Virus record (IMG/VR): IMGVR_UViG_3300023184_008416
Coordinates: 64,001-128,000 of that record
DNA: 64,000 nucleotides
From: a virus
Reading direction: 5' to 3' (one strand)
This document shows, one piece after another, positions 1 through 64,000 of the stretch; position 1 is the first letter of the stretch, and each line of letters opens with the position of its first letter. A program made the position numbers and the translations under genes. The notes beneath the pieces were generated by a model. The model made no database searches, was not told the origin of the DNA, and was given only the letters and a program-made list of their open reading frames with translations.

Positions 1-1521
1 GAAGAAAATTATGACAGGGCAGATCCTGCAGCTGTTCGTTTTAGGTGGGTGACTTTAGGAAACAGGGTTCTTGAAAATTGGGAAATATCACACTTTAGGT
101 TGTTAGGCAATGACATGTTCTTGCCTTACGGTTCTTCAATTATTGAGCCTGCTCGTCGTATTTGGCGACAGTTGATTCTTATTGAAGACGCCATGTTGGT
201 TTACAGAGTTGTTAGAGCTCCTGAACGTCGTGTCTTCTACATTGACGTTGGAGGTATGCCAGCAGAGGCCATCTCTCCATACGTTGAAGAGCAAAAAAGA
301 ACATTAAAATCTAGTCAAGTCATTGATAACACGACGGGAAGAGTTGATTTAAGGTACAATCCTCTTTCGGTTGATGAAGATTACTTTTTACCCGTTAGAG
401 GTGGCGAGACGGGAACAAAAATTGAGACTCTTGCGGGTGGTCAAAATGCGGCAGCAATTGAAGACGTTCAGTACATTCAGAAAAAGCTATTTGCGTCTCT
501 TAAAATTCCACGTGCTTATTTGGGATACGATGAAATGTTATCTTCAAAAGCGACTTTGGCACAAGAAGACATTCGTTTTTCTCGTACAATCAATGTTATT
601 CAGAAGACCATTATTGCTGAATTAAACAAGCTTGCAACAATACACCTTTATGCAAATGGATTTGATCAAGACGATCTTGTTAATTTCACACTTAAATTAT
701 CCAATCCTTCTACAATTGCCCAACAACAAAAATTAGAACTCTGGCGTGCCAGATTCGAAATAGCAACATCAGGTTTGGGCGAAGGAATGACGTCCAAAAA
801 ATTTGTTAGAAAAGAAATTTTAGGACTTAATGACGATCAAATAGATGCAATTGATTCACAACGTTATGATGAAAAAATTGTTGAAAGTATGATTGAGGCT
901 GCAAAACCCGAAGAAGGTGGTGAGGGTGGTTCTGAAGCTGGCGGTGAAGAAACCGGTGGTGAAGAAGGCGGCGGAGAAGATTTATTTGGTGGTGGTGAAG
1001 AGGAAAAAGAGGCTGAAAAACCCGAAGGGGGTAAAGAGGCAGGTGGTGAAGAAAAACCAGAAAATGCCGGTGAACCCGATGAAGGTGGTATAGACTTGTT
1101 GACAGCCAATGATGACCTTGATAATGAAGTAATACAATTATCAGCAAGAGACAGAAGAATTAAGAAACCATTACCTGTCAGGGTAAGTGATAAAGTAAAT
1201 CTTAGAAAGCACAACAGGAACAGGCAGAGGAAACAAGGGAGTGGTGACAAGAGGTCAGAACTTGTAACACCAGATTTTGTGAAAATGACGTCCGATTTTG
1301 AGTCCTTAAACAACCCCTCAGACCCTGATTGGTTTAAATCATTTGTTTCAAACCCCATGGGGGAAAACGTTGAATCTCCCCGTCGACGCGGCTTGCCAGG
1401 AGACATGATAAAGACGCTCGAAAAAATGTCGAATGCGCTCGGGCCAGCAACAAAACGTGGAGTCATCAGTGAAGCGTCAGGATTAGATTTAGAACTATTT
1501 AACGAGGAAGATTCAGAATGA
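1..1521 (+). CDS. Portal protein (T4 gp20-like), 5' end outside the window
   Basis: Frame is open from base 1. Contains gp20-type motifs IEDAMLVYRVVRAPERRVFYIDVG, EDYFLPVRGG, TKIETLAGG and KKLFASLKIP, plus an acidic Gly/Glu-rich C-terminal tail. Confidence 0.93.
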   Translation, partial: EENYDRADPAAVRFRWVTLGNRVLENWEISHFRLLGNDMFLPYGSSIIEPARRIWRQLILIEDAMLVYRVVRAPERRVFYIDVGGMPAEAISPYVEEQKRTLKSSQVIDNTTGRVDLRYNPLSVDEDYFLPVRGGETGTKIETLAGGQNAAAIEDVQYIQKKLFASLKIPRAYLGYDEMLSSKATLAQEDIRFSRTINVIQKTIIAELNKLATIHLYANGFDQDDLVNFTLKLSNPSTIAQQQKLELWRARFEIATSGLGEGMTSKKFVRKEILGLNDDQIDAIDSQRYDEKIVESMIEAAKPEEGGEGGSEAGGEETGGEEGGGEDLFGGGEEEKEAEKPEGGKEAGGEEKPENAGEPDEGGIDLLTANDDLDNEVIQLSARDRRIKKPLPVRVSDKVNLRKHNRNRQRKQGSGDKRSELVTPDFVKMTSDFESLNNPSDPDWFKSFVSNPMGENVESPRRRGLPGDMIKTLEKMSNALGPATKRGVISEASGLDLELFNEEDSE

Positions 1522-2369
1522 GCACGACACACAACAAGAAAAGAAACAGTTGTCTTATCTATGAATTTTTGGTGCGTCATATCAGCACAGCGCTGGTTAA
1601 CGATGATAAAAAATCATCCAATGCCGCTCTAAAGATACTGAAACAATATTACAGACCTGGGACAGAACTTTATAAAGAGTTTAGGTTGCTGAATGCACTT
1701 GCTACTACATCTGTTAGCAGCGAGGCTGTTGCTGTGTCAATATTGAGCGAAGCGAAGAGTGCTGCAAGGTCTCATGACGTTCACCAGCTAGATGCAGAAA
1801 AGACAGCCTTGATACATTCCATCAATCGTTCCATATCAGACGTTGATTTTTATGATCAGCCCATCAGTGAATACAAGACCTTGGCTACAACGCAATCATT
1901 GATTAATTTTTGGCGCACACCAAATCATGATTTTCTTGACAAGCAGGCACAGTATGAAGATACAATTTTGCGTCATCTGGTGACACAAAAGGAAATTCGT
2001 GATGCACAGAAGCTAAACGAAGAATCAATTGGAACAAATAGATTATTGTTTAAGGTTTTGCTTCGAAAAATTAACGACAAGTATTCTGGCACTTTAACAA
2101 CGGAACAAAAATCTTTGCTTAAAGCTTATGCTTTTTCTGAAGCAAATGGCGACGATACCATCGTTAAAAAGATGACAGAAATAAAAAGTGATCTCTTGAG
2201 TTCTTTGGATCAACAGCTAATAAAAGAGAATGGTAATAGTTACATGTCTAAAAAATTGCGTGAAGTTAAAGATGAAGTTTTAACAACGAGCGTCTCTCCC
2301 ACTGACGATAACATCACAAAATTTATGTTGTTCACCAAACTAAAAACTGAACTCATCTCGGAGGAATGA
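1518..2369 (+). CDS. Hypothetical head-module protein
   Basis: 283 aa helical-looking ORF overlapping the portal stop (ATGA), lying between portal and protease. Confidence 0.75.
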   Translation: MSTTHNKKRNSCLIYEFLVRHISTALVNDDKKSSNAALKILKQYYRPGTELYKEFRLLNALATTSVSSEAVAVSILSEAKSAARSHDVHQLDAEKTALIHSINRSISDVDFYDQPISEYKTLATTQSLINFWRTPNHDFLDKQAQYEDTILRHLVTQKEIRDAQKLNEESIGTNRLLFKVLLRKINDKYSGTLTTEQKSLLKAYAFSEANGDDTIVKKMTEIKSDLLSSLDQQLIKENGNSYMSKKLREVKDEVLTTSVSPTDDNITKFMLFTKLKTELISEE

Positions 2370-2370
2370 A

Positions 2371-2973
2371 ATGAAACTTTTAAATTCATACGAAATTTTT
2401 GATTACACGCCTGAGACCCTTAGGGAATCTCGTGAAAAAAACAATGGAAAAATTGTGATGAAGGGTATCCTCCAGAAGGCCAACACTCTGAACCAAAACG
2501 GTAGAATTTATCCTAGAGAAATTTTGGAGCGTGAGGTTCGCAATTATCAAAAATTTATCATTGAAAATCGAGCAGTTGGTGAGCTTGACCATCCAGATTC
2601 TTCTGTCGTTAACTTGAAGAACGTATCTCATATTGTTCGTGAAGCGTACTTTGATAAAGACGTTGTTTACGGATCTGTGGAATTATTGGATACGCCTTCT
2701 GGAAAAATTCTTCAATCTCTGGTTGAATCAGGTGTTAAATTAGGAATCTCTTCTCGCGGCGTCGGTTCGACTCGTAGAGACGGAGATTATCAAGTGGTCC
2801 AAGATGATTTTCAGTTAATTTGTTGGGACTACGTTTCAGAACCATCAACACCTGGTGCTTTCATGATGGCCGAAGGAAAGACAATCAACACAAGCGAATT
2901 AAAGTCCGTCTTTAATAAATCTGATCGCATCAATCGCATAATCAACGACATCATGTCAATAAAAAAGTCGTGA
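2371..2973 (+). CDS. Prohead core protease (T4 gp21-like)
   Basis: Motifs NQNGRIYP, GELDHP, LLDTPSGKI, LGISSRGVGS and DYVSEPSTPGAF. Confidence 0.95.
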   Translation: MKLLNSYEIFDYTPETLRESREKNNGKIVMKGILQKANTLNQNGRIYPREILEREVRNYQKFIIENRAVGELDHPDSSVVNLKNVSHIVREAYFDKDVVYGSVELLDTPSGKILQSLVESGVKLGISSRGVGSTRRDGDYQVVQDDFQLICWDYVSEPSTPGAFMMAEGKTINTSELKSVFNKSDRINRIINDIMSIKKS

Positions 2974-3001
2974 AAGTCAATATTGAAGAAAGATATTTAA
3001 A

Positions 3002-3415
3002 ATGTCATTGAATAACACAAGATCGGGTCTCAACAATACAGCAGAATTTGTTACTTCTGCTCTTCCTTGGGTGATAACCGGGACGACTTCTGGAACAGAC
3101 GTTATTACATACACTTTACCCAAAGTCAGCAAAAATATAATTTTGATGAATAACGCCAGTACGGGCAATTATCTACGATTAGGGTTTACTAAGAATGGCA
3201 TTAATGCGGTAGAAGACAAATATTATTTTAATGTTGATGGTGGTCAATCAATTAGTCTTGACGTACGGGTAAAAACTTTTTTTGTGAGAGCAGATTCGTC
3301 AGGCACACTTGATTTTAGCATTTATGCAGGATTAACGACGATAGACAATATTATGATGCCGACTTTAACGGGAAGCCTTGCTGTTCATGGAGATGGTTGG
3401 GAAGGAGTGGGATGA
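3002..3415 (+). CDS. Hypothetical beta-rich virion protein
   Basis: 137 aa ORF in the head module with a beta-strand-like pattern. Confidence 0.65.
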   Translation: MSLNNTRSGLNNTAEFVTSALPWVITGTTSGTDVITYTLPKVSKNIILMNNASTGNYLRLGFTKNGINAVEDKYYFNVDGGQSISLDVRVKTFFVRADSSGTLDFSIYAGLTTIDNIMMPTLTGSLAVHGDGWEGVG

Positions 3416-3416
3416 T

Positions 3417-3848
3417 ATGAAATTAACTAAGCAACAACTAAAAGACGTGGTCAAAGAATGCCTTGTTGAAATATTGAGTGAGGGTGTAACACCTGTAAGA
3501 AGAAACTCCCAGACTTCAAGTCCTTCATTAAGTGAATCAAGTTTTCGTGACAAATCAACAACAAAACAAAATCAAAAACAACAAATCGTTCCCGATCAAC
3601 AAAGCAGGGCTCTGTATGAAGCGATACGAAGAGAGTCCAATGGCGATCCTGTGATGGCTGAAATTCTAGCAGACACTGCAATAAAAACCTTACCTGCGAT
3701 GCAAGAAGCAGAATCTCGTCGTCAACCGATTGTTACCGGAACAGTAGAAAAATTGGTCAGTGAATCTGATCCTAAAAACCTTTTTGGTGAGGATGTGGCA
3801 TCTAAATGGGCTGCTCTTGCTTTTAATGAAATTGGCAAAAAAAATTAG
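3417..3848 (+). CDS. Hypothetical protein, putative internal head protein
   Basis: ATG 3417 follows the upstream stop. N-terminus MKLTKQQLKDVVKECLVEILSE. Confidence 0.65.
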   Translation: MKLTKQQLKDVVKECLVEILSEGVTPVRRNSQTSSPSLSESSFRDKSTTKQNQKQQIVPDQQSRALYEAIRRESNGDPVMAEILADTAIKTLPAMQEAESRRQPIVTGTVEKLVSESDPKNLFGEDVASKWAALAFNEIGKKN

Positions 3849-3894
3849 CAAATCATTTTTAACATATACTTAAGGCTTAGCTGAGGTATTCATT

Positions 3895-4137
3895 ATGAAA
3901 CTTACATCTTCAATGTTACGCACACTTGTTATGGAGGAAGTCGCCAAGCTTAAATCTGACAAGCTTGATGCGGAAGCCGCCAAGGAAACAGACGCCGACG
4001 CGCTCGCTGATTCTCTTGAAAATCATATTGACTACGTTAAGGCTCTTAAGATCAAAGAGTCAAGACTTGTGAGTCAATTGAAACAAGTTCGTGAGCAAAA
4101 AGAAAAAATCGTTCGTAAGATCATCGGTTCAAAGTGA
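3895..4137 (+). CDS. Small coiled-coil protein, putative prohead core protein
   Basis: GAGG Shine-Dalgarno (SD) upstream. N-terminus MKLTSSMLRTLVMEEV. Confidence 0.65.
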   Translation: MKLTSSMLRTLVMEEVAKLKSDKLDAEAAKETDADALADSLENHIDYVKALKIKESRLVSQLKQVREQKEKIVRKIIGSK

Positions 4138-4172
4138 TCGTTGGATTTAACATTTGATTGGAGGGTAACAAA

Positions 4173-4736
4173 ATGCCAGGTGAAGGAAAATATTCAAACT
4201 ATCTTGACAAAATGCCAGATGAAAAGTCTGGCGGTATTTCTTCTGCAAAACTTGTCCTCTTGAAGAAGTTGTTTCCAACTGCACCATCTTTAAATAAAGA
4301 TGATGTTTTAAAACGTGCTCTAGAGAACTTAACCCCGGCTGAGCAAAATACGCCTGATCCTGCATTTGCAAATTTAAATGGAAAAGTCAATCTCAATTAT
4401 GCCGGTTCGCCAAATTTAAATGATGTTAAATTTAATTCTCCCGGTGGACCATCAACCCCTTACACACCCGACATTAGATCACCAGGTTCAGCAGTACCTG
4501 TTGATCAATTGGGTAGCACAGACACGACATCAATTAACACAAACCTAAAACCAGCGTCAGGTGATCCCGGCGTTGCACCCGCTGATTTCCATAAAAATTA
4601 TGTCCCTGGAACTCTAGACAGCGGCACTAAATCTCCAGCTCTCCAGACTGAAAAAGTAGCATCAAAAGTTGAATTGGGTAAATCATTACCCGTCAGCAAC
4701 ATGGATGATAATTCTGGAGGCGAAATCTACAAGTGA
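4173..4736 (+). CDS. Hypothetical Pro-rich protein
   Basis: GGAGG SD at 4160-4164 and ATG at 4173. Confidence 0.7.
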   Translation: MPGEGKYSNYLDKMPDEKSGGISSAKLVLLKKLFPTAPSLNKDDVLKRALENLTPAEQNTPDPAFANLNGKVNLNYAGSPNLNDVKFNSPGGPSTPYTPDIRSPGSAVPVDQLGSTDTTSINTNLKPASGDPGVAPADFHKNYVPGTLDSGTKSPALQTEKVASKVELGKSLPVSNMDDNSGGEIYK

Positions 4737-4755
4737 TTCGAACCGAGGAAGGAAC

Positions 4756-6729
4756 ATGAGCAAACAACTTTACGAGGAGGCCCTGGCAGAAGTTCGCCAG
4801 CTAAAACAACTGGCTGAAGACAACGCCAAAAAAGCCATCATAGACGAAGTGACGCCAAGAATTCGTGCGCTCATTGAGTCTCAACTTGTCGGTGAAACAA
4901 CCGTCGAAGAAACAGACGAAAGCGCCAACACAGAAGAAAGCGTTTCTGAAGAGACAGAAGAGACTGCGGCGGAAGGCAAGGATGATTCATCTTTGTCTGA
5001 AGATCTTTCTGAGAACAAGAAAAAAGTCCTTGAATTAAGACACCTTGTTTTCAAATTAGGTCGCAAAGTTAATTCACTAAAACTTGTTGAACCCAGTTTA
5101 TTCGCATCTCGCAAAGAAGGCCTTGCCGAAGCGTTAAAGACGACATATGTTCTGACCCAGGAGTCAGTGACCGATGAAACGGTCAAAAATTTGTTACAGG
5201 AAAGATTAGATACATACTACAGAACCTTACTTCAACAGGAGCCACAGATGATTTCCAGAAAAAATCGCCTCAACGAAGCAGACCTCAACGTCAAAATCAA
5301 AGGATTTTCTGACGAAGCAATTTCAAGCGATGAACTCGACAAATTAAGCGTTGAAATTGTTCCTGATACGGACGAGGCAGAGGACGACGAAGAGGCCGGT
5401 GGCGAAGAGGAAGAGTCTAATGACGAAGACCTCCTCGGCGGTGAAGAGTCTGGCGAAGAAAAATCAGGCGAAGAAGGATCTGATGAAAAAGACTTATTTG
5501 GTTCTGATGAAGAACCTGAAGAGAAAGAAACAAAATTGGAGGGTAGAAGAATGAATGGAATTGCGATGCTCAAAAACGACACAGTTGTCGAAATAGACGA
5601 GGGCATGCTGCGTCGGGAGATCGCACGCATGAAGGCTCTCCGTGAAGGTAAAGTCGAAGGCAAATCAGTTGCTGGCAAGAAAATGACTCCCGGAGTCCTC
5701 TCGGCTTTCGGTGGCGGTCACGACGAAGGTGATGCTTGGCTCGATGGTAAGGTCACAACAGAAGGTCTTGATGAAGACATGATGGACGAGAGTGACGATC
5801 TTGAAGAAGCCGATGAAGTGGACGAAGTTTATGAAGTCCATGGAATGGAAGAAGGCGACGAACTTGATGAACTTGTCAAAGAACTTACTTCTGGCCACGA
5901 AGACGAAGCTCACAAAGTTGACCACGAACCCGAAACTCACAAAGTTGATGACGAAGACGAAGACGAAGCTCACTCCATGGATCCACATGGCGTTCACTCG
6001 GCTGAAGGGCTTGATGAGTACGGCATGGATGAGGATGAAGAGGTTGATGAGGATGAAGAGAAAGAAGTTGCTGAATCTGGCACAGAAAAGTCTGAAGGCG
6101 CCGGACGCCGCCGTGGCGATGCAATTGGACAAAATGTAGCCGATCAGCATCCTTCAATGACAGAATCTCGCCGCAAGCTTGGTCGTGTTCTCGAGACACG
6201 TAAGGCCTCGGCTCATAAAGCCCAGAAGGCACGCCGCATCATGGAAGCTGCCCGTAAGGTCGGTAACAAGGCTGCGTTCCTCAAGGCGAAGAAAGTTTAC
6301 ACAGAGGCCGCTACGACATATGCTCGTGCAACCAAGGCCGCGAGGGTCCTCTCAGAGTCCCTCAAACGCAGCTCCAATAGCCGCGTTGTCGCAGAAACAG
6401 CGACACTCCGCAAACAGTTGGCAGAAACAAATCTGTTCAACGCCAAGCTACTCTACACCAATAAGCTGCTCCAGAACGAGTCCATGACGCCACGTCAAAA
6501 GGTCTCGATCATCGAGAAACTCGATGAAGCTCGCAGCCTACGTGAGGCAAAGCTTGTCTACGAGAGCCTGATGCGTACCATCTCATCAGGTAAGGATCGC
6601 GTCAATGAAGGCGCCGATCGTCAGGTGTTAGGTTCAGCCTCACGTGCAACCAGGCCAGCCTCCACCGTGTCGCTCAACGAGGGCATTGAGGCATCTCGCT
6701 GGGCCAAACTCGCCGGCATCGTCAAGTGA
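4756..6729 (+). CDS. Prohead scaffold/core protein
   Basis: Directly upstream of the major capsid gene. Very acidic coiled-coil protein with a basic patch, ending NLFNAKLLYTNKLL...RWAKLAGIVK. ATG 4756 follows AGGAAGGA. Confidence 0.8.
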   Translation: MSKQLYEEALAEVRQLKQLAEDNAKKAIIDEVTPRIRALIESQLVGETTVEETDESANTEESVSEETEETAAEGKDDSSLSEDLSENKKKVLELRHLVFKLGRKVNSLKLVEPSLFASRKEGLAEALKTTYVLTQESVTDETVKNLLQERLDTYYRTLLQQEPQMISRKNRLNEADLNVKIKGFSDEAISSDELDKLSVEIVPDTDEAEDDEEAGGEEEESNDEDLLGGEESGEEKSGEEGSDEKDLFGSDEEPEEKETKLEGRRMNGIAMLKNDTVVEIDEGMLRREIARMKALREGKVEGKSVAGKKMTPGVLSAFGGGHDEGDAWLDGKVTTEGLDEDMMDESDDLEEADEVDEVYEVHGMEEGDELDELVKELTSGHEDEAHKVDHEPETHKVDDEDEDEAHSMDPHGVHSAEGLDEYGMDEDEEVDEDEEKEVAESGTEKSEGAGRRRGDAIGQNVADQHPSMTESRRKLGRVLETRKASAHKAQKARRIMEAARKVGNKAAFLKAKKVYTEAATTYARATKAARVLSESLKRSSNSRVVAETATLRKQLAETNLFNAKLLYTNKLLQNESMTPRQKVSIIEKLDEARSLREAKLVYESLMRTISSGKDRVNEGADRQVLGSASRATRPASTVSLNEGIEASRWAKLAGIVK

Positions 6730-6779
6730 TTGATACGGCACAGATTTTTTAACACATCAACTTTATTGGAGAACAACAA

Positions 6780-8681
6780 ATGAAATCATTTTCACTAGAT
6801 CAACTCGCGGAAGGCATCCGCGATCGTAACGTCGGCGCTGAACGCAGCCGACTCATTGAAAAGTGGAGCCGCACAGGCCTCCTCCGCGGACTCGACGGCT
6901 TCAAGCGCGAAGCAATGTCGCAACTCCTCGAAAATCAGGCAGCACAGGTCCTCAAGGAGAGCAACAGCCTCTCCACCGGCGGTGGCAGCGTTGCCTCCTC
7001 CGGCCAGATCCAAGGCTTCACCAACATCGCTTTCCCAATCGTTCGCCGCGTCTTCGGTGGCCTCGTTGCCAACGAACTCGTCTCGATCCAACCAATGAGC
7101 CTCCCAAGCGGACTCATCTTCTACATCGACTACACCTACGGCAGTAACAAGGGTGGCGATGCAGGTGATCTCCTCTCTAACTCGGCTACATACGAGACAT
7201 ACACCCGCGGACAGTCCATCTACAACAACCCAACCGGCCGCGGCGTGCAGTCTGGTTCGTTGGCAACAGGTGGTATGTACGACCTCGTCAATGTTGGTTA
7301 CAGCAAGGTTCACAAGGCCTCGCTCGCCATCTCCGCTTCCAACGCTGATATCGGTGCTTGGAAGGGTGCCGATGGAACAACCTGGGCAGCTGCTGCAGCA
7401 GTTGCAACTCAGCTTGATCTCAGCGGCAGCAACGCTCGCTTCCTCAACTTCGACCCACAGGTCGACACAGACGTCACACAAAATCTTCTCGACGTTTGCT
7501 TCGTCCACGTTCCAACCTCCGCCATCGCGGCCGTCGTTCCAAACGCCGACCTCCTCGCGGTGGAAAATGCTGCTCTCTTTGGTTTCACATCAAACGGAAA
7601 CGCAGCTGCTTGGGGCGAGACATATCAAGGTGGAACAGGCGTCCTCAACCTTCGCCGTCTCACCAAGCGTGGTAACTGGACAGGTTCGGTCTTCACACCA
7701 GACCAACTCAACGGTTCTCACTATCAGTTCGTTGTGAAGCTCTCTAATGGCGGATCGGTTCCATCCGTTGGAACTGCTGCACTCACCGGCTCCTTCGCAA
7801 TTGCTGATAACGTAACAGCAACCTCTGGCGGTACAGGTTCAACTCTCACAGTGCCTTCCTTTGAGTCTGACTTCGGTGCAACCCCATCGCCAGCAATCCC
7901 AGAGATCGACATCAAGATCGAGTCAATCGCCATCACAGCTCAGACCCGTAAGCTCCGTGCTCGTTGGTCGCCAGAGCTCGCACAGGATCTCAACGCTTAC
8001 CACAGCCTCGACGCTGAGGTGGAGCTCACCTCGATCCTCTCGGAGCAAATTGCCCTCGAGATCGATCGCGAGATCCTCAACGACCTCCTCGCAACCGCCA
8101 ACGGCGCGAACTACTACTGGTCTCGTGCACCAGGCAAGTTCGTCAACAAAACAACCGGTGCTCAAATCTCGTTAGCTTCCAGCTTCCAGATTGGTCCACA
8201 ATTCACCGGTACTGTCCGCGAATGGTACGAGACCCTCATCGAAACAATCATCGACGTGGCAAACTCCATCCACCGCAAGACCCTCCGCGGATCCGCGAAC
8301 TTCATGGTCACAAGCCCTGACATCGCAACAATCCTCGAGAGCTCCGTCCTCTACAAGCCCAAGTACACACTCGACGGCGAGGGCCAGGTCGGATCACCAT
8401 TCACCATCGGCGCAGAACAAATCGGTACCCTTAGCAACCGCTTCACCGTCTACAAAGATCCTTACTTCATCCGTAACAAGATCCTCGTCGGCTACAAAGG
8501 CGGCTCCTACCTCGAGACCGGCTACGTCTACGCTCCTTACGTGCCACTCATCGTGACACCAACCATCTTCGCACCAGAGGATTTCACACCCCGCAAGGGC
8601 GTCATGACTCGCTATGGTAAGAAAATGGTGAGATCAGATTTTTACGGCACGGTGACTTGTTTAGACATGAATATCATATAA
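6780..8681 (+). CDS. Major capsid protein (T4 gp23-like)
   Basis: Motifs VSIQPMSLPSGLIFY, TRKLRARWSPELAQDLNAYH, EIDREI, GYKG...GYVYAPYVPL and PRKGVMTRYG. Strong codon bias and a GGAG SD. Confidence 0.97.
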   Translation: MKSFSLDQLAEGIRDRNVGAERSRLIEKWSRTGLLRGLDGFKREAMSQLLENQAAQVLKESNSLSTGGGSVASSGQIQGFTNIAFPIVRRVFGGLVANELVSIQPMSLPSGLIFYIDYTYGSNKGGDAGDLLSNSATYETYTRGQSIYNNPTGRGVQSGSLATGGMYDLVNVGYSKVHKASLAISASNADIGAWKGADGTTWAAAAAVATQLDLSGSNARFLNFDPQVDTDVTQNLLDVCFVHVPTSAIAAVVPNADLLAVENAALFGFTSNGNAAAWGETYQGGTGVLNLRRLTKRGNWTGSVFTPDQLNGSHYQFVVKLSNGGSVPSVGTAALTGSFAIADNVTATSGGTGSTLTVPSFESDFGATPSPAIPEIDIKIESIAITAQTRKLRARWSPELAQDLNAYHSLDAEVELTSILSEQIALEIDREILNDLLATANGANYYWSRAPGKFVNKTTGAQISLASSFQIGPQFTGTVREWYETLIETIIDVANSIHRKTLRGSANFMVTSPDIATILESSVLYKPKYTLDGEGQVGSPFTIGAEQIGTLSNRFTVYKDPYFIRNKILVGYKGGSYLETGYVYAPYVPLIVTPTIFAPEDFTPRKGVMTRYGKKMVRSDFYGTVTCLDMNII

Positions 8682-8705
8682 TCACAAACTACCAAGTTTG
8701 AGCGG

Positions 8706-8731
8706 AAAGGCCTTCGAAAGAGGGCCTTTTT
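8706..8731 (+). terminator. Rho-independent terminator after the capsid gene
   Basis: AAAGGCCTTC-GAAA-GAGGGCCTTTTT hairpin with T-tract. Confidence 0.85.
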
Positions 8732-8785
8732 GCTTTTCTGCTGTTTGTTTTTTACAATTCGCTAATTACCATGTATTTTTAAATC

Positions 8786-9646
8786 ATGATTACATGCAAA
8801 GAATGTGGTTGCGAATGTTCGGCTCAGAATGCTTTAGGATATCACTTACGATCTCATGGTCTGTCATATCCTGACTATGTTGTCAAACACGAATACGATA
8901 ATGTTTGGCCTCATTGTCATTGTGGAATAAAACTTCATTATAAGAAAGGAGGCTTTTCTCGTTTCTGTTCTAAGTCTTGTGCAGTGAGTGGAACCAATAA
9001 TCCAATGTCAGGAAAGATTGGAGATAAATCTCCGAATTATGGATTGAAAAGAACCAAAGAACAATTAAAGCATTATTCTGAAGGTTCCAAGAAGCGATGG
9101 CAGATTCATGGTAATAAGCTTCGAGAGATGATGCAGACATCGGAATACAGAGAAGCTCAATCAAAATCAAACAAAATTTCCTATGCAACTTCAGATAGAG
9201 CCAAAAGAACATCAGAATCAGTCAACCGTTTCTGGGCCGAATCACCTTTGGCCCCTGTTCTTCGTGAGGAAGCATCACAACGAGCGATTAAGTTACTTTC
9301 AGAAAACAAGATTGGACCACAGGCACCATTCAAACGTGAGACTTTGATTAATCCATGGACAGGCGAAGAAGAGCACATGCATTCATCATGGGAGTCTATC
9401 TTTTTCCAGTCGTGCATTTCAAGAAGATATGAAGTGACTAAGAATCATGGAATAACGATTCCATATAGGCATCCAGATGGAACGACTAGAAACTATATTC
9501 CTGATTTCTTTGGGAAGGAAGACAGGGTGTTGTACGAGATGAAGGGACGACATGATGAAGTCGATGAAGCTAAATGGTTAGCAGCACAGGAATATTGCGA
9601 CAGAATGGGTTGGGGATTTGTGGTGATGTTGTCTCCTGAAATTTGA
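8786..9646 (+). CDS. Putative homing endonuclease (zinc finger + TnsA-like PD-(D/E)XK domain)
   Basis: N-terminal CxxC...HxxxH and CHCG...FCSKSC. C-terminal HSSWE...YIPDF...YEMKG...KWLAA. Confidence 0.75.
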   Translation: MITCKECGCECSAQNALGYHLRSHGLSYPDYVVKHEYDNVWPHCHCGIKLHYKKGGFSRFCSKSCAVSGTNNPMSGKIGDKSPNYGLKRTKEQLKHYSEGSKKRWQIHGNKLREMMQTSEYREAQSKSNKISYATSDRAKRTSESVNRFWAESPLAPVLREEASQRAIKLLSENKIGPQAPFKRETLINPWTGEEEHMHSSWESIFFQSCISRRYEVTKNHGITIPYRHPDGTTRNYIPDFFGKEDRVLYEMKGRHDEVDEAKWLAAQEYCDRMGWGFVVMLSPEI

Positions 9647-9701
9647 TTATTACAACCCCAGATTTGTTGATACTATATAGTCCATATAAGGGTGTAATGA
9701 C

Positions 9702-11132
9702 ATGGACTGTAGGTTATGCGACTTTCGACACGATGACGCAAAGAAGCTGACCAATCACATCAGATCCGAACATGGATTGTCTTCTGAGGACTACACGGTA
9801 AGGGTTTATCATGATGGAATAAAGCCTGTCTGTAGGGAATGTCAAGCTCCTGTTAGGTATGTTTCTTTCTCTTTCAAGGCTTTCTGTAAGGATCATTCGT
9901 ACCTTGCCATGAAGGAAGGTGGATCTCGTGGTGGAAAAGCAGGGGCGTGGAATCGGGGATTGACGAAGGAAACAAATTTACGTATTAAAGAACAATCACT
10001 TAAAATGACGGGAGTTGGTAATCATTTTTATGGTCGTCAACATTCTCGAGATGCCTTACAAAAAATTAGCTTAAGTAAGTTATTGACAACATCATCTTTG
10101 CAAGAAAGATTATTTTCAAGGCAAAAAGAATTCAAATTAGTAACCTCAATTGATGATTACAAATCAAGGCAAGATCAGTATCTGTCATTTGAGTGTTTGA
10201 TTTGTGGTGAGATACAACCCAAGACATTACAAGCCTTTGAAAGAGGTAGTAGGTGTTATCGTTGTTACCCGGTTGGTAAATCCAATTGGGAATTAGATGT
10301 ATTTTCTTATGTTCAGATAAATGTTCCAGATGCAGTATCAGGAGACAAGAAGATTATTTCTCCGAAGGAGATTGACATTTATGTTCCTTCCAAAAAATTT
10401 GGAATTGAATGTCACGGATTGTATTGGCACAGTGAAGGAGCCAAACAAGATGAAATCTTTGACAAGAACAAACATTTAGATAAGTTCGTGTTGGCTTCCA
10501 ACAAAGGAATAAAGTTATTGCAGATATTTGAGGATGAGTGGAGAGACAAGAGAGAGATCTGTGAATCTATGATTCTTCATCGTTTAGGATTGAGCCAGCA
10601 TCGATGTAAGACATGGTCAACAAAAGTTGCAGAGTTGAGTACGAAAGAGCAAAGAGACTTCTTTGATTCTACGCATATCTCGGGTTACGTTCCATCAAAG
10701 ATCGTATGGGGATTGAAAGACAGGACTGGCAAAGTTGTAGCAGGATTGTCGTTGCGTGTTCCTCGTCATGGTAAGAAGTATGAAAGTTTTTTGGAGATAG
10801 CTCGATTTAGTACTGCTTTAAAAACATCTGTTCCTGGTGGTTTGTCTAAGTTATTAAAACGAGCAAAATCTTGGTGTGTTGAAAATGGATACAAGGGTAT
10901 CATGACTTATGTGGATAAACGTGTGGGTGAAGGAAATGGTTACAAATCTGCAGGATTTAAGCTAAGTGGATCGACATCCGCCGATTATTGGTACACCGAT
11001 AATCATTTACGTTATGACAGATTTAAATTCCGCGCCCAAAACGGCAAATCAGAAAAACAAATTGTTTCTGATGCCAAAGTTTCCAGGATTTATGGTTGTG
11101 GATCGCTGGTATTAATTTGCGAAATTTTATGA
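9702..11132 (+). CDS. Hef-like putative homing endonuclease
   Basis: Zinc finger, then EIDIYVPSKKFGIECHGLYWH...IFEDEW nuclease motif, then C-terminal EIARF...GGLSKL...TYVDKR domain. Confidence 0.75.
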   Translation: MDCRLCDFRHDDAKKLTNHIRSEHGLSSEDYTVRVYHDGIKPVCRECQAPVRYVSFSFKAFCKDHSYLAMKEGGSRGGKAGAWNRGLTKETNLRIKEQSLKMTGVGNHFYGRQHSRDALQKISLSKLLTTSSLQERLFSRQKEFKLVTSIDDYKSRQDQYLSFECLICGEIQPKTLQAFERGSRCYRCYPVGKSNWELDVFSYVQINVPDAVSGDKKIISPKEIDIYVPSKKFGIECHGLYWHSEGAKQDEIFDKNKHLDKFVLASNKGIKLLQIFEDEWRDKREICESMILHRLGLSQHRCKTWSTKVAELSTKEQRDFFDSTHISGYVPSKIVWGLKDRTGKVVAGLSLRVPRHGKKYESFLEIARFSTALKTSVPGGLSKLLKRAKSWCVENGYKGIMTYVDKRVGEGNGYKSAGFKLSGSTSADYWYTDNHLRYDRFKFRAQNGKSEKQIVSDAKVSRIYGCGSLVLICEIL

Positions 11133-11223
11133 TACTTAATATTTTTATTTATGAATTACAATGACAAATTTATATTTATGAATTGATAACTTCACATTGA
11201 AGTTATGTATGAAGGAGAGCAAG

Positions 11224-11778
11224 ATGACGACTGTAAAAATTAATGATGTTGTTGGGTTACAGGTTTCTCAGGTGGGTTCTGGCGTCGAAATTTCAAGTCC
11301 GTTGTCTACAACGGGAAACGCCACGATTACAAGTGACCTGTCTGTTGGAGGAAACACCACTCTCAGCGGCACCTACCTCACGATGGCCGGCGTCACTCAG
11401 ACAGGCGACCGCCGTGCGATCATCGGGAGCGGTCTCGTACTCACTTCAGCAGAGAGCGGAGCCGTTCTCATACCTGGAGGGTCTGCTCAGACGTTCACGC
11501 TTCCTGCCCCCGCTCAAGGACTTCGCTTCAAGATGTATGCTGCCACCGCTGCAGCCCATAAGATCCAGGTTCCCGCCGGGTCCGCAAAGATCTACGGCAA
11601 TGCCATCAACACGAATAACGGAGCCGCCTCCGCGGCCGAAGGTCAACAGGTCACGGCTGCAATATCCGTTGCTTTCGGTGTTGCTTATCAGACAGGTGAT
11701 TTCATGGAAGTCGTCTGCAACGGCACCCACTGGTTCCTCCATGCGGTGACCAATGATCCGCTTACGATTGCAACATGA
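11224..11778 (+). CDS. Virion structural protein (decoration or fibre-like)
   Basis: AGGAG SD. Gly/Ala/Thr-rich with TFTLPAPAQGLRF...GDFMEVVCNGTHW. C-ending codon bias like the capsid gene. Confidence 0.6.
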   Translation: MTTVKINDVVGLQVSQVGSGVEISSPLSTTGNATITSDLSVGGNTTLSGTYLTMAGVTQTGDRRAIIGSGLVLTSAESGAVLIPGGSAQTFTLPAPAQGLRFKMYAATAAAHKIQVPAGSAKIYGNAINTNNGAASAAEGQQVTAAISVAFGVAYQTGDFMEVVCNGTHWFLHAVTNDPLTIAT

Positions 11779-11780
11779 TT

Positions 11781-11808
11781 TTGACTGTTGTAAAGATTGA
11801 AGTATAAT
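11781..11808 (+). promoter_or_regulatory. Sigma70-like promoter
   Basis: TTGACT-N16-TATAAT, ending 6 nt before the in-frame GTG at 11815. Confidence 0.6.
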
Positions 11809-11814
11809 GTTGTT

Positions 11815-12171
11815 GTGAAGCGTCGCAGACATGGTCAGGACAAGTTACTCAAGGATCGGTGTGAGGTTTGTGGGTATGACCGGTCTGCGGCGTTGAACGT
11901 TCATCACATCATTCCGCGGTGTGATCCTCGGTGTACCAATAACAACGAGAATTTGGCGGTATTGTGTCATTCGTGCCATGACCTGGTACATGCCGGTGAG
12001 ATCACGATAATAGGTGTGTATTCATCTACGGCCGGTAGAAAATTATTGTGGTTTAAAGAAGGGGAAATACCTCCAATAGAAAAAGAATTTTGGTTGGTCA
12101 AGGAGAATCCACTGGTGATACGAGGTAAAGTCACGCCGCACCGGTCAGATCGTGGTGAAAATAATTTATAA
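11815..12171 (+). CDS. HNH endonuclease
   Basis: CEVCG...VHHIIP...NNNENLAVLCHSCHDLVH. Start placed at the GTG downstream of the promoter; the ORF track starts it at 11797. Confidence 0.8.
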   Translation: MKRRRHGQDKLLKDRCEVCGYDRSAALNVHHIIPRCDPRCTNNNENLAVLCHSCHDLVHAGEITIIGVYSSTAGRKLLWFKEGEIPPIEKEFWLVKENPLVIRGKVTPHRSDRGENNL

Positions 12172-12223
12172 ATTCGTTGTTGATTTTGTCTAGATTCGCC
12201 TACCTAATTTTAGGAGGTGGATT

Positions 12224-12436
12224 ATGGATCCCGTCCTTAAACCAACGTCTGTTGGTTCAATGTTGTTTCAATTGAAGTCTGAGTTAGAGGTTATCTCTCG
12301 GTCTGTGCAGGTGTGGAGGCAGATGGGAGTGAATGGCACTGGGTTGATGCCCATATCTGTTTTGCCGATGGAGGCAAAATTGAACAAGGTGATTTCTGAG
12401 ATTGATGAAATGATACGTCTTGTTTCTAAGATATGA
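12224..12436 (+). CDS. Hypothetical protein
   Basis: Strong AGGAGGTG SD, 70 aa. Confidence 0.65.
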   Translation: MDPVLKPTSVGSMLFQLKSELEVISRSVQVWRQMGVNGTGLMPISVLPMEAKLNKVISEIDEMIRLVSKI

Positions 12437-12474
12437 TCTGTGGATAATTTGATATTCTTTTAATAATTAGAATA

Positions 12475-12846
12475 GTGTCAAAGCGCAGCAAACAAGACGT
12501 TTTATTGCAAGACCTAGAATCTCAGATTCTGTTGCGTCAAGTTATACGTGAGCAGATTGTTACCTTGTCAGAAATTAAAGGGAAAATACGACCAATTGAT
12601 CCAAAACAAAAACCAGGATTTGAACAATTGGACGTCAATCCAAAAACGTTCGATGCTAAAAAGTTGGCTATGATATTAGGGTTTCCAACGTCCAAGATTG
12701 ATTCAATAACCAAAAAAGCAGAACAGGGTTCAAAAAGATCTCCTGATGACAATGCTCTTTATGCTGATTTGTTGATTAAGGCGATTGAATCACCTAAAGT
12801 TCTTTCGCAAGTTATGGCTATTTTTAAAAAGGTTAAACCGTTTTAA
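12475..12846 (+). CDS. Hypothetical protein
   Basis: 123 aa, contains the LLRQVIREQIVTLSE motif. Confidence 0.6.
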   Translation: MSKRSKQDVLLQDLESQILLRQVIREQIVTLSEIKGKIRPIDPKQKPGFEQLDVNPKTFDAKKLAMILGFPTSKIDSITKKAEQGSKRSPDDNALYADLLIKAIESPKVLSQVMAIFKKVKPF

Positions 12847-13005
12847 TAACAGTTAAAGTTAATTCATTTATTGAATGTTGTTGTAGAATGACCGGAATTG
12901 TCCTATATAATTTGGACACGGCGTTCAATGAGTTTACATATTAATTTAGGTTTGTCAAACATCTTTTATTGTATCCCGTTATTGGGTATAATGGTGGGTT
13001 GAGAC

Positions 13006-14388
13006 ATGGTAGCCAAACGGATAATAGATGACCACACGGAGTTGGTTAATATTGGTACGCTTGGTCACGATCAATTGGATTCCGTCGTCAATGATACACC
13101 ATTTTTGGTGTTGTCAGGATCGAATTCTGATTTAGCTTCGAGCTCTCGTAGACTGGTTGCGGGTAGCGGGATCACCTTACAAGATTCAGGGCCTGCTGGT
13201 GATTTAACAATAACTGCAGACGTTACAGGCAGCAATTATACTTTTGAAAATGATTTGACAGTGTCTTTGTCGGGAGGAAGATCTTTTGGAAGGTATGCAT
13301 CTGGTGAAAAAATACCAGCTCAGGGCAAGACGCCTGCTGAGGTCATTTTACTTGCGATAGCAGAGCCCATTGATCCGACAATTTCCTTGACTACGCCAAC
13401 CTCAATTCCCTTTAATCAAACGTCTATCAATAATGTTCTTAATTTTAGTTATACGATAAACAGCCTTGGTGCTTCTGTGGCGAGTGTTGTCTTAGAGTGG
13501 AGAAGAAATAATTCTGGCAATTGGACGACCTTGTCTGTTGACAGCAATTTGTTGACATATATGCATGTAACAGTTGATACAAATTACAACTCTCAATCTT
13601 TTAATTACCGTTATACCGTAATTGATACCTTGGGAGCTACTTCAATTGGGACATTGGACATAACACCCCAAAGTTATGTGGCACCGTCCGTGTCGCTCTT
13701 GTTGTCAGAAATTGTTTCTGGGGGAGTTACCGGAGAATCTACTTATAAGAGGGAAAAGGGAAATATAAATTCTACTCTGAGTGGAACTGTGACAAGAAAC
13801 AGCGTCAACATTCCAGTGACAAGTTATTCTGTGCAATATCAGGTTAATGGTTCAGGATCTTGGAATGACGTTCCAGGATTATCCAGCGTTGTTGTGGCTG
13901 GCAATCCATCGTCAGTTTCGATTCCTTTGACAACACATACAGACGAAAATCTTAAGACATCCGCAAGCCTGTCTTATAGAGTTCTTGTAGTTGATGAGTA
14001 TCAGACACACATTTCCAGTTTTGTGACAGGTGGTAATACCACAATTAATTTTCTTAACGTTGTTTTTTATTCTCCCACATCTTCTGTCCCGTCTGTCTCG
14101 TCTGATGTTAGATCCTTGTCTAACAAAATCTTTACAGACGGCACAAATCCATTCATTTTAAATACAGGTAACGTGGACAGGAATTTTTCTGTTGCTGTTC
14201 CTTCGAATCTTTCAATTACTAATGTCGTCGATATTGATGCACTGAACGCGGATATTACGTCGAATTATGTTCAGTCTACATTTAACGTTAATGATGCCGG
14301 AGGATCATCGGTCACTTATCACGTATATACTTTGACGAATGCCATACCTTATGGAGCCAATCACAGGCACCAGGTGACAAGGGGATAG
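13006..14388 (+). CDS. Virion structural protein with probable Ig/FN3-like beta domains
   Basis: Ser/Thr/Val-rich, with repeated W...YRY/YRV strand patterns and an N-terminal LVAGSGITL fibre-like motif. Confidence 0.6.
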   Translation: MVAKRIIDDHTELVNIGTLGHDQLDSVVNDTPFLVLSGSNSDLASSSRRLVAGSGITLQDSGPAGDLTITADVTGSNYTFENDLTVSLSGGRSFGRYASGEKIPAQGKTPAEVILLAIAEPIDPTISLTTPTSIPFNQTSINNVLNFSYTINSLGASVASVVLEWRRNNSGNWTTLSVDSNLLTYMHVTVDTNYNSQSFNYRYTVIDTLGATSIGTLDITPQSYVAPSVSLLLSEIVSGGVTGESTYKREKGNINSTLSGTVTRNSVNIPVTSYSVQYQVNGSGSWNDVPGLSSVVVAGNPSSVSIPLTTHTDENLKTSASLSYRVLVVDEYQTHISSFVTGGNTTINFLNVVFYSPTSSVPSVSSDVRSLSNKIFTDGTNPFILNTGNVDRNFSVAVPSNLSITNVVDIDALNADITSNYVQSTFNVNDAGGSSVTYHVYTLTNAIPYGANHRHQVTRG

Positions 14389-14400
14389 TGGGTTGATATC

Positions 14401-16611
14401 ATGGCGTTGACACCAGGCTTACAGTTACCTTTTGGAATTCAACCGGTTAATCCGGTGCCGGTTGACGCCTGGTCGGGACCGTATTCGGGTGTCGATGAGA
14501 GTTCTGCAATATCTTTAGCAAATTCATTGATTCCGTTGGGCATCAGGTTCCAATCGATGGAAGTTCGTCTCATTATGGGGGGAACTTCTCGTAAATATTG
14601 GTATCGCGATGGAGTTACCGATTCCGATCTCGTAGAGTTTTCAGGAGGTGGGGTTGGCTCGCAAGGAGCACAAGGCAGTCAAGGTTCTTCGGGACCGCAA
14701 GGCCCTCAGGGCGTAGCAGGTCAGCAAGGAAGTATTGGATCTCAAGGAGACAGTGGACCACAGGGTGTAACGGGTCTTCAAGGTGCGCAAGGTGTAACAG
14801 GACTTCAGGGTAAAGATGGATACCAGGGTTTCCAGGGAGACGTAGGTCCACAAGGGTTTCAAGGTGCGACGGGAAGTCAAGGTATAGCAGGTCCTCAGGG
14901 AGATGTTGGATACCAAGGGTTTCAAGGATCCAAGGGAAATACTGGTAAAGGATTTGTAATTTCTAAGGTTTACAATTCTGACGCCGAGAGGTTGTCTGCA
15001 ATTGGCATTGATCTTCCCGGCGATGGTGAGTTTGGGTTGGTGGCAGGAACTTTGCCTCAAGCTGATCCAGATTATGGCAAATTATATCTTTACACTGTTG
15101 CCAACGGATGGTCATATGAAACAGACTTGTCTGTTCAGGGAATTCAAGGACCGCAAGGTGAAACTGGTTTACAGGGAACTGTTGGGTTACAAGGATCAAT
15201 TGGTCCACAAGGTGTAGCCGGATCATGGGGAGACGTAGGTCCACAAGGATTTCAAGGAAGTGTAGGATCACAAGGTCCTCAGGGTGAAAAGGGCGCTCAA
15301 GGTTTGCAGGGGTTGTCGGGAGGTGTTTCAACCATCATAGCCGGCAAGGGTCTTAGTGTAGTGACGGGATCAAATGGTGAAGTCACTATAAATTTGATTT
15401 CATCTGGAAGTAACGGTGCAGGAGATTGTCCTTCAGAGTCGTTATTTGAACGTCGTCAACAAGTCGTTGCGTCTTCGTCTGTTGCGGGCGATGACGTAGA
15501 TCTTGGTTTTGTTATTGATCCTGTAAAAATGTCGCAGGGTCGCATAAACATTTATCTTAATGGCGTGTTGCAACGTTTAGGTAATCAATACGACGTTTAT
15601 GCAGGATCCGTGTCTTCTGCACTGAAATTTAATCGTGATTTGTCCATGGGTGATTTAATCACTGTACATGTCGACCCGGGAACGTCGGCTGATCTTGTTC
15701 TGTTCCAACGAGAGTATTACATCGTAGATACTTTCTATGGTCCTGACGCCAACATTGAGTTAGGTTTTATCATTGATAGTAACAATTTCAGCAATGGAAG
15801 AATCAACGTTTATTTGAACGGCGTCTTACAACGATCAGGAATTGATAATGATGTTTACCTTGGAATGACAGCGACCTCTTTGAGGTTTAACTCATCCCTA
15901 GAGGTGGGCGATGTTATTACTGTTTATTCAGACAATTGTATTACCTTGATGCCGTATCCTTACTCGTCTATTGAGAGGAACTACGCTGCGATCGTTTCCT
16001 TTTATGATCCAGGTGACGATGTTGAGTTGGGATTCTCCATCGATCCTCATAAATTTGAGAAGGATTTGATCAGCGTTTACCTTAACGGCATTCTTTTAAG
16101 GCCAGGCCAAGATCACGATTTTTATCTGGGTTCTACGATAACCTCATTGAGATTCACTCGTGGCATTGATGTCGGTGATGTCATATTTGTTCAGGTAGAT
16201 CACAGCGACGGATTGAGCAATTTTGCGTCAATGTCTGGCGATAATTTATTTTTTGGCAACAACATTTTTGCCGCCGGTCTGTCAGGATCACTACAGTCCC
16301 TTGCTAACGGAGATCCGTATTTGGTGTCCGGTCAAGGCATAAACATTGTCACCGGATCTTCGGGACAAATTGTTGTTTCATCTAGACAGATGTTTCAATG
16401 GAATGAGAAGCCCAATGGAAACATTGATGGAGCAAATGACACGTTTAAACTGTTGTTTTCGCCATCGCCTCCGGAATCTTTGATGGTGTTTCGAGATGGA
16501 TTGTTATTAGATTCCGACCTCGGCGATTATGCTATTGTTGGTGACACAATAACATTACCCGTCCCACCCCCCGTTGGAACACGGATTAAGGTTTCTTATC
16601 CTCACGAATGA
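14401..16611 (+). CDS. Collagen-like fibre protein
   Basis: Two G-X-Q triplet blocks followed by three ~85 aa repeats, each containing (I/V)YLNG(V/I)L. Confidence 0.85.
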   Translation: MALTPGLQLPFGIQPVNPVPVDAWSGPYSGVDESSAISLANSLIPLGIRFQSMEVRLIMGGTSRKYWYRDGVTDSDLVEFSGGGVGSQGAQGSQGSSGPQGPQGVAGQQGSIGSQGDSGPQGVTGLQGAQGVTGLQGKDGYQGFQGDVGPQGFQGATGSQGIAGPQGDVGYQGFQGSKGNTGKGFVISKVYNSDAERLSAIGIDLPGDGEFGLVAGTLPQADPDYGKLYLYTVANGWSYETDLSVQGIQGPQGETGLQGTVGLQGSIGPQGVAGSWGDVGPQGFQGSVGSQGPQGEKGAQGLQGLSGGVSTIIAGKGLSVVTGSNGEVTINLISSGSNGAGDCPSESLFERRQQVVASSSVAGDDVDLGFVIDPVKMSQGRINIYLNGVLQRLGNQYDVYAGSVSSALKFNRDLSMGDLITVHVDPGTSADLVLFQREYYIVDTFYGPDANIELGFIIDSNNFSNGRINVYLNGVLQRSGIDNDVYLGMTATSLRFNSSLEVGDVITVYSDNCITLMPYPYSSIERNYAAIVSFYDPGDDVELGFSIDPHKFEKDLISVYLNGILLRPGQDHDFYLGSTITSLRFTRGIDVGDVIFVQVDHSDGLSNFASMSGDNLFFGNNIFAAGLSGSLQSLANGDPYLVSGQGINIVTGSSGQIVVSSRQMFQWNEKPNGNIDGANDTFKLLFSPSPPESLMVFRDGLLLDSDLGDYAIVGDTITLPVPPPVGTRIKVSYPHE
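14655..15315 (+). repeat. Collagen Gly-X-Y repeats in two blocks
   Basis: GSQGAQGSQG...GPQGFQG runs interrupted by a ~60 aa non-repetitive segment. Confidence 0.9.
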
Positions 16612-16613
16612 TC

Positions 16614-17282
16614 TCAGAATTTTTTCTTGCGACCTCTTTTGGATTTTATTGTCTCTTCAACAACAAATTTTTCTTTTGACTTCTTGCGCCTTTGCATGAG
16701 GTCCATAGCAGCTTGTCCTGTTCTGGAGTGTGGATTTTTGTCAGGACGAATCTTTGATTCTTCTACACTTGGACCGTCTTCTGTGATGTTAGGTACTTCG
16801 ACGGGTTGTGAGACCGATGGTTCTTCCCACGTTACTTCTATAGACTCGGCTGTCACATTTTCTGTTGTTTCATCTTCTACTCTTAATTTTTCGATCTCAC
16901 TTTTTTTACTGTCAATTAGGACGCTTAATTTTGTTGTCCTGTTTTTGATGCCCAAGATTTCACCTAATCTTACGTGATGAAGCTTGTCCGCCTCTGACGA
17001 AAAATCTTTTACAAATTTTAAGATATTTCCAGTCGCTGAAACCAATAAAGTTGTCACGGCGGGCTGAATTTTTTCAGCTCTTTCTAGGGCTGCTACTTCT
17101 TCTTTTTGTTTTTTTATGTAATCTTCTACTTTATTGGTCGCCTCTTTCGCCCCCAGCGCATATCCTTCTATTTGTTTTATGTTAGACTCTAGAGCAACAA
17201 GTTCTTGTGAAGTTGTTAGAAGTAGTGTGTCTAAAATTTCTATTTGTGAGGTGAGAGATTCAATCTTTTTTTCGTTTTTCAT
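16614..17282 (-). CDS. Hypothetical coiled-coil protein
   Basis: 222 aa with a heptad-like N-terminal half and a basic C-terminus. Confidence 0.7.
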   Translation of the reverse strand: MKNEKKIESLTSQIEILDTLLLTTSQELVALESNIKQIEGYALGAKEATNKVEDYIKKQKEEVAALERAEKIQPAVTTLLVSATGNILKFVKDFSSEADKLHHVRLGEILGIKNRTTKLSVLIDSKKSEIEKLRVEDETTENVTAESIEVTWEEPSVSQPVEVPNITEDGPSVEESKIRPDKNPHSRTGQAAMDLMQRRKKSKEKFVVEETIKSKRGRKKKF

Positions 17283-17289
17283 GATTAAT

Positions 17290-17326
17290 AAATAAAACCG
17301 CGGGGTGGAAAAATTCCACCCCGCGG
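17290..17326 (-). terminator. Rho-independent terminator
   Basis: Perfect 13 bp stem CCGCGGGGTGGAA-AAA-TTCCACCCCGCGG with a T-tract on the minus strand, just after the 17368-19464 gene. Confidence 0.85.
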
Positions 17327-17367
17327 CACTTATTTTACGTTATTGTTACTGTTTATTGATGACAATA

Positions 17368-19464
17368 TCAGGCTGCGTCACGAATGAGGAAGGTCACCTT
17401 GTCACCAGCCTGGAAGGAGAATCCGACCAGGTCGATCTGCTTGCCTTGGCTGTCGGCATTGTTTCCAATGGAATAATCATCGCCAGCCGTGAGGAGAACG
17501 CCATTGAGATAAACGTCCATGTCTTTCTCTGCGTCGTAGTCTGCACGAAGCTTACCGACAGAAGAGAAGTCAAGGGAGCTTGCGCCGTCAGTGGCTGCAA
17601 TGCTGCCCTTCTTGAGATGACCACCCGAAGCTGCTGACAAGATAGCACCGATGATGCTCTTGTCGGCGCCAAATTCCGCCTCGAAGGCAGCTTGATCGCC
17701 CGCAATCGCAAGGCTGAACTCAGAGCCGTTGGCCTTGAGCATCATGTCACCATCTGCTTGAAGTTCGAGCTTATTGCCGCGGATGGCTGCGAGTTTGACT
17801 GCAGCATCAGAAGCATTCCACTCGATTCTACCCTCTTCGCGTCCTTCTTGCGCACTTAGCTTGACACCGGCCATCCAGGAGCTAACGAGATCGATGCCGG
17901 CCATCGTTCCGTCACCATCTGAACCACGGTCGCCCTTGCCGAAGACGACTTCGCCTACGTTACCGTGCTGTCCGACGACGAGGTCCAGGTTCGCTCCCGC
18001 TCCATCGACGAGAACGATACCGGAGTCGACCGCCGAGCCCACGTTCGCGAGGATGACGAATGCATCTTGAACGCGCATGTTGGTGGTGTCGATGTATGTC
18101 AGATCGCCTTTGACGTTGAGGTTGCCGAGAACTTCAACGTTCTTTTTGAAGCTCACGTTACGTGCATCATCCTCGTCACCGATGGACGCAAAGACTTGAC
18201 CACCAGTTTCCTTGAGATCCGCTCCGTTGAACTTGACTGCGGCAGCGTGAAGCTCGAGTTCACCAGCAGTTTCGCTGGAAACGTAAATGCCGTGGGAGAG
18301 ATCAATCTTTCCGCCAGCAACTTCGAGGTCGTCTGCCAAGTAAAGTTTACCGGCAGAGCTGACAGTTGCTTTATCGCTGTAGAAATTAACTTCTTCAGAG
18401 GTGTAGGTCATGTTCTCGCTGTCAACGATGTCATTGTCAGCACCTGCAAAGGCAATGTGGGTTGGTGTGAGGCTGTTGATTATGAGCTTGGCAGTCGAGC
18501 CGACAGTGACGTTTTTTTGGAATTCTGCTGTTTCTTTGGCAGTCAATGCACCGTCGATCTCGAGGGTTGAGCCAACAACAACTGCACCCTCAGAATCGAC
18601 CGTGAAGTCTCCATCTGCGAGGCTGACAGAACCATCAGCAGCGATTGATGCTTTTGTCCCGACAGTGACGTCGCCAGCAGCATAAACTGCACCACTAGAG
18701 CTGACCGTGAAGTCACCATCTGCAAGTTTTGCAGATCCATCACCTCTGATAGCAACTTTGCTGCCGCCTACAGAGAGGTCTGAACCATCAAATGCCAATC
18801 CGGCAGAGTTTGTCATGACAAGTTTGTCATTGACATCAACGTATGGGATTGCGTTGGTGTCAGATCCGTCGATCTGGACAGCTCCGCCGAACTCTGCATC
18901 GCCATTTGACTTGAAAGATGCGACGGTTGCTTTTCCGTCCACATCTAACGTGCCACGTGCATAGACGTCACCAGAAGCCGCGGCCACAGTGAAGTTAGAA
19001 GGACCACCAGCAGCGCTCTTGATGCTCATGTCTGCGCCAGAGAGTTCAAGTGAATCGCCATCAACTTCCATTCCACCGGAGGTGACGTTTACCTTTGCAT
19101 CAAAAGTGGATACTCCCATCGCGTGGAGAGTTCCACTGAAAATCAAGTGACCTTCAAATTCTGCATCACCGTGCACCCTGACTAGTGATTCAAAGATTGC
19201 ATCGCCTGTTGTTGTTAATTTGCCCTGAATCTCTGCGTCCTCTCCATCGACGTGCAATGCTGTGTAGATATCGGAGAGATTTTGAGTGATAGCATGGAGA
19301 TATGATGCTTCACCGGTGACGGCTCTCATCTGCGTGCGAAGTTTGTTGAGCTCGTCGCCGAGCGATCCACCTGCGATCGCAAGATCGGAATTGGACAAGT
19401 CGTCATGAACGTCAGATGAGTGCGATCCACTTATTTGGGATTGTTGAATCATTGTTTTAGCCAT
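17368..19464 (-). CDS. Fibre-like virion protein
   Basis: 698 aa, Gly/Asp/Ala-rich with short beta repeats (DGSAKLADGDFTV / DGSVSLADGDFTV) and a C-terminal VYLNGVLL domain. Confidence 0.7.
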   Translation of the reverse strand: MAKTMIQQSQISGSHSSDVHDDLSNSDLAIAGGSLGDELNKLRTQMRAVTGEASYLHAITQNLSDIYTALHVDGEDAEIQGKLTTTGDAIFESLVRVHGDAEFEGHLIFSGTLHAMGVSTFDAKVNVTSGGMEVDGDSLELSGADMSIKSAAGGPSNFTVAAASGDVYARGTLDVDGKATVASFKSNGDAEFGGAVQIDGSDTNAIPYVDVNDKLVMTNSAGLAFDGSDLSVGGSKVAIRGDGSAKLADGDFTVSSSGAVYAAGDVTVGTKASIAADGSVSLADGDFTVDSEGAVVVGSTLEIDGALTAKETAEFQKNVTVGSTAKLIINSLTPTHIAFAGADNDIVDSENMTYTSEEVNFYSDKATVSSAGKLYLADDLEVAGGKIDLSHGIYVSSETAGELELHAAAVKFNGADLKETGGQVFASIGDEDDARNVSFKKNVEVLGNLNVKGDLTYIDTTNMRVQDAFVILANVGSAVDSGIVLVDGAGANLDLVVGQHGNVGEVVFGKGDRGSDGDGTMAGIDLVSSWMAGVKLSAQEGREEGRIEWNASDAAVKLAAIRGNKLELQADGDMMLKANGSEFSLAIAGDQAAFEAEFGADKSIIGAILSAASGGHLKKGSIAATDGASSLDFSSVGKLRADYDAEKDMDVYLNGVLLTAGDDYSIGNNADSQGKQIDLVGFSFQAGDKVTFLIRDAA

Positions 19465-19620
19465 AGTTTCCTACCTTTTTCCTGTTGGAAAATAGTTGTT
19501 AGTTAATTAACCGGTACGTGTGCAAAGTCCTGCACCTGTGCGTAATATTGCACACAATATATAACTATAATCATTAACGATTATTGAAGAGGTTTTTTGC
19601 AAAAATTTTTACAAAATTTT

Positions 19621-19649
19621 TTGACAGTTTTGCCTGAGGAAAGTACTAT
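19621..19649 (+). promoter_or_regulatory. Sigma70-like promoter
   Basis: TTGACA-N17-TACTAT upstream of ATG 19665. Confidence 0.7.
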
Positions 19650-19664
19650 TTATTGTTTGACACC

Positions 19665-20318
19665 ATGTCACAAAATAATGTCCAGCGACGCTGGAAAACC
19701 TTGCTCCACAAAGTGGGGTATCTGCGGCTTGAAGTGGAGGACAAAAAAGAAGTCCTGCAGGAAGCGGAGTCTGAGTTCAATGACAGCTATTCAGAAATGG
19801 CTCGTCGTCATCCAGATCCAGACGATCCTGATTCTCTGCCTAAGGAATCAAACGATTCTGCTGAATTGCAAGTTGAGATTAATGACGTGCGTCAATCTCC
19901 TTTACAAGAGGATTTACCCCCTCCACAAAATCCTGATTCTTTTGAAGAGGTAAAATCTAACGATTCTTTGGGAGAACAAGAAGACTTTAAAAAAATATGG
20001 AAATTAATTGCTGCCAAGACACACCCAGACATTTCTAAAGATTCAGATCTAATAGACACCTATAAAAGAGCATTGGATGCCTGGAATAATGGACGATACG
20101 AAGTTTTACTTGATATTGCAAGCGAGCTATCTATAAAAATGCCCCAACCAACAGAGGGCATGTTGACCGCCTTAGAAACCAGGGCTGCTGTTCTTCAGGA
20201 TGAGCTTAAAAAATTCGAAGGCAGTGTGTTATGGGATTGGATGCATGCTCCTGTTGATAAAAAAGATGTCATCGTGGAGCAGCTGCTAAAATTCAGGCGA
20301 AAGCGTCGGAAGAAATAA
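19665..20318 (+). CDS. J-domain (DnaJ-like) protein
   Basis: FKKIWKLIAAKTHPD helix-II/HPD motif followed by YKRALDAW. Confidence 0.65.
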   Translation: MSQNNVQRRWKTLLHKVGYLRLEVEDKKEVLQEAESEFNDSYSEMARRHPDPDDPDSLPKESNDSAELQVEINDVRQSPLQEDLPPPQNPDSFEEVKSNDSLGEQEDFKKIWKLIAAKTHPDISKDSDLIDTYKRALDAWNNGRYEVLLDIASELSIKMPQPTEGMLTALETRAAVLQDELKKFEGSVLWDWMHAPVDKKDVIVEQLLKFRRKRRKK

Positions 20319-20368
20319 AATATCGTGATCATTTTTGCTCGAGACAATATAATAGATCTCGGTGTCTT

Positions 20369-21043
20369 ATGTCGATAGAAAAACTTCTGGTAGCTGACTT
20401 TGGTCCAAACAAAGCTAACGCCACGGGATCATCAGGTGTTGGGTATGTGTTATTGGACGTCACTGGGTCAATGTTCTCTCCTAGAACAACCAGTGATGTT
20501 TATCAAACAGTGCCTGGCATTTATGCTGTGAAAGCTTCTCTACCGTCAGGATTTCTTGGACAAGTCGTGTGGGACACGGGCAACGCATTCTCTAAAAAGT
20601 ATTACGTTGCAGAACCCGTTGATTCGCCAGATAATTTGCAGGTCATCAATGATTTGACCACGGTAATATCAAGTTCTTCTACCCTGATTAAAGGAGGAGA
20701 GACTTTGATCGAAGACATGATCACCGCTATATCGGGTAATCTGGTGCAATTTAATTCTGGTGTTTTGGCAGGATTAAGTAATATTGACATGCAGAGCGAT
20801 GTTCTTCAGGATCTTGTGACTCAACTGTCAGCTTCAGCTGTTCACATGGAAAACGCCGTCATGACAGTGCAGGAAGACATCATATTTCTTAGAGGAATAA
20901 CTGCGGGTCGGTGGCACATCATAGACAACCAGATGATCTTTTACGGAGAAGACAATGTCACCGAGATCGCGAGATATAATTTGCTTGATGACAATGGTCA
21001 ACCTTCTATGGAAGCCGTGTTTGATCGTGTCAGGGTGATTTAG
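20369..21043 (+). CDS. Hypothetical virion-associated protein
   Basis: 224 aa with a central coiled coil and C-terminal GRWHIIDNQMIFY. Confidence 0.65.
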   Translation: MSIEKLLVADFGPNKANATGSSGVGYVLLDVTGSMFSPRTTSDVYQTVPGIYAVKASLPSGFLGQVVWDTGNAFSKKYYVAEPVDSPDNLQVINDLTTVISSSSTLIKGGETLIEDMITAISGNLVQFNSGVLAGLSNIDMQSDVLQDLVTQLSASAVHMENAVMTVQEDIIFLRGITAGRWHIIDNQMIFYGEDNVTEIARYNLLDDNGQPSMEAVFDRVRVI

Positions 21044-21045
21044 TC

Positions 21046-21402
21046 TTGCCCCAGAAGATATTAAAGAGAAGAGGGAATGCTCTTCTACTGAGAGGAATGG
21101 GTCCTAATCCTGCGATAGTTTTGCAGGGGCACATTATTTTAATGCACGAGATCGTTGCTCGCATCGTTCGCACAGGTAGGTCCTCGGCTGAACGGGCCAA
21201 GAGAGAGCTCGAAGAGATCATTGCCTGGGCACGTCTTATTAGACTTAATGATGAAAGACCGGGAGTTGACATCGAGGGATACGTTAAAATTTTGGTTAAA
21301 AAGGATGTGGTTCAACAACTCCCCAAGGCACAATTCATTTCTTCAAAGGTTAGAGATGCCCTAGATGATATTAAAATAACGATTCAAAGAATTAAAAGAT
21401 AG
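21046..21402 (+). CDS. Hypothetical protein
   Basis: 118 aa ORF filling the gap in the operon; TTG start is uncertain. Confidence 0.5.
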   Translation: MPQKILKRRGNALLLRGMGPNPAIVLQGHIILMHEIVARIVRTGRSSAERAKRELEEIIAWARLIRLNDERPGVDIEGYVKILVKKDVVQQLPKAQFISSKVRDALDDIKITIQRIKR

Positions 21403-21425
21403 TTATCACAATAATTAAGGAAACC

Positions 21426-22070
21426 ATGGAAAGCTTGCTTGAAACCGTAGACTTAGACATAGAAGAATCAAATGAATTGACCTTTCGAATTAAATTGGAA
21501 GGTGTTGGAACCAATCCCGTTAAAGTTAGACTGGTTTGTGAGGATAAAGATGTATCTTATCTGTTTAATGGATACGGTACAAGTGAGGATGGTGTGGTGC
21601 AGTTTGTATTACCTCAAATGAAAAATAAATTGAATGAAGGATTACATCAAGCCAAAGTGGAAGTTTTGGTTGACAATCGGTATTTTTCACCGGTTCAATT
21701 TCAGATCAATTTTAAGAAAACGATGAGTGTTGTTGCTGAGTCCATGTTCGTTGCGCCGAAACCTCCGTCTCGCCAAGAAATTAAGGTTTCTGCTCAACCA
21801 ATAACGGTTCGTCAATTGTCTAAAGAATCTGCCATTGCTCCCGTTTCAATCGCAGAAGATAAACCCAGATTTCAACAGCCTGTCGAAGAAATCATAAATC
21901 ATTTGCAAACAAATCCAGTACAAGTTAAAAGGTCAGTTGAAAAATCTTCAACTCAAAGAATTATAGAGAGAGACCTGTCAAGGCGTTCAACCCTCGCAGC
22001 AGCAGTGGATTCTGATGAAAAATTGCAGGAGATAGCCCGCACCATTAGATTCAAAAATTCAGGTCGTTGA
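21426..22070 (+). CDS. Hypothetical protein
   Basis: 214 aa with a beta-sandwich-like N-terminal half. Confidence 0.65.
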   Translation: MESLLETVDLDIEESNELTFRIKLEGVGTNPVKVRLVCEDKDVSYLFNGYGTSEDGVVQFVLPQMKNKLNEGLHQAKVEVLVDNRYFSPVQFQINFKKTMSVVAESMFVAPKPPSRQEIKVSAQPITVRQLSKESAIAPVSIAEDKPRFQQPVEEIINHLQTNPVQVKRSVEKSSTQRIIERDLSRRSTLAAAVDSDEKLQEIARTIRFKNSGR

Positions 22071-22071
22071 T

Positions 22072-22434
22072 TTGAATCGTTGGTCAACAGGTCGATATAA
22101 AAATCAAAAAACTGGGGTTGTTTGTAAGTATCGGTCCTCTTGGGAGGCCATCTACATGGGTCTTCTGGATTCAGATCACAGGATTGTTACGTGGGAGTAT
22201 GAATCAATTCTTGTTTGTTATCTTCACGGAATTAAAGTCAAACGTTACATACCGGATTTTTTGGTGACTGTTAACACGGGAAAAAAAATTTTGGTAGAAA
22301 TTAAACCCGAAAGAATGAGAGATATCCCTGTCAACGCTGCCAAGAGAGCAGCTGTGATGCAAAAGTGTCAAGAAGAAGGTTGGATATATTACGAGTGGTC
22401 ACCCAATAATCCTGTTGTTCCTGAAGTTTTGTAA
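22072..22434 (+). CDS. Head completion nuclease (T4 gp4-like / TnsA-like)
   Basis: YRSSWE...WEYE...YIPDF...LVEIKP...NAAKRAA motifs. Confidence 0.75.
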   Translation: MNRWSTGRYKNQKTGVVCKYRSSWEAIYMGLLDSDHRIVTWEYESILVCYLHGIKVKRYIPDFLVTVNTGKKILVEIKPERMRDIPVNAAKRAAVMQKCQEEGWIYYEWSPNNPVVPEVL

Positions 22435-22517
22435 TTTTGTACACCCTTAAAGTCTTAATGTAGTGTTAACCTCAACAACTGGCAAAAAATACTTGCCACT
22501 AGGAAAGGTAAATTTTC

Positions 22518-22766
22518 ATGAGCACCACGTCTAATCGTAATGCAGTCATTCGTAGCAGCGTCACTCGTAATGGTCGGTATCGTACTGAGACAGCACGTCG
22601 AGACGAAGGTACCCTTCGAGCTTCAGCCTTCACCGATCCAAATCGTAATTCAACTCGTATTTACATCGATCACCCAGATTACGGCACGATCTCGCTTAGT
22701 GGCCGCGAGGCACGTACTATCTTTAGGGTTTTGAATGAGCATTATAATTACACTGGTCGTCAGTGA
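22518..22766 (+). CDS. Small Arg-rich hypothetical protein
   Basis: 82 aa, AAAGG SD, followed by its own terminator. Confidence 0.65.
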   Translation: MSTTSNRNAVIRSSVTRNGRYRTETARRDEGTLRASAFTDPNRNSTRIYIDHPDYGTISLSGREARTIFRVLNEHYNYTGRQ

Positions 22767-22787
22767 TTTAAGTAAGTGATGCAATTT

Positions 22788-22826
22788 ACAGCCAGCTCTC
22801 CTTAACTGGATTGCTGGCTGTTTATT
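22788..22826 (+). terminator. Probable terminator
   Basis: ACAGCCAGC...GCTGGCTGT stem followed by TTATT. Confidence 0.6.
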
Positions 22827-22839
22827 ATTGGAGGAAGCA

Positions 22840-23019
22840 ATGTCAGCAAAAACTGAAAAATTGTTAGAGCAAATTAACCGTTATAAAAATACTATCCGTG
22901 AAATGGAAGAACAAGGTGAGGATCCTCACTCTATCAAGATTCAACTTGAAAAAGCATTGAACGAACTCAACGCAGCAAACAAAGTGCTTAGTGAAAGTGT
23001 AACAATCCTGAAAGGATGA
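22840..23019 (+). CDS. Small coiled-coil protein
   Basis: GGAGG SD and ATG at 22840. Confidence 0.6.
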   Translation: MSAKTEKLLEQINRYKNTIREMEEQGEDPHSIKIQLEKALNELNAANKVLSESVTILKG

Positions 23020-23026
23020 TCAAGAC

Positions 23027-23245
23027 ATGAACTCCGCAGACATTTATCAACCCATTGTAGCGACTTCGATGGGAACAGCCCCCATCACTTTAAGGGTGAT
23101 TACAACACCAAATAATATGGAATATGTGGGTGGTGTTCCTTCAACTGCAACCAAGGCTGAAACTTATGTATTATATTCTGCGTTACCAGACGATCTCAAA
23201 GAAAGAGTCAAAGTAGCAGTACAAGCTTTAATCACGGCAGGATGA
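23027..23245 (+). CDS. Hypothetical protein
   Basis: AAGGA SD, 72 aa. Confidence 0.55.
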   Translation: MNSADIYQPIVATSMGTAPITLRVITTPNNMEYVGGVPSTATKAETYVLYSALPDDLKERVKVAVQALITAG

Positions 23246-23255
23246 TACATAAACC

Positions 23256-24014
23256 ATGTCAGTTTTAATTAAATTAGGTTCTGTTGATCCCACGGTCATT
23301 CAATGGCAACAATTTTTGAAAGGACAATTTCCAGAGTCAGAGATTGTTGCCAGTGGAAATTTTGATGGTGTTACAGACTCTGTTACCAAAAGGTTTCAAC
23401 AATTACATAGATTAACACCTGACGGTGTGGTTGGATCTAAGACCTTGCAGCTCGCTCTTTCGTTGGGTCTATGTGTTACTGATCAACCGACCACTAACGG
23501 TATTTTACCGATCACAGCAGCACAAAGAGAAATTCTTTTTGGTCATTTTAATTATACCCCTGCTCCCGTGGCAAATAATCCTGAGGCCATCAAGATTGAT
23601 CAATCTTGGATTAATTCCAATATTACAAGTGTCACTATTGATGAATTAGCAAACATTTCTGGTGCACCTAAAAATTGTACAATACCATTTAATCATGCTG
23701 CAGCGAGTCAATTAAAGTCTTTATTTGGTGCGTGGTCATCGGCAGGTCTGTTGGACAGAATATTGACTTGGGACGGTTCATGGGCTCCTCGGTTCATACG
23801 TGGATCCCGAACTACGTTGTCAAATCATGCGTGGGGAACAGCCTTTGACATTAATGCTCGGTGGAATCCGTTAGGTACAGTTCCACCAGCAATCGGTGAT
23901 AAAGGTTGCACGAGAGAACTCGTGTCAATAGCAGAAGATAATGGTTTCTTTTGGGGTGGAAATTTTTCAAAAAGACCAGACGGTATGCACTTTGAGTGTG
24001 CGATGTTGAAGTAA
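23256..24014 (+). CDS. Endolysin: peptidoglycan-binding domain + M15-family peptidase
   Basis: PG_binding_1-type FQQLHRLTPDGVVGSKT, and zinc peptidase motifs SNHAWGTAFDIN and DGMHFE. Confidence 0.88.
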   Translation: MSVLIKLGSVDPTVIQWQQFLKGQFPESEIVASGNFDGVTDSVTKRFQQLHRLTPDGVVGSKTLQLALSLGLCVTDQPTTNGILPITAAQREILFGHFNYTPAPVANNPEAIKIDQSWINSNITSVTIDELANISGAPKNCTIPFNHAAASQLKSLFGAWSSAGLLDRILTWDGSWAPRFIRGSRTTLSNHAWGTAFDINARWNPLGTVPPAIGDKGCTRELVSIAEDNGFFWGGNFSKRPDGMHFECAMLK

Positions 24015-24059
24015 TTGATTAGATGATTCAATCAAGAATTGTGTACCATACATATTGGT

Positions 24060-25238
24060 ATGCCCTCTTTTGCAAGTACAATCAATCCGACACCCTTTGG
24101 TTTTTTTGATCCAGATACCAGCTTTCAAACAGAAGCTGACAGTATGGTCACGTTTGTCAAACGAAAGATGGGTGATGACATATTGTCTGTTGAATTAACC
24201 AATCGTCAAATTTGGGCATGTTTTGAAGAAGCTTGCTGTGAATATAGTCATCAAATTCATCAAGTAAAGATTAAATCTGAATTAATGAACATGCTCGGCG
24301 TACCAACTGGTTCTACCGACCTAACCAATAAACTTCCAAAACAATCACTTGAATATTTGATGCGTCAGGCTGAACCCTATGCTTCATATGCAAATGTCAT
24401 GGGATCCTATGATCCCATTTTAGGGTACATTGATCTAAAGGCCGGCGTTCAGGATTATAATTTATACGACAGTTTAAAGAATGTTGTTAGCGGAACATTG
24501 GTCTATGGAAATGGCCCAGGAGGCGTGGGTAATAGTAAACTTAGATTGATAGAAATATTTCAGCTTGAGCCCTTAGCCGCTCAACAATTTCTTCTTAATG
24601 CGTCAAACGTTACCAATTTTTTAGCAACAAACTTCAATTACGAGTCTTATGTTAATTCAACCGTCTTTTACGTTCTCCCCGTCTTTGAAGACGTTTTACG
24701 CAGAGGAATGTTAGAGACTGCGTTTCGTGTCCGTAGATCACACTACAGTTATGATGTGATAGGTCGTCAATTAAGGATTTATCCGATCCCTGCGACCGAA
24801 TTTCAATTAGGCAAACTTTTTATAAAAGTTGCCCCTCCCCAGAACCCTCTCGACCCTAGCTACGAAGATAGTTCTATCTATGGTATTTCTGGCCCACAGA
24901 ACATGCCATTAAATAATATTCCTTACGTTTCAATCACCCAGCCAGGAAGACAGTGGATTAGACAATATACTTTAGCCCTGGCCAGAGAATTGTTAGGTCT
25001 TGTTAGATCAAAATTTCAGAACATACCCATTCCAAATGCTGATCTTCAACTTAACGGATCTGATTTGGTTTCTCAAGGTCGGGAAGATAAAGAAAAATTG
25101 ATTACCCAACTTAGAGAATTCTTAGATAATTTAACCAATGCAAAATTGTTAGAAACAGCAGCAACTGCTGCGGATAACATGATAAAGCAATTACGTTACG
25201 TTCCGGTCCCCAACGGCAGAGCAATTATCATAGGTTAG
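24060..25238 (+). CDS. Neck protein (T4 gp13-like)
   Basis: KRKMGDDILSVEL...WIRQYTLALARELLGLVRSKF...LNGSDLVSQG, and position before the tail genes. Confidence 0.75.
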   Translation: MPSFASTINPTPFGFFDPDTSFQTEADSMVTFVKRKMGDDILSVELTNRQIWACFEEACCEYSHQIHQVKIKSELMNMLGVPTGSTDLTNKLPKQSLEYLMRQAEPYASYANVMGSYDPILGYIDLKAGVQDYNLYDSLKNVVSGTLVYGNGPGGVGNSKLRLIEIFQLEPLAAQQFLLNASNVTNFLATNFNYESYVNSTVFYVLPVFEDVLRRGMLETAFRVRRSHYSYDVIGRQLRIYPIPATEFQLGKLFIKVAPPQNPLDPSYEDSSIYGISGPQNMPLNNIPYVSITQPGRQWIRQYTLALARELLGLVRSKFQNIPIPNADLQLNGSDLVSQGREDKEKLITQLREFLDNLTNAKLLETAATAADNMIKQLRYVPVPNGRAIIIG

Positions 25239-25292
25239 AGTTTAATTTCATAAATGATAGTTGTTTGGCCTACTTAATCTAGAGGTCGAACA

Positions 25293-25955
25293 ATGTCACG
25301 ACTTTTTATTACACCACGAGAACTTAACTTTATTTCTGACATCTCTAAAGAAGTGATTAAAGATGTCATTGGTCAAAAAATCTATTATTTTCCAATTTCC
25401 GAAATTAAGACACAAACGCATCTTGTCTATAATGAGGCGATGCAAAAAATATTCGATAATCCCATAGAAATTGAGGGATTAATCGCAGGTCCAACTGCTG
25501 AGGTCAAAGTCAATTCCTTTGGTATAGACAAAACTTTTACAGTAGAGGTTTATCTCCAATGGCGTGACCTTGTTGATAAAGGAATCAACGTTAGTATGGG
25601 AGACTACTTTTCTTTTGGTGACGTGTTTTATGAAATATCAGAATTTTTTTACTCACGTCTTATTTACGGTATGCCAGAACATGTTGATGGAATGAAAATA
25701 ACGGGTGTCAAAGTACGTGAGAGTCAATTTAAAGCCAAATATTTTGGTCCAACTGACGTTTCTTACACTGAAGACGATGCTGTTCAAAAAACCTTCGTTC
25801 AACAACGAGGTGCAGAAGAAAACAGATTGGGCAAAACTAACGACGTTAGAGATTTACAGAAGAACGGCGTTTTGGAATCACCCTTGACGGGCCCTAAAGA
25901 GGTTTCAGAAAAAGTTGCTGATCCCGCTGGTCCTGGATTTTACGGTGAGGACTGA
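25293..25955 (+). CDS. Neck / head-closure protein (gp14-like)
   Basis: Synteny after the gp13-like gene. GQKIYYFP...VYNE...FGID pattern. Confidence 0.6.
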   Translation: MSRLFITPRELNFISDISKEVIKDVIGQKIYYFPISEIKTQTHLVYNEAMQKIFDNPIEIEGLIAGPTAEVKVNSFGIDKTFTVEVYLQWRDLVDKGINVSMGDYFSFGDVFYEISEFFYSRLIYGMPEHVDGMKITGVKVRESQFKAKYFGPTDVSYTEDDAVQKTFVQQRGAEENRLGKTNDVRDLQKNGVLESPLTGPKEVSEKVADPAGPGFYGED

Positions 25956-25960
25956 ACATT

Positions 25961-27217
25961 ATGACAACTAGATTTTCTCCAATTCCCGATGGAACGTTGG
26001 AAAATGGTTACAGCAATCAGAACGTTTCTGACATCACAATCCCACCTTGTGGTTTGGAGGACGTAGACGTTGCTCTTTTTGACTTGTTTGATAAGGAACT
26101 TAGATTGTATGCAATGGGAAATGAATCAATCAAAGAGGCCAATCAAAAAAGGATACCAGTCATTTTTGCAGCCGGTGAAAAGTGGGCCATGCTCAAAAAG
26201 GGTCGTCCATTACGCGACAAATCAGAGGCATTGATACTTCCGCTCATTACCGTGATGAGGACGGGCATTGAACAAAATTCAGCCTCTGACATTGTGGGCA
26301 GAGGTATAAACCAACAAACAGGTGTTTTGTCGATTAGAAGAAAACTTGATTCTTCTGACAGGGAATACCAAAACCTAATTAACAAATTATACATTGTCAA
26401 TCAGAAAAATGTTGCTGTTAATCCAGGAGATCCACACCTATTAAATCAATTATTGTCTGACAGAAAAGTCGGAGAATTACGAGATGATCCTGACGTATTA
26501 AACAGCGCGTTGATGGCACCCAATCGTTTGAACAATGTTTATGAAACACTGACACTACCAGCACCCCAATTTTTCTCCGCAAAATATGAAGTTACTTTCT
26601 GGACGCAATACACTCAACAAATGAACGCTTTGACCGAAGTTTTCATGAGTTCTTTTCTTCCTCAAGGTCGTTGTTTTAAGTTGATCACAAACAAGGGATA
26701 TTGGTTTGTTGCTTACATAGAAGAATCATTTCAACAAGAAAACAATTTTGATGACATGTCGCGCCAAGAAAGGGTGATTAAACAAAAATTTTCAATCAAT
26801 GTTCCGGCGTATGTTTTGGCCTCCGGAGCCCCTGGTGTTCCAATACCGATTAGAAGATACGTTTCATCACCCGTTATAACATTTTCAACCAATATAGATG
26901 ATAATGTTTCTATGCCCTCCAACAATGATGGCATTGATTATCCTTATTTAGGTGCTGATGATCCCACTTTACCAAGTCAATTAAAGGGTAAACCGACTCG
27001 ACTTGACATGAGAGACACCGGCATAGGACCTTTGGGAACACAAACCGGTGCACATCAGGATCCTGCACTGGCTTCGTATCGCAGAGGTGAGCCAAATGCA
27101 ACATATGTAAGAGTTGGAACAAATCTTGTGAAGGGAATTCCTGTGTCCAATTCTAATGGAGAAATTGTTTATCGAGGGTATGATTTTATAAATTTAGAGA
27201 CGATTATTGAGGAATAA
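25961..27217 (+). CDS. Tail terminator / sheath stabiliser (gp15-like)
   Basis: IPVIFAAGEKW, LPLITVMRT and YEVTFWTQYTQQMNAL motifs, immediately before the sheath genes. Confidence 0.6.
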   Translation: MTTRFSPIPDGTLENGYSNQNVSDITIPPCGLEDVDVALFDLFDKELRLYAMGNESIKEANQKRIPVIFAAGEKWAMLKKGRPLRDKSEALILPLITVMRTGIEQNSASDIVGRGINQQTGVLSIRRKLDSSDREYQNLINKLYIVNQKNVAVNPGDPHLLNQLLSDRKVGELRDDPDVLNSALMAPNRLNNVYETLTLPAPQFFSAKYEVTFWTQYTQQMNALTEVFMSSFLPQGRCFKLITNKGYWFVAYIEESFQQENNFDDMSRQERVIKQKFSINVPAYVLASGAPGVPIPIRRYVSSPVITFSTNIDDNVSMPSNNDGIDYPYLGADDPTLPSQLKGKPTRLDMRDTGIGPLGTQTGAHQDPALASYRRGEPNATYVRVGTNLVKGIPVSNSNGEIVYRGYDFINLETIIEE

Positions 27218-27281
27218 CAAGACTTTCAATCACGACAGCAATACTTAACATCAATCGTTAAAAACGTCTCAGGAGAACACG

Positions 27282-30200
27282 ATGGCCGAGCAGACATTTA
27301 GATCCCCCAATTTTTTTGACCGTGAAGTTGATCTGTCAGCCCCCAATCCCGCTTTACCGTCTGGTATTCCAGCGGGTGTGATTGGTACAGCAAATCAGGG
27401 CCCAGCATTTGTGCCGATCACATTTCCAAATTTTTCAGAATTTACGTCTGTATTTGGCAGTTTTGATCCTAAAAAACCTGCAATTTATGCTGCCAATCAA
27501 TTTCTTAATAATAGAAATGCATTGACATTTTTGAGAGTTCTCGGAGCAGGTGCAAATTCTTCTTCTTACGATATCAATTACACAAACGCAACGGGTAGGG
27601 TTGTTAATGCCGGTATGGTGGTTGAAAAAAATGGTATCAATGGTGGAGTTTCATTTTTAGTCAGTCAAGAAAGAGCCACTAATGATGAAACCTATGGCAT
27701 GCCTCTAATCTCTGAAAATGACAGTATACCGTCTTCTTTAGCTGCCGTTGGTGGTTACCAATTTGTTAGGGCAATGTTGATGTTACCGACAACGTCTAGA
27801 GTTATGATTTTTGGTGATGTTACCCTAGTAAATTCATACTTTAACGATTTGAATGATCTACATGATGGTGGTTTCGGAGTTAATGCTGAAACATCTTATT
27901 TTAAATTGGTGATTTCTTCTTCTTTGGGAAGTTCTTTCTCAAATGATGATGGGCTACCTGGGATTAGAGTTTACAGTGCATCTCTTGATCCTTCAAGTAA
28001 TAATTACGTAGGAAAAATTTTAAATAGTGACACAAATCAGTTTAATTCTTCACAACATGTGTTATACGCACATTTTCCCTTAGACACTCAGGTGTCTTTG
28101 GCACAATCTGCGTCAATCCTTACAGGATCTTCAACAGCAAATTCTATCAACACGACAGCGGGAAATGTTTCATTCCAAAAATTATTCGGAATGCAGGACA
28201 CAAGATACACAACGGCACGAACACCAGCCTTCATTTCTCAACCAATGGGAAATCTTGAAAATGATTTATTCTATTTTGAATCATTAAGTGATGGAGCAGG
28301 TGTCAACAGTCTTTACAAGATTTCAATTGCTAACATCAAGATGTCTGTTGATGAAACCAGTCCGTATGGTAGCTTCTCTGTACAGGTTAGAGACTGGAAT
28401 GATAATGACGTCAGTCCAAATGTTTTGGAACAATTCAATAATTGTGATCTAAATCCATTTTCACCTAACTTTATTGCTAGAGTTATTGGTGATCGTAAAA
28501 TAACCTACAATTTTGATGCAGACATTCCTTCGGAAAAGAGAGTGATAACATCAGGTCTATACAACAATCAATCTAAATTTATTAGGGTTGTTGTTTCTGA
28601 ACAAGTCACAAAGGCCGAAGTTCCTAAATCCTCATTACCTTTTGGCTTTCGAGGTCCAAGACTTCTAAAGACAACCGATGGGTTAATTGCATCAGGTTCA
28701 GTCGCAGGTCGTTTAGTGACGCAAGATGCCGCATTAAACTGGTCCCCTGTATTACCACCAATTCCTTATAGATTTAAGGTTACTCGTGGACCGGTAGCAA
28801 CAGTAGGATTTAAAGGTAACCCCGGTAAAACAGAGGCAGTTAACTCCGCATTTTATTGGGGTGTAAAGTTTGAAAGAAACACAACGCCTTTGGATTCAAA
28901 CATTAGTACCGAAAAGAATCAGTTAATTGAAAATCTAACTAAATTCTATGGTGTTGAAAAGATGGATGCATTATTAACTGGATCTTCTTCAGATTTGGTT
29001 AATAATAATAAATTTACCCTTGCTCGGGTTGCCTTGCCAAACAAGTCTTTAACCGACATTACCTCGTCCGTATCAAAACACCTCTTAGGTGCCGCATACA
29101 TTAGAAATGGTGTTGTTGATGCCAACGATTATAGAATTTATGACGCTGATTTTGAGTCAGGTGCTTCACGCGTTACCTTCGCTTCTTTGTTAAATGCCCA
29201 GGACGCAAGTTACGCAGGTTCATCAACACCAATTATTGCTGCTGCTAATTTTAACAGATTCGCAGGGTTCATGAAATACACAACTTTCATGTATGGTGGA
29301 TTTGATGGTATGAACATTCTGGACCAAAATTCATCTCTTTTAAATGATAAATTTACCTCATTTGATTCGAGTGGTGGAGCCCAGGTTGGTTATGTACCAA
29401 CGGGATTTGCGAAGAATCAAAACGGTGTAGAGGTAAATAATAGCGCAGTTGCTTCCTATCTTACTGCCCTTGACATCATGACAGATCCTTATTCTGTCAA
29501 CAATAATTTGTTAGCAATTCCCGGGATCAAAGAACCATATATCACCGATTACGCAGGAATTAAGACTCGTGATTACGGATTGTCAATGTATGTAATGGAC
29601 ATCCCCAGCTACGATGATTTAGGTGCTCGTATCTATGATGACAGCACTTCAAAACCAAACATTGAAGCGACCGCATCAACATTTGAATCTCGTCAAGTTG
29701 ATAACAATTATGTTGCAACGTATTATCCTGAAATTTTTATCGATGATTCTGTAAATCGTCGCAGGGTAAAAGTACCTGCATCAGTCGCAGCTCTTAGCTC
29801 TCTTGGATTTAATGACAGGGTTGCTTATCCCTGGTTTGCACCTGCAGGTTTCAATCGTGCAGCCCTGGACTTTGTGACCAACGTAGCAGTGCGTTTGAAT
29901 GTATCTGACAGAGATCGTTTGTACGATGCACGTATTAATCCAATTGCAACATTCCCCCGACAAGGATTTGTGATTTATGGTCAAAAGACCTTACAATTTA
30001 ACAAATCTGCTCTTGACAGAGTCAATGTTCGTAGATTGATGCTAGAGATCAAGAGAATTATCATAGGAATTGCACAAAAAATTGTCTTTGAACAAAACAC
30101 TGCTGACGTGAGAAATCGCTTCGTCGCAGAGTCTGCAATTCAACTGGGACTAATCCAGGCCCAAGCAGGTGTTGAGGCATATCAAGTTGTCATGAATGAA

Positions 30201-30329
30201 AGTAACAACACACAGGACGACGTTGATAATAACAGGCTTCGTGGCCGAATTGTTGTAGTTCCAACTAGAGCAATTGAGTTCATTGCTATCGACTTCATCG
30301 TCACAAATAGTGGTGTTCAATTCGCATGA
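27282..30329 (+). CDS. Tail sheath protein 1
   Basis: N-terminal SP...REVD...GPAFVP. C-terminal WFAPAGFNR, INPIATFP, GQKTL, DRVNVRRL, PTRAIEFI. Confidence 0.95.
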   Translation: MAEQTFRSPNFFDREVDLSAPNPALPSGIPAGVIGTANQGPAFVPITFPNFSEFTSVFGSFDPKKPAIYAANQFLNNRNALTFLRVLGAGANSSSYDINYTNATGRVVNAGMVVEKNGINGGVSFLVSQERATNDETYGMPLISENDSIPSSLAAVGGYQFVRAMLMLPTTSRVMIFGDVTLVNSYFNDLNDLHDGGFGVNAETSYFKLVISSSLGSSFSNDDGLPGIRVYSASLDPSSNNYVGKILNSDTNQFNSSQHVLYAHFPLDTQVSLAQSASILTGSSTANSINTTAGNVSFQKLFGMQDTRYTTARTPAFISQPMGNLENDLFYFESLSDGAGVNSLYKISIANIKMSVDETSPYGSFSVQVRDWNDNDVSPNVLEQFNNCDLNPFSPNFIARVIGDRKITYNFDADIPSEKRVITSGLYNNQSKFIRVVVSEQVTKAEVPKSSLPFGFRGPRLLKTTDGLIASGSVAGRLVTQDAALNWSPVLPPIPYRFKVTRGPVATVGFKGNPGKTEAVNSAFYWGVKFERNTTPLDSNISTEKNQLIENLTKFYGVEKMDALLTGSSSDLVNNNKFTLARVALPNKSLTDITSSVSKHLLGAAYIRNGVVDANDYRIYDADFESGASRVTFASLLNAQDASYAGSSTPIIAAANFNRFAGFMKYTTFMYGGFDGMNILDQNSSLLNDKFTSFDSSGGAQVGYVPTGFAKNQNGVEVNNSAVASYLTALDIMTDPYSVNNNLLAIPGIKEPYITDYAGIKTRDYGLSMYVMDIPSYDDLGARIYDDSTSKPNIEATASTFESRQVDNNYVATYYPEIFIDDSVNRRRVKVPASVAALSSLGFNDRVAYPWFAPAGFNRAALDFVTNVAVRLNVSDRDRLYDARINPIATFPRQGFVIYGQKTLQFNKSALDRVNVRRLMLEIKRIIIGIAQKIVFEQNTADVRNRFVAESAIQLGLIQAQAGVEAYQVVMNESNNTQDDVDNNRLRGRIVVVPTRAIEFIAIDFIVTNSGVQFA

Positions 30330-30374
30330 TGCGTTGTGAATAATAATTAGACATGATCATAGGAGCTGAATCAG

Positions 30375-33300
30375 ATGGCAAACGTTAAGTTAGGTAGCGC
30401 TGGAGTCACCGCAAAAGAAATTGACCAACAGGGGCCCGCGCCCACATCACCCCAAGGAACACCTGCCGGAATTATCGGCACTGCGAACGGGGGACCTGCG
30501 TTCGTTCCCTACACAGTTGCAAACTTGCAAGACTTTTATGCAAAATTTGGAACGTCTGATGGCAAAAAATTCGGCCTTTTGGCGGCGTCAGAATGGTTAA
30601 GAAACGCAAGATCATTAACTTACCTCAGAGTGTTAGGTGTCGGTGATGGTTTACAAAGACTCAGTGATGGTCGAGTAAATACATCAGGTTTTGTTGTTGG
30701 TGAACAACTACCAAACGGAGAATGGGGACAAGCTTCCAATAATCCTTATGCTAACGTAGGTGGTCCACTTGGCAGAACATACTTTTTGGGAGCTTTCATG
30801 TCAGCCTCTAACGGAATTGATCCCTTGTTCACCAATGGGATTCAATCATCTGCCCGGGCAATACCTTTTATTCGCGGCGTTTTAATGACACCGTCGGGAG
30901 TTGTGGCAACATTATCATCGTCGGTTGCTATTACGAGTGATTCTGCTTCATCCAATGCTTTAAATCCCAACGGTTCCGAGGTTGGTGACGTTAAATTATT
31001 TACTTCAGCTCCTCCAGGATCTGCAGCGTCTAGCCAATTTATTATGTTGCTAAACGGACACATTGGAACTGTGTCTCATCCAAATGTTTTGACTGCATCT
31101 TTTGACCCAATTGCAGGGGGAGCTTACTTCCCACTAAAATTAAACACCGATCCTTTAAAATTACAAGAAGCTGGCCATTATTTGTATGCTGCATATGATA
31201 TGCCAGGATTCGTAGTTACTGGTTCAGGTTTGCTTTCATCCTCTGTTGTTGCATCACTGGCAACAAATTATAATGAAACAGCTGCATTTTTGTTGTCTGG
31301 GTCAGCAAACTATAACAGCGGTTCTACAACAAAACCAAACTTTGAAAATTTTGAAACCCGTTTTGAGCATGCAAAAACGCCTTGGTTTATTTCACAAAAA
31401 CTAGGCGGAAAGAATTTTAATCTTTTTAGATTCCACTCTCTTGATGCCGGCTTAAACGTTTCTGACAAATACAAGATTTCAATAGAAAATTTAACGACAT
31501 CGACTGACCAAAATAATCTTTACGGAGCATTCGATATTCTCGTGAGACAATGGGATGACACAGATTTTGACAGAAAGATAATTGAAAGATACACGGGAGT
31601 TAGTTTAGATCCCTCATCTGATCGATACATCGCGAAGGTTATTGGCGATGTTAAAGTATATTACGATTTTGACAGGGCTGAAACTGATCAAAAATTAGTT
31701 GTTGAAGGAAATTATTCAAACCTTTCTCGAGTTTTTAGAGTTGAAGTTTCAACCGAGGTTGATCATGCGATCATAGACGCAAGCGCTCTCCCCATGGGCT
31801 TTAGAGGTGTATATCACCTAGTAACCTCTGGATCTGACCCACTTGCACCTGTACCTGCATTCAACATAACCGGTTCAAATTCAGTTGGTTCGTTTACCAA
31901 TTTGATGAAATCAGCAAAACAACCACCCCTTCCTTTTAATCTCTCTGTTTATCGCGGTTCTCCCAACAAGCGTGTTGCAGATCCAGCGGTTTACTGGGGC
32001 GTCGCATTCCAATTACCAGTTGTAAGCACCGATGCTGGCACACGTCTTAGCAAGAAACAAGCAAACGGTGTCAAATCATTTGCTAAATTCTTCCCTGATT
32101 TCAAGACAGATACAATCAATTTCATCGTCGGCGACAATGAAGGTGTTGCAGATACGATCAAAAACGGTGTTCTTGATGCAGACAGATTCAATGACAATCT
32201 TTTTAATCTTGAAAAAATAAAGGTTGTCACGGGCTCAAATGGTTTGGCTGATCCACAAAAGTGGCAAGAAGCTCAATACATTAGAGTTGGAAATGTTACG
32301 TCAAATCCATCGGCCAAAACCCGTGCATTCTCGGTCAATGATTTAACGACTGAGAACAGAAGATACGCAAAATTCAGTACCTTCATGCAAGGAGGATGGG
32401 ACGGTGTCAATCTCTTTGATTACGAAGAGTCAACGTTAAGTAACATTGCTGTTGAAAGCGACATGCAGATTCCAGAACGCGGTTCAAACATGGGTCCAAA
32501 TGTTAGAGCATACACCAAGGCTCTTGATGTCATGAAGAATGTTGTTAACGTTGACGTCCAGTTGCTTGCAATACCAGGCATCAGAAATGAATTTGTTACA
32601 AACACCGCCATCGGCGCAGTTGAAGACAGATTCGATGCAATGTATGTCATGGATATCGTTCCTTACGACATGAATGATTCAATCGTTACCTCTTCACTCC
32701 AACAGGTTTCTGTACAAAACACAACACAACAGTTCGTCCAAAGAGGCTTGAATTCTTCGTTCGCTGCAGCATACTTCCCTGACGTTTCAATGTTGGATCC
32801 AAACCTAAACATAGCAGTCCAGGTTCCACCCTCTGTTGTCGTGATGGGTGCACTCGCTCTCAATGATGCTGTCGGATACTCATGGTTTGCTCCCGCTGGT
32901 TTCACACGTGGTTCTCTGTCCACAACACTAGAGACCAAGGTAAAACTCAGCAAGCTCAACCAAGACGTTCTCTACGATGCAGACATCAACCCGCTCGTTC
33001 AGTTCACCACTAACACTGTAGGTGGAACAGATCCATCGGGCAACGTAGTGGTCTGGGGTCAAAAGACGCTCCTCGCAGCAGCTTCTTCTCTCGACCGTGT
33101 CAACGTCCGTCGCCTCCTCATTGAGATCAGGCGCCAGGTCAGAGACATTGCACAGACAATCCTCTTTGAGCCAAACAGGGCAGCAACACTCGCCCGCTTC
33201 TCAGCAGCCGTCACACCAAGGCTCCAAAGAATCCAGGCTCTCGCAGGTCTCGAACGATTCAAGGTTGTCATTGACTCTTCGACAACGACCCAGGCCGACG

Positions 33301-33401
33301 TCGAAAACAACACGATTCGCGGAAAGATCTTCGTGCAGCCAACCAAGACTGTCGAATTCGTATCACTTGACTTCGTCGTGGCAAACAACGCTCAACAGTA
33401 A
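30375..33401 (+). CDS. Tail sheath protein 2
   Basis: Same sheath motifs: WFAPAGFTRG, WGQKTL, DRVNVRRLL, PTKTVEFV. Confidence 0.95.
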   Translation: MANVKLGSAGVTAKEIDQQGPAPTSPQGTPAGIIGTANGGPAFVPYTVANLQDFYAKFGTSDGKKFGLLAASEWLRNARSLTYLRVLGVGDGLQRLSDGRVNTSGFVVGEQLPNGEWGQASNNPYANVGGPLGRTYFLGAFMSASNGIDPLFTNGIQSSARAIPFIRGVLMTPSGVVATLSSSVAITSDSASSNALNPNGSEVGDVKLFTSAPPGSAASSQFIMLLNGHIGTVSHPNVLTASFDPIAGGAYFPLKLNTDPLKLQEAGHYLYAAYDMPGFVVTGSGLLSSSVVASLATNYNETAAFLLSGSANYNSGSTTKPNFENFETRFEHAKTPWFISQKLGGKNFNLFRFHSLDAGLNVSDKYKISIENLTTSTDQNNLYGAFDILVRQWDDTDFDRKIIERYTGVSLDPSSDRYIAKVIGDVKVYYDFDRAETDQKLVVEGNYSNLSRVFRVEVSTEVDHAIIDASALPMGFRGVYHLVTSGSDPLAPVPAFNITGSNSVGSFTNLMKSAKQPPLPFNLSVYRGSPNKRVADPAVYWGVAFQLPVVSTDAGTRLSKKQANGVKSFAKFFPDFKTDTINFIVGDNEGVADTIKNGVLDADRFNDNLFNLEKIKVVTGSNGLADPQKWQEAQYIRVGNVTSNPSAKTRAFSVNDLTTENRRYAKFSTFMQGGWDGVNLFDYEESTLSNIAVESDMQIPERGSNMGPNVRAYTKALDVMKNVVNVDVQLLAIPGIRNEFVTNTAIGAVEDRFDAMYVMDIVPYDMNDSIVTSSLQQVSVQNTTQQFVQRGLNSSFAAAYFPDVSMLDPNLNIAVQVPPSVVVMGALALNDAVGYSWFAPAGFTRGSLSTTLETKVKLSKLNQDVLYDADINPLVQFTTNTVGGTDPSGNVVVWGQKTLLAAASSLDRVNVRRLLIEIRRQVRDIAQTILFEPNRAATLARFSAAVTPRLQRIQALAGLERFKVVIDSSTTTQADVENNTIRGKIFVQPTKTVEFVSLDFVVANNAQQ

Positions 33402-33427
33402 TAACACGGCATAATCGAATGGAACGT

Positions 33428-33465
33428 GTGGCGGACAATTAAGGTTGTTCGCCACTCTCTTTTTT
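33428..33465 (+). terminator. Rho-independent terminator after the sheath genes
   Basis: GTGGCGGACAA...TTGTTCGCCAC stem followed by a T-rich tract. Confidence 0.75.
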
Positions 33466-33492
33466 ATGGTCTAAAATGATGCAGGTGATCAA

Positions 33493-33873
33493 TTGAATAA
33501 TCACAACAAGACAATTAAGATATCTGTAAGCAACCTAAGAAAATTAATTCGTGAGGTCGTAGAATCACATGCTGAGCCAGAAATAAAAACACTGGCTTCC
33601 AACCTTGAGGCAACCATTCTTGAAGCCATTGAAAACGGCGTGAGAAATATTGACGCAAAAATGATCGCAAGTCAAATACCCATGATCTCTATTCCCTCTC
33701 CACTGGGAGGAGATTACAAAGATCTTGCAACAAAAATAATTGATGCCGTCTTGTCAATGCCAGAATCGCGTGATCTTCCTCCGTCAGAAAATACATCAGA
33801 TGTCATTGACCTGATCTCTGACGTATTAATGATAGCAGACGCATCAGCTCGCAGCGATGAGCCGATAAATTAA
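33493..33873 (+). CDS. Hypothetical protein, putative internal head protein
   Basis: AGGTGA SD with TTG start. N-terminus IKISVSNLRKLIREVVES. Confidence 0.6.
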   Translation: MNNHNKTIKISVSNLRKLIREVVESHAEPEIKTLASNLEATILEAIENGVRNIDAKMIASQIPMISIPSPLGGDYKDLATKIIDAVLSMPESRDLPPSENTSDVIDLISDVLMIADASARSDEPIN

Positions 33874-35517
33874 GTTAGAACATCCCCAGATCTTGACCAC
33901 CCCCATCTCTGCAGCAACCTCAGCCTCTGTCATCCCCCTGTTTGGGTCGGCTTTAAACTTAAATCGATTGAAGCGATTGTCAAAATCAGTCCACCAAAAT
34001 CGGGGCGTCGTCTCCCCAATTTTCTGAAATCCCGAAGATTCATAACCCACACCTGTTCCAATCCGCCTATCGACATAAGTCATCAATCCTGCCTTCGAAT
34101 TTGCTTTTACAAATTGCATGGCAACTTTGGTCAATTTCCTTAACCCCCCTCTCACGTGAGTGTTAACCCTGGTACAAAATCGGGCAACCTCATAATAATC
34201 TTCATGTGTCTTGTGAAAGGGCTTCCTGATGCTTAACGCACAAACCAACTCTTTTTCAAGATATAAACCCCAAGCAACTATCGAGGCTGTATCTCCATCG
34301 ACATGATTTGCATTAAAAAATTTTCTACGTGATTCTACGTCTAATTTTCCCACCCTTAACTGCCGCGCACCGTACTTATTAGGGGTCATTTTTAAACGGT
34401 GTAAAATCATGCTCTTGACAATGTCGGACTTGTCTCTCCAATCATCTTCAAAAACATGCATTAACTGAATCCCAACTTCTCCCGCCATCTTCAACTTGTT
34501 TTCATGGTAGGCTGAAGACTTGTGCAGATCAGAGTGCCAGTACAATCCATTATATTCGATCGCAAAGTTGTGATCAGGTACCAACACGTCCAACTCAACT
34601 CCCTTAAGAACAGACCGATCATTTCTTTTTAACGTCACTCCCAAAGAAACTATGTAGTCAGCGATTTCCTGCTGTGCGGCAGATCCTGTGGGCTGGCATA
34701 CGTAACACCGACCACGTTGCAATCTCCTAAGCGAATCGTGAAATTCAGAACCACAAACATCACACCTCACCTTGATAACAGGCGAAGCATCATTAATGTA
34801 ATGCTCTGTCCCCCCAATCACCCTTAGGTTTGATCCGATCTCTATCCTACTCTTGATTTCATCGACCTTCAACCTCTTGATCTGATCCAATCTCTTCCTA
34901 AGAGATTCTTTCTTCAGTGACAACGAAACCTTGGTCGCCATGTTCCGAATCCTGACATCAGTATCCTTGTTTAATCCTACAGACCAAGGCACCCGAGAGC
35001 CGGTAGAAAATTCTTCTTTCAATTTATTTGATAACCCCAACAACCTGTCATCTGTATATTTCGTGTGTCCCCTGGACCATGCAACCCTGTCGCCAGATTT
35101 GAACTGTTGCGACACGGTCAAAGATCTCTTCTGGGAAGCTTTCATCAGTCTGTCGTCTGTCTGCTTCGACAACCCCTTGGCCCAATTAACAACAATCCCC
35201 GTTTCCAAAGACTCTTTCAAAGTATTGTTTCGCTTCTCAACTACTCGTTGAGCCTCACCAGAATCGAGATAACTGTAAATGCTGGCGTTGTGACCGATGA
35301 TGAAGTCAGAATAACCCACCTTCCACCCCACCCACCGTGGAATCTGTCCACACCCACACCTACACAGTCTGCACCCATTGATTTGAATCCACGCACTCTC
35401 AACTGTAATCTGATGTACCTCCCCAAGATGTACCTCAAACGACGTCAATCTTTTGGATTCAAAGTCACAAAAAGGACACCTAACAGGCTCTAACACCCTT
35501 CCTTTAATCGCACCCAT
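33844..35517 (-). CDS. Hef-like putative homing endonuclease (paralogue of 9702-11132)
   Basis: Zinc finger, CRCGCG, three WxxGxxKxTDxR repeats, ELDVLVP...IEYNGLYWH...VFEDDW and EVARF...TYVDRR. Confidence 0.75.
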   Translation of the reverse strand: MGAIKGRVLEPVRCPFCDFESKRLTSFEVHLGEVHQITVESAWIQINGCRLCRCGCGQIPRWVGWKVGYSDFIIGHNASIYSYLDSGEAQRVVEKRNNTLKESLETGIVVNWAKGLSKQTDDRLMKASQKRSLTVSQQFKSGDRVAWSRGHTKYTDDRLLGLSNKLKEEFSTGSRVPWSVGLNKDTDVRIRNMATKVSLSLKKESLRKRLDQIKRLKVDEIKSRIEIGSNLRVIGGTEHYINDASPVIKVRCDVCGSEFHDSLRRLQRGRCYVCQPTGSAAQQEIADYIVSLGVTLKRNDRSVLKGVELDVLVPDHNFAIEYNGLYWHSDLHKSSAYHENKLKMAGEVGIQLMHVFEDDWRDKSDIVKSMILHRLKMTPNKYGARQLRVGKLDVESRRKFFNANHVDGDTASIVAWGLYLEKELVCALSIRKPFHKTHEDYYEVARFCTRVNTHVRGGLRKLTKVAMQFVKANSKAGLMTYVDRRIGTGVGYESSGFQKIGETTPRFWWTDFDNRFNRFKFKADPNRGMTEAEVAAEMGVVKIWGCSNLIYRLIAAS

Positions 35518-35623
35518 CAATACTAATGTAATCCCCTTACCTCAAATTGTATCCAATTTTTGGTTTACAGGTTGCTCAATTTTCTCATGTGATATTTAAG
35601 ACTGACCCCAAGGAGGTTTTACC

Positions 35624-36115
35624 ATGGCCGCAGAGACACTTGACGTATCATCAATGATTCCCAATAAATTCGAGCCAAAACGCAAGAATCGGTGGGTACT
35701 TATGATTGAAGGCATCGACGCCTACATCATCAAGACCGCCGCCCGCCCAACTTTCACGACAGACGAAATCGAAATCCCATTCATCAACTCCCGCCGCTAC
35801 GTGGCAGGCCTCACCAAGTTCGAGACCATGAGCGTCACCCTCCACGACCCCATCGCCCCATCCGGCGCACAACAAATCATGGAATGGATCCGCCTCCACT
35901 ACGAATCGGTCTCCGGCCGCGCAGGCTACGCTGACTTCTACAAACGCGACATCCAACTCAAACTCCTCGACCCAGTCGGCACAGTCATCGAACTCTGGGA
36001 CATCAAAGGCGCCTTCATCACCTCCGCCAACTTCGGCGAACTCGGCTACGACGGCGCAGACGCACAGGAAATCCAACTCACACTTCGTTTCGACAATTGC
36101 GTTCTGCAATTTTGA
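35624..36115 (+). CDS. Tail tube protein (T4 gp19-like)
   Basis: AAGGAGG SD. Motifs FEPKRKNRW, YKRDIQLKLLDPVG, WDIKGAF and LTLRFD. Confidence 0.92.
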   Translation: MAAETLDVSSMIPNKFEPKRKNRWVLMIEGIDAYIIKTAARPTFTTDEIEIPFINSRRYVAGLTKFETMSVTLHDPIAPSGAQQIMEWIRLHYESVSGRAGYADFYKRDIQLKLLDPVGTVIELWDIKGAFITSANFGELGYDGADAQEIQLTLRFDNCVLQF

Positions 36116-36182
36116 CATCAATATTCGACAACTGCACAATTGTCGATTGTACAAGTCATTGGGTCTGTGGTACTTTTTAACC

Positions 36183-36974
36183 ATGGACCCAAAGATTTTT
36201 GTGTGCCCTGAGTGTAAAGGGTATGAGGCGACAAAGTTAGATTCATTGCGTATTCATTATCAAAAGAAACACGGCTTACCTGCCCGTAAACTCTATGCAG
36301 ACTTGTTTTTGCAAGGAGGCAAGGAACCACTGTGTGCTTGTGGTTGTGGTGAGCCGACCCGATTTTTGACCTTACAAAAGGGTTTTTCTAAGTATCTTCT
36401 GGGACATGCATCCCGTGTTACCAATAATTGGGGTCACAATAAAATGGCGCAGGAGAAGAGCCTAAAGAAGCGCCGCGATGAAGGGTTGTGGAGTCGGAAC
36501 CCGTGGAACAAAGGTAAGACAAAAGAAAGTGATCCAGAGTTTGCTGAAATTGCAGAGAAAGCCTATGCTTCTCAAGCAGAAAAATCTCGTAAATCAAAAA
36601 TGATGAAAGAACAATGGTCAGACGGGACGATAATTCCTTTGTCTGGTTCTGCACACCCTCAGTGGAGAGGGGGTACATCTGCGTTGCAACCTTTGGTTCG
36701 TTCTCATTTACACACCAGATGGACTTATCCTAAGTTAAGAGAGAGTGGGTTTAAGTGTGTTCAATGTGGTTTGACAAGCGATCTTGAGGTCCATCACAAT
36801 GGAGAGAGGTTTGCTTCAATACTTCATCGGGCGATTGAGACCCTTGGCGAGCCTGGAGAAGATTTTCACAAGAAGTTTATCATTGCCGAGTGGGTCGCCG
36901 ATTACCATGTCGAGCACGAGGTTCCGGGAGTTGTCCTGTGTCAGTCGTGTCACGATATTGAGCATGTCCAGTAA
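36183..36974 (+). CDS. Putative homing endonuclease (zinc finger + HNH-like)
   Basis: CPEC...HYQKKH, CACGCG, WNKGKTKE, HPQWRGG and CVQCG...LEVHH...LCQSCHDIEH. Confidence 0.75.
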   Translation: MDPKIFVCPECKGYEATKLDSLRIHYQKKHGLPARKLYADLFLQGGKEPLCACGCGEPTRFLTLQKGFSKYLLGHASRVTNNWGHNKMAQEKSLKKRRDEGLWSRNPWNKGKTKESDPEFAEIAEKAYASQAEKSRKSKMMKEQWSDGTIIPLSGSAHPQWRGGTSALQPLVRSHLHTRWTYPKLRESGFKCVQCGLTSDLEVHHNGERFASILHRAIETLGEPGEDFHKKFIIAEWVADYHVEHEVPGVVLCQSCHDIEHVQ

Positions 36975-37071
36975 TTGGTATAATATTCCGCTCAGCAGCA
37001 AATTTGGGCCGCGTAGGATATATATACTTAAACACGACCGGCAGATTTTTGGAGAAGAGTGAGATTTTGAC

Positions 37072-39006
37072 ATGAGAAATGATACCTTTTTGTTTGAGTC
37101 CAACGTTGATGATTGTGAGCTCATGACCGAGGCTGGCATTTGGCAATGGGCGAAACACAAGCTTGGAAAGCTTGGTTCTCTCGAGAAAGGTGGTAGCATT
37201 TTTGGTTCAGGTGAAAAGGCTGAGAAAGCGAAGGAGCAATTTGCTGATCAGTTTGAGATCGAGACCAGTAAGATTGGTAATAACATTAATAGCATCATGA
37301 AGGAGAAACTCGCTGAGGCCGATCCTGATCAGGACAAGTCTAATTCCAGGGAGTTCCCTAACGGTCCTGATGGCGAGGCTTTTAAGGCGATGTTGCCTGC
37401 CGCGTTTGAGGCTGTCAACGAATATATTGACGGTCTTGAGGCGGGTGGTGAGAAGCTCGTCGCCCTGGAGGCGTTGCAGAGGTGGATCAAGTATTACATG
37501 GACTATTCTCTCTCTGATGTCTACAAACATTTTGAGTCAATGAGCAGGCGCGATGATGTCATTTTGGAACATAATCTGCTGGTGAAGGAACATGCTAAGT
37601 GGGTTCAATCTCTTCTCAACGAAGATGAAGACTTGCTTGCTGGCAAGTCTGAGACGTGGAAGGGACTCAACAGCAACATGTTACCTGGGATCTTAAGCGG
37701 GCTTGCTGCCGTCACCGGAATTGTTGCCCTCGCTGCAAAGATAGCGATTGCTGAGGCTGGGAAACAGGGTGTAGAGATTGTAAAAGAGGTTGTGTCAGGC
37801 GGTGATGTGAGTTGGGTCAATGGCAGTCCCTTGAAGTACGTGGTTCAGTCAGGTGATGGATTTGATAGGATCACCTTGGGTTTTATGAAGGCAGGTCACT
37901 TTGCAACTCCTCAGGAGTTGTTCAAGGCTTGTGGGGCTGGTGATGAGCACGCTGGAATTCTTGCTTTTGCAAAAGATCTTGGCATGAAAAGCCCAGAAAA
38001 AGTTGCCCAATACGTTGAGGGTCAGATGAAGGCCGGTAGTATTGATCCTCTCAATTGGGGAGGACCAGGAACGGGTGGTGGATTAGGAGATCCAACGGGT
38101 ACGACCGCAAAGTCGTTCATGGCTGCGAATAAACACCCAAAGGACTTGTTGACAATAGGTGCTTTTAAAGCGGTGTTGATTCCAATTGTCAAGTCGACAG
38201 TTAAACTTGGAGTTGCAGGCGGAGCGTCAGCTGCTTTGGTGGCAGCTGCTCCTGCACTTGCCGGAGTCGCAGCTTTTGCAGCTCCTGCGTCATTGGTTTT
38301 GGGTTTAGGTGCCATGGCGATTAAAGCGTTAAGGAGCAAAGGTAAAAAGTCCAGTCGGGCATCACAATTACAGGCTTTATTTGATGCGTTGGATGAGAAG
38401 CTTCGTGATTTGAAAAAGAAGATAGGAATGGGTGAGAAAGAAGAAAAAGCGATAAAGACCGTGCCTACACCTCCACCTGCCCCTCCGCCCGAGCCTGAGA
38501 CGAAACCTGGTAGTGAAGAAGGAGAAGTTAACTTCTTACCTGATGAGGACGTCGTGAGCGTTGAAGACACGCCTCTGTCACAAATTAGGGCAGACATGAA
38601 AAATAAGAAGCTTAACGCCCGTCTCTTTGACGCGATTATCAAGGCGTTTGATTCCAAGGGACTGGTACGTAACGTCGCCATGAATGAGGCGATTAAATCA
38701 CGTGATCTTAACGTTGATGCCGCTATTAATGTTATTGCTGATGATCCTGGGGTTAGAAAATTACTCGGAGCGATGTTGAGGGTTGTTCCACCAAAACGCC
38801 TCAGCAGTGACAAGATAATCAATAATAAGTCTGTTAGACGGATTGTCGCCATCCTGGTGAAGCACGACTTTATCGTCGCAGGTGGGGGCAAAAACAAAAA
38901 ACCAGAGTCCAAACTTAAGAAAAAAGTTACCGCAGAATCCTTCAGCGGTAATGATGATTCTGTTGTGTTGGTTGAGAGATGGCAAAAGATTGCTGGTTTA
39001 ATTTGA
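37072..39006 (+). CDS. Putative internal/ejected virion protein
   Basis: Two hydrophobic Ala/Gly-rich segments, a LysM-like YVVQSGDGFDRI start and C-terminal VERWQKIAGLI. Confidence 0.6.
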   Translation: MRNDTFLFESNVDDCELMTEAGIWQWAKHKLGKLGSLEKGGSIFGSGEKAEKAKEQFADQFEIETSKIGNNINSIMKEKLAEADPDQDKSNSREFPNGPDGEAFKAMLPAAFEAVNEYIDGLEAGGEKLVALEALQRWIKYYMDYSLSDVYKHFESMSRRDDVILEHNLLVKEHAKWVQSLLNEDEDLLAGKSETWKGLNSNMLPGILSGLAAVTGIVALAAKIAIAEAGKQGVEIVKEVVSGGDVSWVNGSPLKYVVQSGDGFDRITLGFMKAGHFATPQELFKACGAGDEHAGILAFAKDLGMKSPEKVAQYVEGQMKAGSIDPLNWGGPGTGGGLGDPTGTTAKSFMAANKHPKDLLTIGAFKAVLIPIVKSTVKLGVAGGASAALVAAAPALAGVAAFAAPASLVLGLGAMAIKALRSKGKKSSRASQLQALFDALDEKLRDLKKKIGMGEKEEKAIKTVPTPPPAPPPEPETKPGSEEGEVNFLPDEDVVSVEDTPLSQIRADMKNKKLNARLFDAIIKAFDSKGLVRNVAMNEAIKSRDLNVDAAINVIADDPGVRKLLGAMLRVVPPKRLSSDKIINNKSVRRIVAILVKHDFIVAGGGKNKKPESKLKKKVTAESFSGNDDSVVLVERWQKIAGLI

Positions 39007-39028
39007 TTTTAAGAAGAGTGGAGTCATC

Positions 39029-40273
39029 TTGAATAATCACAATTTCCAGTACAAAGCATACCAAGGCCTGCTCGAGGGCAAGATCACACGGTTAGAGTAC
39101 GACACGCTCGTCGAGAAAGTTGGGTTTCTCAGCAGAGTTGGTTCAACCTTGAAGGGATTGCTCTCGGGCGGCAAGGAATTTAAGAAGGGATATGATGACA
39201 AGAAGTACAAAGATCTCCTTGGTAAGGCGCAGGCTGACCTCAAAGACACTGTTACGCAGATACGAAAGTTTGCAGAAAAGGTCGGTGTCGAAGACGTAGA
39301 GGATTTGATTCAGCAGTCTGTTGCAGGTATTTTAGGTGCCGCGAACGTGCAACCTGCCGCAGTTGCTCGAGCTATCACTCCTGCCGCTGCGGGTGCTTCC
39401 GGTGGTGGTGACGGAGGTGGGGGAGCTACAACGAGAGGTACAGTCGCAGTTGATAATCCGGATGCAGCAGTTGACAAAGGTGCATCTGTGACCAAACCAG
39501 AACAGGCAGCTGCGAGTCTTGCTGTCGCTCAAGGAGCAGATGAAAAGAAGGTTGATGCAGCGGCTAAGAACCCCCAAAAGGTTTTGGATGACTTTGCAAA
39601 ATACGTTTCCGGCAAGTCAAAAGTTGATATTGACGTTACGTCAAAAATTTTGAATCTTTTGTTGAAGAACGGGATGTTGAAATCAAACGTTAGTATCACT
39701 TCTGAATCTTTAAGAGCTTCAACACAGAGTCTTATTCTAGAACAGAACGGGGTTGTTTTGGGAGAAATCTCACACAGTGACGTCAGGAGAATGTTGAACC
39801 TGTTGAATGAGGCAAGTAAAAAAAAGCCCGCCGCTTCCGCAACACCCAAGACCGCAACACCCACGACCGTAGCTACCACGACGGCTGTGAAGGCTCCCAC
39901 GGCCGGCAAGGGCCGCAGCAGTGGAAAAATGACCGCGCCGCCGCCGAAGGCCGCGAAGCCTGCGCCGCCGCCGAAAGCCGCGAAGCCTGCGCCGCCGCCG
40001 AAAGCCGCGAAGCCTGCGCCGCGCGCCGAACCGAAGAGCGCGCCGCCGCCGAAGGCAAAGCCAGCTGAATCCTCAAGTAAGCAGGTAAATGTTCCAGAGA
40101 ATCTTAAGACAATTGTTAATAAGCTCGAAGGACAATTGAAAGAAAAAGGAGTTAATAAGACCAATTTGGTAGCAACTCTTAAGGTGATTGATGATTATTT
40201 TCTTGTGAAGGAAGGAAGAGTTACTCAAGAGGTTTTAGTAGAACGTTGGCAGCGACTTGCTGGTATTCTTTGA
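39029..40273 (+). CDS. Putative internal virion protein with Pro/Ala/Lys repeats
   Basis: APPPKAAKP repeats and C-terminal VERWQRLAGIL. Confidence 0.6.
   Translation: MNNHNFQYKAYQGLLEGKITRLEYDTLVEKVGFLSRVGSTLKGLLSGGKEFKKGYDDKKYKDLLGKAQADLKDTVTQIRKFAEKVGVEDVEDLIQQSVAGILGAANVQPAAVARAITPAAAGASGGGDGGGGATTRGTVAVDNPDAAVDKGASVTKPEQAAASLAVAQGADEKKVDAAAKNPQKVLDDFAKYVSGKSKVDIDVTSKILNLLLKNGMLKSNVSITSESLRASTQSLILEQNGVVLGEISHSDVRRMLNLLNEASKKKPAASATPKTATPTTVATTTAVKAPTAGKGRSSGKMTAPPPKAAKPAPPPKAAKPAPPPKAAKPAPRAEPKSAPPPKAKPAESSSKQVNVPENLKTIVNKLEGQLKEKGVNKTNLVATLKVIDDYFLVKEGRVTQEVLVERWQRLAGIL
39935..40063 (+). repeat. 27 bp GC-rich tandem repeat (3 copies plus a degenerate one)
   Basis: Unit GCGCCGCCGCCGAARGCCGCGAAGCCT encoding APPPKAAKP. 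Confidence 0.9.
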
Positions 40274-40305
40274 TTCCTTGTTTTTGTTCTCCTGTGATTG
40301 TGAGT

Positions 40306-40339
40306 GCAGTGATCTTTTGGGTCACTGCGTTTTTATTTT
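40306..40339 (+). terminator. Rho-independent terminator
   Basis: GCAGTGATC...GGTCACTGC stem followed by TTTTTATTTT. Confidence 0.8.
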
Positions 40340-40421
40340 AAAAAAAGGTTGTTAAATGTGAGGTAAGGTATTTACTTCTGTTGTCGCAGGACCGTATAAT
40401 TGACGCAGCAACAGGAGAATT

Positions 40422-41285
40422 ATGTCAGAAGAAAGAGAACAACGTAACGCAGTGTTTACCAATGTTGGTGTTGATCCACGCATTCCAACAACAACAGCAG
40501 CTGATCGAGCGCGGGCTGATTTTGGTCTTGATATTCCGGTTGAAGTCGTGCCGCTTCCTTCGATGGGTAGAGTGTATCCTGCCAATTCTTCTCTTCACGG
40601 GAGAGAGACAGTTGACATTCGAGCCATGACGGCGCGTGAAGAAGACATTTTGACAAGTCGAGCCCTGTTGAAAAAGGGAACTGTTATTACAGAGCTTATT
40701 AAGTCTTGCCTCACTGACAAGTCAATTAATACCAGTGAGCTTCTTGTTGGTGATCGAAATGCTCTGATGGTGGCAGTTAGAATCACGGGTTATGGTGCTG
40801 AGTATGAGGTTGAAGTTGATTGCACCGAGTGTGGATCCAAGACGCCTCACGTATTTAACCTTGGTGAGCTTCCGATTCGCAGGTTAGAGATTAATCCCGT
40901 TGAAGAAGGAATGAATCTTTTTGAGACTGTTTTGCCTGTGTGTAAAAAGACAGTTAGATTTAAGTTTTTGACGGGTCGCGATGAGGAAGAGATCAGTGCA
41001 ACTTCAGAGAAGCAAAAGAAGTTAGCGTTGGGAACCGACACTGCTGTGACAACCAATTTGATGTATGCGATTGTTGCTGTGGATGGTGTCACTGATCGTG
41101 CAAAGTTGGCTAACTTTGTTAAGATGATGCCTGCACGTGATTCTCTTGCATTGCGTAATTTTATTCGTGACAATGAGCCTGGAATTATCTTGAAGCAGGA
41201 GGCAGCCTGCGAAAGTTGCGGACATACGGAGGACCTAGACATGCCACTAGGTGTGTCCTTTCTTTGGCCTTCCGTCAGACGCTAA
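40422..41285 (+). CDS. Baseplate hub assembly / tail assembly chaperone (T4 gp26-like)
   Basis: VPLPSMGRVY, MTAREEDIL, DRNALMVAVRITGYG and two CxxC motifs, upstream of the tape measure gene. Confidence 0.8.
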   Translation: MSEEREQRNAVFTNVGVDPRIPTTTAADRARADFGLDIPVEVVPLPSMGRVYPANSSLHGRETVDIRAMTAREEDILTSRALLKKGTVITELIKSCLTDKSINTSELLVGDRNALMVAVRITGYGAEYEVEVDCTECGSKTPHVFNLGELPIRRLEINPVEEGMNLFETVLPVCKKTVRFKFLTGRDEEEISATSEKQKKLALGTDTAVTTNLMYAIVAVDGVTDRAKLANFVKMMPARDSLALRNFIRDNEPGIILKQEAACESCGHTEDLDMPLGVSFLWPSVRR

Positions 41286-41535
41286 AACGTTATTGATACT
41301 TGAACCCGCCTTTCTGCTCATGTATTACGGCGGGTTCACGTATGCTGAAACGTACATGATGCCGATCTCATACAAGAGATGGTTTTTGGAGCGTATTTCT
41401 AAAGAGTTGAAGTCAGGTTCTGAATCTGGAGAAAATGCGCCTTCAAGAGCAGCTCATGCTGACACAGCAGAAATGAGAGCGATGCAGGGCCGTGTTAGAT
41501 CTCAAGTTCCTTCAAGAATGAGACGATTCACGTGA
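41251..41535 (+). CDS. Chaperone C-terminal extension (gp51-like), possibly reached by frameshift
   Basis: FLLMYYGGFTYAETYMMPISYKRWFL motif. Overlaps the upstream gene in the +1 frame. Confidence 0.65.
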   Translation: MCPFFGLPSDAKTLLILEPAFLLMYYGGFTYAETYMMPISYKRWFLERISKELKSGSESGENAPSRAAHADTAEMRAMQGRVRSQVPSRMRRFT

Positions 41536-41605
41536 TTGTCGTGTGGTCGTTCTTGAAATCTGTTGATACTTAAGTCCATGTTTTGTTTGGTAATCATGAG
41601 GAATT

Positions 41606-44600
41606 GTGGCTGATAATAAAGAAAAAGAATTATCAGCCCAATCTGCAGCTGCTACGCAACTTGTTGCTGCAATGATGCAGCTGAATGAAACGTTAAAACA
41701 AACGGCGGCATCATGGGCCTCTGTTTCAGGTGCTGTTCAACAAGTGACTGCTGAGGAACAGAAACATTCAGCAGCTGTTAGTGAAGCAATAAAAAAAGAG
41801 GAAGAGTTTAAGACAGTCACCGGCGAGGTGATGAAGTATATTGAAAACAAAGTAGAATCCGCGACTGGCGCTGTAAAAAAGTATTTTGAGCAGTTTAAAA
41901 ATCAATCTGCTCCGTTGTTGGCCATAAAAGGATTGGCCAAAGGTTTTTCTGGATTTTTCTCTACGTTATCTAGCGGATTCACCATACTCTCAGGCGTCGT
42001 AGAAGGTCTTTTCAACATAGGCGTAGCAATTCTTAAAATTCCGCTCAAAATATTTGAGTCGTTTATTGACATGGCTGGTTCTGCCGGTAGCACTGAATTT
42101 GCTCAAGCTTTAGAAGATATTAGGAAAGAGTTTGGTGCCCTTAACGGACCGACTGCTTCTTCTATCGTTACGACGGCCAAAAATATGCAGGGCTTTACGG
42201 CCACTGGTTTGAGTGTTTATAGAGTTTTTGGTAATACAGCCGAAAGATTAAAAACTGTCGCTGAAGCTGCGGCTGGCATGGGTCCTGCGTTTGATCAGCT
42301 GATGGAAGATTTTAAGGGTGCAGAAGGTCAAGCGTTTGCTTATCAAAAAGGTTTAGGCTTGACCTGGGAACAGATGTCAATCATCACCCAAGGTGCCATG
42401 GCCATGGGTAAGAGCAGTGAGTCTGTCCTGCGTGACATGACCAAGATATCAAATGAATTAGGAGATGCTTTTGGAATTAATGCCAAGGTCATCTCCAAAG
42501 ACATGGGCAAAGCCCTCCAAGACGTAGGTCACTTTGCCACGGCGACACAAAAACAATTGGGTCAAGCTGTCGTCTATTCTCGTAAATTGGGTCTAGAGCT
42601 GTCCAAAATTACCGGATTGATGGATGCCTTCGGAACATTTGAGGATTCTGCAAATGCTGTGTCTGACTTGACGCAGGCAATTGGAATCAATGTTGATGCT
42701 TTGAAATTGATGAATGCCGCGACGCCCGACGAACAATTGGATTTGTTACGTAAGTCAATGGCCGCCGCAGGCAAGAGCGCAGAAGATTTTAATAGATTCC
42801 AATTGAAAGCCGTTGCATCTACTTTACACCTTGATGAGGGCACTGCAAAGGCTGCTCTGTCAATGAAGAATCAGGGTAAAACACTCGAGGAAATCAAAAA
42901 ATCAGGTGATAAAGCCGAAAAGAAAACGATGACCCAAGAAGAGGCAATGAGCAAACTTGCCGACTCTATTGAAAGATTGGTGAAAGCCGGCGAAGACATG
43001 AAGGGTGGTTTCTTTGCTACCTTCATGAAGGGATTTGGAATAGGGTTGCAACAGGCTCCTGAATTCCGCCAAGCTATTATGGCCGTCCGCCAGGCTTTAT
43101 ACGCTACATTCCAGGCTGGTATTAAATTCGGTAGAATGGTGATGGACACCTTTCCAGGCATCAAGAAAATGTTTTTAGGAATTGCTGAGGCATTCTCCGG
43201 ACAACGTTTCAGGAATTTTTTTAATGAAATCACGCAGTATTTTAGAACTTTCTTCAAAGACCTGTCGTCAGGTAAACACTCGTTTCCCGAATTGATGAAA
43301 CACTTGAAAGAAAGTTTTTTTAATTTCTTTAACAAGTCTTCACCGGGCGGGTCAAAATTTCTTGATGGATTAAAGGAAGCGATGAAAGCGATCAGCACTA
43401 TCGTTGCTGAAGGAATAAAGTGGGCGGCCGGTGCTCTGGCCGACGGTTTGCAATACATTACCGATATTATGACAGGTAAGAAAAAGTTGGGCGACCTGGG
43501 TAGTGGTACGGAATTTTTATCGCAAGTTTTAGGACCTATTGCCGAGGCACTTGGACAGGCTGCTGAAAAATTGGGTCCGGTGCTCAAGGATTTCGTGCTT
43601 GCGTTGTGGGAAAAACTTCAGGAATTGTGGAACAGTGAAGATTTTGCACCCATAAGAAATGCCATCGTCGGTGGATCCATGTTAAAGATGTTCGGTCCGG
43701 CAGCGATCAACATTGGAGGAGGATTGATCGCTAAATTTTTTATGAGCGGAGCCAAAAAGGGAATCGAGCAAGCTGCTCCAAAGATTGCTGCTGATATGGC
43801 AACGGCCGGACAAAAGATTGCCGCCGACGCTCCCAAAGCACTCGAATCTGGCAAGGCTGCCATGTCAGCTGCTGTTCCCAATTCTTCGCAAACGGCCGCT
43901 TTAACGGCCGCAGGCAAAGCTCAAATTGATTGGTCAGGTGTCAAGAAATTCTTGGTAGGATTTGCAGGCGTGGTTGCCATAGGGCTAGTCGCCATGGGAA
44001 TTGCAATTGCCGCGATAAGAACTTTCGATATTACAACCGATGAAATTTTAAAGGCGGGTCTGTTGATGCTAGCTATCGCTGTGACGATGGCACCATTTGT
44101 GCTCCTGACCAAATTTATTTCGTCAATCAAGATTGATGAAAAAACAATGAACAAAACTTTGCTTGCGATGGGAGTTGTTATGGCCGAAGGTCTGGTTGCC
44201 TTTGGATTCGCACTCTTGATGGTGAGCAAGACTGACATGGAGGGTGTTAAAAAGGCGGGAATTGCGTTGGGAATTATCGTTTTGACCATGGCATCTGTAG
44301 GTCTGTTGGTTCTTGAAATGGCTGGTATTGGTTATCTTGTCAAAAAAATGGAAGATAAAATCACAGCAGGTGCGGCTGCGATGGTTGCTACAATAGCAAT
44401 CATGATTACCACAGCTACTGTGATAGGTGGAATTACAGCAGCAATGGGTGTGGAGGCAATGAAGGCAGGTGCTGAGTTACTGAGCGTTATATCTAATGTG
44501 TTCGTGAAAGTAGGTGAAATCCTGTTTGTTGCTGCTGGCGTTGGTGCTATGATTGTTGCAACTGAGGGGATCGGAGCAGGTTTAATGGCGGCAGGCATGG

Positions 44601-47017
44601 CAGCGTTAGTCTCAGGTGTTGGAATAATGACAACAACGGCAGTTGGAGTTATGGAGACCTTGTCAACTTTAAAGGAAGACCCGAACACGATTAAGCTGAA
44701 GGCACAGGCCTTTGAATCAGTGATGAATTCTATCACAAATCTGATGAACGCGATTGGCAATATCTTGGGAACTGTCAAATTTGATCCAACAGATTCTGAA
44801 GCCAAGGTCAAAGCCAAGTTTGGGGGTCTGAATCAATTCATAAAAACTTTGTTGGAGGGTGAAAATGGCAATGCGGGATTGATTGGTGTCGTTCGTTCCA
44901 TCATCGAAGGTTTAAAATCTTTGAAACCGTCTGCGATTGAGACGGCAAAGGCAATCGGTGGTATTTTGTCAAGCATCGCTTCATTGATGGACGGCATGGG
45001 TAAAAGCATGCAATCGTTAAATGATGTCGTTAATGGCAGCGGGTTAGCTTCATTTTTGGCTTCGGGCGGTGAAAAAGCTTACAATTTAAATACTGTTCTT
45101 ACTGGAGCCGGTGATTATATAAAAACCGTCACTGGAGCTGCTATCGGTTTAATAAAAGTTATAATTAATGCCTTGAGTGGTATTCCAACGTCTCAGCTTG
45201 GTAAATTAAAAGAGGGAGGTGAGGCGGTCGGTAGTTTGTTGGGAGCTGTTGCGAATTTATTGCATTCAGTTGCCCCCGATCTTTCTGCTTTAACAATGGA
45301 GACTCAATCCGGGGGTACAGTCGCAGGTATTCTTGACGTAGGAGAAAAAAGTAAATATCTTGACATGAGTGCATTAAAAGCAGTTGGTCAACAAATGGGA
45401 ACGATGTTAGAAAATATTGGAAAATACTTGCCTACTTTAATTGATTCCATGGTTACAGCAATTAATAAAGTTAAATTAAAACCCGAAGACGTCAAAAAAG
45501 TAGAGGGTGTTGGACATCTGCTTGGTGCTGTCGGCAGCATTATGTCTGCAATTTCTAGTTCTATCAAACAAGCAAAGTCAACGACAACGACAGATGCAGG
45601 TTCAAAACACGAAGTGGGATTGGCAAGTGCTAGTGTATCCAAAACATCAAAGAACGTTCAAGAGATAGTGAGCGTAGCCCCCAAGTTGTCGGAAATCATA
45701 GATTCTATCAAAGATTCTTTACCCGATCTTATACGAAGAATAGTGACAGTTGTTGCTTCAATCAGTCTGCCTCCTGGGTTTAAGGAAAAAACTGAGGCGA
45801 TGGTAAAGTTGTTTGAGGGTATTTCAGCATTGACTAGCATGTTAGGTAACATGCCACAAATGGGTGCTGAGGGTACTGGTGCTACAGTTGAGCTCGCTCT
45901 TCGCCCCTTAACAAATTCAATACATCTAGCTCAATGGTTTTTTAAAGGTCTTGCTGACAATAATGAAATTGGAAATTTAATTTCATGGATAGCAGTCGTC
46001 CAAGCACAAATTGCAAAAGGTTCAATTGCGGCCGTTAATTCTACGACAAGTTCATTAACAAAAATGTTTGATGGTATCAAAAATTTGTTTGAAAAATTGA
46101 AGGATTTTAAAGATTTATCAACGAGTGAAGGGAAAACTGATTTCTCTCCAATTCTCGCCGTGCTCGGTGCAGCTACAAGATTTTTACGATCTTTAGCCAC
46201 CCCCGCCAGCGACACAGGTCTTGAAAATCTCAGTTCAGCTCTTAGCAAGGCAAATACAGCAGCTTCAAAAAACAATATGATTGAAAATGCTGCGAATTTG
46301 GGTCGCATTTTAAAGGCTGTTTTTATTGATGGAACTCTGTTTAAAGATGCGTTGCCCAAGATGCAAGGAATGTGGGACGCTGGTAAGAGTGCAGAAGTTG
46401 AGACGACAATTTCAACAGCAAAGATTTTGTTCACAAATTTATCAACGCAAGGCAATCCTTCTTCTCTTGTTGATTTGAGTCGTTTAATAACAAATGATTT
46501 GTCTGTTTCAGCGGCTTTTTTGGCAAAAGCAACCTTCCCGGACATGAGTTCACTTACAGAAGGTTTAATGACATTCGTAAAGCAATTTGAAAATTTAGGA
46601 ACTATAATTAAAGATTCTGGTGTTGAGCCGACCCTCGAGGCTGTCAATAAGATTATTAATACCTTGAATGAGATGGATGTGGCAATGTCAAAAGCTGTTG
46701 ACGTGAAATTCCCAGCCAGATTACAAGCGTTAGCGGGTGGAATAGGTTTAGGCAAAAAAATGACGGTACGTGTTGAGAGGGGAGAAGCAACGATCAATGT
46801 TGATCTTGCAGTTGTGATGGAAGTTGGCAAGGTCGAAAAAGTTTTGTTATCTGGTGAATCTGCGATCAGAAAACGTATAAATTATCTTTTTGATAATGCA
46901 CAAAAAAAGACAGATGACAAAGCAAAAACAGTTGGACAAGACGTTACACAATATGATGGATTTAGTTGGAAGATTGGAGACGATGGTTCTGCTGGCAAAA
47001 TGCCTCACAATTATTGA
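41606..47017 (+). CDS. Tape measure protein
   Basis: 1803 aa, Ala/Gly-rich and helical with a central hydrophobic region, in the canonical position. Confidence 0.88.
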   Translation: MADNKEKELSAQSAAATQLVAAMMQLNETLKQTAASWASVSGAVQQVTAEEQKHSAAVSEAIKKEEEFKTVTGEVMKYIENKVESATGAVKKYFEQFKNQSAPLLAIKGLAKGFSGFFSTLSSGFTILSGVVEGLFNIGVAILKIPLKIFESFIDMAGSAGSTEFAQALEDIRKEFGALNGPTASSIVTTAKNMQGFTATGLSVYRVFGNTAERLKTVAEAAAGMGPAFDQLMEDFKGAEGQAFAYQKGLGLTWEQMSIITQGAMAMGKSSESVLRDMTKISNELGDAFGINAKVISKDMGKALQDVGHFATATQKQLGQAVVYSRKLGLELSKITGLMDAFGTFEDSANAVSDLTQAIGINVDALKLMNAATPDEQLDLLRKSMAAAGKSAEDFNRFQLKAVASTLHLDEGTAKAALSMKNQGKTLEEIKKSGDKAEKKTMTQEEAMSKLADSIERLVKAGEDMKGGFFATFMKGFGIGLQQAPEFRQAIMAVRQALYATFQAGIKFGRMVMDTFPGIKKMFLGIAEAFSGQRFRNFFNEITQYFRTFFKDLSSGKHSFPELMKHLKESFFNFFNKSSPGGSKFLDGLKEAMKAISTIVAEGIKWAAGALADGLQYITDIMTGKKKLGDLGSGTEFLSQVLGPIAEALGQAAEKLGPVLKDFVLALWEKLQELWNSEDFAPIRNAIVGGSMLKMFGPAAINIGGGLIAKFFMSGAKKGIEQAAPKIAADMATAGQKIAADAPKALESGKAAMSAAVPNSSQTAALTAAGKAQIDWSGVKKFLVGFAGVVAIGLVAMGIAIAAIRTFDITTDEILKAGLLMLAIAVTMAPFVLLTKFISSIKIDEKTMNKTLLAMGVVMAEGLVAFGFALLMVSKTDMEGVKKAGIALGIIVLTMASVGLLVLEMAGIGYLVKKMEDKITAGAAAMVATIAIMITTATVIGGITAAMGVEAMKAGAELLSVISNVFVKVGEILFVAAGVGAMIVATEGIGAGLMAAGMAALVSGVGIMTTTAVGVMETLSTLKEDPNTIKLKAQAFESVMNSITNLMNAIGNILGTVKFDPTDSEAKVKAKFGGLNQFIKTLLEGENGNAGLIGVVRSIIEGLKSLKPSAIETAKAIGGILSSIASLMDGMGKSMQSLNDVVNGSGLASFLASGGEKAYNLNTVLTGAGDYIKTVTGAAIGLIKVIINALSGIPTSQLGKLKEGGEAVGSLLGAVANLLHSVAPDLSALTMETQSGGTVAGILDVGEKSKYLDMSALKAVGQQMGTMLENIGKYLPTLIDSMVTAINKVKLKPEDVKKVEGVGHLLGAVGSIMSAISSSIKQAKSTTTTDAGSKHEVGLASASVSKTSKNVQEIVSVAPKLSEIIDSIKDSLPDLIRRIVTVVASISLPPGFKEKTEAMVKLFEGISALTSMLGNMPQMGAEGTGATVELALRPLTNSIHLAQWFFKGLADNNEIGNLISWIAVVQAQIAKGSIAAVNSTTSSLTKMFDGIKNLFEKLKDFKDLSTSEGKTDFSPILAVLGAATRFLRSLATPASDTGLENLSSALSKANTAASKNNMIENAANLGRILKAVFIDGTLFKDALPKMQGMWDAGKSAEVETTISTAKILFTNLSTQGNPSSLVDLSRLITNDLSVSAAFLAKATFPDMSSLTEGLMTFVKQFENLGTIIKDSGVEPTLEAVNKIINTLNEMDVAMSKAVDVKFPARLQALAGGIGLGKKMTVRVERGEATINVDLAVVMEVGKVEKVLLSGESAIRKRINYLFDNAQKKTDDKAKTVGQDVTQYDGFSWKIGDDGSAGKMPHNY

Positions 47018-47028
47018 TAAAAATTCAT

Positions 47029-47259
47029 ATGAAATCGCTTAAAGAACAATTTTTAGAAGATCCAAAATTTTTGAAGATACTTTCACAGGCACGTTCACCC
47101 GAAGAACGTCAAAAAATTCAATCTGTTGTGTCCAGTTTAATTGGACCACTGTGGTCATCAATGGAAGATCTTTTAAAAGACGTTGAAAACAATCCTGAAA
47201 AATTGGAACAAATTCGCGAAGATATGAATCAAATAATTTCCCAAAAATTTGAGAAGTAG
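47029..47259 (+). CDS. Hypothetical protein
   Basis: ATG 47029, 76 aa helical ORF. Confidence 0.55.
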   Translation: MKSLKEQFLEDPKFLKILSQARSPEERQKIQSVVSSLIGPLWSSMEDLLKDVENNPEKLEQIREDMNQIISQKFEK

Positions 47260-47287
47260 TATTTAATTTTTGTAAGAGATTTGTCCA

Positions 47288-50200
47288 ATGCCCCCACCCC
47301 CAGATTCCAAGATAAATTTAGATACCGGGGATCCGGGATTTGAAATCGATGGTGAAGAATACACATATGATATTGGTGATTCTCAAGATCCGCAGGTACC
47401 CGGACCTGGTAAACAGCGAAAAAAGACTATTGATGTAGATAAATCTTATAATGGTAATTCTGGTCCCAAAGATTTATCTAAAGGTACTCTTTTAACGTTG
47501 TCGCAGTACATGAGTAACCTTACAAATGGTACAAAGGGAACAGCAAAAAGACCTAATTCGTACCCAGTTGATTACAATTCTGCAATAGAAAAATTATCTC
47601 TTGAGACCAAAGGTTATCCAACAACGCTTTCGCCTACCACAAATTCTCAAAAATTTATCGATTCAGCATCTGCTCCTGGCTTAAATCCCTACGGTAAAAA
47701 TTATTCATCAATTAGCGCAACACTAAAAAAGGGTGCTGCGAGCCCAAATAATATTAATGGAAATCTTCTATTACAAAATTTAACACCAACTCCTGTTTCG
47801 GATAATGAACCTGGATTCCCCATCGAGGGTAAAGTTGGCAGCAAAGATTCCGTTGTTCCTTATGTTTCTGCCATACTAAAAAGAAACAGATTTAAAAATG
47901 AAAATGTTTACAATTCCGGCCAAATGCGTGTGCGTGGAAGTTCATTTAATAATACTTTTGAATACGGCCGCTCCGGCGGCGGCGAATTAGTTAATTCTTC
48001 TATAATGAATATGGTTGGCGTTGAACTCTCTCGCCGTTCGAGCAATGAATTTTTTTCTAATGAATCAAACCAACATCCTAACAATATTGGTAACCAAATT
48101 GCTGACGGTCTCACACCCAGTTTTAATCAAATAGGGGTACCTCCAGCTACTAAATTTACAACAACATTATTGGAAGCACAGGATGTTTTAAACAAGCTTG
48201 CTCGTGATCATCAAGACATTACAACGCTCAAATTATCTGATGAAACATGGGGTGCACTGAACAATGTGCATGATACATTCGACGGATTTGACGCCGTAGG
48301 CATGGGAATTTTATCAAGTGTTTTAGTGTTTTCTATTGCTGCTATAATTACAAGCATAAGCCAAATTCTATCATTAATAGGCAGTAAAAACGCAATTTCT
48401 GCAAGATATGATAACCAGGGCTTGTATAAAAAAGGTTGGTCGCTTATCGATCTTTCACAAAGTTTTAATGGTTCAAAGGGCCTGTCTTACATGGGAATTA
48501 GTCCAACTAAGATATCTTATTCTGATGCCGTTTTTAATGGAATCATGATCTTTTTTAAAATTAATCCCGAAGATTTATTGAATACTAACAATTTTAAATA
48601 CAGCGGATTTAATGTTGTAACTTCTAGGTCGATAGTTAGATCGTCAAAAACATTTTATGATTCTGCTAAAAATTTGTTTACTGTCGCCGGCATACCAAAT
48701 TTGCTAAAAATAATTGATATTATAAAATCATCACGCATAATTTTAGCAATCAATACATTCGCGCAATTGGGCGATTTTAACCAGAATGATCGTAAATTTA
48801 ATTTAGACAAGCAACCTGCTATAGGTTTTACTACGACCAAAAATAGAAAAGTTGCAAATTCACCAGGTTTGGCGTGGTCATCTGTAAGTACGCCAAGCGC
48901 ATTCTTAATACCCAGTAATATTTTACCATTTTTGAGTCGAGCAAGTACAGATCCTGAAAATTCAATGAAAGGTGTTCACGCTGATCTTGGCGCGTTTTCT
49001 TACCAGACGCCAGAAAATAGGCTTTCCCAAAACGTAGTTGAACGTGTTGAAGAGCAGATGGATTCGGAATACATGCCTTTTTATTTTCACGATTTGCGAA
49101 CAAATGAAATTATTTCATTTCACGCATTCCTGTCGTCATTGACAGATGGATTTACCGCAAGTTATGACAGTCATGAATCATTTGGAAGAGTAGAACCGGT
49201 AAGAACTTATAAAAGCGCTGAACGTAAGATAGGGATGTCATTTAGTATTGTTGCGACAGGACCCAAAGATTTTGACGAGATGTACAAAAAGATCAATAAA
49301 TTGGTGACCCTTGTCTACCCCCAGTTTACTGCCGGTAAAAAACAACTCTTATCATCGGGTAATAAAACTTTCACCATGCCGTTCAGCCAAATGCCTGCAG
49401 GAAGTCCGTTGATTAGATTAAGGTTAGGCGATATCTTTAGGTCAAATTATACCAAATTTGCACTAACACGCCTTTTCGGCGCAGTGCGTGAGACAAAAGA
49501 CGTACTAAACGGGGACAGAGAGGCAAAAAACAACGATAGTTTAAAAGCGTCAATTCTAGCAAATGAAATGAATGTCATAGATGCAGACCAAAATGTGCGC
49601 AAAGTTTTGGGTAATCCTGATACTGATGCTCTAGCAATAAAAAACTATACTGATGCTGTCAAGGAGCTAGCAAAGTCCCAAACCTCTTTCAAGAAATCAC
49701 AACGTAAAATTGTTGATATCTCGTCAAGATTAGAACCAAAGCCGCTAAGAAATTCTACCTATGATTCACTTTTCCGCCCGATACCTGGAATTTCTTATGA
49801 GGGTAAAGATGCAGACAATAACAAGTTTACGCTGCGATCAGATCAATGGAGTTATTTGTACGATCACATCGGTTTTAAGCGTAAGCCAAATGGTAAATTT
49901 TTTATAGATGAAGGAAATACAGCCCCAGATGTGTTTGCATCCCTGAAAGAAGTTGGAGCCGTATTAGTTGAGTATAATATACCCATTAGTTTTTTAAATA
50001 TAAAGGGTTATAATAACATAAGATCACAAAAAGATGACAGTTTTGTTGACCCAGGTGAGTGGACAGAATCGGGGATAGATTTAACCCAGAGAAATAATGC
50101 AATTGTAAGATATTTTGAAGAAACGAGTGGAAAGGGTCTTGCGGGATTCATAGAATCTATGAACTTTAGTTGGCTTGATGGAACCTGGAATACGACCAAG

Positions 50201-50833
50201 AATTTTGATTCTCGAGCACCAATGATTTGTAAAGTCGATATTACATTTGCTCCTGTCCACGATATTACTCCGGGATTGGATCACTATGGTTATAACAGAG
50301 CTCCTGTCTATCCTGTCGGTGCATACATGGCGCAAGTTGGACTTGGAAATGGTGGCGATGTTAGTGGCGACGGTGAAAATGTTAGTCCTGACGTGGTCGG
50401 AACCCCACAACTTTCAGATGAAGAAACTGCAATCGCCGCATCACCCGACGTGGTCGCCGCATCACCCGACGTGGTCGACATGGAGTATGACCCCGATGTG
50501 GTCGACATGGAGTACGACCCCGAAAATCCCGCCACTAATCCCAAATCCCCCCCTCTCCAAATTCATGAAACTCCCGGTTACAGAACAATCAAGGTTGGAA
50601 ACACGAGGGTAGTAAAATTTGAACCTTATAAGTATAATCAAAGTGGAGAGCCAATTTCAGGAAACCCCGGAAATCCAGCCGCGATTGTTGCAGCATACAA
50701 TCAATACAACCACACTAATCTTACTGTTGAAGATCTCTACAATGCAGACCCAAAAACGTCCGATAAAGTTTACAAGGATGCCCGTGCGTATTTTACCCGA
50801 ACTGGTCAAATAACCAAAGGATTTCCAAAGTGA
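47288..50833 (+). CDS. Baseplate / tube-initiator-like structural protein
   Basis: MPFYFHDLRT...FHAFLSSLTD...FGRVEPVRTYKSAERKIGMSF...LVYP...PLIRLRLGD...GFIESMNFSW tube-fold-like motifs, located after the tape measure. Confidence 0.65.
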   Translation: MPPPPDSKINLDTGDPGFEIDGEEYTYDIGDSQDPQVPGPGKQRKKTIDVDKSYNGNSGPKDLSKGTLLTLSQYMSNLTNGTKGTAKRPNSYPVDYNSAIEKLSLETKGYPTTLSPTTNSQKFIDSASAPGLNPYGKNYSSISATLKKGAASPNNINGNLLLQNLTPTPVSDNEPGFPIEGKVGSKDSVVPYVSAILKRNRFKNENVYNSGQMRVRGSSFNNTFEYGRSGGGELVNSSIMNMVGVELSRRSSNEFFSNESNQHPNNIGNQIADGLTPSFNQIGVPPATKFTTTLLEAQDVLNKLARDHQDITTLKLSDETWGALNNVHDTFDGFDAVGMGILSSVLVFSIAAIITSISQILSLIGSKNAISARYDNQGLYKKGWSLIDLSQSFNGSKGLSYMGISPTKISYSDAVFNGIMIFFKINPEDLLNTNNFKYSGFNVVTSRSIVRSSKTFYDSAKNLFTVAGIPNLLKIIDIIKSSRIILAINTFAQLGDFNQNDRKFNLDKQPAIGFTTTKNRKVANSPGLAWSSVSTPSAFLIPSNILPFLSRASTDPENSMKGVHADLGAFSYQTPENRLSQNVVERVEEQMDSEYMPFYFHDLRTNEIISFHAFLSSLTDGFTASYDSHESFGRVEPVRTYKSAERKIGMSFSIVATGPKDFDEMYKKINKLVTLVYPQFTAGKKQLLSSGNKTFTMPFSQMPAGSPLIRLRLGDIFRSNYTKFALTRLFGAVRETKDVLNGDREAKNNDSLKASILANEMNVIDADQNVRKVLGNPDTDALAIKNYTDAVKELAKSQTSFKKSQRKIVDISSRLEPKPLRNSTYDSLFRPIPGISYEGKDADNNKFTLRSDQWSYLYDHIGFKRKPNGKFFIDEGNTAPDVFASLKEVGAVLVEYNIPISFLNIKGYNNIRSQKDDSFVDPGEWTESGIDLTQRNNAIVRYFEETSGKGLAGFIESMNFSWLDGTWNTTKNFDSRAPMICKVDITFAPVHDITPGLDHYGYNRAPVYPVGAYMAQVGLGNGGDVSGDGENVSPDVVGTPQLSDEETAIAASPDVVAASPDVVDMEYDPDVVDMEYDPENPATNPKSPPLQIHETPGYRTIKVGNTRVVKFEPYKYNQSGEPISGNPGNPAAIVAAYNQYNHTNLTVEDLYNADPKTSDKVYKDARAYFTRTGQITKGFPK
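50435..50523 (+). repeat. Adjacent 21 bp and 27 bp in-frame tandem duplications
   Basis: AASPDVV twice and PDVVDMEYD twice. Confidence 0.85.
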
Positions 50834-50839
50834 TTTAAT

Positions 50840-51136
50840 ATGGCACACTCCAGGTACACAACAAACACTCCGGTATTAGGATCTAATCCCTATCGCGGAA
50901 CTTCACGCACGGTTTCTATTATACGATCGGCGATTCTTACAGGTGATTTGAGTTATACTCAACGAATTGTGACCGGCGTAGAAAGACTGGACACCGCCGC
51001 TGGTCGTGAGTATGGTGACGGCAGATATTGGTGGATTCTTGCCGCAGCTTCAAATATAGGTTGGGGTTTACAGATTCCCCCTGGAACAATACTGTACATT
51101 CCCTCGTTGTCCGACGTTTTATTACTGGTGTCGTAA
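50840..51136 (+). CDS. LysM-like baseplate wedge protein (P2 gpX / T4 gp53-like)
   Basis: ERLDTAAGREYGDGRYWWILAAASNI...IPPGTILYIP. Confidence 0.8.
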   Translation: MAHSRYTTNTPVLGSNPYRGTSRTVSIIRSAILTGDLSYTQRIVTGVERLDTAAGREYGDGRYWWILAAASNIGWGLQIPPGTILYIPSLSDVLLLVS

Positions 51137-51137
51137 C

Positions 51138-54100
51138 ATGGATTTACCTGACAAAGAACTTGACAAAAAAATTCGATCAATTTTCTTGAACATGCACAAC
51201 GGCATGTTCCCGAGCAATGTGAAATTATTTGAAAAATTCGTAGACGAAAACACGGAAGTCGCACCATGGAACGAAATTGATCCAGACAAATCTGTGTATA
51301 CTGAAGAATTTCAGGGTTTTAAACTCGTAAAAATGATAAAACGTTTAATAATCATTGCCCCAGATCCTGATGATGTTCCTGCATTTAAAAACACAAGCTT
51401 TGGCTCTGGAAAAGGAAAACCCGCGCTCGCAAGATTTGATAAGGGTTTCATTAATCTTAGTGGTAATAAAAAAAATTATTTAATTTTTAATGTAAAAGAT
51501 CAACTTGCATCAACACCTGATGATCGTGCAGCCTTTAACACAACTCAATTTATGAATCGAATGCCTTCAACACTGGTATCGTCAATGATGCCCTACGTTG
51601 ACATAGAATTTGAATACGGCAATCCTCCCGGGTCTCTTAAGTCTGATTTTAAAAACAAGAATGAAAAACCGCCAGGTCTACTGAGATATCTACTCCAGGG
51701 TAACGAACTAGGATCTTTTGACAGATTGATATTACAAAACAGCACGATTTTCCCACCGACCGATTCAACTGCAAACATACGTAGTTATTCCGGAATGGAA
51801 ACTTTTCTTAAGCCCGTGACTCTTGCAGATCCTAATTCATCTGGTCCTGATTCTTTGGATCCCTTTGCACCATTTTTATCTGTTGATTCTTTTACGGTTA
51901 CCAATGTATCGCAGGGTTCAGGAACTGGTGATCTTCAACGCAAGCGAGGTTCTTTGAATATTACTTTACATGATCGCTCAAGATTACCAGAAATCGCCGA
52001 TCTAGTAAGACCTGAATATATTTCTCAAATTAATGTATGGGTAACATACGGTTGGCGTTGTAATAAATACGGAACTGAGGGTGCTGTTTCTGAAAATGAT
52101 GTTTATGAAAAATATTCTGATTTTATTAATGGCAATTTTTTAGTTAAAGACTGTTTCTATGTCAGCAATTCGTCTTTTTCTTTTGAGGGAAATGGCATTA
52201 AGATTTCTTTGACTCTGACTTGCAGAGGGGGAACGGAATCAGAATATCAATCAATTGATGTTGCCTTATTGGAAGACGCTCCTCTTCTTCGGTCGGAAGA
52301 TTTAAGTAAAAATGGTGCAAAAGCGTCTCCAAATCTTCAAAGGATTCAAAACATTGCAACATTACTTGACAGGCTTCGAGCAGAAGAGAAGGGAATTTTA
52401 GATTCCCTTGAACGTTCAAAGAAAAATACGTCGATACTCGGATCTGATATCATTCATAACTTAGATGATTATCCAAATTATGCAGCTATTGACAAAAAAG
52501 AATTAAGTTCAAAACTCGAAGAGATTGAAAATAAATTAAAAGTAAGTCTTGGCGATGAGTTTAAGTCACAGGGTCAACAATTTATGAAAGATTTAAGGGA
52601 GTTGTTGCAACAAAATCAACAAAATAACAATAACTACACCAAAGAAACAGAATTATATGAAGGTCTTACTTCTAGGGTTCAAAAAGTTTTTAAGAAATTA
52701 AAAGAAAAAAATGATGTGTTCATGATTAGCGGTTGGGCTCAACAAACAGGTGCAGCATATGCAGTACCAGATAAAATCAAGGCAGCGGGTGTACCACTTA
52801 CTCTTAATAATGCTAAAATACCTGTAAATAATTTTATGTCTTACGGACATATTTTTTCATCAATTGTCGTCGGTGCTGCACTAAAAACACCAAATGTGAG
52901 AGAAGTACAGGTGCTTTTTTATCCAATGAATCCAACATTTAAAAACAATGATCCTCATTATAAAGAACCACAAAATTTCAATATAAGTTCTTTCCCCTTG
53001 GAGACAGCTGTATTTCTTGACAAATACAGGCGTATGGAAATGCAAACTGGATTAAAAAACAACTTAAAAGTGGGCCACATTATCACGATATTAAAACAAA
53101 TGGTAGAAGACCCCGCAGCAATACCTTATGATCTGCGTCAATATCTTGAACCTTACGATGCCGAACGCAAAGAAACGGACAAAAAAGACGGACCGTCTTG
53201 GCAGAAAACCCTCAATGCTGAAGGGAAACTGGCAAAAGCAAGGTACGAAGAGACAATCATAAAGCCTGAAATTAGTGTTGAAATTGAGAGTTATATGATT
53301 GACACTGGTGAAATCACGGGAGTTCTTAACAACGGATCTGTTGACTTGCTGACACACTTTGAAAAAACGGCGGCTGATTATCGAAGAACGGGTGATGGTC
53401 TTGGATTAGGATTAAGATTTATTGTTTCTGACAAAAGCAGGGGACGTTCTCAATTTAATGAAAAGGGTTTACTACAACAAATCAAACAGTCTAAATCAGA
53501 AGACAGAGGCAAGTTACTTGATCAAACATTAAATGAAATAAACAGTAGTTTAGAAAGACTAAAAATTTTATCCGGAGATCAAAACAACGGTTCCTCGGTC
53601 ATAATGATGGACCCTCAACAGGTTTATAATGATAAAACAAAATCAACAGGCGCTCAATTAAACAAAGATCCCAGTGCAAGGGCAACAGTCTTAAGTGAAT
53701 ATGTCAAATTAATCTTGAATGGCGGAGTTTCTCAACATCCACCCATGGCAATTTTTAATTCTCCGTCAACTCGATTTGTCAAAGAATTGATATCAATGGG
53801 TTATCCAACGATTGTTTATGGTTCTCAAGGATCGGTGATTAAAACGATTTCAGGAGGTTCCAAGATTAATCCCCTGATCGGCGCGTCTAATATGTACGAA
53901 AGTACGACAAAACCGGGACAACCTCTGGCTTCGTCTGGAAAGAACGGCATACCCGTACAAGTTCAGCCTGGAGAAATTAATGTCACTTGTCTTGGGTGTC
54001 CCTTGGTTCGGTACGGACAATTTTTCTTTATTGACATGGGAACAAACACCCAAACCGATAACGTTTACATAGCCACAGGAGTTACACACAATTTTACACC

Positions 54101-54212
54101 CGGCGCTTTTGAGACCCAAATCAAGTTCTCACCATACAATAGATATAACGCATTGCAAGGTCCCAGAGAAATAATCGACTTGTTGGATCAGGTACAACAA
54201 TATCAAAATTGA
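51138..54212 (+). CDS. Baseplate hub-like protein
   Basis: Internal VTYGW and C-terminal INVTCLGCPLVRYGQFFFID...YIATGVTHNFTPGAFETQI, typical of hub folds. Synteny agrees. Confidence 0.6.
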   Translation: MDLPDKELDKKIRSIFLNMHNGMFPSNVKLFEKFVDENTEVAPWNEIDPDKSVYTEEFQGFKLVKMIKRLIIIAPDPDDVPAFKNTSFGSGKGKPALARFDKGFINLSGNKKNYLIFNVKDQLASTPDDRAAFNTTQFMNRMPSTLVSSMMPYVDIEFEYGNPPGSLKSDFKNKNEKPPGLLRYLLQGNELGSFDRLILQNSTIFPPTDSTANIRSYSGMETFLKPVTLADPNSSGPDSLDPFAPFLSVDSFTVTNVSQGSGTGDLQRKRGSLNITLHDRSRLPEIADLVRPEYISQINVWVTYGWRCNKYGTEGAVSENDVYEKYSDFINGNFLVKDCFYVSNSSFSFEGNGIKISLTLTCRGGTESEYQSIDVALLEDAPLLRSEDLSKNGAKASPNLQRIQNIATLLDRLRAEEKGILDSLERSKKNTSILGSDIIHNLDDYPNYAAIDKKELSSKLEEIENKLKVSLGDEFKSQGQQFMKDLRELLQQNQQNNNNYTKETELYEGLTSRVQKVFKKLKEKNDVFMISGWAQQTGAAYAVPDKIKAAGVPLTLNNAKIPVNNFMSYGHIFSSIVVGAALKTPNVREVQVLFYPMNPTFKNNDPHYKEPQNFNISSFPLETAVFLDKYRRMEMQTGLKNNLKVGHIITILKQMVEDPAAIPYDLRQYLEPYDAERKETDKKDGPSWQKTLNAEGKLAKARYEETIIKPEISVEIESYMIDTGEITGVLNNGSVDLLTHFEKTAADYRRTGDGLGLGLRFIVSDKSRGRSQFNEKGLLQQIKQSKSEDRGKLLDQTLNEINSSLERLKILSGDQNNGSSVIMMDPQQVYNDKTKSTGAQLNKDPSARATVLSEYVKLILNGGVSQHPPMAIFNSPSTRFVKELISMGYPTIVYGSQGSVIKTISGGSKINPLIGASNMYESTTKPGQPLASSGKNGIPVQVQPGEINVTCLGCPLVRYGQFFFIDMGTNTQTDNVYIATGVTHNFTPGAFETQIKFSPYNRYNALQGPREIIDLLDQVQQYQN

Positions 54213-54272
54213 ATTATCTTCAGTGTAAAAACAACATGAACACACAGATTTCTTGTTATATCATTTGAATTA

Positions 54273-55478
54273 ATGTCTTTGATTCAAGACGTTTATCTGT
54301 GTCCCGATGTCACGGGTGTTCAGGGTTCAGGTTTGTTGATCTCCACAACGGGAACCTTCACACGTCTATCTCGGCGACCACCTGGAACGTGGTTTTTGCG
54401 GTCTGCCTTGCGACCCAACGATGATTCTCCAAACGTAAACACTGCGTTGCGTCTCGAGGCACGTGATTGTATCGCGGTGCCTTCGCCCAAATTTTCATCA
54501 ACGCTGACTGGTATGCCACAAGGAACGTCACCACCGTGGCCCATGTTGATGCCGCGTCGTGAGTATCTGTCGTACATAAATTCAGTGATTGATTGTGTCA
54601 GAAGCAGTTTGAATCTCTCAGACAATTCATATTACTTGAATGCATGGTCTCAGGTGACTCATTTATTCACGTCAATGCAACGTTTGGTCGCTCCCAATCC
54701 GGTCATGTTTGATGATCAATCGTGTCACGAAGCGGCTTCATTTCGTCCTCGTGGAGGAAAGTGCGACACCATTTCCTACAACAGATTCGGAACACGTACT
54801 GGTCGCTTGACCACGTCGTCAGGTCCACAGATCTTGACACTCAGGAAGGACCACAGAAAATTCTTGAGGTCTCGTTGGGGGGATAATGGTCTGTTATTAT
54901 CGCTGGATTTTTCTGCCCTGGAGGTGAGGCTCCTGATGTCAGATATGGCCGGAATTGTGGTACAACAGGATCCGTACCTGGACCTGTCTGGCGCACTGAT
55001 GGGTGAGTTAAACAGAGAAAAATCCAAGCTTGCTCTGATCTCAACAGTGTACGGATCAACAACCCACGGCCTGTCACAATCCCTCGGTGTCTCTCTGACT
55101 GAGGCCAAACACATTCACTCGACAATTGCTGAACGGTGTGGGGTGGGAGACCTGCTAAAAAGACTGCGATCAGAACACAACAAAAATGGCTTCATCAGAA
55201 ATCGGTATGGGCGCCGGATAGAAACCCCAGATCCAGGCGATGGCCAACTTCTTAACTCTTACTTGCAATCTACTGGTGTCGACGTAGCGCTGCTTGGCTT
55301 TTCTGAAATAATCCGTAGGCTTAATTCCGACCATGCCGTCCCCGTCGCCCTGCTACATGACGCCCTGATTCTGGACACGACCCAAGAGTTTGCAGATAAA
55401 ATTAGTGTTTCGTTGTCGATCCCAGTCCCAGGATTCATCGGCAAGTTTCCAATAAAGGTAAGTGCGTTCAACACTTGA
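54273..55478 (+). CDS. Short family A DNA polymerase-like protein
   Basis: RTGRLT, motif A LDFSALEVRLL, motif B REKSKLALISTVYG, NSYLQSTGVD and motif C LLHDAL. Confidence 0.8.
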   Translation: MSLIQDVYLCPDVTGVQGSGLLISTTGTFTRLSRRPPGTWFLRSALRPNDDSPNVNTALRLEARDCIAVPSPKFSSTLTGMPQGTSPPWPMLMPRREYLSYINSVIDCVRSSLNLSDNSYYLNAWSQVTHLFTSMQRLVAPNPVMFDDQSCHEAASFRPRGGKCDTISYNRFGTRTGRLTTSSGPQILTLRKDHRKFLRSRWGDNGLLLSLDFSALEVRLLMSDMAGIVVQQDPYLDLSGALMGELNREKSKLALISTVYGSTTHGLSQSLGVSLTEAKHIHSTIAERCGVGDLLKRLRSEHNKNGFIRNRYGRRIETPDPGDGQLLNSYLQSTGVDVALLGFSEIIRRLNSDHAVPVALLHDALILDTTQEFADKISVSLSIPVPGFIGKFPIKVSAFNT

Positions 55479-55510
55479 ACTTTTCTATTTTAAGATAATA
55501 AAGTCGATCC

Positions 55511-56104
55511 ATGAGTTTAACACCTGAACAAATTGAAGAGAATTGGAAGAAGTATTATGGTTTGTGCCAAAAAACTTTAGGAGACAGGTCAGCAGCCGCG
55601 ACAGCAATGTTGGACGCCCTGGAAGACAGGTTGGCTGTTTGTCCTGCTTCTGGAAAGGTAGAATTCCACAATGCATTTTTAGGGGGATTGGTAGAACACT
55701 CTTTAAGGGTTCTGTCAAACGCTTTCACCCTGGTCAAAGCATTTGGGTGGGATGTACCAAAGGATTCTTTGGTAATTGGAGCACTTTTTCATGACCTCGG
55801 AAAAGTAGGTGATGATAAAGATGATTATTACGTAGCACAGGATTCTGATTGGCATCGTGAGAAATTGGGAGAGATGTACAAGCACAATAAAGAGATTCGT
55901 TACATGACAGTACCCGATCGTGGTGTCTGGTTGTGTCAGCACTACGGTCTTCGTCTCACTCATGATGAATATTTGGCTATCAAGCTTAATGACGGTTGGG
56001 TTCTGCAAGAGAACAAACAATATTGTCTCAAGGAACCAAAGCTCGCTCACGTCATTATGACTGCAGATTACATTGCTACGATGCAGGAGAAAGGACTTTT
56101 GTGA
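55511..56104 (+). CDS. HD-domain phosphohydrolase (YhaM-like HD)
   Basis: PASG...HNAFLGGLVEHSLRV, LFHDLGKVG and MTAD. Confidence 0.85.
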   Translation: MSLTPEQIEENWKKYYGLCQKTLGDRSAAATAMLDALEDRLAVCPASGKVEFHNAFLGGLVEHSLRVLSNAFTLVKAFGWDVPKDSLVIGALFHDLGKVGDDKDDYYVAQDSDWHREKLGEMYKHNKEIRYMTVPDRGVWLCQHYGLRLTHDEYLAIKLNDGWVLQENKQYCLKEPKLAHVIMTADYIATMQEKGLL

Positions 56105-56124
56105 TCCCTTGATACTTAGGGAAC

Positions 56125-56325
56125 ATGGACGTTAACACACTAAAAAATTACATTGTTGAGATTTTACAAGATATCGCTTTAGATGAAGCAATGGTGGTAG
56201 GAGGAGCTGGCGGAGTACCTCAAATACAAGGTTTTAGTGGACCTTTATCTGGTCCTCCACTACCAAAACTTGCATCTAAAACCAAAAAGCGTGCAAAATC
56301 AAAAAAGAAAAAGAAATCTCAATAA
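56125..56325 (+). CDS. Small basic hypothetical protein
   Basis: N-terminus LKNYIVEILQDIALDE and a Lys-rich tail. ATACTTA motif upstream. Confidence 0.55.
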   Translation: MDVNTLKNYIVEILQDIALDEAMVVGGAGGVPQIQGFSGPLSGPPLPKLASKTKKRAKSKKKKKSQ

Positions 56326-56432
56326 AACTTAAAAGATTATTGTGTGAAACACAACGCACCGTGAGGATTAGAATTTAATTACTGATCACAAATTACTTTG
56401 AGATCGTTTATTAAAAAGGAAAGAGGAAATTT

Positions 56433-57263
56433 ATGGCTATTGATCTAGAGGCGATTCGTCGTAAGGTTGCAGAGCTCAACGGAACTGCAAATAAGAGAAT
56501 GTCAAATGTCCAACTGTGGAAGCCCACAGTGGGAGAATATCGTGTTAGGTGTCTACCTTGGAAGAATACTCCAGAGGGCCAACCTTTCATGGAACGTTGG
56601 TTTTATTACATTGGAACCAATCCTGGAATTCTGGCACCAAATCAGTTTGGAAAGCCAGACCCCATCAATGATTTGATGAAAAAGTTGTATTCTACAGGTA
56701 AGCCCGCCGATCGTGAGCAGGCTAAAAAGTTGCAGGCAAAAATGCGTTGTTATGCTCCTGTCATTGTCAGGGGTGAAGAGGACAAAGGAGTTCAGGTCTG
56801 GTCATTCGGTAAACTTGTGTATCAGCGATTGCTAAGCTTCTTCATTGATTCTGAGATTGGCGACATTCTGTCGCCTACGGATGGATTTGATCTGGTTGTT
56901 AAGATGTCTCAGCCTCCTGGCAAGCAATTTATGGATACGACTGTTGACGCAGCTCGTAGATCTTCCAAATTGTCAGATACTTCTGAACAGGCGCAGAAGT
57001 GGTTGGATGGAATTCCAAATATTGATGACATGTATCGTCTTAAGTCAACAGAGGAGATCACATCAGTTCTCAATTCTTGGATCAATGGTGATTCTGCCCC
57101 AGAGGTTGTTTCCCCCGGTCCTGGAACGTCCAAGGGTTCGGTAAAGACAGATGCGTTAGATGATCTGGTTGCCGAGGTAAAGACGACAGCACCAAAGGTA
57201 AAGAAGGAAGACGGTAAGTCTAAGAAATCTTTAGATGAAGCATTTGATGATCTTATGAGCTAA
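56433..57263 (+). CDS. Single-stranded DNA-binding protein (T4 gp32-like)
   Basis: YRVRCLP, VIVRGEEDKGVQVWSFGK, GFDL and acidic C-terminus LDEAFDDLMS. Confidence 0.85.
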   Translation: MAIDLEAIRRKVAELNGTANKRMSNVQLWKPTVGEYRVRCLPWKNTPEGQPFMERWFYYIGTNPGILAPNQFGKPDPINDLMKKLYSTGKPADREQAKKLQAKMRCYAPVIVRGEEDKGVQVWSFGKLVYQRLLSFFIDSEIGDILSPTDGFDLVVKMSQPPGKQFMDTTVDAARRSSKLSDTSEQAQKWLDGIPNIDDMYRLKSTEEITSVLNSWINGDSAPEVVSPGPGTSKGSVKTDALDDLVAEVKTTAPKVKKEDGKSKKSLDEAFDDLMS

Positions 57264-57284
57264 TTTAGTTTACAATAATCTGTG

Positions 57285-57330
57285 ATCGCCGGGGCATAAA
57301 TTAATTGATTAGCTCCGGCGATTTTTTATT
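57285..57330 (+). terminator. Rho-independent terminator after the SSB gene
   Basis: ATCGCCGGGGC...GCTCCGGCGAT stem followed by TTTTTATT. Confidence 0.7.
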
Positions 57331-57366
57331 TGTCACATGAACCCCTAATGCTGTAGGATAGCGAAC

Positions 57367-58548
57367 ATGGCACGCAAGTTAAACGAAATCACAACAACAC
57401 AAACCAAATCTCCCGCTGATGATATTGCTTCACAACTCATCAAAGATTTAAATAAAACATTTGGAACCAGGGTTGCATATAACCTCAGTGAAGATGAAGC
57501 TCCCACGGTCGTGAAGCGTTGGATTGATACAGGCTCAATTCAACTTGATTATGCAATCAGAAACAGCACCGATGGTGGTTACCCAGAAGGAAGAATCATA
57601 GAAATTTCAGGCCTACCATCATCAGGAAAATCTCACCTCGCTTATCATGCAGCTGCAGTAACACAAAAGTTAGGTGGGTTAGTCGTCTATGTAGACACAG
57701 AAAATGCGACTCCTGTGCAGAAGCTGGCTAACATGGGGATTGATGTTGCGCATAGATTTGTTTATTGCGACACACACTGTACAGAAGAAGTTTTTGCTAT
57801 CATTGAGTCGACGATTCTTAAAGCAAAACAAATCATTGATAAAAACGTTCCAATCTTGGTCATCTGGGACTCTGTGGCAGCGACTTCTCCCAAGGCCGAG
57901 TTGGAAGGCGAGTATGATCAGAATTCCATGGGTCTGCAGGCTCGAGTCATTTCAAAGGGCATGCGTAAAATTACGGGTGTCATCGGGCAGAATAACGTCA
58001 CCCTGCTCTGTTTGAATCAAATTCGTGATAATATTGGAGTGATGCATGGAGATCCATTGACCACCCCTGGTGGCCGTGCGATTCCCTTTCATGCTTCAGT
58101 TAGAATTCGTTTGGGTTCTGGTAGTCCTGTCAAAGACAAGGCTGGCAATATCATTGGCATTCATACGACTGTGACGATTAAGAAAAATAAGGTCGCTGCA
58201 CCCTTTCGTAAGTGTGAGTTTGATATTATCTTTGGGAAGGGTATTGTCGAGGATGAATATCTTTTTGATGAAGTCCGGTCACATTGCAAAGAATCAGGTC
58301 CTGTTAAACGAGGAGGCAAAGACATTAATATTTCCGGCGAAGGTGCATGGAAAGAGTTGGTTGTCACCGACACAAAAACGGGTGAAGTGTTGCTTGAAAA
58401 GAAATTTTATAAATCGGAATTTGGAGAAATGTTAAAGGATGACAAGTACAGGGAATACATAATGTCAGCAATTGATTCAGCACTCACTTTGGTCGGAGGT
58501 GAACCATCCGGTGAAGGCGACGGCGAAGGAGAAACAAGCGATGAGTAA
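57367..58548 (+). CDS. recA: RecA/UvsX-like recombinase
   Basis: TGSIQLD, GGYPEGRIIEISGLPSSGKS, YVDTE, WDSVAA, NQIR, TTPGGRAIPFHASVRI and KNKVAAPF. Confidence 0.95.
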   Translation: MARKLNEITTTQTKSPADDIASQLIKDLNKTFGTRVAYNLSEDEAPTVVKRWIDTGSIQLDYAIRNSTDGGYPEGRIIEISGLPSSGKSHLAYHAAAVTQKLGGLVVYVDTENATPVQKLANMGIDVAHRFVYCDTHCTEEVFAIIESTILKAKQIIDKNVPILVIWDSVAATSPKAELEGEYDQNSMGLQARVISKGMRKITGVIGQNNVTLLCLNQIRDNIGVMHGDPLTTPGGRAIPFHASVRIRLGSGSPVKDKAGNIIGIHTTVTIKKNKVAAPFRKCEFDIIFGKGIVEDEYLFDEVRSHCKESGPVKRGGKDINISGEGAWKELVVTDTKTGEVLLEKKFYKSEFGEMLKDDKYREYIMSAIDSALTLVGGEPSGEGDGEGETSDE

Positions 58549-58996
58549 TTTGAATGAAGCAGCAAATCCTGTATGGGTCAAATATGTTGCATGTGAAGGT
58601 GTTACAGTCCCTAAGTATCAGACTTTAGGTTCCGCGGGGTGTGACTTGCATTCGACAGAAGAGTGTATCGTAAGAGCTAGCGATAGGAGAGTCGTCAACA
58701 CCGGATTGAGACTGGAGTTACCTTCAGGTTACCAAGCTCAAGTTTGTTCCAGATCTGGTTTGGCAGCCAAATACGGGATCATGGTTCTAAATGCGCCTGG
58801 AATTATTGATCAAGACTTTACGGGGGAGATAAAAGTGATCTTGTTTAACTCAGGTAAGGAAGATTTTATTGTCAAAAAAGGCGATAGGATTGCACAACTT
58901 GTTTTCCTTCAAACATATCAGGCTATCTTTCAGAAGTCAGACGAACTACCCGAAACAACCAGAGGTCATGGTGGATTTGGTAGTACAGGCGTCTGA
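58541..58996 (+). CDS. dut: dUTPase (trimeric)
   Basis: All five motifs present: AGCDL, RSGLA, GIIDQDFTGEI, GDRIAQL, RGHGGFGSTG. Confidence 0.95.
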   Translation: MSNLNEAANPVWVKYVACEGVTVPKYQTLGSAGCDLHSTEECIVRASDRRVVNTGLRLELPSGYQAQVCSRSGLAAKYGIMVLNAPGIIDQDFTGEIKVILFNSGKEDFIVKKGDRIAQLVFLQTYQAIFQKSDELPETTRGHGGFGSTGV

Positions 58997-59946
58997 TGAC
59001 AATTGACAAATCAATTCTTATAATTGATGGATCAAACATGTTTATTAGGTGTTATAGCGCCTGCCCTGACATGTCATTACATGGTCACCAGGTCGGTGGA
59101 ACGATAGGCTCTTTGAGGACATTACGTCGTCTTTTAAATGAATTGCAACCTTCAGCCTTGTATCTTGTTTGGGAGGGTGGAGGTTCGTCTCGACGAAAGA
59201 GTCTGTTTTCTGAGTACAAAGAAAATCGTCGACCTGAAAAGCTGAATAGATTCTACGAAGATGATATTCCAGATTCAGACGACAATCGTCAACATCAGCT
59301 TGTGACTCTGATTAATTTGGTTAGGTTTCTTCCAATTAGACAATTATATGTTTCTGACTGTGAGGGAGATGATGTCATTGCTTTTTTGTGCAGAGGACCA
59401 CTACGAGGTTTAAATAAAGTTATTGCATCTTCTGATAAAGACATGTATCAACTTTTAGATCCTTTGACGAGGACATACTCCTTTCACAAGAAACGTTATG
59501 TTACAACTCAAGACGTGTTAGAAGAATTTAGAATATCTTGTGTCAATTTTTCTCTGGCCAAATCACTGTGTGGTGATCCGTCAGACAACATACCCGGTGT
59601 TGAGGGATTAGGTTTTAGGACAGTGGCAAAAAAATTCCCGTTTTTGGGATCAGATAATCCAATTATTTTACAAGATATTTTTGATTATTGTCACTCACGC
59701 GCAAAAGAATCTATCATTTATCGTCGAGTTTTGGAACACCGTGACGAGGTGGAAAGAAATTGGCGTTTAATTCACCTAGATGTTACATCGCTTGCTCCAG
59801 AGCAAATAAAACGTATTGAAACACAACTTAGTACATCAATACCCAAGGGGGATAGGATGTCACTAATTCGAGGTCTGGTTCAAGAGGGAATCGGAGATTT
59901 TGATGTTGAATCAATGTTCTACGCTTTTAACTGTCTAGAACGATAG
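58996..59946 (+). CDS. 5'-3' exonuclease / flap endonuclease (T4 RNase H or PolI 5' nuclease-like)
   Basis: LIIDGSN, YKENR, EGDDVIA, SSDKD and GDPSDNIPGVEGLGFRT. Confidence 0.92.
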   Translation: MTIDKSILIIDGSNMFIRCYSACPDMSLHGHQVGGTIGSLRTLRRLLNELQPSALYLVWEGGGSSRRKSLFSEYKENRRPEKLNRFYEDDIPDSDDNRQHQLVTLINLVRFLPIRQLYVSDCEGDDVIAFLCRGPLRGLNKVIASSDKDMYQLLDPLTRTYSFHKKRYVTTQDVLEEFRISCVNFSLAKSLCGDPSDNIPGVEGLGFRTVAKKFPFLGSDNPIILQDIFDYCHSRAKESIIYRRVLEHRDEVERNWRLIHLDVTSLAPEQIKRIETQLSTSIPKGDRMSLIRGLVQEGIGDFDVESMFYAFNCLER

Positions 59947-59953
59947 GAAAATC

Positions 59954-60748
59954 ATGTCAGAAATTACAGAATCTACAGGTCTTAACAAAGTCAACTTTGG
60001 AACCTATGGCAAACACTTTCAAGAGTGTGTCATGGCGGGTCTGCTCACAGACAATAGATGGGCAGAGCAAATGATGGAAGTATTTGATACAGAATATTTT
60101 GAACTCAAATACCTTCGATTCTTGGCCGAGAAGTACTTTGCTTATTCTCGCAAATACAAGGTTTTTCCTACCTTACAACTTCTTGCAACAATTATTAGAG
60201 AGGATCTAAAGACGGGATCAGACGCTCTTTTGCGTGATCAGATCATCGATTATTTGACTCGAATCAGAGCCAATCCGATGACCAACGACATGCAATATGC
60301 CAAAGAAAAATCTCTTGATTTTTGCAAGAAACAAGCCTTGAAGCATGCGTTGGAAACTGCAGTGGATCAGATGCAGGCAGAAAAATACGAGTCAATCGTT
60401 GAGACCATTCGTCGAGCAGTCTCTGTTGGAACAGTCCCCGCAGTTGGACATGATTTTTTGAATGACATGGAGGCACGGTTCACTCGACAAAAAAGAGACA
60501 CCATTCCAACTGGATTGGCTGAACTTGACAAGAAAGAAATTTTTAACGGTGGTTCCGGTAAAGGAGAGCTGTACTGTGTGATTGGTTCAACCGGGGCAGG
60601 AAAGTGTAGTGTACGTGATACTTATATTCACGTCAGATACACAACAATCAAAATCAATGGAAAATCCTACAAGCCTTGGGACAAGATCAGAACCCAAAGA
60701 GGCGAAATTTTTGTAAGAGACATCGTCAAATCAGACGAGCTCCTGTAA
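59954..60748 (+). CDS. Replicative helicase (DnaB/gp41-like), N-terminal half fused to an N-intein
   Basis: IPTGLAELD...GELYCVIGSTGAGK, then CSVRDTYI (intein block A), then a stop. Confidence 0.88.
   Translation: MSEITESTGLNKVNFGTYGKHFQECVMAGLLTDNRWAEQMMEVFDTEYFELKYLRFLAEKYFAYSRKYKVFPTLQLLATIIREDLKTGSDALLRDQIIDYLTRIRANPMTNDMQYAKEKSLDFCKKQALKHALETAVDQMQAEKYESIVETIRRAVSVGTVPAVGHDFLNDMEARFTRQKRDTIPTGLAELDKKEIFNGGSGKGELYCVIGSTGAGKCSVRDTYIHVRYTTIKINGKSYKPWDKIRTQRGEIFVRDIVKSDELL
60605..60745 (+). mobile_element. Split intein, N fragment (47 aa)
   Basis: Cys1 directly follows the Walker A lysine. C-x-x-x-D-T-x-I block A pattern. Confidence 0.82.
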
Positions 60749-61853
60749 CAAATGTGTTTATTGTGATAGGACTTATGTTTCCCACAGCGGATTGGTAAGT
60801 CATCTAAGAAAGAAGCATGGACAAACTTATCGAGATTACAGGACACAAAATGGAATTTTGACAAAACGTCAGCAAAATCCTGCAAAAAACACAGTTAGAG
60901 AGAAAATGAAACAACGGCAGCAGGAATTATTTCAGCAAGGGCTCGCTGAAGGTTTATCTCCTATGAAGTGTTTAATTTGTGGTTTTGAGTCGATGTTTAC
61001 GTTGATTAGTCATATTTCTATGAAACATCAAATTACTACCGATGTCTATAGGGAAAAATTTGGTATTGAAAAAATACAACAAATTTTGCCATCGCAGAGA
61101 CAAGTTATAAGATCAATTGTAAAAGAAGCAATGAACAGGCCTGACGTCAAGGAGAGAGTTGCTTTGAAAAGGTCGTTTCCATCCGAGAAAAAGCATTGGC
61201 TTAATAAAGGTTTTACAGATGATGAGGCATCGAAAAAAGTCTCTGAATTTCAAAGAAGCATGGCTCTTCGAGCCGATGAGGAAACAAGAGCAAAATTATC
61301 GCAAAAGTCTCGTGGTAAAAATAATCCAATGTCAATTGAGTCAATCGCAAAAAGACACGGAGTTTCCCACGAAGAAGCGCGGCTTCTTACTCCGGCATGT
61401 GGTAGGTCTGGAGAATTACATCCAATGTGGGGGAAACGTCACACGCAAGAATCTTTGGAAAAGATTGCCTCATCTCGGCACCTCACAGATCCGACGTGGA
61501 GATCAAAACCAGAAATTCAGCTTGAGGAATGGTGTAAGTCTGTGTTCGGTGAATCTCAGGTGAAGGCAAACACAAAGATTAGCAGGTGGAATATTGACAT
61601 CCTCATTCAGGAAAAAAAGTTAATTGTTGAATTGTTTGGAGATTTTTGGCACATGAATCCTGACAAATTTTTGGAAACTGACGTCAATAAAATCACCAAT
61701 AAGGTAGCAAAAGAAATATGGCAGCACGATCTTAAAAAACTTGAATATCTGAAGACAAATGGTTACAATGTTTTAGTGGTGTGGGAACGTGACTGGAAGT
61801 TAAACCAGGAGCAGACAAAGGAAAGAATAAAAGATGCTTACAATCGAGTTTGA
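60717..61853 (+). CDS. Free-standing zinc-finger + Vsr/DUF559-like endonuclease (start uncertain)
   Basis: Two C2H2-type fingers, HPMWGKRHTQES (NUMOD3-like) and SKPE...IDILI...VELFGDFWH...D...GYNVLVVWE. Frame is open from 60717; the first canonical start is TTG 60792. Confidence 0.8.
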   Translation, partial: ETSSNQTSSCNKCVYCDRTYVSHSGLVSHLRKKHGQTYRDYRTQNGILTKRQQNPAKNTVREKMKQRQQELFQQGLAEGLSPMKCLICGFESMFTLISHISMKHQITTDVYREKFGIEKIQQILPSQRQVIRSIVKEAMNRPDVKERVALKRSFPSEKKHWLNKGFTDDEASKKVSEFQRSMALRADEETRAKLSQKSRGKNNPMSIESIAKRHGVSHEEARLLTPACGRSGELHPMWGKRHTQESLEKIASSRHLTDPTWRSKPEIQLEEWCKSVFGESQVKANTKISRWNIDILIQEKKLIVELFGDFWHMNPDKFLETDVNKITNKVAKEIWQHDLKKLEYLKTNGYNVLVVWERDWKLNQEQTKERIKDAYNRV

Positions 61854-62316
61854 CAGTGTGGAAGAACAGATTAAAATCGGTGATTTGTTTGACCAAATTG
61901 GATTTGAACAAACATCACGTCCCACCGACGATTCTGGTGACTCATTCATCAAGAACGATTGGTCAATTGAAGCGCTTTCACTGGATGGGTATTATCCTGT
62001 AGAAGGTTTTCGATGGACAAAACCGGAACGTAAGATGCAGATCGCTCACAGGAGCATCAACCCATTTATCTTGGAGGATCAAATTCCGACTCTCGACTGC
62101 TCACCAGAGCACCTGCTTTTAAAGAGGGTCTCTGAGACTGAGTTTCAATGGGTGGAAGCCAAGACGTTACTTGAAAATGATGTCATTGTTGGATCCTTTG
62201 GTTCTTTAAGAAAAGTTGTCTGTGCATTACCTCTCGATCAAGCTGATGAACGACTCTGTGATTTGCAGGTGTCAATTGCACACTCGTATATGACAAATGG
62301 TATCTTGTCTCATAAC
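61834..62316 (+). mobile_element. Split intein, C fragment (161 aa)
   Basis: IKIGDL, block B CSPEH, WVEAKTL, and blocks F/G LCDLQV...HSYMTNGILSHN followed by Ser. Confidence 0.88.
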
Positions 62317-63111
62317 TCTCACTTTTTGACAATGATTGGGGCCAATGCCCTGCAGGACGGCCGCAATGTTTTGCATTACACCTTTGAATTATCTGAAACT
62401 TCTGTCGGAACCCGGTACGATTCCAACCTTTGTGATATAGATTCCAATGAGGTGATGGATCGTAAAGAAGAGGTCAAATCATCCTATGAGAAGATGAAGT
62501 TAGGTCGACTGTTCATTAAAGAATACCCAACTAATTCTGCATCCATTTTTACCCTTAGAGCTCACATTGAACGTTTGGATTTGAAAGGATTCAAACCCGA
62601 TATTATCATTATTGACTATGCCGACATCATGAGATCAACACGCCAGTATGATTCTTTGAGACATGAGTTGAAATTGGTGTACGAAGAGTTACGTGCTATG
62701 GCAATGGAACTAGGAGTACCTGTTTGGACAGCGTCTCAATCAAACAAAGAAGGTGCCAATAGCGATGTTATTGATGTTACTAACATGAGCGAGGCATATG
62801 GCAAAGCGATGATTTGCGATGCTATCGTGACAATTTCTAGAAAGGCTCATGAGAAATCAACGGGATGGGGTCGATTATTTGTCGCTAAAAACCGTGCAGG
62901 CAGAGATGGATTAGTTTATCCAGTGCAGATTAACACGGCTCGGTCCAAGTTTACCATTGTGGGTAATGCGGGAAGCCCAGAACAAGTGTCTGCAGAAAAT
63001 GACGCAGAAATGAAAAAAGCCTTACGAGATAAATGGAGAGAGTTACAAAGTGAAATGTCTTTTATTCCGTCAACAAAAGGCGAGTTACCTAGAACAGGAA
63101 CAGATAGTTAA
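61834..63111 (+). CDS. C-intein fused to the replicative helicase C-terminal half
   Basis: After SHN come SHFL, VLHYTFELSE, IKEYPT, IIIDYADIM (Walker B), WTASQSN and KNRAGRDG. Confidence 0.9.
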   Translation: MLTIEFDSVEEQIKIGDLFDQIGFEQTSRPTDDSGDSFIKNDWSIEALSLDGYYPVEGFRWTKPERKMQIAHRSINPFILEDQIPTLDCSPEHLLLKRVSETEFQWVEAKTLLENDVIVGSFGSLRKVVCALPLDQADERLCDLQVSIAHSYMTNGILSHNSHFLTMIGANALQDGRNVLHYTFELSETSVGTRYDSNLCDIDSNEVMDRKEEVKSSYEKMKLGRLFIKEYPTNSASIFTLRAHIERLDLKGFKPDIIIIDYADIMRSTRQYDSLRHELKLVYEELRAMAMELGVPVWTASQSNKEGANSDVIDVTNMSEAYGKAMICDAIVTISRKAHEKSTGWGRLFVAKNRAGRDGLVYPVQINTARSKFTIVGNAGSPEQVSAENDAEMKKALRDKWRELQSEMSFIPSTKGELPRTGTDS

Positions 63112-63132
63112 GAACCTCCGGAGTGTGATACA

Positions 63133-64000
63133 ATGATTACATACACAAGAGATGAAGCATTTGCAACATCATTGAAGTATTTCAATGGTGACGAATTGGC
63201 AAGTTCCGTATTCATCGACAAATACGCATTAAAAGACTTGTCAGGAAAGCTCTTGGAACTGACTCCATCCGACATGCATCGTCGTTTGGCAAAGGAATTT
63301 GCTAGAGTCGAGAAGAAATATCCCAATCCGCTGTCTGAGAAGGAAATCTTTTGTTTGTTGGCAGATGTCAGCCATCTTGATGCGACCCAAATCGAGAAGA
63401 TGTCTATCGATGAGTTGGCCGCCGAGTCTAGAGGATTGGGAGCCGTTATTCCCCAGGGGTCTCCCATGTCGGCGATTGGTAACGATTTTCAATACCAGTC
63501 TTTGTCCAATTGCTTTGTAATTCAGTCACCATACGATTCATACGCTGGCATCCTTAAGGCTGATCAAGAGCAAGCGCAGATCATGAAGCGCCGCGGCGGA
63601 GTTGGTTTTGACATCTCTACCATTCGACCAAAAGGTATCGTCACCGCCAATGCGGCTCGCACCACCGATGGCATCGGCGTATTCATGGAGAGGTTTTCCA
63701 ATACGTGTCGAGAAGTTGCGCAAGGTGGAAGAAGGGGTGCTTTGATGCTTACCATCGATGTTCATCATCCCGAGATTCGCACCTTTATTAACATTAAACG
63801 TGACCTAAAGAAGGTTACTGGCGCCAACATCTCCATTCGCCTCTCCGATGAATTCATGCAGGCCGTGAAGGATGGGACCAAAGTTCAACTCAGGTTCCCA
63901 GTTGAAAAGGATGTCAAACACTCCATCGAAGAGATGGTAGACGCCAAGCAACTTTGGCACGAGATTATTGAGGCAGCGTGGGCTTCAGCAGAACCTGGTC
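63133..64000 (+). CDS. nrdJ: Class II (B12-dependent) ribonucleotide reductase, 3' end outside the window
   Basis: Hand translation from ATG 63133 gives KYALKD...PQGSPM...SLSNCFVI...MKRRGGVGFDISTIRPKG...VAQGGRRGALML...TGANIS...AWASAEPG. Missing from the ORF track because it has no stop in the window. Confidence 0.88.
   Translation, partial: MITYTRDEAFATSLKYFNGDELASSVFIDKYALKDLSGKLLELTPSDMHRRLAKEFARVEKKYPNPLSEKEIFCLLADVSHLDATQIEKMSIDELAAESRGLGAVIPQGSPMSAIGNDFQYQSLSNCFVIQSPYDSYAGILKADQEQAQIMKRRGGVGFDISTIRPKGIVTANAARTTDGIGVFMERFSNTCREVAQGGRRGALMLTIDVHHPEIRTFINIKRDLKKVTGANISIRLSDEFMQAVKDGTKVQLRFPVEKDVKHSIEEMVDAKQLWHEIIEAAWASAEPG

Follow-up and report, generated by a model that had tools for sequence, protein, structure and literature searches.

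Introduction

Fractured genes whose halves carry the two parts of a split intein, with a free-standing endonuclease gene, have been described for gp41-1 to gp41-9, NrdJ-1, IMPDH-1 and others (PMC2677866). Their inteins are split in the canonical manner, the usual endonuclease-domain site separating a long IntN from a short IntC. Atypically split inteins, which are prized for semisynthetic protein labelling, are rare in nature; named examples are AceL-TerL, GOS-TerL, VidaL and PolB16, together with the engineered consensus Cat. Following the published definitions of the S1 and S2 split sites (PMC13014065), VidaL (PDB 6vgv/6vgw) is a natural S1-type atypical intein that is split after strand β2 and has an IntN of 16 aa, AceL-TerL and GOS-TerL are S2-type inteins that are split after helix α1 and have an IntN of 25 and 37 aa, and the IntN of characterised natural atypical inteins ranges from 15 to 37 aa. 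The PolB16 OarG intein (PDB 8cpn) consists of a 15-aa IntN and a 168-aa IntC (PMC10189870).

Here, we analysed a window of 64,000 nt (one strand, 5' to 3') that corresponds to positions 64,001-128,000 of the IMG/VR record IMGVR_UViG_3300023184_008416 (162 kb, estimated completeness 45%), which comes from a large freshwater (jumbo) phage. An earlier note on this DNA had proposed that a helicase gene is fractured there by an atypically split intein. We find that the replicative helicase is encoded in two pieces, from which it is very probably rebuilt by trans-splicing of a naturally split class 1 intein. Fracture of genes and atypical splitting of inteins have each been described before, but the widespread S1-split helicase version that we present here appears to be undescribed.

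Results

A replicative helicase gene is cut within its Walker A motif

The ORFs of the locus and the parts of the helicase and of the intein are the following:

59954-60748, plus strand: N-fragment ORF of 264 aa, running to ...GSTGAGK, then a Cys and 46 residues, and ending with TAA.
59954-60604, plus strand: N-extein of 217 aa, covering the N-terminal domain of the helicase and the beginning of its RecA-like core, and ending with the Walker A residues ...GSTGAGK.
60605-60640, plus strand: IntN core of 12 aa (CSVRDTYIHVRY), with Cys1 at 60605-60607 and strands β1 and β2 of the Hint fold.
60641-60748, plus strand: IntN insert of 35 aa (TTIKING...SDELL) and the TAA stop at 60746-60748.
60792-61853, plus strand: middle ORF, as listed.
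61834-63111, plus strand: C-fragment ORF of 425 aa, with 161 residues ending in ILSHN and then SHFL.
61834-62316, plus strand: IntC of 161 aa, with a long strand β3, helix α1 and blocks B (SPEH, His93), F (RLCDLQV..H) and G (ILSHN).
62317-63111, plus strand: C-extein of 264 aa and a stop, with Ser+1 (62317-62319) completing Walker A and the remaining RecA-like core.

The N-fragment, the middle ORF and the C-fragment lie in reading frames 2, 0 and 1, 1085 nt separate the stop of the N-fragment from the start of the C-fragment, and the intein and the endonuclease gene together form an interval of 1712 nt within the helicase gene. The arrangement that had been claimed, with three ORFs and two halves in different frames about 1.1 kb apart, was thereby reproduced.

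The two outer ORFs are the halves of one DnaB/gp41-like helicase that is cut at Walker A GAGK|S. On PHROG 19, the N-fragment covers profile positions 163-366 (3.6e-18) and the C-fragment positions 369-588 (1.1e-45); on the 421 positions of TIGR03600 (phage_DnaB), they cover 6-210 and 218-418, respectively. This complementary coverage, together with 126 non-redundant related loci in which the site is empty and nothing separates the two extein ends at G-x-GK|SH, bears out the proposal that joining the exteins restores the P-loop. The C-extein also matches Pfam DnaB_C (1.3e-14), which is the single match to this family in the whole 162-kb record; as the record covers about 45% of the genome only, another intact helicase might be encoded outside it.

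The frame breaks are real and the interval does not resemble an RNA intron

What is really an ordinary contiguous intein, with an endonuclease domain nested in it, could in principle be masked by assembly or sequencing frameshifts, as the ORFs lie in three successive, overlapping frames and contiguous forms of the same intein are known among its relatives. However, contigs from four other lake or freshwater runs (X2 to X5) were identical to the window across both ORF boundaries, with no indel at either, and the positions of the stop and of the Met are the same in loci with 40-70% identity. Moreover, two split loci without any endonuclease still have the stop and the fresh Met, while the contiguous forms all lack an endonuclease. 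The frame breaks were thus confirmed not to be assembly errors, and the frameshift explanation, already largely refuted, is highly improbable.

The X3 run also provided a 305-nt contig that joins position 60603 to position 62323 via AAGCCAT. This is the exact intein-less allele, GAGK|SHF, and it is near-identical to the window, so that one lake population holds both intein-plus and intein-minus alleles. Phage genes do carry group I introns that bear endonucleases, among which the Vsr-like family occurs (PMC2677866), and the 1712-nt interval might accordingly be removed as RNA, by a group I or group II intron, or be skipped by the ribosome. Yet no Rfam family matched the region 59500-63500 at E up to 1, the ends of the interval fall precisely at blocks A and G of the intein, both of them conserved at the protein level, and the intein-less form comes from a run recorded as DNA. 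We therefore consider removal or skipping of the interval at the RNA level very unlikely, and retain a split intein as the preferred explanation.

The two fragments carry the parts of a class 1 intein

Cys1 directly follows GAGK and is invariant in 13 N-fragments. In the 25 C-fragments that we aligned, all of which begin at the same Met, the residues M1, H93, D143, H150, H160 and N161 and the Ser+1 (S162) are invariant despite the divergence of these fragments. The hallmarks of class 1 inteins are thus present, namely Cys1, the His of block B, block F and a His-Asn end followed by Ser+1; members of the family have Ser or Ala at the Thr position of block B, which reads SPEH in the window. When compared with PDB chains, the family profile matched the inteins gp41-1 (1.2e-10, the best PDB sequence match of the family), NrdJ-1 (6.7e-9), VidaL (8.8e-9) and CatC (1.6e-6). 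Because the window IntC alone reached 15.2 bits against Pfam Intein_splicing, under the cut-off of 35.8, its membership among inteins was judged from the family profile and from models of its relatives. With these motifs and these matches to solved inteins, the claim of a split intein between the Walker A Lys and Ser stands, as does that of an N-fragment carrying block A only, blocks B, F and G being located on the C-fragment.

The earlier description of the IntN as short needs correcting. In all 13 split loci examined, it is 47 aa, above the range of characterised natural atypical inteins, and consists of the 12-aa core and the 35-aa insert, so that it cannot be called short as it stands. The core aligns with the first 12 residues of a contiguous relative, the mini-intein L008, from which the insert is absent. 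The insert is present in all split relatives and also in five contiguous forms, and its residues W242, T247, R249, G250 and D261 are invariant in the alignment of N-fragments. A search with the tail of the N-fragment returned three proteins only, which is no evidence of rarity since short regions share few exact words. The IntN tail was also considered as a relic copy of early intein strands, to segments of which in IntC it aligns weakly with MAFFT; we treat this idea as unsupported rather than disproved, and a model of P0038, one of the five contiguous forms with the insert, speaks against it, as the insert appears there as an integrated part of a hairpin tip (pLDDT 84-94).

The break is predicted to lie at the β2/β3 hairpin tip

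L008 was modelled with a pLDDT of 95.9, with strands at residues 7-14 and 17-24 followed by a helix at 25-31. When this model was submitted to Foldseek, the top matches were all inteins, first VidaL 6vgv (2.7e-9, TM 0.85), then NrdJ-1 and gp41-1. According to the family profile and to this model, the family has the Hint (horseshoe) fold.

Residues 200-264 of the N-fragment and 1-180 of the C-fragment were then co-folded, giving an ipSAE of 0.91 in three runs compared with 0.02 for the best of three controls, a result that may partly reflect memory of, or likeness to, solved inteins. The runs agreed in at least 75% of contacts and the partner pLDDT was at least 76; 58 of 80 solved complexes and 2 of 110 mismatched pairs come up to the mark used. 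The check by intein profile and co-folding that the earlier note had put forward was thus passed by the family profile and by the window fragments, respectively.

In the co-folded models, TYIHVR of the IntN pairs with residues 10-16 and 43-48 of the C-fragment. In the P0038 model, the insert lengthens β2 and forms a small β-meander, which puts the break at the tip of the β2/β3 hairpin, and the co-fold contacts concur. These models indicate that the split is of the atypical S1 type, as in VidaL and PolB16, and not at the S2 site of the TerL inteins, to which its geometry had been likened.

VidaL is the nearest structure and shares with the window the Cys1 chemistry, a C-terminal ..SH(N)|S and Ser+1, yet it is only about 19% identical to L008 in the structural alignment. 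Its 16-aa IntN lacks an insert, whereas the IntN of the window combines a 12-aa core with the 35-aa insert and the IntC of the window has an extra N-terminal strand. The host gene of VidaL may be a T4-like helicase. PolB16 OarG is likewise a natural S1-type atypical intein with a large IntC (Foldseek with L008, 1.2e-6), but it is a cysteine-less Ser1/Ser+1 intein hosted by a PolB polymerase, and its sequence match to the family is marginal (0.04). The AceL-TerL, GOS-TerL and Cat inteins resemble the window in having a short IntN, as regards its core, and blocks B, F and G all on IntC. The host of AceL-TerL and GOS-TerL is the large terminase subunit instead of a helicase, and on the basis of the models the TerL subgroup appears to be a less accurate comparison than the S1 subgroup.

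Contiguous and split forms of the intein are interleaved

Searches with the IntC region found 109 relatives, nearly all of 400-440 aa, and the C-fragments number more than 100 at 90% clustering and form about 10-19 clusters at 50% identity. The five contiguous relatives that contain the insert carry, at this same position, an intein of some 205 aa, with which the IntN and the IntC of the window align over their full length. The three-gene layout is repeated in seven other loci, and endonuclease remnants occur at some split loci. On the tree, contiguous and split forms are interleaved, with at least four changes. In a second scan of IMG/VR, made with the contiguous form P0009, we found no contiguous locus carrying the insert, but only L008 and L162 and N-fragments cut by contig ends.

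As in the fractured loci described in 2009 (PMC2677866), each of the two outer ORFs of the window encodes one extein half and one intein part, the two ORFs being parted by a genuine stop and a fresh start; a free-standing endonuclease, putatively of the Vsr-like family and with NUMOD motifs, is encoded on the same strand between them; and endonuclease-free variants exist (compare gp41-7). Unlike in those canonically split inteins, the break here lies after β2, leaving 47 and 161 aa. The insertion point also differs, since gp41-1 to gp41-7 are found at position 356 of P-SSM2 gp41, and a non-coding spacer of 27-51 nt precedes the endonuclease in those loci, whereas the ORFs of the window overlap on both sides.

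At Ser+1, the codon is TCN in 13 of 13 split alleles and AGY in 26% of empty sites, a contrast that is too weak to interpret given shared ancestry.

A recently damaged endonuclease gene overlaps both halves

The endonuclease frame comprises the following parts:

60657-60716, plus strand: 5' leader, in frame +1 with respect to IntN, with its ATG (60657) within the Asn-Gly codons of IntN and a premature TAA at 60714-60716.
60717-61853, plus strand: rest of the frame, with a C2H2-like finger 1 (CVYC, 60753-60764), finger 2, NUMOD3 and a putative nuclease domain of the Vsr-like type.
61817-61836, plus strand: purine-rich Shine-Dalgarno-like stretch (AAAGGAAAG) and C-fragment ATG (61834), within the C-terminal codons of the endonuclease (ERIKDAY).

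On this frame, Pfam NUMOD3 scored 38.4 bits (cut-off 20.4) and ROS_MUCR 29.6 bits (cut-off 25.4), while MTES_1575 and DUF559 were below the Pfam cut-off. The Vsr models TIGR00632 (1e-4, 22.5 bits, cut-off 97.9) and PF18741 (25.6 bits, cut-off 38.2) matched below their curated cut-offs and PDB Vsr chains matched weakly (E 0.14-0.2); the nuclease motifs are common to the window endonuclease and seven relatives. As in I-Bth0305I and the EDxHD family of homing endonucleases (PMC3239194; PMC2677866), a putative C-terminal Vsr-like core (D..E..GD.WH..D..WE) stands behind modular DNA-binding motifs and the gene sits inside a fractured gene, but the window protein differs from these enzymes by its two C2H2/MucR-like fingers with NUMOD3 and by a TAA near its 5' end.

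The frame ends at 61851-61853 and its first canonical start is a TTG at 60792, inside finger 1, which is not the native start of this gene. In six relatives, the same ATG as that at 60657 opens a frame that continues into the zinc finger, with a Gln codon where the window has TAA. The window ORF is therefore not intact, having both this premature TAA, which is also found in the contigs of X2 and X3, and its proximal ATG changed to ACG; from these two changes, the endonuclease seems to have just lost its normal N-terminus. The two closest relatives have an Ala in IntN where the window has Val and, assuming a GCA codon in these relatives, this replacement would be the same C-to-T change as that creating the premature TAA. 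At the other end, an in-frame TAA (61828-61830) precedes the C-fragment ATG by two codons, and the overlap with the C-fragment (AGGA and ATG inside Asp/Asn-Ala codons) is found in each of the 11 loci where at least the 3' end of the endonuclease gene persists. The endonuclease gene that had been reported between the halves is thus present on the plus strand, with NUMOD3 and a putative Vsr-like nuclease domain, but it overlaps both halves, does not start at TTG 60792 and contains a premature stop.

Sigma-70-like promoter matches were at chance level (10 found versus 9.7 expected), terminator-like sites numbered 7 versus 3.3 expected, none being meaningfully placed between the ORFs, and blastn against a phage collection gave no match.

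Discussion

Ligation is not the only way in which two such fragments might be used: they could associate non-covalently, or not at all, leaving a two-piece enzyme or a decaying pseudogene in a phage that replicates with another helicase. The endonuclease-split NrdA of an Aeromonas phage is reported to assemble non-covalently (PMC3045599), and a pseudogene would fit with the incompleteness of the record and with the damage to the window endonuclease. We nevertheless consider this unlikely, since every splicing residue is invariant across fragments that are 36-94% identical, since the exteins are under strong conservation and neither ORF is disrupted in any of four independent runs, and since a P-loop cut between its Lys and its Ser would hardly bind ATP unless it was religated. 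Trans-splicing thus stays the most likely assembly route, as had been proposed, with conservation, fold and predicted association all pointing to it.

For trans-splicing, the N-precursor (217-aa extein and 47-aa IntN) and the C-precursor (161-aa IntC and 264-aa extein) would be translated from one compact block. Strand β2 of IntN would complete the Hint fold by zipping in between two strands of IntC, its first long one and a later one, and the 35-aa insert, on the N side of the elongated hairpin tip, would probably add binding surface. Standard four-step splicing would then be carried out by Cys1, the His of block B, the Asp and His of block F, the terminal His-Asn and Ser+1, and would give a helicase of 481 aa in which the P-loop, GAGKS, is whole. 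A putative free-standing Vsr-like homing endonuclease gene occupies the break, overlapping both halves. An essential phage helicase would accordingly depend on post-translational ligation within its P-loop.

The interleaving of forms on the tree, the lack of the insert in L008, the conserved overlap, the endonuclease remnants and the endonuclease-free split loci also allow a more tentative reading, which we regard as possible though rather doubtful. Together, the endonuclease gene and the 35-aa insert may make up a mobile cassette, nested in the intein, whose homing target is the hairpin tip of the intein as well as the helicase gene and which repeatedly toggles the intein family between contiguous and split states. 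The insert, dual-coded with the endonuclease leader, would then double as an affinity clamp making a weak S1 split viable.

The natural sequence diversity and the Cys1/Ser+1 chemistry of this family may interest protein engineers, and L008, as a natural 'minimal' relative, suggests that the 12-aa core may suffice, which can serve as a hypothesis for design. Contiguous forms, split forms with an endonuclease and split forms without one occur side by side in nature and, since intein-plus and intein-minus alleles share one lake population, an element composed of intein and endonuclease may be observable there, in nature, as it goes through its homing cycle.

A replicative helicase encoded in two pieces

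Three ORFs make up the locus, all on the + strand and arranged as in the earlier note:

59954-60748, + strand: N-fragment ORF, 264 aa; GSTGAGK, then Cys and 46 further residues, then TAA
60792-61853, + strand: middle ORF, 353 aa counted from TTG
61834-63111, + strand: C-fragment ORF, 425 aa; residues 1-161 end in ILSHN, followed by SHFL

They lie in frames 2, 0 and 1, respectively, with 1085 nt between the N-fragment stop and the C-fragment start. The N- and C-fragment ORFs are the two halves of one helicase: positions 163-366 of the PHROG 19 profile (DnaB-like replicative helicase) match the N-fragment and 369-588 the C-fragment, while NCBIfam phage_DnaB (421 positions) is shared out as 6-210 and 218-418. 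The window covers bases 64001-128000 of a 161,915-bp IMG/VR record rated 45% complete, and the split helicase gives the only DnaB_C match in that record. Its neighbours are recA and genes for a dUTPase, a 5'-3' exonuclease and a ribonucleotide reductase, and the sequencing runs that contain this stretch are lake and freshwater metagenomes.

A frameshift artefact could in principle create such a break, and the earlier note had proposed a check of reads over its boundaries. We ran this check on assembled contigs, comparing 59900-63200 with Logan assemblies from four more runs (X2-X5, registered under four study codes; the 2018 lake samples may stem from a single campaign). No insertions or deletions were reported in these contigs across the interval. 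Contigs with zero differences span both the N-fragment stop (X3, 60408-60839; X2, 60646-60896) and the C-fragment start (X2, 60887-62065; X3, 61678-61867). An in-frame TAA also lies two codons 5' of the C-fragment ATG. Residues 1-170 of the C-fragment match 109 proteins, nearly all of 400-440 aa, and the 25 of them that were aligned (36-94% identical) all have the same Met-Leu start. Considering the indel-free spanning contigs, the upstream TAA and the shared start, a frameshift artefact is excluded for practical purposes.

The element is a naturally split class-1 intein

The interrupting element proved to be a genuine and well-formed class-1 intein, naturally split in the atypical manner of the S1 type, and is predicted to splice. 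Five contiguous relatives (P0009, P0016, P0038, P0049 and P0099) are single ORFs of 658-682 aa with ~205 extra residues at the helicase site; the 47-residue tail of the window N-fragment lines up with extra residues 1-47, and the C-fragment takes over directly from there. Cys1 is invariant in 13 N-fragments, as are block B His93, block F Asp143 and His150, and His160-Asn161-Ser162 in 25 C-fragments. When intein profiles were applied, as the earlier note had suggested, the outcome depended on the query: a profile of the intein parts matched the solved inteins gp41-1 (1.2e-10), NrdJ-1 (6.7e-9), VidaL (8.8e-9), Spl DnaX (6.6e-7) and CatC (1.6e-6), whereas the window C-part (IntC) alone scored 15.2 bits on Pfam Intein_splicing, below the cut-off of 35.8. 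We also modelled the contiguous mini-intein of locus L008 (163 aa; 5941-6429; mean pLDDT 95.9), for which Foldseek returned VidaL as best match (2.7e-9, TM 0.85), then NrdJ-1, gp41-1 and dozens of further inteins. With the invariant catalytic set, the profile matches and these structural matches, the claim of a genuine intein stands.

The split falls in the beta2/beta3 hairpin

Among atypically split inteins, VidaL and PolB16 are split at S1, in the beta2/beta3 hairpin, and AceL-TerL and GOS-TerL at S2, after helix alpha1 (PMC13014065). The L008 intein has Cys and 11 residues and then directly the equivalent of the window C-fragment start, so that 35 residues of the window N-part (IntN; TTIKING...SDELL) are absent from it; its model shows a strand (7-14), a turn, a second strand (17-24) and a helix (25-31). 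In the model of P0038, whose intein starts at residue 215, the first strand is lengthened (221-231) and followed by a small meander (234-250), two short turns and a long return strand (262-272) leading into a helix (273-279), with pLDDT of 84-94 over these elements. The window break falls just before this return strand.

The two fragments were also co-folded, as had been proposed (N-fragment 200-264 with C-fragment 1-180; three runs and three controls), giving ipSAE values of 0.91, 0.91 and 0.90 versus 0.02 for the best control, with at least 75% of contacts in agreement and a partner pLDDT of at least 76. This mark is attained by 58/80 solved complexes and by 2/110 mismatched pairs. This pass predicts association and may partly reflect memory of solved inteins. 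The closest contacts join N-fragment residues 223-228 (TYIHVR) to C-fragment residues 10-16 and 43-48, and blocks B and G adjoin the splice junction. Together, the L008 and P0038 models and the co-fold contacts place the break in the beta2/beta3 hairpin, at S1 and not at S2, contrary to the TerL-like geometry proposed before. Nor is the N part as short as had been supposed: IntN measures 47 aa in 13/13 split loci, longer than the 15-37 aa of described natural atypical IntN fragments (PMC13014065). L008, which does without the 35-aa insert, is a naturally occurring model for designing a minimal version.

Helicase genes without the intein

Among helicase loci from IMG/VR and JGI metagenomes, fourteen non-redundant loci bear the intein, and 126 non-redundant genes have a zero-gap junction of the exteins at G-x-G-K|S-H, an intact Walker A motif. 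A short contig of run X3 (305 nt, word depth 5.86) joins both exteins without intein, with the in-frame translation GAGK-SHF:

First 23 bases: identical to window 60581-60603
Next seven bases: AAGCCAT
Last 275 bases: window 62323-62597, with one difference

What is missing from this empty allele is precisely the 1712 nt of 60605-62316, which comprise IntN, the endonuclease and IntC, and the allele's three junction codons, AAA AGC CAT, are synonymous with AAG TCT CAC of the window. Since other X3 contigs match the intein and the endonuclease exactly, near-identical phages with and without the intein seem to occur side by side; the evidence, one short contig with a 23-base side, is suggestive of a natural presence/absence polymorphism.

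An endonuclease gene overlapping both intein parts

That the middle ORF is an endonuclease gene was borne out: NUMOD3 and a MucR/Ros-type finger score over cut-off, MTES_1575, DUF559 and Vsr match more weakly, and the hits also include PHROGs with a homing or HNH endonuclease annotation. Seven relatives share its nuclease motifs. It probably belongs to the Vsr-like endonuclease family found in fractured genes by Dassa et al. (PMC2677866).

By comparison with relatives, its listed TTG start (60792) is misleading. In L002, L003, L004, L029, L121 and L082, the frame begins at an ATG within the Asn/Asp-Gly codons of IntN and, shifted +1 relative to IntN, continues for ~30 codons into the first zinc finger; L002, L004 and L069 have a second ATG within IntN Asp-Glu codons. 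The window keeps the distal ATG at 60657, with the frame closed by a TAA at 60714-60716 where relatives encode Gln, its proximal ATG position reads ACG, and the next canonical start, TTG 60792, lies 3' of the finger 1 Cys pair. If the relatives' Ala codon is GCA, one and the same substitution produced this stop and turned Ala into Val in IntN (IFARD to IFVRD). The change would then be recent, since P0110 and P0111, the N-fragments nearest to that of the window (tail 95-97% identical), keep Ala. It is also present in X2 and X3 contigs. Finger 1 is naturally absent from L029 and L121, so the truncated window product could still be functional.

At the other end, the AGGA (Shine-Dalgarno) stretch and ATG of the C-fragment sit in the last conserved endonuclease codons (R-I-K-D/N-A; RIKDAY in the window, 61817-61853), in every locus retaining this 3' end. 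In the window the two genes share 20 nt, and the overlap is similarly short in all these loci.

In its general layout the locus follows the fractured genes described by Dassa et al. (2009), except that their loci have a 27-51 nt spacer (PMC2677866) and the window ORFs overlap. The short-N geometry is shared with atypically split inteins, VidaL being the nearest solved structure. What sets this intein apart is its P-loop Lys|Ser site in a jumbo-phage helicase, the conserved 35-aa insert at the split point, the 47/161 IntN/IntC partition and the overlapping gene organisation; we found no description of the family in the full-text literature searched, key papers on the origin of VidaL lying outside its scope.

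Related loci

In L001 (3790-3930), L082 (887-1036) and L085 (3061-3141), the endonuclease is reduced to its last 27-50 codons, which carry the Shine-Dalgarno stretch and ATG of the C-fragment, while the split loci L045 (3794-3847) and L047 (2417-2625) have no endonuclease; their halves are 51 or 206 nt apart and retain a stop and a new Met. These loci may represent stages in the decay of the endonuclease. A maximum-likelihood tree was built from the 31 alignment rows that cover the C-fragment region, the others being N-fragments only. In it the six contiguous forms (the five named proteins and L008) are scattered among split forms, and well-supported branches force at least four contiguous/split changes; for instance, P0099 and P0093 form a 100/100 pair, and a 100/99 clade of split forms includes P0038 and P0049. 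This pattern fits repeated gain and loss of an endonuclease cassette at one spot, with each change possible in either direction, and intein-extein recombination could blur the tree.

An IntC search of 1.84 billion cluster representatives returned 19 clusters at E <=0.001 and 10 at 1e-10. In related phages with intein-less helicases, L095 (604-1972), L129 (576-1944) and L011 (756-2550), the neighbouring recA carries an intein of its own behind RecA residue 226, with 26-34% identity to the window IntC. An endonuclease-like ORF precedes this intein in L095 and L129, so recA is fractured there; the recA of the window (57367-58548) is intact.
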